From Iphione sp. A-MEVVRFRX5 (lineage: Eukaryota): DNA of 64,000 nt. The DNA lies in NCBI GenBank assembly GCA_976226885.1, contig OZ320314.1, forward strand, positions 61,256,001 to 61,320,000. The letters are read 5' to 3'. Position numbers and translations under genes: made by a program. Shown one piece after another: positions 1 to 64,000 of this stretch. Positions within the stretch are counted from its first letter, which is position 1. Each line of letters begins with the position of its first letter. The notes under the pieces are model-generated. The model searched no databases. It was not told the DNA's origin and saw only the letters and a program-made list of their open reading frames with translations.

Positions 1-904
1 CAATTAAAGTGACTAATAACCTGTTGGAAAGGAACGGCCTGGGTGATATTTTATGCCGGTCGAATTAGTCCGGTGCAATTTTCTCTGTAAATAACACCCA
101 TGTATGGTCACAAACGAATATAACCTACATGTAGTTACTGTTTTATTTTATTGCTCAGAGTGGATTAGAAACTAGAATTATAGACTCTACATGTGGTTGT
201 GGTTTACATGTCTGTGTCGGTGTGTTCCTCTGTGAGTGACCGACGAGGCGGATAACAGCGTTATGTGCATCGGCCTTGTTGACTCTCTCCATATCTATGT
301 CAGCTGTACAACACTGGGCCACTGTATGAGTCAGCCATTCCGAAATAGACAGTTCTACACTCCGATATTGAGACACCGGAGTTGAAGGTTTAGAAAGACT
401 GGGACCAGACTTCTTGTCATCAAAAGTATTTTTCCAACAGCGCTTTTTTCCTTTTTTGTAATGTTTTTGTATCAGAATGGTTGATTCGTTCACCCTAAAT
501 AGTGATCTTCATGAAGCAATGTAAAACCTCAACAAGATAGATAGATTGGTAGGTACATAAATATAGACAGGGGAGAAGCAAACAGACAGACCAGACCAGA
601 TAGACAGACAGACAGACAGACAGACCCGATGGATGGGGAAGTGGGACGGGGGAAGGAGAAGCGGACTCGTACACAGCCAGGGAAAAAACAGACAGCGATG
701 AAAGTATGTTCCGATATTAACCATTTGTGGCAAATGTAGCAGCAACAGCGGCTTGGAACCAGGGCGATATGAACTAATATATTTATATATTTTTAATGAA
801 TCTTACTTTCATGACCTAGTTCGGGACTGGTTACTCGTTCACAGACCCGCATACACACGCACTTTACCAAGAAGACCGCTGTCATAGGCTGTGGGTGGAC
901 GTAC

Positions 905-1096
905 CTTTCTTGCGGGTGAGGTCGATACCGGCAGCACTGTACGTGCTGAGGCCGCGAGCGACTCCCGGAGTTGGGGAGCTGCTCGGGCTGACCATGAAGT
1001 GCGAGGGCGGCCCGTCGTCGCTGCCCGCCTCCGACACCGCATCGTCCGTCGTCGTCTCACTCTCGCCATGTCGCCCGGGGATCGGCACCGGTTTGC
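905..1096 (-). CDS. Next coding exon of the same gene (192 bp, phase 1-1)
   Basis: Acceptor cccatttctttaaag|GC and donor AAG|GTACGT. Reads (C)KPVPIPGRHGESETTTDDAVSEAGSDDG...DLTRK(G), in frame with the phase-1 end of the giant exon. The gene continues beyond the window's left edge. Confidence 0.8.
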
Positions 1097-3879
1097 CTTT
1101 AAAGAAATGGGAATAGTTTACAGATCTGAGCTCTCATAAAGAAAATCTATCAGTAACTCTTTAAAGTGTAAGTGTAATCCTAGGTTACGAGGCCTTGTTC
1201 TTGTTTTAATATGTAAGTCACTATATTGATATACAGTAAATAAGCATTTACATATGTAAATGTATACATATATATATATATATATATATAGATGTATGTG
1301 TGAGGAGTCCAGTAAATGCACACCATACATGTACAGTACTTGTGTTGGAGATCATGCATTGCCGTAATCAACATCCTTATACATGTACGTGGAAGAAATA
1401 TTCGGAGGGATATATACGCAGTGAACCTTGAAGGGGGAAGTATAGGCTTGAGAATAGTTTGCACGGACTGTTAATAATTCTGTCCTATAAATAAGAACTG
1501 AACTGCCTTAGAAAGTAATAACTTCCTAAAACAGGTCAGTGCTACTCGTGCTGCGAGGTACCATAGAGCAGTTATCCGAAGCAGACAATAGCTATTTAAT
1601 ATAACGTCCTTGTATGTTTCATCCTAATAACACGATTCATATGAATGGCATTCTGCAAACTAAGAACGAAACAACTTCACAGGGCTCGTAGGTCACATCA
1701 GCACATCCTATTTTCCGAAAGCAGGTTTAGGTAAACTTTGTCTTTCAGTGCATAGGCCAGGTTTCGATATATGCATTGGTGTATGGAGGCATTGTCTAAC
1801 CTTGCATAGCATTGCGTCAATGTGTTAAAGGTAAAAATGTATGTGAATATATGTTGGATGATATAGAATTTCCTTAAAACAAGTGAATTTGAAAATATCC
1901 TAAATGCCATGCATTTAATGGAAAAAAATTTTGCAAATACGAGTGAATTTGATTAAAAACATCCTAAATACTGCTAATTTGATGTAAATGTGCAGCAATG
2001 TGCAGACTTGTGTGGCAATATGCAGTATCATATTTTGTTTAGATATAGGTTGACCTCCTACAAAGGATATATGCTCTATCCTACAGGTACATTGGTGTCT
2101 GTTTTCATGAAATTATCAATGTCTAAAAACGAGCACCACAGAGTAAGGCACCATCATGCACATGCATGGTAATGCACGTCTGGAAACATGTCCATAAGTT
2201 ACTACCTGTTGGTAAAAAAAAAAACACATGGCAATACATATGCCTGTACATGCACATATGGACACCGGGCCTTAGACTCTTCACATACGTATAGTTAACC
2301 TTTGCAGTGCATTTTTCAAAATACCACATCAAACTTTTAGACTTTTACAGAATGCCTTACAACACTCCCGTATGCCGGTGAAATCCTGGTCTGATTAGGT
2401 ACCAAAGACACCGCACAGAGTGTAGGTACCCGCTATACAAATACATGGCAAGAGGATTTTGGCAACAATACTGAAAGAACCTTTCATGAGACCCTCTGAC
2501 CCATAAGGTGGCATGCTACAAGGATTAATCGACAAACCAGTATAGTAAGTTATACATAAATGTGAAGACTGTGACAAAATATTTACGAATACACTGTACT
2601 GTAAACTAATCCTGTTGTAGAATCTAGCCCCAGTATAACCCGCTACTTTAACTGCTTGTTGTACACGGAGAGGGTGGCAGTCTAAATGTACCGTACCGAA
2701 CAGCCAGCTTATTTTTGTAATGTCCAGTTTGCCAAAGCCCGTCCCTTGCGGAGGCAGGATCGTTCTCCTGTAGCCGATGTACGAACGACCGGCAGGAGAG
2801 GTCGCGCCAGCAAAATCTAGGTCAGGTTTGTTTTGGTCTCTAGTCAGAGCCTCACGCAGCCTGCGCATGCCTGTGACGTATACAACTTTCCGGCAAAATC
2901 TCTCCATTTACAGAATCTGATTTTTTTTTTTTTTTTTTGATATTTTATTTAACCTGGCGATTCGATGCCAGGGCATTTATCAATATACATATAAACGCAG
3001 TAGATGTAGTTGTTTGTACATTGAAATGCTCATGATAACCAGATTATATAAAAGACTAGAGGTATATGTACCCTGAATATGTATCCAGGAGTAGCACTAA
3101 GCAATTAAATATATATTGATTCGCTTCAGAGAATTAGTTCCTTGTTAGCTGGTCTTAGTTTTTAATGAGATGATGTCCTCTGTGTCATATTATTGCAAAA
3201 TGTTTACATTCCTAAATGATGCGGTCGGCGCCACTCCTCTTATCAGTAACACAATACACTAACTAGTGGTGAAAACAACCCTGACTGCTATTTTTTTTGC
3301 ACCGAGAAAATGGTAAATCATTTATCCGTATTTTAAAAAAATTACGGACAGATAAAAGAATACGTCAATATCAAAGCTGATAGTGTCTGATTTCCCCTTG
3401 TTGAGGGCTTATGTAGCACAACATTATGGGACTTATTAAAACCAAGCTTATTTCACACCACGGTGTTGATTTTGTGTGTTTTCCTCGACAATTACCGTCT
3501 CTGATTTCTGTTTAAGTAAATCATTCATTTTTTACTCTAGTAATTCTTGAGATATAATGTGAATTCCCTATGGAAACCTAAGCTTAGTGCTCCAATTTAC
3601 CCTCCCAGTTTCATCTTTAGCCCTGACTGCAGCTGTACCTAGGCAGAAAGTGGGACTTCCCCACTGTTCTTATCTACCATATCCATATCCGAGTCCTACT
3701 TCACCAGCTACAAAATAATACAATACAATACTAATTTGATGCTAATTTTTTCCTCATTCGATCATCAGAAGAATTGTTTTCAACACGCACGCACGCACTG
3801 ACACATACACCTGTACATAAACATGATAATTTTGTACTTCTTTGTTCAGCTGACAAAAGACTGGCGAGCTTGTACTTAC

Positions 3880-6800
3880 ATTGTGCCGACTGTGGAGTGC
3901 TCTTCGGCATCGGGTGTGTGGCCGCTCGACCTTGGGAGCCGAGCGGCGGTGCGCGCGGCTTCTTGGGCGATCCCCGGGGACTGTTGTAGGGCGAGTGGTA
4001 GAAGACCTCCTCCGAGAAGCTCACACTCTTCTTGTGGCGGTTGGCCTCAGCACAGTCTGAGCAAGAGTCGTCGGAGCTGTGAGACGTGAAGGACGCATTG
4101 GTGGCGCTGCCGCGGCTGCCACCACTATGGCAAGGGCAGGGCATCACCGGAATGGTGTCGGGTGAGTTGGCTACGGCGGCTGACGGCTTGCCGCCCCCAG
4201 CGCCGCCGCCGCTCATTCCCGCCTTGCCTGGAGCGCCGACGGTGGCGGCGGCGGGCCCATCGGGCGGCGAGGTGGCATCAAGCGGCAGGGCGGGGAGGTC
4301 TTGCTGGCTGAGCCGTTTCTTGACCTGTTCGCGGAGACTTTCCTGTAGGACCTCGGCCGGGAGCGAGGTGAAGCCGGCGGCGCCCGTGCTCAGTCCGTGG
4401 ACGCACTCTTGCTCGCAGGAGGAGGGCGCAATCAGCTGGTAACGCGTCTGGCCCTCCTGGCTGTACTTCATCACCGCCAGGTCGTGTGCGTCCGAGTAGG
4501 AGCGATGCTTGAAGAGATTCTTCCGCACCCGCCGCCGCTTCACCAGGCACGATTTCAGCGGCTTCTTGGGTAAACTGCCACCCTCATCACTGTCGCCGCA
4601 TCCCCCCGGCCCGCTGCCACCGCAGCCGCAGTCGTGGCGCGACTGACCGCGGTGTTGCGGCGAGGCGGCCAGCTGGACACTGATGAGGTGGTATGGCTTG
4701 TGAGTGGGCGACACCTGCAGGTACTCCACCTGCTTGACTGGTCGCGCCAACATCTTGTAAATAGGCTCGCTGTAGACAGGCACGGAGGAGATCATCTCGC
4801 CCTGCTGGCATTCTTCACACAGCATCCGCGGTGGTTTGGGAGGTGGCTTGCCTCCGCCGTGCTCGCCTGATGTTGTCTTCTTCAGGGGCGAGATGCTTCT
4901 TGGAGAGGTGCTCCTACGTGGAGGCTTGCTGGGTGATGCGGAGGCGGTCCTCCTAAGCTTGACAGTCTGCTCCTTGGGCGCCGACTGTTCGTGTGGGGCG
5001 GCGGTCGTGCCCCCTTTAGACCTGTACTCGGGGATAACTAAAGACATCGATTTGAGGCTGGTGGCGTTGTTGGTGTTGTCAGGGACGTCCGTGGCCGTAC
5101 TTGCGGTGCACTTCTCAACGTTCGACTGCCGTTCTAGCCTCTTTGTCATGACTTTACTTTGCTTGTTGGCCAGCTCGGCAAAACTGGTTATTTCTTTCAC
5201 TCTGCTGATGGCAGGATCCTGCATTTTGCTAGCACAGTTCTTGTCTCCCACCTTGGGCATGTTGAAGACATCGGGTCGGCTGGTGGAAGTCGACGACCCC
5301 GACGATTCGGACAGAGTCGACGAATCCGAGTTGCTCGGGCTGAAGAGGCCCAGGTCCGAGAAGTACTGCGCGTTGGTCTGCGGGCTATGGGACTGCGACG
5401 ACTCATAACACCCAGAATCAATGCCAGAAGAACTTGTGCTACAAACGCTAGTCGACGACGTCGAATCGGCGCGGCGGCGTGGGACGCTACTCGGGCGTCT
5501 GTCGTTCCCGATCGCCTTCGTTGCTGGCGCCGCCGCGGTCGTCGTGTCGCGACTGTTTGCGCGCCTCTCTTTGAAGAGCGCCTCGCGACCGATGGACATG
5601 TCAACGTGCCCGACGACGGTGTCGGCGCGCGCCATGCGCGGGTTATAGAGGGGCGTCGTCTTGCTGGCCTGTTCGAGGAGGCTGCTGATGCTCTGCGTCA
5701 TCCCCTTATTAAGGAAACTCAGGTCAGGTAGGGCCGAGTTGGAGAAGAGTAGGCTGCTTGTCAGTGATGGCTCGGTCTTCTTGAGTGGTTCGACCACCAG
5801 TGGAGGTGGGTTCTGGGTGGGCGTGGCCGCCTCCCTGGACGTCGTGTCCTGGCGTTTGCTGCTGGCAAGGTCTCTAAAGGTATGAAGCCTGGGCGACTCC
5901 TTGACCATGCTGGTCTGCTGGGGTGTCGACTGGTAGCGCGGGGCGCCTAGGTCACCTTTAGTGCTCTCGGTGCTGGAGCCGAGGGACGTCTGCAAGGACC
6001 GGCTGACTAATGCCTTGGTCGGAGCGCCGTCCTCGAAGGAGGTTTGTACCGAGCAGTCCCTGGCGTTGGGTGGGAACTGGCCGCAGAAGTCCCGGTTGTC
6101 CTTCCCGTACACTAAGCTTTGTGTCAGAATGAGGGAACCACACTGGGCGTCAGACTTGGGCCGCTCGTGGTAGCTGGTGTTGCAGGCGAAGCTGGTGAGT
6201 AGTTTGGTCTGGCAACCATCACTTCGCTGCAGTGCATTGCCGGAGGCGGCCGGTGGTCGGTCCGTCCTCTCGGGCGTGGAGGAATCGATGCTGTCGGCCG
6301 TCGACGTCCGCAGCGAGCTGTTCTTGCTGGTCAGGTCCTTCATGGTCATCCAGCTTGAAAGGCAGGGCACGCTGGGCGAGCGCTCCGACAGTGGCGGCGA
6401 CTGCTCCGATCCCACGGGTGACATGCTCCACGTGCCCGTCAGCATCTGCAGCGTCGTCGAGGACACCATGTTTTCCTCCATGCCCTCCTGCGAGCGTAGC
6501 CTCTGGAAGAGCTCAAAGAGCGACGTCGTCGATCGTCGGTCGCTGGCGCCTTGTTCGTTGCCACCCTCACTGCCCGCGTCCGTCCCCTCTTTCTCCGTCA
6601 CTACCTCGATATCCACCATCTTCTCCTCCGCGCCATCGCGGGGACTCGAGCCATCATCGCTCTCCGTCGCACTGCCAGAGCCAGTCCTCACGCGACTCCG
6701 CATATCCGGAAGACTCCGGCTGCGGCCGCTCTCGCGTTCGTCCTTATCGTCGGCACTGGGCCGCTCGCGTTGGCGAGTTTCGCGCAGACTGCGCCAAGTG

Positions 6801-7828
6801 GTGAGCTTCTCGTCCTTCCCGCGGCGTTGAGCCGGCGGCGAGCTGCTCCGATCCTCCTTAAGCTTGGACCAAGTGGTCAGCGCCTGTTCCGGCGGCCGTT
6901 GGCGCGGCGCATGGCGCGGCGAGCCTCTCGCCGGGGTGCTGCCGCCGCTGCTGAAGGCACCGCGACTAAGACTGTCGCGGGAGCCCCAGGCAGCCAGACC
7001 GGCGCTGTCACGGCTCTTCTGTGCCCAGCTGGTCAGGCTTGATGTCATCTGGGAGGACGGGATCGAGTCGTGGTACGAGGACGAATCATCGTCGGACGGG
7101 TGACGGTGTCCGCGATTGTCAAACGACAGGATATACTGGCCCTTGGTGGCCGACCAGTCGTACGTGTAGCGCGCTTCCTCCCCCATAGTGAAGCTCCCGG
7201 AGAGCGGGTCATCGCGGCCCAGGCTGTCCGTCGAGTACTGGTGCAACCCGCCGCAACTCTGCCCGCCTATTCTGGAAGAATCCTCTTCCCCCGCCGCCGC
7301 CGCCGCCGCGCAGCCCGCGCTGGTGGCCGGCGGTGGTGGCGAGAAGAGCGGCTCACTGCGCAGCTCGGTCAGCTCGGCCGAGCTGGCGCACTGGTCGCTC
7401 ATAGACTGGTCGCCGGACGTCTCCACGTCGGCAGGCAGATCGCCGCTGCTCGACATCTGATGGTAAAGGCATGTGTCTGATTTGGAGGCTACCAGGCGGC
7501 TGATGATGGGCTCCTGGTTGTCGTCGTAGACGCGCGACAGTGTCAGCAGCGTCGCCAGGTCCATCGAGTCGAGCATCTCAACGTCGACCACGTGCCGCGT
7601 CTCGTTCTCTCCCAGGTTGGCATCGAATGGCACTGAGAACTCATCGTCGTAGAAGAAGTCGTTGTTCAATGTGTCCTCTGGAGAGTAGAGGAGGCCACTC
7701 AGCGCGCCCGTCGACGGCAGGTGGTTGTCGGAGGCGCTTGATGAGCGACTCGGACAACGGATCGGCGACGCCGTCAATGACTTGGTGGGCGACATCTCGT
7801 TGCAGGTGGGCGACTGTTGCGGGCCAGT
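3880..7828 (-). CDS. Giant 3949-bp internal coding exon, Ser/Thr/Pro/Arg-rich disordered protein
   Basis: Lies within the 1416-aa ORF with GC-rich codons. Acceptor ctcttcatgcgtttcag|ACT is phase 0 and donor CAA T|GTAAGT is phase 1 (3949 = 3x1316+1). No folded domain recognised. Confidence 0.9.
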
Positions 7829-10747
7829 CTGAAACGCATGAAGAGTGACAAGTGAGAAAGCTGCTTCATTAACGGTCCCTGACTCCCATGTGAACGAACG
7901 TCCCCAGTCATTATAGGAATACCAGTACATTTTGCAACGTTGGTAAGTAAACCTAACTGTATGAGTCATACATATGTACATTTGTACTACTAAAAGTCAA
8001 AATCGCCCATGTATTCACTTCGTCTGCAGTAGAATAACTCCTCCTAAGCCAAAACACGCCACTAAGTTTGCATCTGTTCTTAAACTTCACACACTGAGCG
8101 ACGCGACGCTATTTGGCCACAGATTGCTGCCGGCTGAATGTAAACCTATACATTTACTAAGCGCCGATTTCTCTAGCTTCCTAAGTACATGAAGTTCTCG
8201 CACAAACTAAAAGTACATTATGTACTGAACAAAATATAAAAAAAAACCTATGTAAAAACCAGTTAGGACAAATTTAAAGCGTCTTAGGGGATCAAACGTT
8301 TGTAAAATACTGCTCAAAATAGCCACACTATCCGCCAATGTCCATCTGTAGGGCGATGCTGATGCTGGGTCGGCCTATACTAGTGGCGGTGGTTAGAGGT
8401 GCCGGCCAATATCACGCTTTGTGGGACGGCCATGCGCGGCACCCGGTCAGCACCAATGCGCAACCGCTAACGTATTGTTGGAGCACCATTCTATGCGGTG
8501 ACGTGGGCACTTTCCTTTGTCAGCGTCTTTATGTACATCTCTAAATGGCGATTTAAATAGTGGAATTCCCCCTTTGTGCAATAGAAACGTGTTCACGTTT
8601 TTAGTTCCGCACTTGCAAATCATGGCGGCTTCAGACTTATCTAATTAAGCAGCTGTTTTTCAAAGATTCTTTACACAATAGTCTAGATGTAGTTCTCATT
8701 TAGACATATTATTCGACGGAGTGTAAAGCCTATACCATTGGGATAATTACGGAGCGTTTAGTTAAAGGACGAGACTTGTCACAGAGCCTAGCCACTGAAT
8801 AATGCACACATGTTGGTAGTTCTTCATTCACTCTTACGTCATGCAATAACGACAATTCCATATAGGTGAGACGATTACCTCATCTGACTCGAAGTAACCT
8901 GGAACACCCTCATCAAATAATCACGTTTCTACCGGTAGACAGATACATGTCTGACGCTTGGCTTTCCAGAAGCGAATGATGTAGAGGTGCCTTTATTCAC
9001 AGCAAAACGGTTAAGCTCAAATCTCACCCTGGACATCAGATTATCAAAACACCAGATCGCTTCCCTCGTGGAGGCTGCTAATACTGCTAGTGTTAGAGGA
9101 GGTGAGAGTGCTCGATTTGACCTCAGTTCCTCTGACTCACTGCCAGTATGTACAAGTGCTAGGGAGGTGGTATTTCCTGAAATTCCTATACGGCATGACT
9201 CGTGACTAACCGCAACGACTGACAGAAAAACAGGACAGGAGTAACACTGATAATCCATAGGCTGGTATATTAAGGAACTTGGCAATTTGGAAAGACAAGT
9301 TTAAATATCAAAGGCCAACGATAAAGTACAAGTAGTATCATATACTCTAGGCCCAAAATTCAACGCCAGATCTTGAAGCCGTATTCTTCACCTTTGGAGT
9401 CTGACAAGTTCCCCTAATCCATTTGGCCGTTAAGTCATGTGCATCATTCCCCTTCCGCAATATTGGATCCTACTCGTTCAGAGCAGGTCACTAGCTTCCT
9501 GCCATGGCAAACACACGGCCATAAACATGCACACGCAGACAAGCACATGCGCACACATTACTTGGCCTATGTTTGCTCTCAGCTCCAGAGCGAGTCAGTG
9601 ACCAGCAGGGCGGGATGGATGAGGTCCTGTGTGGGTGAAGAGGCAAATGCGACAAAGGCCTGGGACCCCTTTCAGTACCTCTGACAATGTGAAAATCAAT
9701 ATTCTCAGGCTGGAGACAACACACAGACAGAGGCTAGACGCCATGATTATTTCATTTGCTCAGCGGGAAACATGAGAAACCTAAACCAAGTCCTAAGATA
9801 CTTCGTTTAATTGCAGTCACTGAACCGGAATCGTCTGTTTTACAACTTCAACAAGGAAATACATGTACATTGTATACCCAGCATCAAACGTACAAATGTT
9901 TTCTCGATATCAGCGCCAGTCGTGTAAACGGGACCTGGGCGCATTCTCAAAGACAACTGCTTCTAAACAATTATCCTTAATGTCTAATACTATGCTATAT
10001 GAGGGTTATACTCTTCAACTTACTGAATAAAATATACTCTTAATTTTAAGCGATTTATTTGTGCAATGCCACCGTCATTTTACGTCTTCACCTAATGCAT
10101 TTTAATGTACACTGCACCTTGATTTAACGCTGTTTAGAATCGTTCATATACACGCTGATAGATGGGGAGAAAGACAAACACATACAGATAGACAGACAGT
10201 TAGACAGACAGATAGCAGAAGGACAGATACAGATACAGACGGATTGTTGAATCAAGATTGTTAATTGAATAAAATGTTACTAGACTAAATGTAAACAAAA
10301 GTAAACCTGTACAATATGTATATCTCATTTTACTTCTCTCCATTTCCTTCTCCCTCCCTCCCGAACATCCTTTCCATCATTTCCTCTTTATTCTCTCTCC
10401 CTTACTTCCCTACTTGCTTTCTTCCGTTACTCCATCCTTCTCTTTAATGTGTCTTACTTCTTTGCCTCGTTTCAAAACCTTCATATTGACCACTTTCCTT
10501 GTCTTCTCTTCCTCCTTCTTTCTTCTTCTCCCCTCCATACTTAACCTCCCTCCCATTTGCCTCCACATTTAGATCTCTCCTCGGTACCTCTGATTTCCTT
10601 CTCTACTTATCCAGCCTCTTCCATTATTGCAAATTAAAATTCGTCCGTGATTATCACGCTCGCTCCCTTACGTCTGTTATAGTGAGTGGTAGACAGAAGA
10701 ACAGAACCTAGTAAGCAGAGTAGGGGGGGCAGGGGATGACTTTAAGT

Positions 10748-10891
10748 NNNNNNNNNNNNNNNNNNNNNNNNNNNNNNNNNNNNNNNNNNNNNNNNNNNNN
10801 NNNNNNNNNNNNNNNNNNNNNNNNNNNNNNNNNNNNNNNNNNNNNNNNNNNNNNNNNNNNNNNNNNNNNNNNNNNNNNNNNNNNNNNNNNN
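10748..10891. other. Assembly gap (others at 22422-22551, 33602-33750, 50608-50744)
   Basis: Runs of N. Confidence 1.
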
Positions 10892-13739
10892 AGGGAGTGC
10901 AGCGGAACAAGGGTGATAAAATGTCTCTATTTACACGTTAAAAAATCCACGTTAAAAAGTCCATAAGTAGTTACCGATTAACATTTATCAGGCTGTGGAC
11001 CTGGCTAATGTACCGTGGGTCCGAGGTGATAAGATGCGAAAAACATTCCTTAACGGATGTGATCGTCCTATTATATCTCTTTACATATGCATAATTGATT
11101 TCAGTTTGCGCAAAAGGGACAGGACCTAACATTCATTGACATATAATAGGCACATTTACAATAGTACTGGGTAAATTTATGATACATGTAATTAAGGTAT
11201 ACTTTCAGCCACAAAGTTACCAAAGGATAAAACAGAATGATTTTTATATACATATAGTTCTCCTCCTGGGAACACATACATGCATATTAAGTCACGTGTA
11301 AAATTGGCATGAATAAATGACTAATTCCCCCAACTGATGTACCAGCGGTATTCTCCGGAGCTACTGAAAACTACGGGAAGGAATTATGTTATAACACTAA
11401 AATACATGTAATGATTACAGAATCCTGATGTCCCCTAGACCTAGCCATACCAAAGATGATTTATATTTTCACATTTAACCCTTATTTTCACTCAAATAAG
11501 GCCATCCCAGAGAATACATTTTGGTACATCTATTGAAGGAATCAGTCAAATACATCGAAACATCGACGAGGCACGACTACCAGTATACGGGTGCTTTTAT
11601 ACATGTATCTTAAAACCTGTGATCATTAACCCACTCAGAGTAAACAATGATACACCCTATATGACTTCACCACCAGCCGCCTGGTCCCAGCCCTCACCAT
11701 GCGCCAAGACTTGATCGAAGAATTGACCATTTCTTTGTGGCTTTTGCGCAGTCTTACTGTGTTTTGGCCGGTAGGGAATGGTGCCAGTCATAGCTTGGTC
11801 AGATGCCCGCGAATGATCTGCTTACTCCGGCGAGACCAAAGACACGAGGTAGTCACGTCATCGCTCAATGTTTAGCGGCAAAATATACCTTATCAGCTTT
11901 AAAATACCCCTTGGACAACAACGCCCCTCTAGACGCAACAGAGGCAAGCACGCATTGCAGTAAAAGACAATAATGGCTAGAAATCTATGTAAAAAGTGCT
12001 AATGATGTTAAGGCGGAACATGTAGTCGGACGTATGTCCAATATTTTGATCTATAGAAACTACGTTCAATACGCTATAGATACCTGGTACATTATATATG
12101 TTTATATTTGTGTGTATAAACAAGGATACATTTATATCTTCATATCCTCAAGGCAAAATAGGCACTGAACTACAGGAAAATGCTTTACTGCTGGTCGCAT
12201 CTTGTTCGAAATTAAAGGATTTACAAATTACACATGCATAAACGTCCCTTAGTTTCTAGTACATGTATATAGTCCTATCAAGTAATTCATGTTACTTCTG
12301 TATTCATTACAAATGACATGACCTTCAGGAGTGTTCAGTTGAAGGCTACACACTTAAGTCACACCGGCAGCAGAAGACCCAAGAGAAAATGCCCTACCCC
12401 CACAACACTCAATACCCCTTGTCGTGAGGGGATCGCAGTGGGGGTAGATGTAGGAGGGGGTGCTGCTTGTGAGTGCGCGAGAAAAATATAGTTGGCTGCT
12501 CAACGGCAGAGGGCGCACTCCAACGATAGCAGCGTTCGGGATCCGCGTTTGTGAATAAAACATGGCGTGCGTCCACAAGACCGATGGTGGGGCCTTTGGC
12601 TGGACGGCTGATGGCTCACATCCTGGTGTATGAGTGCTGCCCCCTGAAATAATGACTGGTGGCGGCCTAGGTGAGCGAGCGGCCTCATGCCCACGGTCGG
12701 CAGTTATAACCCGCGACCTCTGAACCCGGGCAGTCTGCCTAGTATCAACCAGATCGGCTTATTTTAGTTGAGGAGATAAACTGTCTCCAAGAAGTACCAT
12801 TCAGGTGAACAGACCGATCGGAACATCTTTTTATGTGGGTATTATTACATTAGACGCATCCAGTTACTTAGCAATGTACATGTGTTGGTGTCGGTTGTGC
12901 TTTCTACATTGTTTTTGCGCGTCCTGTACAATTCTGAGTCGCGTATATTAAAACCTGCGGAATGAGGATGATATATAACCGAAGAATGAGAGAACACGTA
13001 ATTTCATCCAACCTCTTCTAATGCCGCCTTCAGATAAATTCTGCACTGGAATAGCCGAGCTTACCACAATAACAACTTTACAGTCGCATATTTATGGGTA
13101 ATAATATCGTGTGGCACAAGACTCACCAGTTACAGTACAATAGCCTTCCCCTCTTATAGTATGAAGTACGTTTCACAGGACATGTAATGTGGGCATAATA
13201 TGATCGCAGCAAGGCATTATGATCACAGTACACAGAACCTTGACAATATCAACTAGCCAGCTAATATTCGTCTAAGCTGTGCACTTATTAACCGGCACCG
13301 AGGGGAATGAGGTTATGATTGCCAATGTTATCATCAGCCGCTGCGTCATGCGTTCCGTTTCATATCCTGCCTGTGGGACAGGATCCAGTGAACGGTTTTC
13401 GGTATAATCACCATCCTTGTCATGTAAACCACCGTCATCATAACAAAATCAGTGTTGGCTCCTTTGAGTTGAACTTATTTCGAAAATTATGGCCAATGCG
13501 ACATGGACAGAGCGGGTTGGGAAAATAGGTCATATAAAAGATGCGGGGGACATGCGATATAATGAGTCTGTTTTCAAAGGGCCCTCAGACGGTTATTATT
13601 ACGCCACATCTCACGATGCTAGCATTCCTAGGAGCCAATAGTGAACGCTACCTACCCCAACCCCGCCACACCCACCCGCCCACCCATACGTCGACCACCC
13701 TCTCGTTCCCAACCCGAATGCAATGAAGGCATGGCTTAC

Positions 13740-14129
13740 CGCTCTGCTTACGCTGTCCACGTCCGCAGCTTCTCCGCCCCCGCTACCGCCCCCGTCTGCC
13801 ACGCCGACCACCCCTCCAGGTCTGGGTTTCCTCTTCCTGCGGGCGACGACCACGTTCTGTTTAGTTGGATACATTGCCTTGGTGCGGTCTGACCCGGCAT
13901 GTGGTCGCCGGACGGTGGAGGGTCGGCCGGCCTTGTTCGGCCGTTCAGTGGATCCCGAACTCGTGTTGCCGTTATTTTCCACCATAACTGCCTTCTCCTT
14001 GCTCTCTTCTTCCTCGTCGGCGCCTCTGTCGTTCAGTGGAGGCTGCCGCTGCTGCTGCTGCTGGCGCAGCTGGCGGTGGTGGTGCTTCGCACTACGAGGA
14101 GGGGGAGAAGGAAGAGAAGGGCTAGCCGC

Positions 14130-14173
<44 letters not shown>

Positions 14174-14258
14174 CATGGCGGGCTTGGAGGACACGGCGCG
14201 GGATCCGACTGGGTGGGCCAGTTGCCGCCGTCCGACGGTCATTCTGGTACCCTACCAT
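13740..14258 (-). CDS. First coding exon of a large disordered-protein gene (polyQ N-terminus)
   Basis: ATG in Kozak context GCCATGG at 14258-14256. Open frame MVGYQNDRR...polyQ...DSVSRA is 519 nt (173 codons). Donor GCG|GTAAGC at 13739 is phase 0 and matches the next exon's acceptor. Confidence 0.75.
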
Positions 14259-14350
14259 GGCCACAATACTTCTCCAGGTCGGAAGACTGTCTGATACTAA
14301 TACCTCGTGGTGTAAGTATAAAAATCCTCAAGTTCGTATGTCCATGTTGT

Positions 14351-14711
14351 CCATCTGCAGGGCGAAGCCCATGATCTACCCAGCTTACTGTGTTAGGCCC
14401 CACTACTACAGACCTTCTCCGATTATTGAGTGCTGCCGCCTGCGTTGGCTGCTCGCGGTTGCGGGAGTTTCTCGTACGATGGCAGCACCAACGTCTGCGA
14501 GGCAGCCTCGATTCCGGAGGCGGCGAGCAACTCGCACCGAGCTGTTGTTCACCATCTGCTCACTATATCGCTCGATCCACGAAGGTTTTTGCTCGTAGAG
14601 AGCTCCATCTGCCCTTCCATCTGGACTGTACCATGCAGCCTTTTTCAGTGGCTCGTTGTATTGGTCCTGTTCCATCTGCGCTACGAGCAGATGACAAGCG
14701 CTACCAGATGG
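14351..14711. promoter_or_regulatory. Homotypic cluster of seven CAGATG/CATCTG E-boxes upstream of the large gene
   Basis: Sites at 14352, 14553, 14606, 14618, 14673, 14688 and 14705; six match the 7-mer CAGATGG. Two TGACG half-sites follow at about 14718-14737. Confidence 0.6.
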
Positions 14712-17681
14712 GCGTGCTGACGTAGGGTTTGACGTTTACAATGGGTCCGATACAATGGATTCTAGACTAGAACTATAATAGTCAGGTATTGCCGCTGGCC
14801 TATGTCACCGCCGTGTTAATTAAACGCGGGGATATTTGTCATCTTCAGCCTTTCCTCCACGGTGCACACTATACCAGTTCGCCTAACTTAAGATTATACA
14901 TGAACACACATTTTGCCATAGGGATTCCCGGAAAAAAATTCGTTTTTTTTGCTAATTTACATAAATGGAAGTCCATTATTATCTACATACGTAGACGTAA
15001 ACCTCTAGCCGTCCCACTCCTCACAGAGCCTGTTAATACGAAACACCTGCTACATGTAACAGGAAAATAACTACGCATATGCGAATAAATAAAGAACCAC
15101 AAAGTCGTTATCTTGCCACCGCAACAGCCTCATTCATAATCCACCAGACCCTTGCCTAACACCCCAACCGCATCCTCCGCCACACACAAGATAGATATTA
15201 GTCGCTAACCAAATTATAAAATTTCTCTTGTTCTTCAATGGAGATGGATTACTTTCCTTCATGGGAGTACGGGCGCCTGGCTAGCCATCACTAATCCGCT
15301 TACAAGCCAGTCTACGGCCATACCGTAGTAGACATGTAGGAGTCTGAACACTGTCGGTTGTTTGTGAACTCCAAGTATAAGATGCGACCTGATGAATTTG
15401 TGTAACGACGATTTTTTTCCGTGTGAAAATGCGTGTGATCTTGAATCATTTGTGCTTTTATGCAGCTGTCTTGCAAAAATTAGATGCTCGGGTCAGACCG
15501 GAACATGATTTATTTAGAATGCATGGACATGTAGATACGAGGACTAGGCATGTAGTTTATTCTTGAACTAGCAACATATTTGTACAAAACACCTCAGGCT
15601 ATAGTAGGCTACAGATATATATGGGTTCAGCAAAACGAAAGGAAATAGGCAGTGATGTCAAGATGTCGGAAACAGGGAGGAACAGTATTACTAGCCGCGG
15701 TTACCATAGATACGGTCTTACCACACGGATCGTCCGACTGGAGATTCGCAAAATATGCTTTTGGTGAACAGAAACCAAGAAACAAGAGCTCGAGATATAA
15801 AACAACAATGTACATGTATACATATATCGATGCACCTTCTACCAAAACCAAAGGAAATGGCAAGCGTTGATAAAAACTGAAAAGTATCATTTTAAATAAA
15901 AACAGACTACTAAATATGAAAGTTACAAAATCAGCAAAGCCATTTCCCAAGGTATACCATCATCCTGTGCTCTATTCCTCCACTAAGATTACGGCAATGG
16001 CGAATACGTCAGTCATAAACATGTGCACTTATCTGCAATCGGTCAATGTGTGGATAAAAAAAAGCTTACACTCTAAGTAAAGGCAGGAATGGCCTCGGCC
16101 ATTTCACTCTTGCTATAAATGACGATCTATAATATACACGGGGTGTTATTAATCTGAAGTTTAACAGGATGCTATCGACTTTCTCGTATTTTTTGTGCCG
16201 CCGGCTAGTGCGTAATGTCCAAGAATGGAAGATGCCAGACAACTAAATATGTATGTATGTATGTATGTATATATATAAATATGTACACGGATACATCTGT
16301 GTACATGGATAACATCATTTCACTGCAAATGTTGAACCACTATGGACGAGCTATTTTACCACGTAGATGACGCAGTGCGCTTTTCATTGGCTTGGTTCTA
16401 CAGAGAAAATATCAATTTTAAAGAGAGAAAAACTCCAGACAGGGACTGTTTCCCGTGCTCTCGTCCATCACTGCAGATCAGCCCGCGTGGCTTCCTCCCC
16501 GAGGAGTATGGCTGGCTGGCGCGGCTTCATTTGTCAAAGCCACTGGTGCAAACGCCGCCTTGCCAAGTAGCAAAGACAAAACACCAGGACGACAGAGACG
16601 TCCCTGCTCCGAGTACTAGTTCGCAGCCCCTCCACACGATTCTTTTGCCGATTGGCAGGTTGCAATTTTCCCTTCCGCTCGGGGTTTGAATAAGGTCACA
16701 ATTAGATGAAATCAGTATGTATCAGAGATACCCACCTCCCTGTACTGTACTCAACAGATTAACAAAGACACGCCCTGACCGCGGGAGTATCGATCAGAGG
16801 CATCCGAATAGCTAATGGATATTAACGAATTGCCTTTAATTGGATGGGACTGCATGGGGACGATGAGTGCTGAACAAGAAACGGATCTAAAAGTGTAACA
16901 ATTAATGTCCACGCTGTAATGAATATCAGAGCAGTGACTCTTACCATGTGAATATTGATGTCTTGTTGATAAAACAGCGGAGGAAAGCTTCAAGTAGAAG
17001 CGCACATCCGGTTCCTGTTTTGGTGTGACCGGGCCACCATGTGAACGGAGCAGATATATACGTCGGACGCTCGAGAGGTACATTAAAGCTGAAACTGGTT
17101 GTTTTCTTGTCGCGCTCCCCCTCCACAGAGAACCGCCCAGCCCTGCCAGCATGCAGGCTCTGATCCCCTGCGATCATAGTGATCATTCCACGACCCTATC
17201 GGACCGTGGAGAGGTACGTAAGAATGGCGGGGGGGGGGGGGTGTAAGAAAGGACAATACCAATAGGCCCTTCGGTCTCTCCACACCACGCATATTCTACA
17301 CAAAGGAACTGACCATCACTGATCTCCCATCCGCTCTACCCATGGGCTGAACTGGGGCTTCAACCGGAGAGCCTTGCTGTTGGGTGACTTTGAACCATGT
17401 TATTACCCGCGTGACCTAAAGGCACAGGCACTGGCATCCTTAACGCTATAGGCGACGTATGTTCAACACTGAGTCGTTTTGAATAGCTAATTCCCATATA
17501 GGCACACGTGTTAAGGCAAAACAAACTCATCTCTGTGAATTCCATACCGACTGATTACATGTACAGAGAGAATTCCAAAACCGAACGATCGCCGTTTCCA
17601 CCAAAATCGTTTGGTTTTGGGATAATTCGGATTTCGATCTTCTCTCTCTCTTTCTACTTAAATGTGCATACTCTCTGAAAC

Positions 17682-17806
17682 GTCCAAAAAGTGCGGAATT
17701 TGATGACTTCAAGTCCAAAAAGTGCGGAATTTGATGACTTTAAGTCCAAAAGGTGCTGAATTTGATGACTAAAAGTCCAAAAAGTGCTGAATTTGATGAC
17801 TAAAAG
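17682..17806. repeat. 31-bp tandem repeat, about 4 copies
   Basis: GTCCAAAA unit starts at 17682, 17713, 17744 and 17775. Confidence 0.9.
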
Positions 17807-17821
17807 TGACTAAAAGAGGTA

Positions 17822-18045
17822 TGAGATACAGCTCCTCCAGGGTGTGAGGAACTTCAGAGAGGTCGCTGTTGACACCCCCTACCTCTCCCACCTCTCCGGG
17901 GGTGTGAGATACAGCTCCTCCAGGGTGAGAGGAACTTCAGAGAGGTCGCTCTTGACACCCCCTACCTCTCCCACCTCTCCGGGGGTGTGAGATACAGCTC
18001 CTCCAGGGTGTGAGGAACTTCAGAGAGGTCGCTCTTGACACCCCC
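17822..18045. repeat. 83-bp tandem repeat, about 2.7 near-identical copies
   Basis: TGAGATACAGCTCC unit starts at 17822, 17905 and 17988. Confidence 0.9.
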
Positions 18046-20465
18046 ATCAAAGGGGTAGCGATTTGGAGGGGAACTGAGCTGTCAAGGATTCGGATTTCGA
18101 GTACAATTTTCACTAATTTTAATGAAATACCATCGTTCGGATTTGGAATTGGCATATTTCGTATATCTGAGTAGCTAAATACAGGAAAATGATTCGTCCG
18201 CGGAAATATCGTTCGGTTTTGGGGCGGTTCGGATTTGGAGTGTTCGGACTTGGAGTATTGTCTGTATTTACAACGAGCCCTTTCATGCTACTCTAGCAGA
18301 GTACGACTTCTGTGGGAGCATTTACTAGCATTCGAGGTGAGATCACAACCATTTGCATGCAGCTGAAGGAATATTGGACATATTACGCATTTCCAGCCCT
18401 CCCACTACCAGATAGTCTGGCAACCTCTAGCTGATATATGGGCTGCGGCTATTGACAACCGAGAACTGCCTTCTCCGTTTTCCGTTTTTATCCATGTTGG
18501 GCCCTTTGGTGGCAGGCATGCACTGTGGCGTATTATCTTCAGAAAGGCTGCGTTAGCCTGAGGCGATGCTGCCACGACTAATCTCTAGTGAAAGCAGTGG
18601 TCGGACGCTGCCGATCCCGCTTTTAACCAGTACTCGGCGTCCTACAACGTCTAGCTATAGTGCGGACAGCGTCTGTCTTTCGGCTCCAATGATCATTCCT
18701 ATTGACCACATTTATGTCCTTTATAGCATATTGAACCTTTAACAAACTGAAGTCCCATCCAACATAACTAAGGACAACGGTTCCTTGTAGTTATGTGCAC
18801 CAAGGGTACGAAAGGGGGCGGGAGATTTTTGTATTTGTTGATGACATCGTAAATGGCAAAAAGTATTAACTGAGACAGCGCAGATAATGGCAAGATGACA
18901 CATCAACAGAAATATTCGTTAGTCAACATCAATCCCCTTACAAGTTAACGTAAATGAATAACTGGGAAGTAGTGCTTGTTTTTAATATCAAGTAACGTTT
19001 AAACAAATAATATCCAATAATGATCACACACTTTGAGAAAATCAGAACAACTTGAACACAGTTTATCAATTCAACATAAAAGTGTCATACATCACATGGA
19101 CCCAAGTCTCCCCAATGGATACCTATGGCTATACAGAAATATTCTAGATAGGAAAATGTTTATTACACTACAAGGCTATGGAGCTCTGCTGTTATTGAGA
19201 AAGACTGCTGGGCACGAGAGAAGCGTTACCTGTAAAGGTCAGGTAGGGAGGTGCACGACGAGACCCCTCTGGCAAACTTGTTCACTTCAGGGCCTGGTGG
19301 GTTCTGCACTCTACCGTATCTAATGTGCGTACAGTTTTCCTACATTAAACTTAGTCACTCGCTTTTGTTGACGTGCTGTTATGGGACATTCCTCATCCAG
19401 CTTAATGTGACCACATTTTAGCCTTACAACCTTACCAAAAAGGCATGACTTCAAATTCAATACGTGCCTTTTTGGTGTTGAATATTACGTTGTCTATAAC
19501 TGAGCAATATGTGGGACTCTTCAGGCTGCAGCTGATCAGCTGAAATATATTTACTTATTGACATAAATTAACATAACGTATAATGGAAACAGAAATTACA
19601 GTGACCCGAAGATCAGCTTTGAGTGTAACTTTGCTCTGGAACGGCATATTATGATGGTTAGAGCATTGCTATTATCTTCGGACGTAAATTACATGTTATA
19701 CTGTATGGCGAGAGCTGAAGGAGTAAGCAGCCTGGCAGACCTGCTGCTTCGACTTGTTGCTCACACGGTCGATGCTCGCTGGCGCCATGTTTCCTCCATG
19801 TTAGCCATCACACTGTCGCATCCCTCCCATACACTCCATCCACCACCACCCCTATTCCCATCACCACCATCACCACTTCTGCACACATCCTTTTGTAAGT
19901 ACGTCCCGACCGAGAACGGGCAGAGAGAGCCATGAGATAGCCACTCGTTTTAGTGTGGGTCGAGCTGCCCAATAAGGTCAGAAATTGACAAATATCCCGA
20001 CGAGGTCGGGCAGTAAATGCAGCTCGCCAGCGATTTAGCGGGTTTACATGTACAGCATCAAGCAATCAGTGGGGGTTAGGGTGGGGGAAGCATGGAGCAG
20101 TATTAGCGTCAAGCTGTGGTCCGGTCGTATTACACCCATACAACTATGGACAGTGCTGCTGATGGACTAGAGGGCCAAAATCAGCGCTCGAGATCCTCCT
20201 CTCAACTTAGGCAGTCAGCTGCATTATCTTTCGTTGTAATTTTTAAAACTTTATTTATACTGTAATACAGTAATAATATATATCCAATATTTTACAATGT
20301 CTTTTGTAAACATCCTCGGCTTTACAGTTGTCAAATAAATCATGCGGCAAAGAAATGGTGGCTATTAGTTCCACGTACATGTAAACTGTACTATAAGCAT
20401 ATTCCCAAGTCCTCCACATTCAAGACAATACACAGGTTTGACAACAGGCTATATATCTAGCTTAA

Positions 20466-21498
20466 CCCTTTCCTGACTGGGAAAAGTGGAGTTTGGGGTA
20501 CTGGTACTGGTTGTTTTCTATATCATGTTAAGCTATAGGATTTCATACTCTAGTTTCTTTGTAATGTATATCAAAAGAAAGCCTTTGAATTGCATATTAT
20601 TTTGAAAAAAAAATCATCTATTTGGTTGCCATGGCAACAAGACTGGATTGAACATGAGATGTAGTTTTTTAAATTTGCACTTAATTTACCCTATTTACAT
20701 GAATTGAAAGCAAACACTAAAAGATATTGCTCCTAGAGGAAAATGTTCTATTAAGAAAGTGTTCAGGAAGTGATTTCCAGTGTTTTGATACCTAATTGGT
20801 CCCTGTAAGTGATTTGAAACACATTTTGTCATGACCTGTAAGTATACATGTTTTGTGCAAAATAGTGCATCACCATATGCATCAGCATCACTGATGCATC
20901 ATAGGATATGTAAAAAAGAGAAATAATCATAATTGGTCAAAGAATACTGGTCAAATATGACTATTAAAAAAATAAACTATGAATCTAATCACCACTCTGG
21001 GACAAAAATTGAGAACAGGTGGCCTTTATCACATAAAAGTAATATAAAATATTCAAAATAATTCTGTAATAATTACATGCATTTTGTGTTAATAAAGAAG
21101 GTTATAGGACATTATATGCTATAGGTTTAGTATTATTCCCACTAACAATTCATCAAAAACTTCTGATAAGCTAAAGGAATAAACACTCATGTTTCATGGA
21201 AATAATTTGAGAATATAGCATGAATTTATCAGTTATTTATTTACAGTTTTAATGCACATTTGTATTAAAATGTCTACAAAAATATGTGAAAACGTTCATT
21301 TCTGAGGTTATTAGAGGTCATGTTACTCCTTTTCCATGATTACCAATGTACTTTTACAAAATTTCAAATGACAGTGAATGCCTTATGATATCATCTTGTT
21401 TTGTATGAAAAATGCATATAAAATATCAATAATCTAGCCCATGGATTGAATATAATCGACCACCAGTGATCGATTTACCATTGCTGGTCCTTAAAGGG
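20466..21498. mobile_element. piggyBac-like non-autonomous element (TTAA TSD)
   Basis: TTAA|CCCTTTCCTGACTGG ... CTGGTCCTTAAAGGG|TTAA. Imperfect 15-bp TIR and AT-rich non-coding interior. Confidence 0.6.
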
Positions 21499-22310
21499 TT
21501 AATATTAGGCTGGATCTCCATGGTGTGTCTCGGTGTTTTCACAGTGAAAAGTGGGGAAAATGCTCATCACCAGGAGTGTCTCCATTTAGCACTTTCTGTG
21601 TAGTGTGTTTTTGGAATGGGAAGAGTCCCATCCTGCTATGTTTTCATGTCTGCGTATGTGTGTTTGGAATGGGAACTATGATTAACCACAGGAGTCATCC
21701 AAGGTACTACTTTTGTACAACCACTATGTAGGGTTAATACGGTATGACATTTTCATGATGCTTCATGGCAATGAAAACATGCTATACAGTATATAGATAA
21801 ATGACTCAGCTTTATCAATCATGTTGGAATACATGTACAACATGGGGCATTGGTGAATAGTATTTGATGGTGTCTCCTCTTAATATTTTTGAATGGTGGC
21901 TATTATTCTGCATGATATCATATTCCATATCCTCAATATTCATGACAGAACACTGTAGGGCTTGGATGAAGAAATATATTATATATGCCCAGAAAACTTA
22001 CAAACTGTTCGCGGCACTGCCCCACTGGAATGGTTTGAGTCCAAAACAAACTTAAAATAAGGAACAAAGCAAATGTATAAATAAAAACAAATGCACTAAT
22101 GAATGGGACTATGTTGGCCAGTCACAGAGTCATTTTATTCATCTGAATAGGTCATCGTGGTGAGTAAGAACTTTGTCATCTTTGCAAAAATATTACTCAC
22201 ATGAGGTTTAGCACACCATATAGTACGTTTATCCACATAAATGTACATATGTTGCTTACTACATGGTGTCCTACTCTGTTCAGGTGTATTTAATGTTTAG
22301 GAAGTGCAAA

Positions 22311-22410
22311 AACTACCACTACTACTACTACTTCTACCTACTACTACCTAGTACTATTACTACCTACTACTACTAGTTCTACTACTACCTACTACTACTA
22401 CTACTACTAC
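22311..22410. repeat. (TAC)n microsatellite abutting an assembly gap
   Basis: Direct inspection; N-run 22422-22551. Confidence 0.9.
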
Positions 22411-24313
22411 TTGATGATGATNNNNNNNNNNNNNNNNNNNNNNNNNNNNNNNNNNNNNNNNNNNNNNNNNNNNNNNNNNNNNNNNNNNNNNNNNNNNNNN
22501 NNNNNNNNNNNNNNNNNNNNNNNNNNNNNNNNNNNNNNNNNNNNNNNNNNNCACAACAACATTTCTAATCAAACCTTTAACCTTGTACATTGAAAAAATC
22601 TATGGAAGATGATAGTACTTCTCAATAAAGCTTTCGAAGATGTTACTTATGTACACTATTCACTTGAAAATCTCGGGTGTATCCTGCAGAAGCTGAATTA
22701 AATATTTTAACTGACAATTGTCGTATGGATAGCTATTCGTCGCAATAAAATGTCCATGCAACTGGCCACAACGAATACTTGTCGAGAAAACATTATCATG
22801 GACCGTGAAGCAGAAGGTCGCTCCAGTTCAAGATGAACGTGCAGTTTCCAAGAATGTGGCTTTGACAACCCAAAATTGTAAATTAACAAAACAACGGCAA
22901 ACTACCACACAGCAGCGTTATGGGTGTCACTCTGGGCAAACGTGCGATGTTATTCTTGTGAAAATGAATTGACCTGCCCTGGCCATGAGAACATTTCAAC
23001 ATGCAGCGCCGCTCTCACGGAGCCGAATCGCAGGCGTGATTTATATACATAACAATAATAAAGGACTGACTAAAAACTGTCCATAAAGAGGGGTGTCCTT
23101 TATAGCAGGGGTATTCAAACATGATTGAACGCGGGGAGAGAGTGTACTATACGTCATTAACCAACCAACCAGGAATCCTGCGTAACTCGTCCCTTATTCC
23201 GTTCACCCTTATTATGCAAGCTACATGTTGTCTAACGAATCTTCAGAGAAAAATACAAATACCCCTCCCCAATTCCAATCCTCACTGTGAGTACTGACCA
23301 TTATCATTTCGATAACACGTGAAATTAAACACTCACTTGCCTTTCCTGTCAAGCGTCAGTTTCATTTTCAGCTTCTCTCAGATATTTCAATAACTCCATT
23401 GTATGCTGAGGATATAAAGGTGCCTATAGGGTTCTACCATGGTATAAATATGGTATTCAATATTTGACCAGAGACTCAGCAGCTTGATCTCTCGCACCAC
23501 CGACCTCCTGACAGCGGCACCAAATCAGGATCTTTTTGTTCCGATCTGGCTGAACTGCCCGAGACGAGGTGGATTTCGATTTGATTCCCTTTGTTTTAGG
23601 TGTGAAGCTCTCCGTGGTTCAAGGTCTGACAGGTTGGACCAGCTACGACGCGGCACGTTTGAATGAACCGCCTTCGTGGAATGGCATGACAATCATGTCT
23701 ATTGCCTGTACAGCTTATATTGTCACGGCTCGAGAGTCGGTTGGACACCTATCTCCTGAGTCGATAGCAAGTCTCCCGCTCTGGTGGTAAGGTATATGCC
23801 TACAGACTGCGAGGCCCTACGTCAAGATCCTGGTGCACGCTTGTTTTATATATCTTATTTTCACACATGATCCCAACCCTGTAATTCCAATGTAAAGGCT
23901 GTCTGCTAGGCTATACAGAGACTTCAGTTGGGCTGCCATCCTCATGTGCTATCTATACTTTCAGAACTACACTTAGTTCGAATCCCTCATGAACTGGTAA
24001 ACGATATAGACGCACGTTCTACTGCCAAGTTATGGTAATTTCAACTGTAGTTTGTTAACCTTTGACTGGCGATGATTGGATTCTATAAGACTAGACACAT
24101 GGATAGCTCTAGAGACGATGTAGATTGCAGCCACTTATTGCATGTAGACGTAGCAGCTGCGATGCAATCTACAAAGTTCTTGTGTTTATTGGAGGCCTGA
24201 TATGCTGCTCATAATTTCCGCACCAAAAAAAACGTAGAAGGAGACAGTGGTCCACAGAAGGTAAAAACACTTAGGATACGAACTGCTGATGGAGAATGCA
24301 CCTATGCAGGGAA

Positions 24314-24655
24314 GGGAGTTCGCTCAGTGGTAGAGCACTGGTCCACTGACTGAGAGGTCGCAGGTCCAATCCTGGGCCTGGGACTCTTGATCAAGACCAG
24401 ACAGCTTTAATGTAGTCCTAACCCAGAGTGGTCCATAACTCATAAAAAGGCCGTGGGCATATAGCATTCTGTCCCCTATGCACAAAATGAACCGAGAAAC
24501 CTCTTTGAAATAAGAGTAAGGGACAACCCTGGGTATTCTGGTCTCTCAATTCTCAACAATAGATGGTAGTATGCTACCCCAGGAGGATATGGAAGAGCCT
24601 GGTAATGTGATAAGGAATATCTAGCTCCTGGTAAAAGATAAAATGAAATGAAAAT
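24314..24655 (+). mobile_element. tRNA-headed SINE (central domain resembles the Meta-SINE domain)
   Basis: A box TCGCTCAGTGG (24320-30), B box GGTCCAATCC (24363-72) and a tRNA-like head. Body aaaaaggccgtgg...cattctgtc...gaaataagagta resembles the Meta domain from memory (not searched). Tail of (AAATG)-like repeats. Confidence 0.7.
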
Positions 24656-26464
24656 GCAGAGCAGCTTCGGCTCATGTGCACCACTGCTTACGCTCGGAGT
24701 GGGCGAGAGTTAACGTTTCAGCTTCTGTTGAAAGTCCTGTACATCTGTACTCACAACATTCAAAGTGATGTAACGATTAGTGAGAGGATCACACACCTTC
24801 GGAGCCAGCGTATGGTATGGGTAGGGTCGCCCTCCCTGGGACAGGGGCAAGTGGGTAGCTGCCCCTCGTCTAAAGCAGGACAGGTTTCCTGTGTGAAGGA
24901 GAGGCCCGCACCGTTATAGGCTGCCGACATAAGGCCAGGTGAACTGCTTATTTTCCCCTCTTTTATCTTTTTTTCCCATACATCAAGAGTGAAGCACATG
25001 AAAACTCGCTTCCAAATTGAGTCTGGACAAGTCTGGTCCTGTTTGATATTTAACACTTTAAACGTGGTTTAAATGTGTGCCGGGGACATGTTCTGAAAAG
25101 GGAAAAGATGTCCTCTTTTTTTTAGGTAAATGCAAACGACGATCTGAACAGCCTGTAATATCAGAGCACAGGGATCACGTTCACCTGAAGGGCCTCTGTA
25201 AAGGTCATCCTGGCTGTTGACAGCACGCATCGCTTAACCAAAGAGCAATGTATCGCCTTACAGGCACCACCTCAGTGAACAACCGCATATGTGTGAAGAC
25301 GTAGTCAACAGAAGGAAGTTGGTTTCTTTTTGGAAGCGAATCATGACTTGGCGGCTAACAATTTTTACATATGCCGATGGGGGGGAGGGGCTTTGTGCCG
25401 AATCAGGAGCGCTCTTGTGTCCACCAATACCAGTCACACATGAATAGCTATAGTCTGTGATTCGCATCAACATGGGATGCTCTGCATATTAGGCTGGTGT
25501 TTTGACTGCAGCAAACAATATGGTTTGGTCTCGTGCATATTGCCGTGTAAATATTACCTCTCTTTCATGCATTCGATATCCGAGTAGACATGACTTAAGA
25601 AATTGACCTGTTATTTTTGCCTTAAAAATACGTTCGTGCTAGTTTGGCATGTAAAATGTACCTAAATATTCATATCAGTAAGGATAAATATGAGTATTTT
25701 ACATGTTCATGTACACACTATATATTTGTGCATACCTAAAACCTAAAATAAACTACTTAAAATATCAACAGACTAAGATACAGTTTCGGTCAAATGAAAC
25801 TTCGCTTTTCCAGTGAATTGTGCTATAAGTAATACGATACTGCAATGTATGTGCAGTAGTTATAAGAAAGATATATGGACAACTGGAGTTGGCTATGATG
25901 TTGGCATTCTTTTTTAAGACGTGGCCAGCAAGTGCGTGCCTGGCAAAGTCCTATTGTTTTCAACAGATATTTTATCCGTTTTACATGCGACTGGGGAACA
26001 AAGGTCAAAACGGACCACTTAACCTTGTCAAATGAATACATGTGGTAAAACGGAAAAATACAAAAATTACGATGTTATAATACCAAAGCATACATGAACG
26101 TACACAACTATCAACAGCTATTAAACACCAGGTTTGGAACACATTCAGTTCTGCTCGCCACTGTCAGTATCAAACATGACATTTTCGTAAAGTGTGATGG
26201 GTGAGGTCTGTGTCACCACAGCCATCCGACCGACAAAAAGTGAAGAAGTAGTGGAGAAGACTATACACGAATTAATTGTTAAACCTTAAATAACGCGATG
26301 TATTCTATCCTGTTCAACCTTTTGGGAGAGCGATTCATAGCTACCGTAAATCTGTATGTGATGAGGTTCAAGCTATAAGGTTAAAGCAAATTCTTGGCTT
26401 TCGATTATCTTATGTAGAGAGAATCAACAATCCCCATAAAATTAAAATATACATGGACCTAGAG

Positions 26465-27625
26465 TCACATTAATTTATCATAGATATAAAATAATTCTGA
26501 AATTTTACCAAATATTCTGTACTGTTGAGGAAATGCGATGAGACAGAGCACCCAAAATAGCACACTCAGCAATATAAAGCGTCGACTTACCCCAGGCTCA
26601 GACTTGGGCACGAGAACGGGCGTGTTGTCATTACAGTCGAGCCTCCCGAACACCGGGTCCTCCTTCGCCTCTCCCTCCGCCTCCGCCTCCTCCATCCTCC
26701 TTCCTTCTGCAACATGAACACCAACAAATGTCACACACCTCTTCCCTTTTCGTCCTGCCCTGCCATCAGCTGCAGGGTGGGCAGTTCGGCCATGCCGATA
26801 CTTGCAGGAGTCGGCCAACGTACAATCCTCACTGGCTAAGCGTGGGTCGCTCCTAGTCCGGCGGCAGGCCACGCGTTGGTCGGCTAGAAGATCTAGATAG
26901 GCCCTTGGCTTAAGGATCAGCCTGCTGGGAGGGGAGCCTGAGGAACCCTTCCTCGAGTTGGCACAGGCGGCCTGCTGCTGTAGCAGGCCAGTTCGACAGC
27001 CTGATTGGGACGGCCTGATAGCAGCGTGGCGACCCTTACCATACCTCATGATGAATGACTGCCTACGGGGTCCATCCGGGTGAGTGTGAAAGGGCCCCTC
27101 AGGATGGCGGCCACTGCTGACTGGATCAGCAATAGCCCGCGTAATGACATAAACGGTCCGGTTACCGCGTTCAGTGCTCGGGCTAGCCGTACTAACTTTA
27201 CCACCACTGGCCCCCTCTGCGCCCGTTGCCCCGACTTTCCCCCCAAGCTCTGGGCTACAGGTGTAAAAACTCCGGCACTCACGTGACGGTCTCCTGGGCG
27301 GCCCGCATCCTTCCTTGCGAGCCCTCGGCAGGCGCTCGGCCTGACTGACATACCTCTCAGCCTGACAAAAACACCCCCATGGGGTGACCAGATAAAGTAC
27401 TTTCTCCCACAGCGCCGCCCGCCCTCCACGGCTAAGCCAGAAAGCCTTCTGCTGGTGGCTGACTTTGTTAGCAATGACAGGAGGTATGTGGGCCTTCTTT
27501 GCGCGAGCTTCCTGTCCCTCTTCCTCCTCATTTTCCTCCTCGTCTGAGTCTTTCTCCCCCATAGCCATCTTGTCTGCTCTATGGCTGTGTACGCTAGTAA
27601 TGACAATGCCACACGGTCTGTTCAT
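26465..27625 (-). CDS. 386-aa ORF, low-complexity protein with a C-terminal transmembrane helix (tail-anchored-like); single coding exon or terminal exon
   Basis: Uninterrupted GC-rich ORF with acidic stretches and a hydrophobic RR-FILLSVLFWVLCLIAF segment about 23 aa from the C-terminus. Splice acceptor ccaccttag| lies 4 nt upstream of the ATG (exon starts 27629). Family not recognised. Confidence 0.7.
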   Translation of the reverse strand: MNRPCGIVITSVHSHRADKMAMGEKDSDEEENEEEEGQEARAKKAHIPPVIANKVSHQQKAFWLSRGGRAALWEKVLYLVTPWGCFCQAERYVSQAERLPRARKEGCGPPRRPSRECRSFYTCSPELGGKVGATGAEGASGGKVSTASPSTERGNRTVYVITRAIADPVSSGRHPEGPFHTHPDGPRRQSFIMRYGKGRHAAIRPSQSGCRTGLLQQQAACANSRKGSSGSPPSRLILKPRAYLDLLADQRVACRRTRSDPRLASEDCTLADSCKYRHGRTAHPAADGRAGRKGKRCVTFVGVHVAEGRRMEEAEAEGEAKEDPVFGRLDCNDNTPVLVPKSEPGVSRRFILLSVLFWVLCLIAFPQQYRIFGKISELFYIYDKLM

Positions 27626-40579: not shown

Positions 40580-41459
40580 CTACATGATGCTTTTCAGATA
40601 GAATTGGCGAAAAGTGTTTTCGTCTGCCCACATGCCTCTTTTGAGGATTTCTTGGATAGGTAACCCGCCTGCAAACAGTTTAGACGCAGATGCTGCTCGG
40701 GTACTGTGGGCCGTAAAGGAGTTTGTGTCTATTCCAGCTCTAAACATCACGTCTTTGACCCAGCGTGCTAGTGTTGACGTGCTTACTGACTTGTATGGGG
40801 GCACGTAGCTGATGAACAGAGCTTTATCATCCCCTCGAATATTGACTGTACGTGACAGGTAGGTCTTGATGTGGGTTATGACACAAAGTGTGGGCTCCTG
40901 TTCGAATGGAACCAGGATTATTCTACTTGGCTGCTTGTTCGCCCTGTTGTGTTTCAGTGGTTTGGCAAAGTTGATTTGCAGCCTGTTGTTGCCCACTTCA
41001 TGGATGTTATCTAGATCTATATTGCGTATAGTTTGTAGTCGCCCACATGATGCTAAGAGGACTAGCATGGTTGTTTTAAGTGTTAATAATTTTAATGAGA
41101 TAGAGCTAGGGGGTGACCAGGTTCTGAGGAAGTCTAGCACGAGTTCCACGTCCCAAGTATGTTCTAGTCGGGCTTGCGGTGGTCGTAGGTTGAACATGCC
41201 TGCCATCACTCTGGTAGTGAGCCAATGTTGCCCGAAAGGGACCTTGTGGAATTTTTTTTGGGAATGGCGGATAATGCGCTTCGCGCTGTGTTTATGGCAC
41301 TGTAACTGAGGCCCGCTTTAAAGAGTTGGTGTAGGAACATAAGAGCCTGTTCTAATTCGGGTTTCAGTGGGTCAATCTTATGTTGGATGCAGTATGTATG
41401 CCATCTGTTTTGGTTAGTGCGTACTGTAGTCTTGTGGACTTACGCCATGAGTGCATCAT
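40580..41459 (-). pseudogene. DIRS ORF3 tyrosine recombinase with two 1-nt deletions (near 41410 and in the A8 run 41252-41259)
   Basis: N-terminal SWRKST..QY and ..FL..L...GLSYSAINTARSALS segments. Catalytic R (SCGRLQT), HxxR (AHSTRAA), W (GMW) and Y (FRQFY) are all present. Confidence 0.9.
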
Positions 41460-41506
41460 ATATCTTCTTAGTGGGTTCTTGGTTAAGGACTTGTCGATGT
41501 GCCTTT

Positions 41507-43461
41507 TTAGAAGAGTGCTGCCAATAACGGAATTGAGTTGATGTCTCTGGCGTCTGTCGTACTGTAGACGTTTAGCAGGTTTTGTGGTCTTGGTGGGAAG
41601 TGCATGGTGGCTCGTGGAGGGTTTTGGCGTAGCTTGCCATACCATCGTTGGGCTTGCCAATGTGGGACTACCACTATCGCCTTGGTCCGTTCGTGTTGGA
41701 GTTTCTGTAGGGTCCTGGAAATTAATGAAAAAGGAGGAAATGCATAAATAAATTTGAATTGTTTCCAGTTAAGGGTGAAAGCATCGATAAAGGCTGCATC
41801 GGGGTCTGGCTTCCAGCTGGCATATGTTGTTATTTGTTTGGTTGCTCTAGATGCGAAAAGGTCAACTTCTGGGGTACCCCATGCATCTGTAATGTTTTCG
41901 AACAGTTCAGGGTTGAGTTGCCATTCCGTGTCCTCGTTAAAGTGTCTCGAGAGGAAATCGGCTTCTGTGTTTTCGATGCCTGGTATGTAAGAGGCAACCG
42001 CCCAGGCTTGTCTGGCTTCTAGGAAGGCCCAGATTTTTCTGGCTAAGCGGTCACAGAGAAAAGATTTTGTACCACCTTGTTTGTTGACGTATGCTACAGC
42101 CGTGGTGTTGTCAGATCTGATCAAAAGTTCAAATGTCTGCCTTTCCGAGAAGAAGGTTTTTAGGCCTAATAAGATGGCCTTAAGTTCTAGGGCATTAATG
42201 TGCCACATCTGTTCTTCTGGTAGCCACTTCCCTCCTGCAGCCTGTGTCTGGGTAACTGCGCCCCAGCCGAGCCCTGATGCGTCTGTGGTTAATGTCTCTT
42301 TGGGTGTGTGTACTCGAATTGGTCTGAATAGAGTGGTGGCGTTAGTTAGCCACCAACGGAGGTCTTCACGACTATCCAGGGATAGTGTCATGGGTGCTTC
42401 GAAATTTTTTCCGTGACGTATCAAGGCTCGGATCTTGTCCTTTTCCAACGCTTTGTAGTGTCCTAGGCCGTATTGTGCTGCCTTTGAAAGGTCTACGAGA
42501 GTCCCTGTTAGGGAGGCGATGTGCCTGATGGAAAACTCTGTGCCCAGTAAAACGTCTTCGATTCGTGGGACAAGGTTGTCGATTTTCTTTTGAGTGGGTG
42601 TGATGGTCATGTTTGTTGAGTTCAAGTTGTAGCCTAGGAACACTATTTGTTGCGTTGGGGTTGGAGAAGATTTGTTCCAGTTTATGGTAAAGCCAAGTTC
42701 GGACATGAGGTTAGTGACTCTCTTGATCGAGGTTGAGCATGCTGTCGGTGTAGGTGCTACTATTAGCAGGTCGTCTAAGTATGCAATGACGTCATGCCCC
42801 TCTTCGTGTAAGAGGGCTAGGGGCGGTTTCAGCAATTTGGTAAATAACCTTGGGGCTGATGTTAAGCCGAAGGGCATTACAGTGTAGCGATAGGCGTGGG
42901 ACCCCCAGGTGAACGCTAGGTATTTCTGGTATTGGGGGTCTACTGCCACGGTGTGGTACGCGCTCTGTAAGTCAACAGAGGCCATCCAGCAATTTTCGTA
43001 CAGTGATTGTGTTACTGATTCGAAAGTATCCATTTTGAAATGGATGAAAGGCATGAAAGTGTTGAGAACCGACAGGTCTAAGATGATGCGGACAGAGCCG
43101 TCTGATTTAGCACGTGGGAATATGCGAGATTGAAAAGGTGAAGGTGGTTCATCGGGGACAATGACCCCCTGTTGCAGGAGATCAATGACCGCGGCATCGA
43201 TTTGTGAACTTTCATGCGGGACGAAACGGAGTGGGCGAAGGAAAGGTCTAGCAGGTGGCTGGGAAAGGAAAGTCAAGGTGATGCCCTTGACGATGTTAAG
43301 TGTGTTTTGATCGGATGTGATGTTACGCCAGGATAGAAGTTTGTGTTTGATGTTCCCAGCCACAAAGCTATCAGGACCTATTTCTTCGCCTGTCTCACCT
43401 GAAAATCCGGCTTGTCGGCTGACTGCTGGTTCTGTTTGTTGTAGCCATGGCGGTAGTCGTG
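41507..43461 (-). CDS. DIRS ORF2: reverse transcriptase - RNase H - DAM-like methyltransferase, frame intact
   Basis: RT motifs RIILDL, VDLQSAY, MPFGLTSAPRLF, YLDD. RNase H motifs TDAS..GWGA, HINALELKAI, SDNTTAVAY, ADFLSR. MT-like VDLFAS...DAF...YAFPPF...VVPHW...WY. Frame is open from about 43461; first ATG lies only inside the RT domain. Confidence 0.97.
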
Positions 43462-44524
43462 CCTAAACGTGGGGCGTTGAAAAGGGTGAAACCGGCCTCG
43501 CCCTCGTCCACCTCTGTTCCCGCGTCCTCTGCCTCGTTGTCCACGACCACGGGACCTGTCGACCTTCGTCGTCAGTTTGTTCACTGCCTCTAGGGACTTC
43601 AGAGATGTTTCGAGGTTGTCGCCGAAGAGGTGTTTATGTGACGGCGGGTGTTCGTCTGAGGCCAGCCTGCGGTACTCGGGTTTCAGGGCGAACTGGACGT
43701 CCGTGCGCCTTGCCTTGATTGTCTCCGCGTTGGACGCTCCTATCAGGGCGATCGCATGTAGAAGGGGTTTCACTGCCTTCTTTACTTCTTTGTTTCTTTG
43801 CGCTTGTTCTAGAACAATGGTTGCTCCCTGGATGAGGGCTGCCTGTCCGATTCGGAGAATGCTCTGGGCCTTCTGTAGCGCTTTCTCCCTCGACTTGAAG
43901 GGCTTGGACAGCGTCGGCCAAATCGCCTCATTCACTTTCGTGACCTGCAGGCTCTCACAGTTGACCGGAGGCAGGTAGAGGGCTCGCATGGGTTGTACCT
44001 CATCATCCTTCCACACCTTTAGTTGGTGCTCATCGACAAACTCCGCCACGTCTTTCTTTATCGCGGGTCCCTTGCGCTCCGTGGAGTAATACTCTTGTTT
44101 ATACTCCGTGAAGACATCATCGTCCGAGTCTTCCGAGATAGGATGTTCAGTTGTCCTCTTGAAAGAGCGTGTTCATCAAAGCGGCCGAGGAAGAGGCTCC
44201 TTCCTGCGTGGGATTGGTGTCTGCCGCCAATGTCGGTTCCTCTGTCTCTTCCTCGTACAGTCCTTCGAAGCCCGAATTGATTGCATCTGTGAGGGAATCG
44301 AAGTTTCCTCTGAAGTCATCGTGGAATCCGGCCATGTCTGTCCTGAACCCTGTCATCGTCTCATTCAAGGCGATTATCGCGTCCAGGACAGCAGGTGCAT
44401 CCTGGTTTGCCCGGGTTGTCCTCGGTTCAGGTTGCTTGCCCTTCTCCGCGTTGGCTTTTGAATTCCCTTTCCTTTTTGGTGCGGGTTCTTCTGTCCGATC
44501 CTGTGGAGGCTGAGGGGATGCCAT
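43378..44524 (-). pseudogene. DIRS ORF1 (gag-like), interrupted by one +1 frameshift near 44170
   Basis: ATG in ACAATGG context at 44524. MASPQPPQDRTEEP...AALM is in one frame and (K)RSFKRTTEHPISEDSDDD...KVWKDDEV...RGRGQRGRGRGNRGGRGRG...QAKK* is in the next. The RG-rich basic C-terminus is typical of DIRS gag. Confidence 0.8.
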
Positions 44525-45173
44525 TGTGGTGGGAGAGAAAGAGAGAGAGAGAGAGGGAGAGAGAGAGAGAGAGAGAGTGAGAGAGATGAGTAGTGACCAG
44601 GCTAACCACCTCTGTAAGGGTAATCCACACCGTCTTCTCAACGACTAGAAGCCGGGAGACTTGTTGGTATACCCGCACTCGCAACTGATCTAGGTCAGGG
44701 GTGCGTCTGCCAGGTTCTAACCCATGGCGGGTGAAAGCCTGCGAACACTGGGTGGGTTCTGCGCTTTCCACACACAAGCGCTCTTTGTATTAGATATGTG
44801 CGTCGGTGACAGGAGCACTACTAAGCGCACTTGTTATGAAAGTGTGGAGTGTGGCACAAAGGCCTTACAGTAGCACAAAAGGCTTGAGTTTAACCCACTG
44901 TATTTAAAAAGTAAAGGCAGTAATGTTCTCTTGAAGTTTCTTGCTTACAATGTATAAGGGTGTTGTTGTTTACAGCCTTTACAGGGTAGTTGGCTCTCCA
45001 ATTCAAGTGATTTAGTGAGATTTACAATGAATGCAGGTAAAGTGGCTCTCTTTACAATCAAATCAGGTCGAAACCGCTCTCTTTACAATAAATTCGGGGT
45101 AACTGACAATGAAATCAGGTTAGTGCTCTCTTATTCAGGGATTTATAGGAGAAAATCACCTGGAATTAGCGTA

Positions 45174-45176
<3 letters not shown>

Positions 45177-45206
<30 letters not shown>

Positions 45207-45789
45207 TCTGAACGTAATGGATGCTATGAATGCGTAGGCCAACCAGATGTGACACCTAGCCTCGTCTAAAAATTTTATTTTTACCTGTTATATCTGGCCT
45301 TACCTCACATTCATTCAGGAGAAGCTCTAGGGTATCTAAGGATCCTATATCCTCCCTTTACCCTCCATTCCACAATGGTCCTTGTGGATGTCTGGCCCCC
45401 AAACCAGACTCAACATGGGACTACCCATGTACGAACTGGGTCCTATCTAGTTTGATACACCCAGAGTGCCCAGGAACCACCAGGATCCTAGGGCACCAAA
45501 CCAAAGTTCACTGATCTTCAGTGACACCGTGTTTTAGATGCCTGAAGAGACACTAAGTCGAAACCGTGTGTGATTCTTTTAGTTTCTCTAAAAGATACAC
45601 AAACCAGACTTATAAAATACTCCATTTTATTCTGGGACTCCCATCACCATGGAGAGACTACCTCATCCATTGTGACATCATGTTGACATGGCAACGTCAC
45701 CACTTCTCCACTCCTGGCAGCCATCTTTATGGACTGACAGCCATAGCCACGGTTGCATCTTAAGGTTGGGTATTGCCTCGTTCTAAACA
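45177..45789 (-). mobile_element. 613-bp non-coding retroposed insertion nested in the DIRS 5' leader
   Basis: 16-bp direct repeats TGGAATTAGCGTAAGT at 45161-45176 and 45790-45805. T29 at 45177-45205 is a poly(A) tail on the minus strand. No credible ORF. Confidence 0.9.
45536..45760 (+). ncRNA. Type I hammerhead ribozyme with an enlarged (about 180 nt) loop 3
   Basis: Stem I AGATGC(45536-41)/GCATCT(45755-60). Core CTGAAGA (45542-48). Stem II GAC/GTC with loop ACTAA. GAAA (45560-63). Stem III ACCGTG(45563-68)/CACGGT(45748-53). Cleavage triplet GUU, predicted cut after 45754. Confidence 0.85.
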
Positions 45790-48700
45790 TGGAATTAGCG
45801 TAAGTAAACGACTTTGCTTAACAATAGCGTAGGCAGTTAGCGCACGTGGCTCGACTCTCGTTACACGCGAAAACCGTTAGAGTTCGTACGCTGCACACGT
45901 AAAAGTCGAATATTCGACCCGATAGCGTAAAAACACGTCAAAAACACGTCAAATACACGAAAAGGTTCGACTTTGCGTACGTTTAGATCGATTAGCGTAG
46001 CAATAGCGTATGTAAATGCGCAAGAAAAGGCAAAAAGTAACCGAAATGTACTTATCTGCGTGTGAGCCGCTCAAAGGGGTGACGCGAACTGAATGCGCAT
46101 GTGCGAGCTGCTTGGCGGGGACGCTATATCACCTGCTGCACTCTGGTGGAGAAGCAGCGAGGTAGAGTTTGGCGCTAGTACCTCTCTTCCCGCCCAAGTT
46201 GTACTGATGAAGACTGAAAACCTAGCTGTCCTCTAGAAATGTCATTTGATCAGAAATCACCTTTTCTCGAAAAACTAAAACACCAAATGGTTGAAATTCA
46301 AACGAATCTCGACTACGTATGAGTTGGGTTTTTGTTTGCTGCAGGAAGAAGTAATACTATGTATCAAGAGTCAAGTAGGGGCAAGGTGATATTCAGTAAC
46401 CACCTGGCTGCATGCAACTTCTACACAACCCGAAGGGTACAAGCCATTGGGTTCGGATGCTAAAAGACTATAGTCGAACACAAACATTCGGCTTCCTTTT
46501 AGGTTTTAGTTCAAAGTCTTTGTGGGAACTATCTAAGACAACGGATTAGTTCAGCTTCTCACATTTTACAGCGAAACTGGTATATATCTTACAAGTTTTC
46601 TCTTGAGAATGTAGAACATTAGTTGGTAACGGATCTTACTGACACTATGTTTTTATTCAATACACTCAGTGCTGATGGAATGTAAATGATGTGTTTAGTC
46701 TTCCGACATCTGCCAGAAATACATGCGTCCAGGTAATACACTACTGTAGCCAGAATAATTTTAACACAGTACATGTATAAGGCTGTTGGAATTGCCCTAA
46801 GGCTGCTCTGCGTGTTTAGAGATCAAAAGTTCAGCAGTTGAAGACCCGGCTTTTCTTACAAAAACGTAGAAGAAACACCTTAGATGGCACTGGAGAGTGT
46901 CAGCACAAAGAGTATTCTGGCCAGTTCTCCGCCCTGTAGCCAGAGGAAAGTCGCTTGGGCTTTCATGTGTTCATGTGGTGACCCCTCATTCTGCCGGCCA
47001 TGGTTGGATTGCCGCTCATGCATAGCCGCTCCCCGGAACTTTCCAGTGGTTGAGAACTCAACTATTCCCCTCCTACTCCTCTCATACTAAAAGTGAATAT
47101 ACATGTATATTATATGTCCTTCCTAAATGATAACCGGAACCTGAACCGTCACGACATGCCCGTGATTACTGAGTCACTACTGTTTACTACAGAAAGGAGC
47201 GTGTGGGAGAAGTATTTCTATGGGCACCAAGCAAGATGCCGCACGATGATTTATATAATCGTTAATTTGCTGAAATAGTAATTCTTGAATTTACTTAGAG
47301 CTTTTAGACGCTTTCACAGAATAATGATATTCAGGAATATACATGTAAGATAAGATGTTATTCGACGACTATTGCCCGAAATGCATCTTTATATACATAA
47401 ATCCCTATTTCACTTTGCTACTGCAGGTGAAAGACAAGTTACCAAGAAAATTATGACAAAAAGGTGACCATATTTATTTAATCAAAAACTTGGGGGAATA
47501 AAACTTAGGGGAGTATGACTGACTCATACTGGTCAAAGCGATATGGTAATACCAGAAATGAATGTTATATGTAAGAAGCTGTTCATATATAACTGGACAA
47601 AATATCCTGCTCCGTATGCGGGCATGGAGGTACCTCCTGCTGTTTCCTGATTTTAATTGATTCCATATGGTCTACAGCTTTCTCTTCACTATAGGCTCCT
47701 ATGGAAATCTGTGTCCAGGTGCGGACCTTTTCCATGTATCATGGAAAGAAATCCACACCTGTGTGCGGATGTGGAAAAATCTACCTATATGTGAACGCTA
47801 CAAGAGATATGGTAGAGCTGGGAGAAAATCCACCCCCGTGTGTGGACCTGGAACAGAAAAATCCGGTTATATGTGAACAACCCCTAAGTACAGAAACATG
47901 CATGTGGCGCCTGTGAGTTTGTTTCAAAAGCCCAGCATTCAAATCACATTGAGTTGACAATCACACCGAATACTGCGATGCCCTTTGCTTAGAAAGGAAA
48001 AGCACAGACTGTGTTCACTGCTCCATTTACGTGATGTGATCTTATAGATATATTCCTTGGGTATGACAGTAAACTGTAGAGCTCTGAATTGTCGGCACAC
48101 TGTGTCAAAGTTTCATTTAACCTAACATTCGTACTTTCCAGAGAGGTGTCATCTTCAATGAGCTGGGTGTGCGCCAACAAGAAAATTGCTTAAATTTATA
48201 CTCCTATGAAAGGAATATGACGCAGTACATTGATCCACATTCCGTCAAGTAGCTTCAGTAATTTTTCACAAGGCTGTGCTGGGCTAGAGCACTATACACA
48301 GGGTTCACCGACAAGCGTACGCGGACATAAGTGCAAAGACTACCAGTGGTTTCCACTCCTGGTCATTTCTGTGACTTATACTTTAAATAATTGTACAAAA
48401 CCATCTTCCATGTGAACTGTCTCTTTGTGTTGTTCCATGCGCCTCCGCAAGCCACGAACACGGCTTTAAAAGTAAGAAATGGAAGAATTTGTTAGGTTGT
48501 ATGATCTTGAAGGTTACTCTTCGAATAAACTTGAGGCCAACAACAGTGGAAGTGACTCAAAACACCCACTCATGCGCGTGATCCACTGACGACTATAAAA
48601 GTCTTTGTGCACGGCGATATTATAATCGTATATGATCTTGTCACTGTGACAAATATAACATTTAACAAAACAACGTCTCTAGCCAATCTTCTAAAAGTGA

Positions 48701-49109
48701 CGATAAAGATTCCTACTATCTAATGGAATTAAACAAACTGAGTATATCAACTCTATTGATACTATTCTGAATAGGATTAACAATTCTTTTCCTGTTTTTT
48801 TTTCTTTTCACACGGTGAAGTGTCAACAATACTGCCCCAATACAGGAAGTGCCGCCAAGGAACAGGGAAAATCTGTGACACGGAGTAACACATAAAAAGT
48901 CTACAACAGATTTCTCTTGATTTGCTATATATATACATTAAGGTTGGTTCGAATTGGTGAATGCTTCTTAGTAAAATTTGACTACTGCAACATCCTACAT
49001 CTTCCTCGAAACTCTTCCCGTCCCTTGCTTAATCACCCCCAGGTCCTCTTCTTTGGACAATTGCTTCACCACAATATTAGATATGTGTTATTTACCGGGG
49101 ACTTCATCA

Positions 49110-49375
49110 CTGGGAGGCTTGGACGTTGGCCATCTCTCACTTGTTTCTGATAACTGGTGTTACTAAAACTAACATTTCCTGGCTGAATATTTGTACACTT
49201 CCGTAGCTAGACCCTCTGCAAAATAATGAAACTTTTTTTTGCAATCAAAGACAAGTGAGAGGCAGATAATGACTTAATTACCAGGGAATTTATCGATCAG
49301 TGGCAGGCTTGCACGTTGGCCATCTCTCATTTGTTTCTGATAACTGGTGTTACTCAAACACTAACATTTCCTAAC
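49110..49375. repeat. ~70-bp local direct duplication
   Basis: ggaggcttggacgttggccatctctca...aacatttcct occurs at about 49112 and again at about 49302. Confidence 0.7.
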
Positions 49376-51505
49376 TTTACTGACCCTAATGTGACCAACG
49401 ATGAGACCATCGAGGATGCCACGGGCTCTACCACCACCAGCAATGCTATCTTTGCTCCTCCGCCTGCCCCAGTGTCTTGCCAGTTAGGCTCTGCTACAGG
49501 CCAGCAACTACCCTAGAACATTGAGCAGCGAGTGATCCAGGCCATCTTACAGGACATTAAGCAAGGATTTTTACAATGACATCATTTTGATGCTTTTCCT
49601 TAATTTCAGATATTAAAAGGCCAGTATGTTTCTAGTTATACCTGTGATATATGTATTCTATTCCAGATGTTGACTTTTGCCATGAAGGACTGTGATATAT
49701 AATGTGATATTAACTAAGATCACCTGTGATTACTCCAGCCTTGGAGTATTTATCCCCGGTGTTACATGTTATTTTTAAAATAATAATCCTACTTTTGTCG
49801 TCTTTTTATTGACCACTTGATTTTTTCACTGTTAAATATTTAATCCTTTTTTTATGAACACCAGTATATGATCTACATACGTTACAGACATTTATCCATT
49901 ATTAACCACTGAGGGACTGCAGAATCATTCATTGCCACACTGACATTGGCCACCTGATTGGTTGCCATACTTATTCAGTTTAACAACAGTGTAGTATATA
50001 AGGAGGAGTTGCAAACGGTTGTGTTCATTATCCAATCACCCGAAGAAGAGACCTACATGTGTCCGGAAAGCTTGTGATAATACAAAACGATACTAAGACA
50101 CTCCATGACATATTTTATTACTATTATCAGACCATGTATACTTTCCAAAATGCTCGGTAATGAAACAAACGAAATTACATATGGCAAACAACTTGTTAGC
50201 TAGACTTACTAACCCATATTAATCATATTAACTGACATTTGAGGCAGGCCATCTGGATAACAGCCCTTTGGGTCGATGATGAGTTCTGTTGAAAGTTAGA
50301 AAAAAAAATCTTTAACTACTGTTTATATAGTTGGAACTGTTGGACACTAAAGCCTAAGAAACCATTCGTCATGAGTTCCCAGCCTCTTTTATTCATTATT
50401 TAACTTTGAAATTGTCCACTTCCTTAGCTACACACTTTGCTTAATAGTGAAAAGTTTTTTTTCAATCAAAGACAAGTTAGAGACAGATAATGACTTAGCC
50501 TCCCAGGCCATGGTTTAACTGGACCGGCTGCCACATCTAATCTCAGCACACTTGAAAATGACAGCAGGCTACTAACACGAAGCAAAGCCAACCAGTCTCG
50601 ATGCTATNNNNNNNNNNNNNNNNNNNNNNNNNNNNNNNNNNNNNNNNNNNNNNNNNNNNNNNNNNNNNNNNNNNNNNNNNNNNNNNNNNNNNNNNNNNNN
50701 NNNNNNNNNNNNNNNNNNNNNNNNNNNNNNNNNNNNNNNNNNNNCCTGGATACTCAGTCCTGACTATACATTTTTCAAATGTAAAATGAAGGATTACAGC
50801 ATCGATGGGTAATTTGTAAGATATTAATATTCATAATGGGATCTAACTTCTTGCTGCTGTGTGTTCGTAAGAGGAGACTGTGTATATTTAAAAACTGTTT
50901 CTAATTTCTAGACAATTAATCTGAACTCTACTATAAGGTAGACAAGGGGTTGCTCATTGAGTGGGTGCCAGCAGGTTTTATCAAATTTCAAAGGATAATA
51001 TACCCCTAGAGTTGGTATTTGAAGAATACCAACGTTAGTACTTAGTAGAAGATGAATGCTGGCGATCTGAAAAATGTATAGAAAAATACACCAATTTCAC
51101 CTCTTGTCATTTGTAGACCTGAAAAAACTTCTACTATAACTTATCTCAATCATAAGCGTATAAAAATATTCTATATTCATGGTATGAGTACACTTTAGGG
51201 TCTGTATCATCTCTTATGGAAAAATGGTTTCTAAATCCATAGCCGACTGTACATGAATGCATGAGACATCTACACGAAGGGCCAACTCATCAGCTCAAGA
51301 AAAGTTCTGATAGAGCACGGCACCGACAGAAATCTGACATGTACAGATACATCGACATTAAGTCCTAGGAAGGAGTATTGACATTCATCCTTTTATTGTA
51401 TTATGAGTGATTTAAATTCTAGCATTATAGACCAACGTTGTTGAGTGACGCCCACTACTTCAAGTTAGCAGTTCATGGTCAGTTACACTGGGCTCACGTA
51501 CATAA

Positions 51506-51859
51506 GGCCAAAAGAAAAGGTTTGTTTCTGGTAACGGCAGCCAAAAACCTAGGTAGCGAGGGGGGGTATCTTTTTTTTTTTTTTTTAATTTTCTTTCAAC
51601 TTTCTTCCTGTTGTTTTCAATAATGATAAAGACAATTTTAAGAATTTTGACCAATTTGAATGAGTCTTACAGTTCTTTGCTGAATTTCCATGGATTTTTT
51701 TTGTTTTCTACTGAATTTACTAAAAACATATGCTTTGAAAACACGTATCTAAGGAGATTCAGCCTTGGAAACTCTTGGGGGCCAAAAAATTTTTAGGTAG
51801 GGTAAGGTTTTACTAGGTAGGGGGGGTTTACCAGAAATACACCTATTTTTTGGGGGGCC
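51506..51859. mobile_element. Harbinger-like MITE, copy 1
   Basis: TAA|GGCCAAAA...TTTCTGGTAAC ... TTACCAGAAA...GGCC|TAA. Closely similar along its length to 52340-52690. Confidence 0.7.
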
Positions 51860-52339
51860 TAACCAGTTATCCATTGGCTCACTCTATTTCATCTTAGAAG
51901 GGATACGGATGATATACTAACGTAATATATCCGTCTGTCTGTCTGTATCTGCCTATTTCCTTTTCCATTGGTTTGACATGAAAAGAAACAGAGATACCTA
52001 CAAGGTCAATCCCTTTTAGGTAAATCTTATTCTAACAACATGCTTCTTGACTGAAAACCATTTGTCTTAAAGGTGCCATGACTACTGCTGGAAAAGTACT
52101 ACATTTAGAAGAAAACTATACAGTACTTTATGTGATATTTTCCGTAAAATTCAATCAGAAGGAGTGCTCAAAGTAGAACGCAAAAGCCTAACTAGGAAAA
52201 GACACTGTTTGATTTTGAGTTCTGTCTGTGCTGATCCTGCGAATACATTATATATACATGTACCATTCAAATACATGCATGAACATGTATGTCATTTAAC
52301 ATGTATAATGACCTGTAATGTAGGTATGTATGTAGATCA

Positions 52340-52690
52340 GGCTAAAAAGAAAATAGGTGTGTTTCTGGTAATGTCCAGCCAAAAACCTAGGTAGGGAGGG
52401 GGGTATCTTTTGTTTAGATTTTTTTCCCCAGTTTCTTCCTCTGGTTTTCAATAATAATAAAGACAATATCAAGAATTTTGATCAATCTGTATAAGTTTTA
52501 CAGTTTCTTGATGAATTTCCATGGATTTTGTTGTTTTTCTACTGAATTTACCAAAAACATGTTGCATGAAAACACATATCTAAGGAAATTCAGCCTTTGA
52601 CACTCTTTGGGGCCAAAAAATTTTTAGGTAGGGTGAGGTTTTACTAGGCAGGGGTGGGTTACCAGAAACACACCCATTCTTTTTTTGGCC
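52340..52690. mobile_element. Harbinger-like MITE, copy 2 (same orientation, about 480 bp from copy 1)
   Basis: Colinear similarity to 51506-51859 with the same TIRs; TSD degenerate. Confidence 0.65.
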
Positions 52691-54143
52691 GCAGCTGCTA
52701 CAAAAGACTTCGATATAGTTTCAGAGAGTATGTGTTAAATCAAATGGAGCACGGTTCTCAACCATCTCAGATCATCCTGCTCAGACCCTTTTTTCATGCT
52801 GCTCAATAATAAACATGGAGACTGCTCGCAAAAGTTTCAAATACTGAAGGAACTCTCATTAACACTGGGAGCCAGCTGAGGCTAAAATATTTCCGTGCTG
52901 CAGTAATGTTTGCCAACACCAGAGGTCTTCTTGATGACCAGAGATAAACTCTACTTACTGCACACGCAATGGCAGCCTACATGAAGACGCGGCCCTTGGG
53001 TTTTGGTAGGACTGGTTATAATTTTTCCAATTAATTTTTTCAACTGAATTTTAGAACAGTACAGAGATGACTTCTTTACAAGACCATATCTATTTCAGGA
53101 TGAGACCCAAGAATTAGTTTTTTGTGCAGGCCTATTACACACAGACACACATACACTTGCTAACTGCAGCAGCATGCAGTGCACCTTCTCCACAACCGTA
53201 CAGCATTGTGTGTGACCTCAAAGCTCTCTTGAGGATGTCACTGTTGCCATCCAACTCGCCTCTCCAGTGTGTGAGTTGAGAGGTGGTGGTACTGTTGATG
53301 GTCGCTGCGAAGCAGGGCCACAAAGCTAACCCACCCTGTTCCCTCCCCGTATGGTGTGTCAATCATTCACAAACTCCTACCCTCAGAATATAGTCTATCT
53401 ACAGATCTGAAATGAAGGCCACGCTGGTGATAATCTCTCCTTAACTCTTCCCATCTCAGCCCTTCTTGAAACTTTGACATACAAGTCTCTGCACTAGCTC
53501 TCAGATCAAAGAATTGTGCGCACTACAGGCATGAGCCAATAGCCTCCAAAGACATAAAGGTCAGTTAAGACAATGGTAGATTTGAACTGACCTCCACTGA
53601 AAAAATATGTGTACTTGGATACTGTATTCGGTCCTGAGCCTGAAATCGATCAGTATACATTTCAAAATGCCCAGAGCAAACTGTTGGTGTGTTTATCTAA
53701 GACTTTGAGGCAGAATTTCCAAATATACACATTCACGGTGCTGGATATACAGGCATAACGTGCAGGACAAACCAGGACATCATGTATACAGATGCGTGGG
53801 CATGACAGCTAACTGCTGTCAAAGGGTTTTACCAGATACCAGTACGTAAATATAATAACGGTCAGCTACCAACAGTATCTACATGATTGCTGGAGGTCAT
53901 TAAATGCCACACAGCCTGGGCCACATATTACACTACATTCAGTAGAGTCTCTATTACCGACCATATCAATTTAGAACCAAAACATCTATTCCAACCATTT
54001 GACCTTGAAACAGAAATTCTTTCCATACTTATCCAATATGATAGGTTATCGATTACTAACCAAATCAATTTCCGACCATTCTCAGCCGCTGACCAAACAT
54101 CTTAGAAGGATCATTTTTATTATATTTTACCATCGATTACTGA

Positions 54144-54343
54144 CCAGGGACAACTGGGGGCATCGACAGTGACCACTCTGATGTCTCTGACAGCTCTGTT
54201 AATGATTGACAGTGTGGTAAGGGCAGACCGGGGGCATCAAGGGCGACCACTCTGATGTCCTTCACACCTGGGTTAACGGTTGAATGAGTGGCCAGAGCAG
54301 ACTGGGGCGTCAAGGGCAACCTCTCTGATGTCCTTCATACCCT
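54144..54343. repeat. ~74-bp tandem repeat, about 2.7 diverged copies
   Basis: GGGGCATC...CCACTCTGATGTC unit recurring at 73-74 bp spacing. Confidence 0.8.
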
Positions 54344-54630
54344 GAAATCAGTCTAAACCCACCCACTTGCGGTCTATACCTGCCAATTCACAGTCTATAT
54401 CCGCCGAAATTCAGCACTTTTTGCACTCTTACTTATTAAATTCAACACTTTTTGACCCAGACGCCTACAATATCAATTTCTGACTTACTATTCAGACCAT
54501 TTGAGCTTGGACCCAGCCACTGGTCGGAAATAGAGATTCAACTGTATCCAAAAGTGTGAATATGTGTACATGGAAAAGCCCATTAGAGGCTCTTACTTGA
54601 GGTGTTTATACATCCAATGGGTGACTCTTA

Positions 54631-55291
54631 GGCCCAGTTTCCATATGTATAGGATTTTTTTCCATACTCTGTGCTGGTGATGAAAACCAGCTGTTTCCCT
54701 GGACAAACATGGGCACCCCAGTTTCTATGTACACAGATGAGAGAGAGAGGGGGACAGAGAGAGAGAGAGAGTATGTATGTATACATGTAATGTATGTATT
54801 GTAATGTATGTACATGTACATGTATGTATATGTTTTTCATTGAGGTTGAGGCATATCAGTAGAAATTATACAGTTTATTCATGGAGGTCAAGGCATATCA
54901 GGAGAAATTGTAGTTTTTCATGGAGGTTGAGGCATATCAGTGGAAATTGCACAGTTTTTTCATGGAGGCTGAGGCATATTGGTAGAAATTGTGTGGTTTT
55001 ATGCAAATGATATGCAAATTAGAAAATATTTCATATCCTCTATCATGTGATAGACAGTGTCTATCCAGTTCAAATCATCCATCAACAAATGCTACTCTTC
55101 CATGCTCATCCATAATGTGAAAAAAACAAACAAACATTGCCCATTTTTAGTCTCTGGATTGCTCCAGACACAGAGCATGCAACACAGAGCACATACACAC
55201 GGAAACATGTTGAATGCCATAGGTTTGTTTTTCGCCAGATACACATATCTGTGGTGTAGATACAAAGTCTGGATACCACGGAAACCGGGCC
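54631..55291. mobile_element. Second copy of the Harbinger-like minisatellite MITE, opposite orientation
   Basis: TTA|GGCCCAGTTTCCATA ... GGAAACCGGGCC|TTA. Four 39-42-bp units at 54840-55000, followed by two ATGCAAAT octamers. Confidence 0.7.
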
Positions 55292-56888
55292 TTACGCCGA
55301 TCCTGGAATGCTATCAACTTTTATTTATGGACTAGATATCTGGGAATCTCACAGGACAGCGACATCCGAGTGACCATAGCTGACAGCGGAAATAATATGT
55401 GGAAAGTAGAACCATGTGTATGAGTAAGTTCAGATATGTTGCATGGTTAATTCTTGAGATCTCTGCGCAAAAGATACACACTGACACAGAAGTTCATTTT
55501 TGTTAAGATATATTAAAATTTGCACCAATTCAAGAGGTAATTCAAGAGGTACATGTATACTATATAGGATCCACCATGTTTCCAAGAAAATCCGACACTA
55601 TCATACAGAATCATAAACACATTCTCTTGTCCAGATACATGTGGTAAACACATGCTGTAAAACCTCCCCACGCATCAATAGTCAGGAAAATTCACATGTA
55701 CAGGAAACACTTGCAACGTTGCAACGAATTAAGATCAATACTACTACTAGTATGTAGTAGGCCTTTGGCTGATCATCCGTGAACTTCGGTACCCATAAAA
55801 TATAGTCTGTATTTGCACTACAAATCCGTATACATGTACATAATGCGGCACATGTTATGAAACAGTAGTATTTTATGCTTCACCAGATGCTATACGATTT
55901 GCCTACTGTTACTGGACGCTATAGCTAGTTGCTACGCTTTGACCGTCAGGTCCCTCACTCAGGCTGTGCTGTCGGACCGCTGACACAACTCGGGACTGAA
56001 TCATTGTGGCCCTTTCCCGCAAATACTCTCAGTAAATTTAGTCAGATATACAACTGCATATTACATGTCATATGGGATAATCCACTCCATCAATTCAAGT
56101 GATATGTGGATAAAGAAGGCTGCGTAGGTCCCTGCATGTTTCGTGTTTACTTTCGTTCGGCATCGTCCTAACCTCGGTACGTTGCCAAATGTCAGCATCC
56201 CAACCCTCACAAGAGTGCTGCGGGTGCTGCCGTAACCACGGTTGACGGCATTCTCCGCGCTGAATAACGCACCTAAAATATGTCACTTCCAGTAAAGGAT
56301 GACAAAATAAGCATAGGGAACCCACCTTGATGATCCTTCTTGTTGCTTATTTAGCAGAAGTGTTTACTTTCCACAAATGATATATTATGTTATCCCGTCC
56401 ACTGCCATCTTGAATATCCAATAACATCACCCTACCTCGTTCCCGTAACGAGAACGAGCGAGATTATTGATTTCTAGGATTTCCTGGCTAAAAGCGCCAA
56501 ATTTAAACACGGACTCAGAGCAAGCCAATGGAGTGGCTGTAAACCTGTAAGTGTCTTAATTGTACCCTTCCAGTCTGACATTGACTTGTATCGCAGCAAG
56601 GATAGTCTCCGGTACTACTAGGAGACTCTTTGTGGTGGCGCCGTGCGCCCGTGTGTGTGCACGTACGTGTGCGTGCGTGCGTTGGGAGGGGCTTGTGAGG
56701 ACGGAGGCGGGGGGATGGGCAGGATAGGGTCACGCCAGAGGGCGCGGCATCTACAGGTTCGTAACTAGACCCTGAGCCTGAGGGAGGGTACTTCGTGTCG
56801 TGTTTGGTTCAAGTGTGTAAAATAGAATACCACATTTGGTGGGAAATCCTCAAGATCTTTAAAAAACAACTCACAGTTTACGCAGATA

Positions 56889-57110
56889 CAGGGGGGACAC
56901 CTATTTTGGTGAAGCGTTATGGCTGCTGGTTAATTCTTGGTGAAGCGTTATTTGCCCTTCTAAATCATGGTGAAGCGTTATTTAGCTATTTCTGGTGATT
57001 GGGGGTCCATAAATCATTTCTTGGTGAAGCGTTATATAGCTATTCTTTAGGCGTTATGAGTGTTTCAAATTCTTGGTGAAGCGTTATTGGGTACCCCCTG
57101 TCTCCCCCTG
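56889..57110. mobile_element. CAGGG...CCCTG MITE, shorter copy
   Basis: CAGGGGGG/CCCCCTG ends and five GGTGAAGCGTTAT units. Flanks share GCAGAT. Confidence 0.55.
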
Positions 57111-59334
57111 TGCAGATGGTCAGAGTTCCTTGTGATCAGCACAAAAATCCTGCAGTTCACACAAATTTGGTTGGATCAGCACAAAACTTGCAGTTTACAT
57201 GTACACAGATTTGGTTGGAATTCCCATCAGACCAGATACTGACAGTATCTGCACACACATACATACACACAGAGTTCCAGACAGAGAAAGCATCATATAC
57301 ATGTACATGGATGGACCATAACGCTGTCCATGTGTGTCCAGAAAAGTCAGGAAAATGTACCCAGTTTCACAGACTTCTCCAGACAGGGAGGAAAAATCCA
57401 GGTAGGCCTATGGAAACCCAGCCTGAAAGTTCTTTTGAACTGATTTGTTTGGTCATACATCATTAATAATTGGTAACATTATTGCCTAAAGCTATCTAAT
57501 TTTCGAACCAAATATGGCAAGCCTATCGATTTTTACATAACCATTTACATAGATAGGCCTATAAGCTGTGTCCTGCATGTCCAGTCCCTGCACTTCCACA
57601 ACAGACAGGTATGCATCATCATTCTTAAAAACATAGAGAAAGGGGTATTTTCGTTCTCCTCTTCATATGTCTACAATCTTTTAGCAAAAGTGATGTTTTT
57701 CAGTGCTGGGTAGGCAAAGAAAAATTGGAACAAATTAGCACAAGTTTGTGGCAAGTATTTCAAGATTTAGAGAATCACATCAACTTGTGCAAAATCCTCT
57801 TTTGAAACTATGCAACAGTTGCCCCACACTGTTTTGGACACACACACACACACACACACAAAAAGGATCATTGTCTAACTTATGTTAGATAATGTAAAAT
57901 GTCTAATTTGCATGTCATTTTTATTTTTAAAAACTCAGATTACACAGATTTGGTCAGAATTCCTTGATATCTGCAGGAAAAAAACCTTTCAGTTGACACA
58001 GATTTGTTTGGAATTCCTTGAGATTAGCACAGATTAGCACAAAAACTCAGTATACAATGTACATAGATTGGTCGGAATTCCCTTGAGATCAGATACATAC
58101 ACACACAAAAATTTACATACACATAGAGGACAAGAAACGAGGTGGAAGCACACATCCTGCTAGCCTCCTGTCCCGTCCCCTCAATCACCATCAGCAGCCA
58201 CCACCACCTCTTTTCCAGACCAGTCCTTACATATGGAACAATCCTCCCTGTGACAGTCTGTGTCAACCGGAAAATCAACAAAATCTTCCAGACCATCCCA
58301 TATACATCCAGACACATGGTAACCCAGCTTAAGTGTCAACATATGTTGGCTAGATCTCTACACACACATTTCACTGTGGGGTATGTCTACATATTTCACG
58401 GTGAGTTTTGGGAATACACAAATATACATAAGTGTATCCATGTACACATGCAACATGTAGCATGTTTTTCTGGGCCTGATGCTGTGTTTAAGAATGGGAC
58501 ATGCCCATTCCGGTGTGAAAGTTGTTCATGTTTCTGGCATGTTTTGGGGGAATAGGCTTAGCAGCAGACGTGCAACAGAAAAACATGCTGCAAATACATG
58601 TTACGCCTTGTATACAGTGGTTATAGGATAAAAAAGGTGGTAATATTTCACGGTAGAAACATACGCCCATACATGGCAACATGAACACATGCATGCATGG
58701 AAATTAAGCCTTACATAATGTACAAATCAGGTATTTTATCAAATTATTTCCCCCAGCAGGTATCTACTTATCAACTTTAATGAAAGTGGGACATTTCATC
58801 ATCAAAAAAACATGTCAGCAAGAGAGGTGGAGATGGAAAATATGCTTGCAAAGGAGGGTAGGACAATATTTTGCATGGTTGACAAAATTTCATTGATTTT
58901 CATCTTTTAAAAAATCAGCATTTCCTTTAAAAAGGGTGTTTCTCAACTAAAAATCACTTGAAAGGGGGTAGTTTGGATACTAAAGAACACACATACGTCC
59001 TCTCTTTCATACAAGAGAACAGGGAACGGGCCTGCGTGCTGTCAGGTGATTTCTTCCAAAAGGTGCACAGTGGAATCCTCCTTTCCGGACATCTTTAATC
59101 AGTTTATTTCACATAATAGACAGTCCAGAGACAGAAACAAGTCCATAAATCCACATCTAAATGCTCTCGTTATTTCGGATATCCCTCTTTTTGTACAGAT
59201 TAATTCCTGCTGGTCCCTTTGCTGTTTGTATCAGAGAGAGATTCCACTGTACGTTCTTCGGGGATTCCCTACTCTCGCCTGCACCCTTTTTCCTTCTCAT
59301 TTTCCCAATCTCTCTGCCCACTCTCTCTTTCTCT

Positions 59335-59343
59335 CACCTTTTC

Positions 59344-59402
<59 letters not shown>
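59335..59402. repeat. (CT)n microsatellite
   Basis: Direct inspection. Other simple repeats at 581-624 (GACA), 1264-1292 (TA), 39175-39222 (GT) and 44534-44586 (GA). Confidence 0.9.
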
Positions 59403-59405
<3 letters not shown>

Positions 59406-60061
59406 ACATATTCTTATCTTGTTATCCCTTCCCTCCTCCGCTCTCTTCTCCTCATGGTTCCCCTCACCGTTAACTTGCTACGAATCTCACCACGTACCCC
59501 CCTCCCATTCTTCTTTGTCATATTTAACTACGGCTTATAATAGAGGTGACGATCTTTTCTAATCGGTGCCCACAGCCGACTGTCATGGTTCAGCTACATA
59601 CAGTACATACGTGAGTATCACGGCTCACTCCGTATGTGAGAGACAGACAGACAGGGAAAGAGAGGCAGAGATGAGTTACATATGTGAAAAATGTCCCAAA
59701 CTCGTCTTTTTTTAGACTCACATGCCTAAACACTATCTCAGACTTCGATTTTTTTTTTTTTACAAATTTTAGGCCACAATCAACCGTCAGAGCAACAGTT
59801 GTTAGCAGGAAAGGGGGTATATACAACAAAGGGAGGACCAAAACAACTGTGTTAAAACAAAGCTTGAACTGTGTGCAACAAGCACCTTTTATGTGGTGCA
59901 CACGCACACTGTGTAGAATAGGAAGTTGATAGCTTGGATAGCCTTTTTGTGTAATATTGAAGACTAATGTGTGAGAATGAGTCAATATAGTGATGCTTGA
60001 TATACGTTTCAATCATTCCATTTTAAACATGCACTTCAAGAAATCATGTTTACACCAAATG

Positions 60062-60406
60062 TCAAGTGCCGTGCCCTGCAATAACTAACAGAAGAAAGCA
60101 TATCATAGGTATCACGGCCTTGCCCCTGCCTCTGATGTCCTGAAACCATGCCATTAATGCCTGTTCACACTTAGACAGGCAGGGGGACAGTGTATGACAG
60201 AACTTGACCTCCTCAGATCCAAGGGATAACCAGTACATTGAATGCTTCAGGATGTTTGACATAGTCGACCTGGGTAGATCAAAGCCCCCTTGGATGAAAA
60301 TGAGTTAGTGTGAAAATGTGGGGTGTGCTGTTTTGCATTCTCAGAGTTCCTTCATCTGGGCATTGGTCATGCAGATTCTTTGTCTTTTCATTATTGGCTG
60401 AGACAT
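60062..60406 (-). pseudogene. pogo/Tigger (CENP-B-type HTH) transposase fossil
   Basis: One frame with two in-frame stops: MSQPIMKRQRICMTNAQMKEL*ECKTAHPTFSH*LIFIQGGFDLPRSTMSNILKHSMYWL...CEQALMAWFQDIRGRGKAV. Matches the two CENP-B/TIGD HTH patterns. Confidence 0.75.
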
Positions 60407-61189
60407 TATGGTTCCTCCAGTGCAAATGGTGAAAAATGCCTGGACAGTCTGGCTTATATTATCCTGTTGAGGCTGTAGTGACTTCAAGGCTTGACCAGAT
60501 AACAAAATGACTAGGGAAGGACTCACACAATGTGCAACCATCATTTGGCCCTCATAAACTTAATCTTTTGTTAGGGGAGGATGACAGGAGTTACTTTGTC
60601 TATGGATATCATTTAATTATGAAATACAACTCTATTTGCCACTGCCACTGCAGGCAGCCTGTGTTGTCTGAGCAACTTAGCCATCATTGCAGTCACTTTA
60701 ATGCCAGGCTTATCACAGAGGTCCATCATTGTTGTCTTGACGCTTTGTAATTCCGACCTCATTAAGATGTTGACCAGACATCTGCGTCTGGATACCTTTG
60801 ATTATTTTATATGTAAATTAATTAAAAATGGCTTGAAATATGCTCTGGCTAGGGATATGGGGTCTCGATATGCAGTACAATTTATAATGAAAATGATTTC
60901 ATCCCTGTATTTTATTCCAGTTAGAGTGATTTTACAGTTATGGGGTCTCCAGATGCTGCTGTCTGACTTGAAACTGAAGAAAAGGAAATGTATTAAGAAC
61001 AAATGTTGCCTTATTTACATAAGAAACTTCCAAAAGGTGATATCAATGCCCTGGAAAAAGACATTCCACATAAATTATACAACTGCCAACAAATGACAAT
61101 GTCACTAGCACTGAACTATTTGATGTACTGTGTAAAAATCTTTCAATTATTATAGATACTCATATACCATATAGTAAACTCAAGGTCTC

Positions 61190-62600
61190 TGGCAACAACC
61201 ATAAATGGATCAATGCCACTACAATATCAATAAGGGATGAAAAGATTAGACCATTAATTTTATTATAGATAAGAAAAACGACAATTTCTTAGATTGGCAG
61301 CATGCTAAGAAATACAGACTTAGTTTTAATAATCATCTAAAAGAAGCTGAGAAGAAATATGTCACCAAATTAATAGACAATAATATATCAAATCCCTGGA
61401 GTGTTAAATAGATGTAGGACCAATACCAAAGTAAAAGATTACAAAATAGACAGTATAGATATTGACAACGTCAAATATAATGATACTCTTACAATGGTTG
61501 AACAAATGAATGTATATTTCACTAACGTTGTAGGAAACCTCAGTAATACAATCCCATCGGTTAATACGTATAAGCCAAGGGACCTATCTGTACTCAAAAA
61601 CCAAATGTACTTCAGACTGACCACTGAAGATTCAATGGCAAAGATTATAGACAGTCTCAACACAAGGAAGTATATGGGATTCGACTATATGGATGTCTAT
61701 CTTTTCAAACAGCTGAAAACTGTATTAACTCCCATTGACACAAGAATCATTAACGCACTATTACATCGTCACAAATACCGGACTAAACAAAGATGGCCAC
61801 TATAACATCTATATATAAAGGAGGGAAGAAAAACATACCTGGATATATATAAAGGAGGACAGAAAGACTTACCTGGAAACTATCTCAATGTTAAACATAT
61901 ATCACAAAATTATACACTATCAAATGGTAAATTTCATCTGGAGAAATACAATCCTCTACAACCTACAAGGAGGATATAGAAACAGATACTCAACAACTGA
62001 CATGGTCTGCAATTTTATTGCTAAAGGAAATTTTGTTCTAACAATGTTTCTTGATCTAAAAAAGACTTTTGACACTGTACCTCATCCAATGTTGCTAAAA
62101 ACGTTGCAATCCTATGGTTTCAACAACAGTGCTTTTGAACGATGACAAAATTAACAAACAAAGAGGAAACAATGTACCAAACTGAATTGCAAAAAGCTCT
62201 AAGACAATGAAGGTTACAAGTGGTGTTCCTTAAGGTTCAATTTTAGGCTCGTTATTATATCAAAGATTAACCTAATAATCTGGCTAATTGTACCACATAC
62301 ATGTATGCTGACGACATGGCAATTATGGTCATCAAGCAAGATCCAAAAATGGCATATCACCTTATGAACCAAGCAATGTTTCCCCTAACAATATTCTGAA
62401 ATGATTATTTACATACGATAAGTATGCTTCAACAAAACATATGCACAAAGAGTTGGTATTATTAATAGTACACTGACAAATTGAACTGGATATGTTAATT
62501 GGAGGTTACAAAGGTGTGGAGAACCAACCCCCTAATTTTGAAAATGTAAAATATGTCAGGAGGAATATTGATGCATATACAAGACAAGGAACTCTTATAA
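61190..62600 (+). pseudogene. Degenerate non-LTR (CR1/L2-like) reverse transcriptase
   Basis: Fragments KWIN, NVYFTNV, GFDYMDV, QGGYRNRYSTTD, FLDLKKTFDTVPH, GVP*GSILG and YADD (62304-62315), with many stops and frameshifts. Confidence 0.85.
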
Positions 62601-64000
62601 ATCCCAAATGATTATATCAAAAAAGGAACAGTTAGCCAAAACAACTTTGTACAGAATTACAGATCTCTATAATAAAAAAGATTGTGAATATTTCAAAGAT
62701 GGCACTAAATCCTAGTTCTATGAAAATGATTGTTATTGTTAGCTCTACCAATGTACCAGTCAGGGATAGAAACCGACCCACCATGGTTTGATTCCCATGC
62801 ACTGAGTGTGTAATAAATAAAAATAAATAAGGAGGGCACTGGACATGTGGCGCAGTGATTGGTGCCACCATCTCTACGGGTTGGGACTATGCAGACATTC
62901 TCCCATCTACTGAAGACCCACAAGACTTTGATGAAGAATACATACGTCTCAATGGCTTCAGAAAGGGCTCGAGAGTCTCGTAGACCAGGAGACAACGAAA
63001 ATTGGCGAGAAAGAGTAATACCCGCGACCGCCTGTCTTGCTTAGAAGGTTAAAGGACTACTTGAACCAGCTGTTGATCGTTCTTGCTTAAGGAACCAGCT
63101 GTGAACCGCAAAAAGAAAGACTGACATGGGGATATAGTGTCTCACTTTGCTGTAGAAAGCTGAGTCTCTGTCTGCTTGGAGCTGTTGGCAAAAGTTTACA
63201 GGAAATTCCTAATTTCTTTGGGATAAACTGAGTCATTCTCTTGTCAGTATGATCATGTTAATGGTTTACTACAGTCAGACCCCATGAAACAGATCACTGT
63301 CAACAAGATTACCCTATCAACTTGAGAGGATTGCTGGGAACGAATTATTTAATCTTCAACTATATATCCCCTAACATACATCAAACAGAAATCGTTGAAT
63401 TCACACCTCATCGTCACACCTGTACTACACCTCTGTTGAAGTGAGAAAATGGCAATGTTCACCTGTGTAGAGAACTGATGGTGGAGCATTTTAGCAGTGA
63501 AGACCGAATTGTGAATTTGATATGTGAGAACCTGAGTTACTCTAAATTCGAGGGGAGGAAAAAAGAAACACACTCTCTCTGCCTCCTCTCTCTGTTATTC
63601 TCGACACAATTCTATACATACACACTTTTCATAAACTGAAATCTTGTCAAATGGATAAAATTGTTTGGAGCTTATTTTCTGAAGAAGGTTTGAATATATC
63701 TTTCTATCGTTACTAAGCTGTTTGTTACTATTAATCCAATGGCATGTATAAGTATGTCAATTAACAAAAGATTGTAATGGTGCTACCTTTCTTGGAAGCT
63801 TGTTTCACTGATACATGTTATATTAATGCATACAATTGACAAAACTACAATTTAAGAATGAGAAGATTATAGACACCAAGACTGTTGCACACAGTGCCTA
63901 CGCCTACATTTCGATGATCTAAGATCTATGCTATGACTTGGCAAGGGGCGACAGTATATGTTACATTTAAATGGGTATACTGGAAGAGTAGTAATCAAAA

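Follow-up and report, generated by a model that had tools for sequence, protein, structure and literature searches.

A Conserved Type I Hammerhead Motif with a Long, Structured Loop 3 in the Pseudo-LTR of a Penelope-Like Element from Iphione sp.

The window analyzed here (64,000 nt of Iphione sp. A-MEVVRFRX5, contig OZ320314.1, positions 61,256,001 to 61,320,000) contains what is probably a genuine type I hammerhead motif on the sense strand of the pseudo-LTR (pLTR) of a Penelope-like element (PLE). The two halves of the motif are joined by a 6-bp helix III, which closes a structured domain of about 180 nt. Comparison of the genome copies shows that the hammerhead of these pLTRs is complete and, judged from its pattern of substitution, selectively maintained. 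As an example the window copy is clean and young, its ribozyme region being identical to that of a copy with intact open reading frames (ORFs).

Architecture of the Hammerhead Motif

The initial annotation had proposed a complete type I hammerhead with an unusually large and structured loop 3. Direct reading of the plus strand of the window agreed with this at every position (Table 1), and the distal half, which had been placed about 180 nt downstream, is separated from the catalytic half by a loop of 179 nt. All 15 stem pairs of the window copy were Watson–Crick. The order of the elements on the plus strand gives the type I topology, with stem I open and loops 2 and 3 closed, and the core has the C3 U4 G5 A6 N7 G8 A9 ... 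G12 A13 A14 arrangement that type I motifs require. The cleavage triplet is GUU, which is a weaker triplet than GUC.

Table 1. Positions of the hammerhead elements and of the insertion that carries them, numbered from the first letter of the window.
Feature	Position	Strand	Remark
Target-site duplication, left copy, 15 bp TGGAATTAGCGTAAG	45161-45175	+	Identical to 45790-45804
T-run, 30 nt, at the 5' junction	45176-45205	+	Inside the duplication; absent from the source element
5'-truncated PLE copy: last 10 ORF2 codons, stop, whole 3' region (pseudo-LTR)	45206-45789	+	
ORF2 C-terminus remnant ...GLNVMDAMNA, with TAG stop at 45235-45237	45206-45237 (32 nt)	+	Maps to L034:8892-8923
Stem I, 5' strand AGAUGC	45536-45541	+	Pairs with 45755-45760
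Catalytic core C3-A9, CUGAAGA	45542-45548	+	Fixed except N7 (A, U or G; 27 variants)
Stem II GAC/GUC with G10.1-C11.1 pair, and loop 2 ACUAA	45549-45559	+	Column identity 98% in the family
Core G12-A13-A14 (GAA)	45560-45562	+	Column identity 99% in the family
Stem III, 5' strand ACCGUG, A15.1 first	45563-45568	+	Pairs with 45748-45753
Loop 3, 179 nt: two covarying hairpins, then near-invariant blocks	45569-45747	+	
Stem III, 3' strand CACGGU, U16.1 last	45748-45753	+	Pairs with 45563-45568
U17	45754	+	Predicted cut 45754/45755
Stem I, 3' strand GCAUCU	45755-45760	+	Pairs with 45536-45541
Stretch of 35 nt from the cut site to the constant 3' terminus ...CCUCGUUCUAAACA	45755-45789	+	Terminus shared by nearly all of 30 fetched copies
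Target-site duplication, right copy	45790-45804	+	Identical to 45161-45175

A descriptor allowing a long loop 3, one of the checks suggested with the annotation, recovered the window motif as the sole full motif; the catalytic half and the full motif were each unique in the window on either strand. In Markov-simulated windows of first-order composition, 0.003 catalytic halves were expected per 64 kb, and a matching distal half had a probability of 1.8e-5 of occurring within 400 nt. The joint expectation was about 6e-8 per window, so a chance match is excluded. The earlier judgment that the pairing is not random was thus sound, and its figure of 1e-5, which concerned the distal half alone, was conservative. 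For the window copy, the hammerhead-constrained fold had an energy of −66.7 kcal/mol compared with a minimum of −70.0 kcal/mol, a difference within 3.3 kcal/mol, and the minimum-free-energy fold of this single copy was not the hammerhead fold.

The suggested check with Rfam hammerhead models did not recover the motif. Neither the whole window at the gathering threshold nor the 45400-45900 interval at E ≤ 10 gave a hammerhead match, and the window motif did not reach the gathering threshold of RF00163 and its relatives. The likely reason is the 179-nt insert, which sits in a 45-position model. A genome-wide RF00163 search also gave no match, but its controls gave none either, which makes this search uninformative. 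Weak Rfam matches to an MS2-like hairpin, mir-503, a snoRNA, and Ysr35 were at chance level and were rejected.

Two further structural suggestions concerned the surroundings of stem I. An extension through ACC/GGU had been proposed, together with an internal loop of stem I as the docking site for loop 2. In 20 family members, pairing of the stem I flanks was no better than that of shuffled flanks, and the docking site found no comparative support.

Conservation and Covariation among Genome Copies

The 321 nt around the motif matched at least 40 places in the 1.18-Gb genome, with 75–100% identity. When the catalytic-half pattern was searched with any base allowed at N7 and as many as 2 mismatches, about 150 genome matches were obtained, compared with 0 for a reversed control pattern. 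Column identity and the RNAalifold consensus were computed on an alignment of 26 diverse copies. Column identity was 94–99% in the ribozyme and 46–80% in most of its surroundings; the ribozyme is the best-kept part of the repeat.

The two halves occurred in 27 distinct versions among 40 loci. Over these 27 variants N7 was A, U, or G, and position 17 (H17) was U in 19, A in 5, C in 3, and never G. The A15.1-U16.1 pair was present in 27 of 27 variants, and the C-G pair 15.2-16.2 was likewise invariant. Stem I showed the compensatory versions GAGUGC/GCACUC and UGAUGC/GCAUCA in other families, three compensatory pairs in L058, and an A-U to U-A change in L054. In stem III, G-C was replaced by A-U in five variants, and the L059 version, ACCACU/AGUGGU, combined a U-A to C-G change with a G-C to U-A change. 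The covariation that had been proposed as a check across genomic copies was therefore observed for both stems I and III. Wobble pairs (U·G and G·U) of stem III and of the loop 3 hairpins were compatible with the plus strand only. The RNAalifold consensus fold of the 26 sequences consisted of exactly stems I, II, and III. Stem II, with its G-C closing pair, was unchanging across the family apart from single-sided decay; because this 3-bp stem never varies, it has no covariation support. As read from the variants, the pattern of constraint is that of a hammerhead and not that of a generic conserved block.

A fortuitous match to the hammerhead consensus is refuted by these data. The consensus is short, and matches to it do arise in large databases (PMC3088659), but the very low joint expectation per window, the 150 genome copies against 0 controls, and the covarying stems all speak against such an origin here.

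A second small structure was seen outside the motif. The 6-bp hairpin CACUGA-UCU-UCAGUG, at 45509-45523 of the plus strand and 12 nt upstream of stem I, was conserved in nearly all copies, with a compensatory CACUAA/UUAGUG version in L014, L017, and L028. It could be part of the outer structure of the ribozyme.

Loop 3 Domain

In every family examined, helix III has 6 bp and closes an insert of 140–290 nt. The energy model predicted five hairpins in loop 3 of the window copy, the number that had been claimed for it. Comparison backed the first two hairpins well and the others partly. Those first two, at about 45569-45601 and 45604-45636, were found in almost every subfamily with differing sequences. 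The block at about 45704-45738 had a column identity of 91%, and the TGACATCA motif of loop 3 recurred in distant families. The near-invariance of the distal part of loop 3 suggests a sequence-specific role, for example as a promoter or in protein binding.

The near-invariant blocks at about 45670-45740 comprise TGACATCA, which is cAMP-response-element-like, palindromes of the GTCATGAC type, and GCCATCTT, which we take to resemble a YY1 site. From their sequence, these blocks may act in the DNA, as promoter elements of the pLTR, and not through RNA structure.

Host Element

The window segment 45203-45791 was 99.83% identical over 589 nt to L034:8889-9477 on another chromosome, which is the 3' end of an element copy whose ORF1 and ORF2 are intact and lie on the plus strand. 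The 840-aa ORF2 of L034 matched RVT_1 (E = 4.9e-9) and GIY-YIG (E = 8e-4; 20.0 bits, just under the Pfam cut-off of 22.6 bits). The nearest Atlas clusters to this protein were animal HTH_animal/DUF8422/RVT_1/GIY-YIG proteins. ORF2 also had a CX4CX2C motif upstream of GIY-YIG, a feature tied to the Neptune and Nematis clades (Craig et al., PMC8557442). By its predicted protein domains, the host element is a PLE with a C-terminal endonuclease (EN+). It had been stated earlier that the motif matched no family that could be named; the motif is in fact the pLTR hammerhead of a PLE, a family that the same annotation had cited as background. L034 ORF1 (4710-6407, 565 aa) gave no Pfam match, overlapped ORF2 by 7 nt, and was 58–77% identical to the ORF1 of L071.

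The complete layout was visible in L071, a 5.4-kb insertion that reads, in order, a 15-bp target-site duplication (TSD), T17, a 540-bp pLTR with ribozyme, ORF1, ORF2, a 540-bp pLTR with ribozyme, and the same TSD. Its two pLTRs were 98.9% identical, the motif was sense-oriented in both, and its ORF2 was 83% identical to that of L034. Direct repeats, 5' truncation, and target-site duplication, which characterize PLE pLTRs, were all found. At the 5' end of L034 no upstream pLTR was present, and no further copies of the start of L034 ORF1 were found.

The split layout was also kept in a PLE family whose endonuclease region is only 33% identical and whose loop is 288 nt long. Three distant motif families (L068-L070) had no recognizable PLE ORF remnant upstream; among the distant families only L067 had one.

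Tandem derivatives of the motif were observed as well. L072 (1848-2449; G000:C13, minus strand) contained 1.8 tandem copies of a 326-bp unit, each with a split hammerhead. Stem I of these units covaries as well (CUGAUGC/GCAGCAG), but in their core G8 is replaced by A, and by their structure the units are a decayed retrozyme-like or partial PLE tandem. In L063 (G000:C2:114126611-114127233) the distal half and about 110 nt were tandemly duplicated and U16.1 was replaced by G; from this arrangement L063 is another partial-tandem derivative.

The Window Copy and Its Insertion Polarity

At the window locus the element occurs once, as a dispersed copy. Since it has no ORF and is bounded by TGGAATTAGCGTAAG on both sides, it is a dead, 5'-truncated insertion, and its near-identity to an intact copy indicates that the insertion was recent. 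To judge from these features it is an inert fragment that merely carries an intact motif.

The terminal motif of the element is repeated internally, with CCTCGTCTAAAAA at 45260-45272 corresponding to CCTCGTTCTAAACA at the 3' terminus (45776-45789). The CCTCGTCTAAAAA copy just precedes an A5/T-rich tract. About 10 of the 30 copies start in this region (45260-45280), as does the upstream pLTR of the full-length copy; by this measure the pLTR boundary lies here, and 5' ends fall here with particular frequency. Farther on, the hairpin at 45411-45430 in the PLE 3' untranslated region scored 20.7 bits with the MS2 operator model, compared with a gathering threshold of 40; it was also present in L019. 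It is surely not an MS2 operator. The DNA flanking the insertion at 45805-46000 was unusually CpG-rich, with a recurring TAGCGTA / ACACGT(C/A)AAA motif, and may be another repeat.

T-runs of 9–30 nt stood between the left TSD and the 5' end in 11 of the 13 readable junctions of sense-oriented PLE copies. They were located at about 8210-8230 in L035, at about 7985-7997 in L036, and at 590-606 in L071, and further at the left junctions of L007, L008, L013, and L019. T-runs occurred at no fewer than five different truncation points and also before the full-length pLTR-ORF-pLTR copy. At the place of the window T-run, the intact copy L002 reads CCCATTGG. The right end was constant in the fetched copies, and the T-run end varied over at least five positions. 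A constant right end together with a varying left end indicates that copying was primed at the right end of plus-sense RNA. The T-run may stem from A residues added to the 3' end of the cDNA or from T residues added to the upstream DNA end. In the PLE literature searched, we found no description of untemplated or T-rich 5' junctions.

The insertion had previously been described as a poly(A)/TSD insertion. The 15-bp TSD was borne out, but the T-run could not be upheld as a minus-strand poly(A) tail, the same feature being present at 11 of the 13 junctions. If it were such a tail, the insertion would have been made by a LINE from a polyadenylated minus-strand RNA, either SINE-like or a processed antisense transcript, and the ribozyme would lie on the non-transcribed strand. 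This origin is very unlikely, although the left end does carry a pure 30-nt T-run inside the 15-bp duplication, T-rich tails elsewhere (e.g., in L009) look like decayed poly(A), and the minus strand has an AATAAA close to the shared left end, at about 45275. The constancy of the right end and the variability of the left end point instead to priming at the right end on plus-sense RNA, and a T-run also stands in front of the complete 5.4-kb pLTR-ORF1-ORF2-pLTR element. In L020 the T-run begins within the would-be AAUAAA, and junctions elsewhere have no such signal; the ends of the duplications are not T-rich, unlike L1-type targets. A SINE or a processed retrocopy would have a constant poly(A) end, with the tail placed after a polyadenylation signal, and variable 5' truncation at its other end; here the T-run end is the variable one and the opposite end is constant. 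An antisense, polyadenylated SINE-like retrocopy was rejected because T-runs occur at many truncation points and before a full-length element.

Proposed Mechanism and Implications

In transcripts of active copies, the hammerhead would fold as a single unit and self-cleave as a monomer. The cut is predicted to fall 35 nt before the 3' terminus of the element, and an RNA of unit length would be set free by cleavage in both pLTRs; in L071 the two cores are separated by 4,883 nt. Helix III would rely for its formation on a correctly folded loop 3 domain, and this domain may carry a second function, such as reverse transcriptase binding or promoter activity.

The two halves might instead be conserved relics, or might have another role, for instance as a long-range scaffold helix for reverse-transcriptase binding, with no useful rate of self-cleavage. 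Such a role, which we consider unlikely, would fit a stem II that is minimal and invariant, a position 17 that is predominantly U and not C, and loop 3 blocks that match the core in conservation. It would also agree with the weak in vitro activity of metazoan PLE hammerheads (PMC4209133) and with the in vitro insertion of the Anolis element without cleavage (PMC11167929). However, the catalytic nucleotides are all fixed across families that share little else, with N7 free and only G avoided at position 17, and a plain scaffold helix needs neither CUGANGA nor GAA. A self-cleaving hammerhead is the reading that we prefer.

Several PLE families in one animal genome, down to 33% protein identity, have kept the canonical core with a helix III that spans a large covarying domain. 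The split motif offers a PLE ribozyme for which possible activity as a monomer can be tested, and its layout physically ties ribozyme folding to the most conserved part of the pseudo-LTR. Short-loop descriptors and covariance models miss such ribozymes, which bears on published claims that hammerheads are missing from some PLE clades. Whether the arrangement is more general is a tentative matter. It is conceivable, although still doubtful, that the long-range helix III hammerhead is a general and overlooked PLE architecture, in which the halves clamp a 140–290-nt module that also serves the element, and in which cleavage is coupled to folding of the module or to ribonucleoprotein assembly. Split hammerheads may then be present in PLE clades and genomes for which canonical ones have been reported absent, because a short loop 3 is assumed by the standard descriptors and by the Rfam models.

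Comparison with Known Hammerheads

Hammerheads are known from both flanking repeats of PLEs (Cervera & de la Peña 2014, PMC4209133), and the full-length copy L071 likewise has a ribozyme in both repeats. As in the published PLE pLTR hammerheads (PMC4209133, PMC11167929), the motif is of type I, sense-oriented, placed in the repeats of an element with reverse transcriptase and GIY-YIG domains, and near the 3' terminus. One PLE hammerhead, that of Anolis, cleaves with protein assistance (Frangieh et al. 2024, PMC11167929). That element could insert in vitro without ribozyme cleavage, none of the RNA-seq reads terminated at the cleavage position, and reverse transcription started slightly downstream of the ribozyme (PMC11167929); the cut site of the window family, 35 nt before the constant 3' terminus, is comparable.

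The minimal hammerheads of metazoan PLEs have a helix III that is absent or of 1–2 bp with a palindromic loop, a helix II of 6–8 bp with an extra 5' nucleotide, and a helix I of 4–5 bp; they are thought to act as dimers and have low activity in vitro (PMC4209133). The window motif falls outside this definition. Its family has a helix III of 6 bp closing 140–290 nt, a helix II of 3 bp without the extra nucleotide, and a helix I of 6 bp. Unlike the presumed dimers, the window motif is predicted to be able to fold alone. A stable helix III is shared with the fungal and protist PLE hammerheads, in which helix III is large and which are active as monomers (PMC4209133); these, however, are contiguous and small, belong to endonuclease-lacking telomeric PLEs, and have not been described with a long structured insert. 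In Craig et al. (PMC8557442), only half-cores 35–50 nt apart are mentioned.

Type I motifs of metazoan retrozymes and satellites are compact, at about 60 nt, and have a helix III of 1–2 bp (Cervera & de la Peña 2020, PMC7229834), and short non-autonomous repeats with type I hammerheads are related to PLE pLTRs (bioRxiv 10.64898/2026.07.22.740005). The hammerheads of non-LTR retrozymes (PMC7229834) share the same core and a 6-bp helix I with the window motif. In those retrozymes the remaining repeat lies outside the open stem I, whereas here most of the 3' half of the repeat lies inside loop 3. Non-LTR retrozymes are moreover tandem repeats of 150–450 bp, each bearing a type I hammerhead and expressed as circular RNA, and the window copy is a single dispersed insertion.

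A discontinuous hammerhead was reportedly described by Martick and co-workers in 2008 (Martick et al. 2008) in the 3' UTR of rodent Clec2, with the substrate half first and the insert in the stem I loop. The resemblance to the present motif is that enzyme and substrate halves lie hundreds of nucleotides apart and make up one ribozyme. The Clec2 hammerhead has elsewhere been noted as having 'a very large loop' (PMC3088659). It belongs to an mRNA 3' UTR, whereas the present motif lies in a retrotransposon, begins with its catalytic half, and has its insert in loop 3.

In the literature on PLE and metazoan hammerheads, we found no description of a split layout with a long loop 3. The association of PLEs with hammerheads is known; what is new in the families compared here is a stable helix III that closes a structured insert of 140–290 nt across several PLE families.

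What the first reader, a model, noticed from the sequence alone, without database searches (positions are those of the whole stretch)
45240..45747. The whole insertion is a dense string of hairpins
Seen in sequence, consecutive stems upstream of the ribozyme: CCAGAT/ATCTGG (45243-97), TCCACAA/TTGTGGA (45369-88), GTCTGG/CCAGAC (45390-409), ACATGGG/CCCATGT (45413-30), AACTGG/CTAGTT with G-U pairs (45434-52), GTGCCC/GGGCAC (45466-96) and TCACTGA/TCAGTGA (45508-24). Inside ribozyme loop 3: TCTTTTAG/CTAAAAGA (45575-95), CCAGA+ATAAAAT/ATTTTAT+TCTGG (45604-35), CCAT/ATGG (45641-52), GTGAC/GTCAC (45672-700) and CAG+CCAT/ATGG+CTG (45718-36). Back-to-back 6-8 bp hairpins with 2-10 nt linkers suggest selection on RNA structure. 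The fold is branched rather than rod-like. Inference: a protein-binding or RT-recruiting scaffold.
Basis: partly seen in the sequence, partly recalled or inferred. Interest (0 to 1): 0.7.

Follow-up and report, generated by a model that had tools for sequence, protein, structure and literature searches.

The report
Hairpin-rich tail of Penelope retroelement
The string of hairpins is real and evolutionarily conserved, and it is the folded, non-coding 3' tail of a Penelope-like jumping gene that also carries a self-cutting hammerhead RNA, so it is a well-structured variant of a known kind of element and not a new kind of system.

Summary
The hairpin density is far above chance: 7 perfect local hairpins of at least 6 bp against 0.9±0.9 in shuffles, and folding z = -7.2 on the + strand and -5.9 on the - strand.

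The "insertion" (45177-45789, 16-bp target duplications) is a 5'-truncated copy of a Penelope-like element (PLE). It holds a T30 run, the last 31 nt of ORF2 and a 552-nt 3' UTR. It is 100% identical to the end of a full-length copy on another contig, which has ORF1 plus an ORF2 with RT and GIY-YIG domains.

Alignments of 21-37 paralogous copies (72-89% identical) show the hairpins are kept through compensatory changes. This is clearest for R1, R2, R4, R6, R7 and L3b/c. One conserved hairpin (45329-45364) was missed.

The hammerhead-active fold lies 3 kcal/mol above the minimum free energy. Selection on RNA structure is supported. The "RT-recruiting or protein-binding scaffold" idea is plausible by analogy with published PLE biochemistry but is untested here, because no RNA runs were available.

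That family's terminal repeat is not unusually structured (z = +0.5).

The parts
45161..45176 (+). Left target-site duplication, TGGAATTAGCGTAAGT
   Evidence: Identical 16-mer at 45790-45805.
45177..45206 (+). T30 run at the 5' junction. It is not part of the source element.
   Evidence: The full-length copy L001/L031 has ORF2 sequence here instead. T-runs also sit at the 5' junction of other truncated copies.
45207..45237 (+). Last 31 nt of PLE ORF2, including the stop codon TAG at 45235-45237
   Evidence: 100% identical to L031:8893-8923, the end of the 840-aa RT/GIY-YIG ORF.
45243..45297 (+). Hairpin R1. It extends to 12 bp (45243-54 / 45286-97) and encloses an A/U hairpin (45267-73 / 45277-83).
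   Evidence: 84% of cells are paired and 7 of 12 pairs changed on both sides in 11 copies.
45318..45324 (+). Invariant GGAGAAG motif, complementary to the invariant CUUCUCC at 45703-45709
   Evidence: Invariant in A1. RNAalifold pairs the two motifs. There is no covariation, and a 7-mer match among conserved blocks is not unlikely by chance.
45329..45364 (+).
   Evidence: Minimum-free-energy fold. 66-79% paired with double changes. Present with different stem sequences in diverged copies.
45369..45388 (+). Hairpin R2, UCCACAA/UUGUGGA
   Evidence: 92.6% paired and 6 of 7 pairs changed on both sides in 33 copies. Stem variants include CUCACAA/UUGUGAG, CCCAC/GUGGG, UCCCCA/UGGGGA and CCCCUGA/UCAGGGG.
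45390..45409 (+). Hairpin R3, GUCUGG/CCAGAC. The 3' strand ACCAGAC is nearly invariant.
   Evidence: 75.5% paired. The 5' strand varies and the 3' strand is conserved in sequence.
45413..45430 (+). Hairpin R4, ACAUGGG/CCCAUGU, with a conserved ACUA loop
   Evidence: 88.8% paired and 5 of 7 pairs changed on both sides. A weak chance resemblance to the MS2 operator in Rfam: E = 0.38, 20 bits against a gathering score of 40.
45436..45464 (+).
Evidence: The inner stem is 89% paired, with pair types AU:14, GC:5, UG:2.
45466..45496 (+). Hairpin R6, GUGCCC/GGGCAC, with inner AGGA/UCCU
   Evidence: 64-73% paired, and 3-7 pairs changed on both sides.
45508..45524 (+). Hairpin R7, UCACUGA/UCAGUGA
   Evidence: 95% paired in 37 copies. 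One pair is GC:27 / AU:6.
45536..45568 (+). Hammerhead 5' half: helix I 5' strand AGAUGC (45536-41), core CUGAAGA (45542-48), helix II GAC-ACUAA-GUC (45549-59), GAAA (45560-63), helix III 5' strand ACCGUG (45563-68)
   Evidence: The pattern hit is unique in the window. The core is intact in 25 of 33 loci. Position N7 varies between A and U only.
45569..45747 (+). 179-nt branched domain inside helix III. It contains L3a (45569-72/45598-601 and 45575-82/45588-95), L3b/c (45604-08/45631-35 and 45612-18/45624-30), Hc (45644-47/45672-75 and 45649-53/45666-70), Hd (45680-85/45692-97), the CUUCUCC motif (45703-09) and He (45714-16/45738-40, 45718-24/45729-36).
   Evidence: The constrained consensus fold has 92.9% paired cells in 37 copies. 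Covariation is seen in L3b (CG:13 / GC:12) and Hc (GC:24 / AU:8). 45670-45745 is nearly invariant.
45748..45760 (+). Hammerhead 3' half: helix III 3' strand CACGGU (45748-53), H17 = U45754 with predicted cleavage after it, and helix I 3' strand GCAUCU (45755-60)
   Evidence: H17 is U or A, never G. Helix I shows a compensatory difference (A-U versus G-C) in another PLE family, L056.
45761..45789 (+). 3' terminal tail with a small conserved hairpin GGGU/GCCU (45768-71/45775-78) and the fixed element end ...CUAAACA
   Evidence: All copies end here and are followed directly by their target duplication.
45790..45805 (+). Right target-site duplication

Best explanation
The 45240-45747 stretch is most of the 3' UTR of a Penelope-like retroelement (PLE), the unit that forms the pseudo-LTR. 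It was inserted here as a 5'-truncated, target-duplication-flanked copy in + orientation.

Shown: the + strand RNA of this UTR is a conserved multi-hairpin structure. It has about nine upstream hairpins (R1, R1b, R2-R7), followed by a type-I hammerhead ribozyme whose helix III encloses a 179-nt five-way branched domain. After the predicted cleavage site comes a 35-nt tail ending in a small hairpin.

Inferred: the loop-3 hairpins hold the two distant halves of the hammerhead together so that it can fold as a monomer. The near-invariant blocks around the cleavage site and 3' end (45670-45789), together with the upstream hairpin array, probably form the cis-acting RNP platform. The element's own RT/endonuclease, and possibly its basic ORF1 protein, would recognise this platform before target-primed reverse transcription starts at the fixed ...CUAAACA end.
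For: Identity of the element:
- The 585-nt insert is 100% identical to the end of a full-length copy on C22.
- A related element, L055, shows pLTR-ORF1-ORF2-pLTR with 98.9% identical pLTRs.
- Copies have a fixed 3' end, variable 5' ends and 14-18-bp target duplications.

Structure:
- Folding z = -7.2 / -5.9.
- Hairpin count is 7 against 0.9 in shuffles.
- The upstream 270 nt of 12 diverged copies all have z between -2.8 and -5.1.
- In a structure-guided alignment of 33 copies, R2-R4 are 86% paired against 35-39% in slid controls. 15 of 20 pairs changed on both sides against 5.2±1.2 in shuffles, 0 of 500.
- R1, R1b, the alternative R5 and R6 are 74% paired against 35-46%, with 68 double-change cells against 12-26.
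- The hammerhead domain consensus is 92.9% paired.

Hammerhead:
- The core is conserved. N7 and H17 vary only within the allowed letters.
- The active fold is 3.0 kcal/mol above the minimum free energy, and helix III is already in the unconstrained minimum-free-energy fold.
- Helix I shows a compensatory difference in another PLE family.

Function by analogy: in the Anolis PLE, RT binds and initiates internally just downstream of the hammerhead, and hammerhead cleavage is protein-assisted (PMC11167929).
Against: - No RNA data were obtainable, so expression, the RNA strand and cleavage at 45754/45755 are unobserved.
- Folding z-scores and G-U against A-C counts do not separate the two strands. 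The strand assignment rests on ORF orientation, the ribozyme and the fixed 3' end.
- Most copies are decaying paralogues. The 'compensatory' changes in hammerhead helix III sit at two paired CpGs and are no more frequent than chance: 2 of 3 double decays are compensated.
- The most conserved blocks are invariant, so they carry no covariation signal.
- R3's 3' strand is conserved in sequence while its partner is not.
- Nothing here shows protein binding.
- Another PLE family in the same genome transposes with an unstructured pLTR (z = +0.5), so a hairpin array is not a general PLE requirement.
Confidence: 0.8

Rival explanations
1. The hairpins mainly regulate the ribozyme and do not recruit RT. 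Mutually exclusive pairings would switch the hammerhead between inactive and active folds, possibly triggered by protein binding. The candidates are CCGUGUGUGAU (45564-74) with the consensus GUCACCAUGG at 45643-53 (the window has A at 45643); GUGAC (45672-76) with either GUCAC; and helix III itself.
For: Unconstrained RNAalifold on 21 copies pairs the helix III 5' strand with 45643-53 (10 bp, conserved in all copies) instead of forming helix III. The active fold is near but not at the minimum free energy. The Anolis PLE hammerhead needs protein to cleave (PMC11167929).
Against: All strands involved are nearly invariant, so no covariation discriminates the alternatives. On 37 copies the hammerhead-constrained consensus is as good as the unconstrained one. 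This does not explain the nine upstream hairpins.
Confidence: 0.2
2. The 520-585-nt unit is a separate non-autonomous element, like a retrozyme or SINE, that borrows the PLE machinery. On this view it is not simply a truncated PLE, and its hairpins are what makes it a good parasite.
For: At least 15 independent copies from several subfamilies begin at the same A/U-rich tract (query positions about 56-80) and consist of the 3' UTR only. Animal retrozymes are reported to derive from PLE pLTRs (bioRxiv 10.64898/2026.07.22.740005).
Against: The window copy starts elsewhere. It includes 31 nt of ORF2 coding sequence and is 100% identical to the full-length copy. No tandem arrays were seen among about 100 candidate copies. 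The upstream pLTR of the full-length L055 starts at the same tract, so that start point looks like a truncation or second-strand hot spot of the PLE itself.
Confidence: 0.12
3. The insert is an antisense, polyadenylated transcript retroposed by a LINE. The poly-T would then be a poly(A) tail on the - strand, and the + strand hairpins and ribozyme would be passengers.
For: T30 directly follows the left target duplication. Folding is also significant on the - strand.
Against: The fixed end coincides exactly with the 3' end of full-length PLEs, and the variable end is the 5' side of the + strand. There is no polyadenylation signal upstream of the A30 on the - strand of the window copy (sequence). 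Target sites do not resemble TT|AAAA. ORFs, ribozyme and pLTR arrangement are all on the + strand.
Confidence: 0.04
4. The hairpins have no function. They would be chance, or DNA-level palindromes left by the insertion mechanism.
For: The z-scores are symmetric between strands. Many counted substitutions are private decay of dead copies.
Against: Stems at the same positions are kept with different sequences across subfamilies. The measures that count pairs or pair types exceed all 500 shuffles. Twelve diverged copies remain significantly structured.
Confidence: 0.04

Closest known systems
Pseudo-LTRs / 3' UTRs of Penelope-like elements with hammerhead ribozymes (Cervera & de la Pena 2014, PMC4209133; Craig et al. 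2021, PMC8557442; Frangieh et al. 2024, PMC11167929)
   Same: RT plus a C-terminal GIY-YIG ORF. A hammerhead near the 3' end, in the terminal repeat. A partial-tandem pLTR-ORF-pLTR arrangement (L055). 5' truncation and variable target duplications. The element end lies a few tens of nt downstream of the ribozyme, where RT starts in the Anolis element.
   Different: Published metazoan PLE hammerheads are minimal, with a 0-2-bp helix III thought to act as dimers. Here a 6-bp helix III closes a 179-nt conserved branched domain, and about 300 nt of further conserved hairpins lie upstream. There is a large ORF1. T-runs sit at the 5' junctions.
Metazoan non-LTR retrozymes (Cervera & de la Pena 2020, PMC7229834; Li et al. 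2026 bioRxiv 10.64898/2026.07.22.740005)
   Same: A few-hundred-nt non-coding unit with a type-I hammerhead and strong self-complementarity, related to PLE pLTRs.
   Different: Retrozymes are tandem arrays that give circular RNAs. Here the copies are dispersed and single, with target duplications. The extra sequence sits inside helix III and not between ribozymes.
Structured 3' UTRs of non-LTR retrotransposons recognised by their RT (the R2 3' UTR and stringent-type LINE 3' stem-loops; from my own knowledge, not checked here)
   Same: A folded 3' UTR at the point where target-primed reverse transcription begins. 5'-truncated copies keep it.
   Different: A different RT clade and endonuclease. 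No ribozyme at the 3' end in those elements. Binding is not shown here.
Discontinuous hammerheads in rodent Clec2 3' UTRs (Martick et al. 2008; from my own knowledge)
   Same: The two halves of a hammerhead are separated by a long intervening sequence.
   Different: It lies in a host mRNA and not in a retroelement.

Membership tests
Penelope-like element (EN+ PLE) | Reverse transcriptase domain in the main ORF | tested here: met
   RVT_1 at 36.6-36.8 bits (cut-off 29.6) in L031 ORF2 and L055 ORF2.
Penelope-like element (EN+ PLE) | GIY-YIG endonuclease C-terminal to the RT, with Cys/His zinc-finger-like motifs | tested here: inconclusive
   The Pfam GIY-YIG hit is at 19.8-20 bits, below the 22.6 cut-off, in both elements at aa 736-776. 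The translation shows NLIYCITCTRCKQQYVGQT...H...HH. Position and motif fit, but the score is sub-threshold.
Penelope-like element (EN+ PLE) | Pseudo-LTRs from partial tandem copies | tested here: met
   L055 has 540-nt repeats, 98.9% identical, flanking ORF1-ORF2. The C22 source copy has no upstream repeat within 9 kb.
Penelope-like element (EN+ PLE) | Hammerhead motif in the terminal repeat | tested here: met
Hammerhead ribozyme, type I | Core CUGANGA ... GAAA ... with H17 not G, in type-I order | tested here: met
   45542-48, 45560-63, U45754. Across 37 copies N7 is A or U and H17 is U or A.
Hammerhead ribozyme, type I | Helices I, II and III supported by pairing and covariation | tested here: inconclusive
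   The helices are 92-97% paired. Helix I differs by a compensatory pair in PLE family L056. Helix III changes are at CpGs and do not exceed chance.
Hammerhead ribozyme, type I | Match to the Rfam hammerhead covariance models | tested here: not met
   No hammerhead hit at E up to 1 in 40000-51000. This is expected, because 179 nt interrupt helix III.
Hammerhead ribozyme, type I | Self-cleavage | not testable with these tools
   No RNA runs were listed. An in vitro assay is needed.
Non-LTR retrozyme | Tandem head-to-tail arrays of the ribozyme unit | tested here: not met
   Genome hits are dispersed single units with target duplications.
Non-LTR retrozyme | Circular RNA product | not testable with these tools
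   No RNA data.

The most novel reading that the evidence does not exclude
In this PLE lineage the hammerhead has become a monomeric, protein-gated ribozyme. A conserved 179-nt five-way junction inside helix III, plus the upstream hairpin array, would form one RNP platform, possibly closed by the invariant GGAGAAG/CUUCUCC long-range pair. This platform would bind the element's RT/EN and ORF1 protein. It would couple RNA recognition, ribozyme activation and initiation of reverse transcription 35 nt downstream. The same platform would allow 3'-UTR-only units of about 520 nt to be mobilised as a discrete class.
Probability: 0.15. Interest if true: 0.65.

Novelty: new variant of a known kind. Interest (0 to 1): 0.4.

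Why it matters
How Penelope-like elements recognise their RNA and what their hammerheads do is still open. The only biochemistry (Anolis PAc) points to an RNA element next to the ribozyme and to protein-assisted cleavage. This family offers a large, covariation-supported RNA structure around a monomer-capable split hammerhead. It also has an apparently intact full-length copy and a very recent insertion, which makes it a convenient natural system for mapping RT-binding and ribozyme-control elements. It is also a reminder that hammerhead descriptors and Rfam models miss ribozymes with long helix III inserts.

Tried and rejected
- Rfam scan of 40000-51000 at E up to 1: only a sub-threshold MS2-operator look-alike on hairpin R4, and no hammerhead model hit.
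- RNA evidence: the look-up of sequencing runs listed no RNA run. Expression, strand and cleavage ends could not be checked.
- Strand assignment from G-U against A-C mismatches: uninformative. Counts were 104 vs 97, 140 vs 85 on a + strand-derived structure, and 14 vs 47 where R3 is misaligned.
- Helix III covariation: rejected as evidence, because both variable pairs are paired CpGs that decay in dead copies.
- GGAGAAG/CUUCUCC long-range pairing: both motifs are invariant with no covariation, and my estimate is about 0.7 complementary 7-mer pairs expected by chance among roughly 150 conserved positions. It is kept only as a lead.
- First z-score script timed out. It was repeated on the 270-nt upstream parts.
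- MAFFT misaligns R3 in one subfamily, and the covariance-model alignment did not fully fix this.
- The 10-nt GTCGAAACCG match in the 31-bp minisatellite at 45021-45093 was judged to be chance.
- I considered and rejected reading the insert as a LINE-retroposed antisense transcript (see rivals).
- Organism identity could not be determined with the tools and was not needed.

Full report
**Observation.**
- The 585-nt insert (45207-45791) folds at -191.2 kcal/mol, against -142.7±6.7 for dinucleotide shuffles (z = -7.21). The reverse strand gives z = -5.94.
- A simple count finds 7 perfect local hairpins (stem of at least 6 bp, loop 3-10 nt) in 45240-45747. Two thousand shuffles give 0.92±0.93, never 7.
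- This is the top value among 242 tiles of the 64-kb window.
- The fold is multibranched.

**What the insertion is.** The sequence is flanked by a 16-bp target duplication (45161-76 and 45790-805). It begins with T30.
- The following 585 nt are 100% identical to a locus on contig C22. That locus continues upstream into two overlapping ORFs.
- ORF1 is 565 aa and has no Pfam family. [quoted passage not shown]
- This is the architecture of an endonuclease-positive Penelope-like element (PLE).
- A related copy, L055, shows the classic arrangement pLTR (540 nt) - ORF1 - ORF2 - pLTR, with 98.9% identical repeats.
- About 100 candidate copies exist in the 1.18-Gb genome. They share a fixed 3' end (...CUAAACA), have variable 5' ends and carry 14-18-bp target duplications.
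- These features, with the ORFs and the ribozyme, define + as the sense strand.

**Hammerhead.**
- Layout in 5'-to-3' order:
  - Helix I: AGAUGC / GCAUCU.
  - Core: CUGAAGA.
  - Helix II: GAC / GUC.
  - GAAA.
  - Helix III: ACCGUG (45563-68) / CACGGU (45748-53).
  - H17: U45754.
- This forms a type-I hammerhead with 179 nt inside helix III.
- The core is intact in most copies.
- The only variation at N7 (A/U) and H17 (U/A) is of the allowed kind.
- The unconstrained minimum-free-energy fold of 45504-45790 already contains helix III. The fully constrained active fold is 3.0 kcal/mol higher.
- Helix III 'compensatory' changes fall on two paired CpGs in decaying copies, so I do not count them as evidence.
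Its core is 91% identical and its hammerhead is split by 137 nt. Its helix I is GGUGC/GCACC, a compensatory difference from the helix I here.
- Rfam finds no hammerhead here, as expected with such an insert.

**Are the hairpins selected?** I aligned 21 copies of the whole UTR (A1, 72-85% identity) and 37 copies of the ribozyme domain (A2).

| Structure tested | Copies | Cells paired | Slid controls | Double changes |
|---|---|---|---|---|
| R2-R4, covariance-model alignment | 33 | 86% | 35-39% | 15 of 20 pairs vs 5.2±1.2 in shuffles; 0 of 500 shuffles reach it, also for pair types |
| R1 (12 bp), R1b, alternative R5, R6 | 21 | 74% | 35-46% | 21 pairs vs 15.1 in shuffles |
| Ribozyme domain, consensus structure | 37 | 92.9% | 33-43% | clear in R7, L3b and Hc |

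- R2 occurs as UCCACAA/UUGUGGA, CUCACAA/UUGUGAG, CCCAC/GUGGG, UCCCCA/UGGGGA and CCCCUGA/UCAGGGG.
- R4 keeps its ACUA loop while its stem changes.
- Twelve diverged copies keep z between -2.8 and -5.1 for the upstream 270 nt.
- Caveat on the A5 alignment: it is fitted to the model structure.
- Caveat on independence: the copies are paralogues and not independent lineages.
L3d is mostly G-U and is replaced by hairpin Hc at 45644-75. L3e competes with Hc.
- R3 behaves differently. Its 3' strand ACCAGAC is conserved in sequence while its partner strand drifts.
- The segment 45670-45745 and the 3' tail are almost invariant across subfamilies that differ by more than 20% elsewhere. This is sequence-level constraint, which covariation cannot probe.

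**Mechanism.**
- Shown: this is a conserved, hairpin-dense RNA at the 3' end of a PLE, with a hammerhead whose halves are bridged by a folded domain.
- Inferred, loop 3: the loop-3 junction lets the ribozyme fold as a monomer. Published metazoan PLE hammerheads have almost no helix III and are thought to need dimers (PMC4209133).
- Inferred, RNP platform: the invariant blocks and the tail hairpin next to the fixed 3' end probably form the binding and initiation site for the element's RT/EN. The Anolis PLE initiates internally just downstream of its hammerhead, binds RNA there, and its ribozyme cleaves only with protein present (PMC11167929).
- The basic C-terminal tail of ORF1 makes it a further candidate binder.
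- Cleavage at U45754 would detach the last 35 nt, so it should be incompatible with priming of the same molecule. This fits a regulated ribozyme.
- A hairpin array is not a general PLE need: the other family's pLTR has z = +0.5.

**Limits.** No RNA run was listed. Strand tests by wobble counts were uninformative.

**Novelty.** PLEs with hammerhead-bearing terminal repeats are known. The large conserved hairpin array and the long structured helix III insert are a variant that I did not find described in the papers read. My score for interest is moderate.

Noticed in passing
window 45177-45206; L005, L007, L011, L013 (5' junctions); L055:880-900: Homopolymer T-runs (about 9-30 nt) sit between the left target duplication and the 5' end of independently inserted truncated copies of this PLE family. 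This includes the upstream pLTR of a full-length element. They are not in the target or the source, so they are added during integration. Possible sources are untemplated or poly(A)-templated top-strand extension. This resolves the apparent 'poly(A) on the other strand' paradox in favour of the + strand element.
   Followed up: partly
window 45262-45285 (A/U tract AAAAAUUUUAUUUUUAC) and the equivalent site in L004-L014, L022, L027, L035, L044, L047-L050, L055: At least 15 copies from several subfamilies start at this same A/U-rich tract, giving units of about 520 nt. This is a 5'-truncation or second-strand-priming hot spot, or a discrete non-autonomous unit.
   Followed up: partly
L031:4665-9476 (G000:C22, about 60442665-60447476): A full-length copy with both ORFs open, whose 3' 585 nt are 100% identical to the window insert. 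This implies a very recent insertion. No upstream pLTR was found within 9 kb.
   Followed up: partly
L031:4710-6407 and L055:1481-3220: ORF1 is 565-579 aa with no Pfam match. It has a disordered Pro/Thr/Ser-rich N-terminus, a helical middle and a very basic Lys/Gly/Pro tail. ORF2 overlaps it by 7 nt in the -1 frame with no nearby ATG, which suggests frameshifting or coupling.
   Followed up: no
window 45318-45324 and 45703-45709: The invariant complementary heptamers GGAGAAG and CUUCUCC lie 385 nt apart in the families examined. RNAalifold pairs them, which would close the whole hairpin array into one domain. There is no covariation, and the match could be chance.
   Followed up: partly
L056:4177-4482 and 9032-9311 (G000:C2, about 49.24 Mb): A different PLE family has 280-nt pLTRs and a hammerhead split by 137 nt. 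Its pLTR is not unusually structured (z = +0.5), and the upstream copy is preceded by A33 on the + strand.
   Followed up: partly
window 45021-45093: A 31-bp minisatellite (2.4 copies) just upstream of the insertion contains GTCGAAACCG, a 10-nt match to the hammerhead core region. I judged this coincidental.
   Followed up: partly
window 45406-45430: Hairpin R4 gives a sub-threshold Rfam hit to the MS2 operator hairpin (20.3 bits against a gathering score of 40). This is a chance resemblance.
   Followed up: yes
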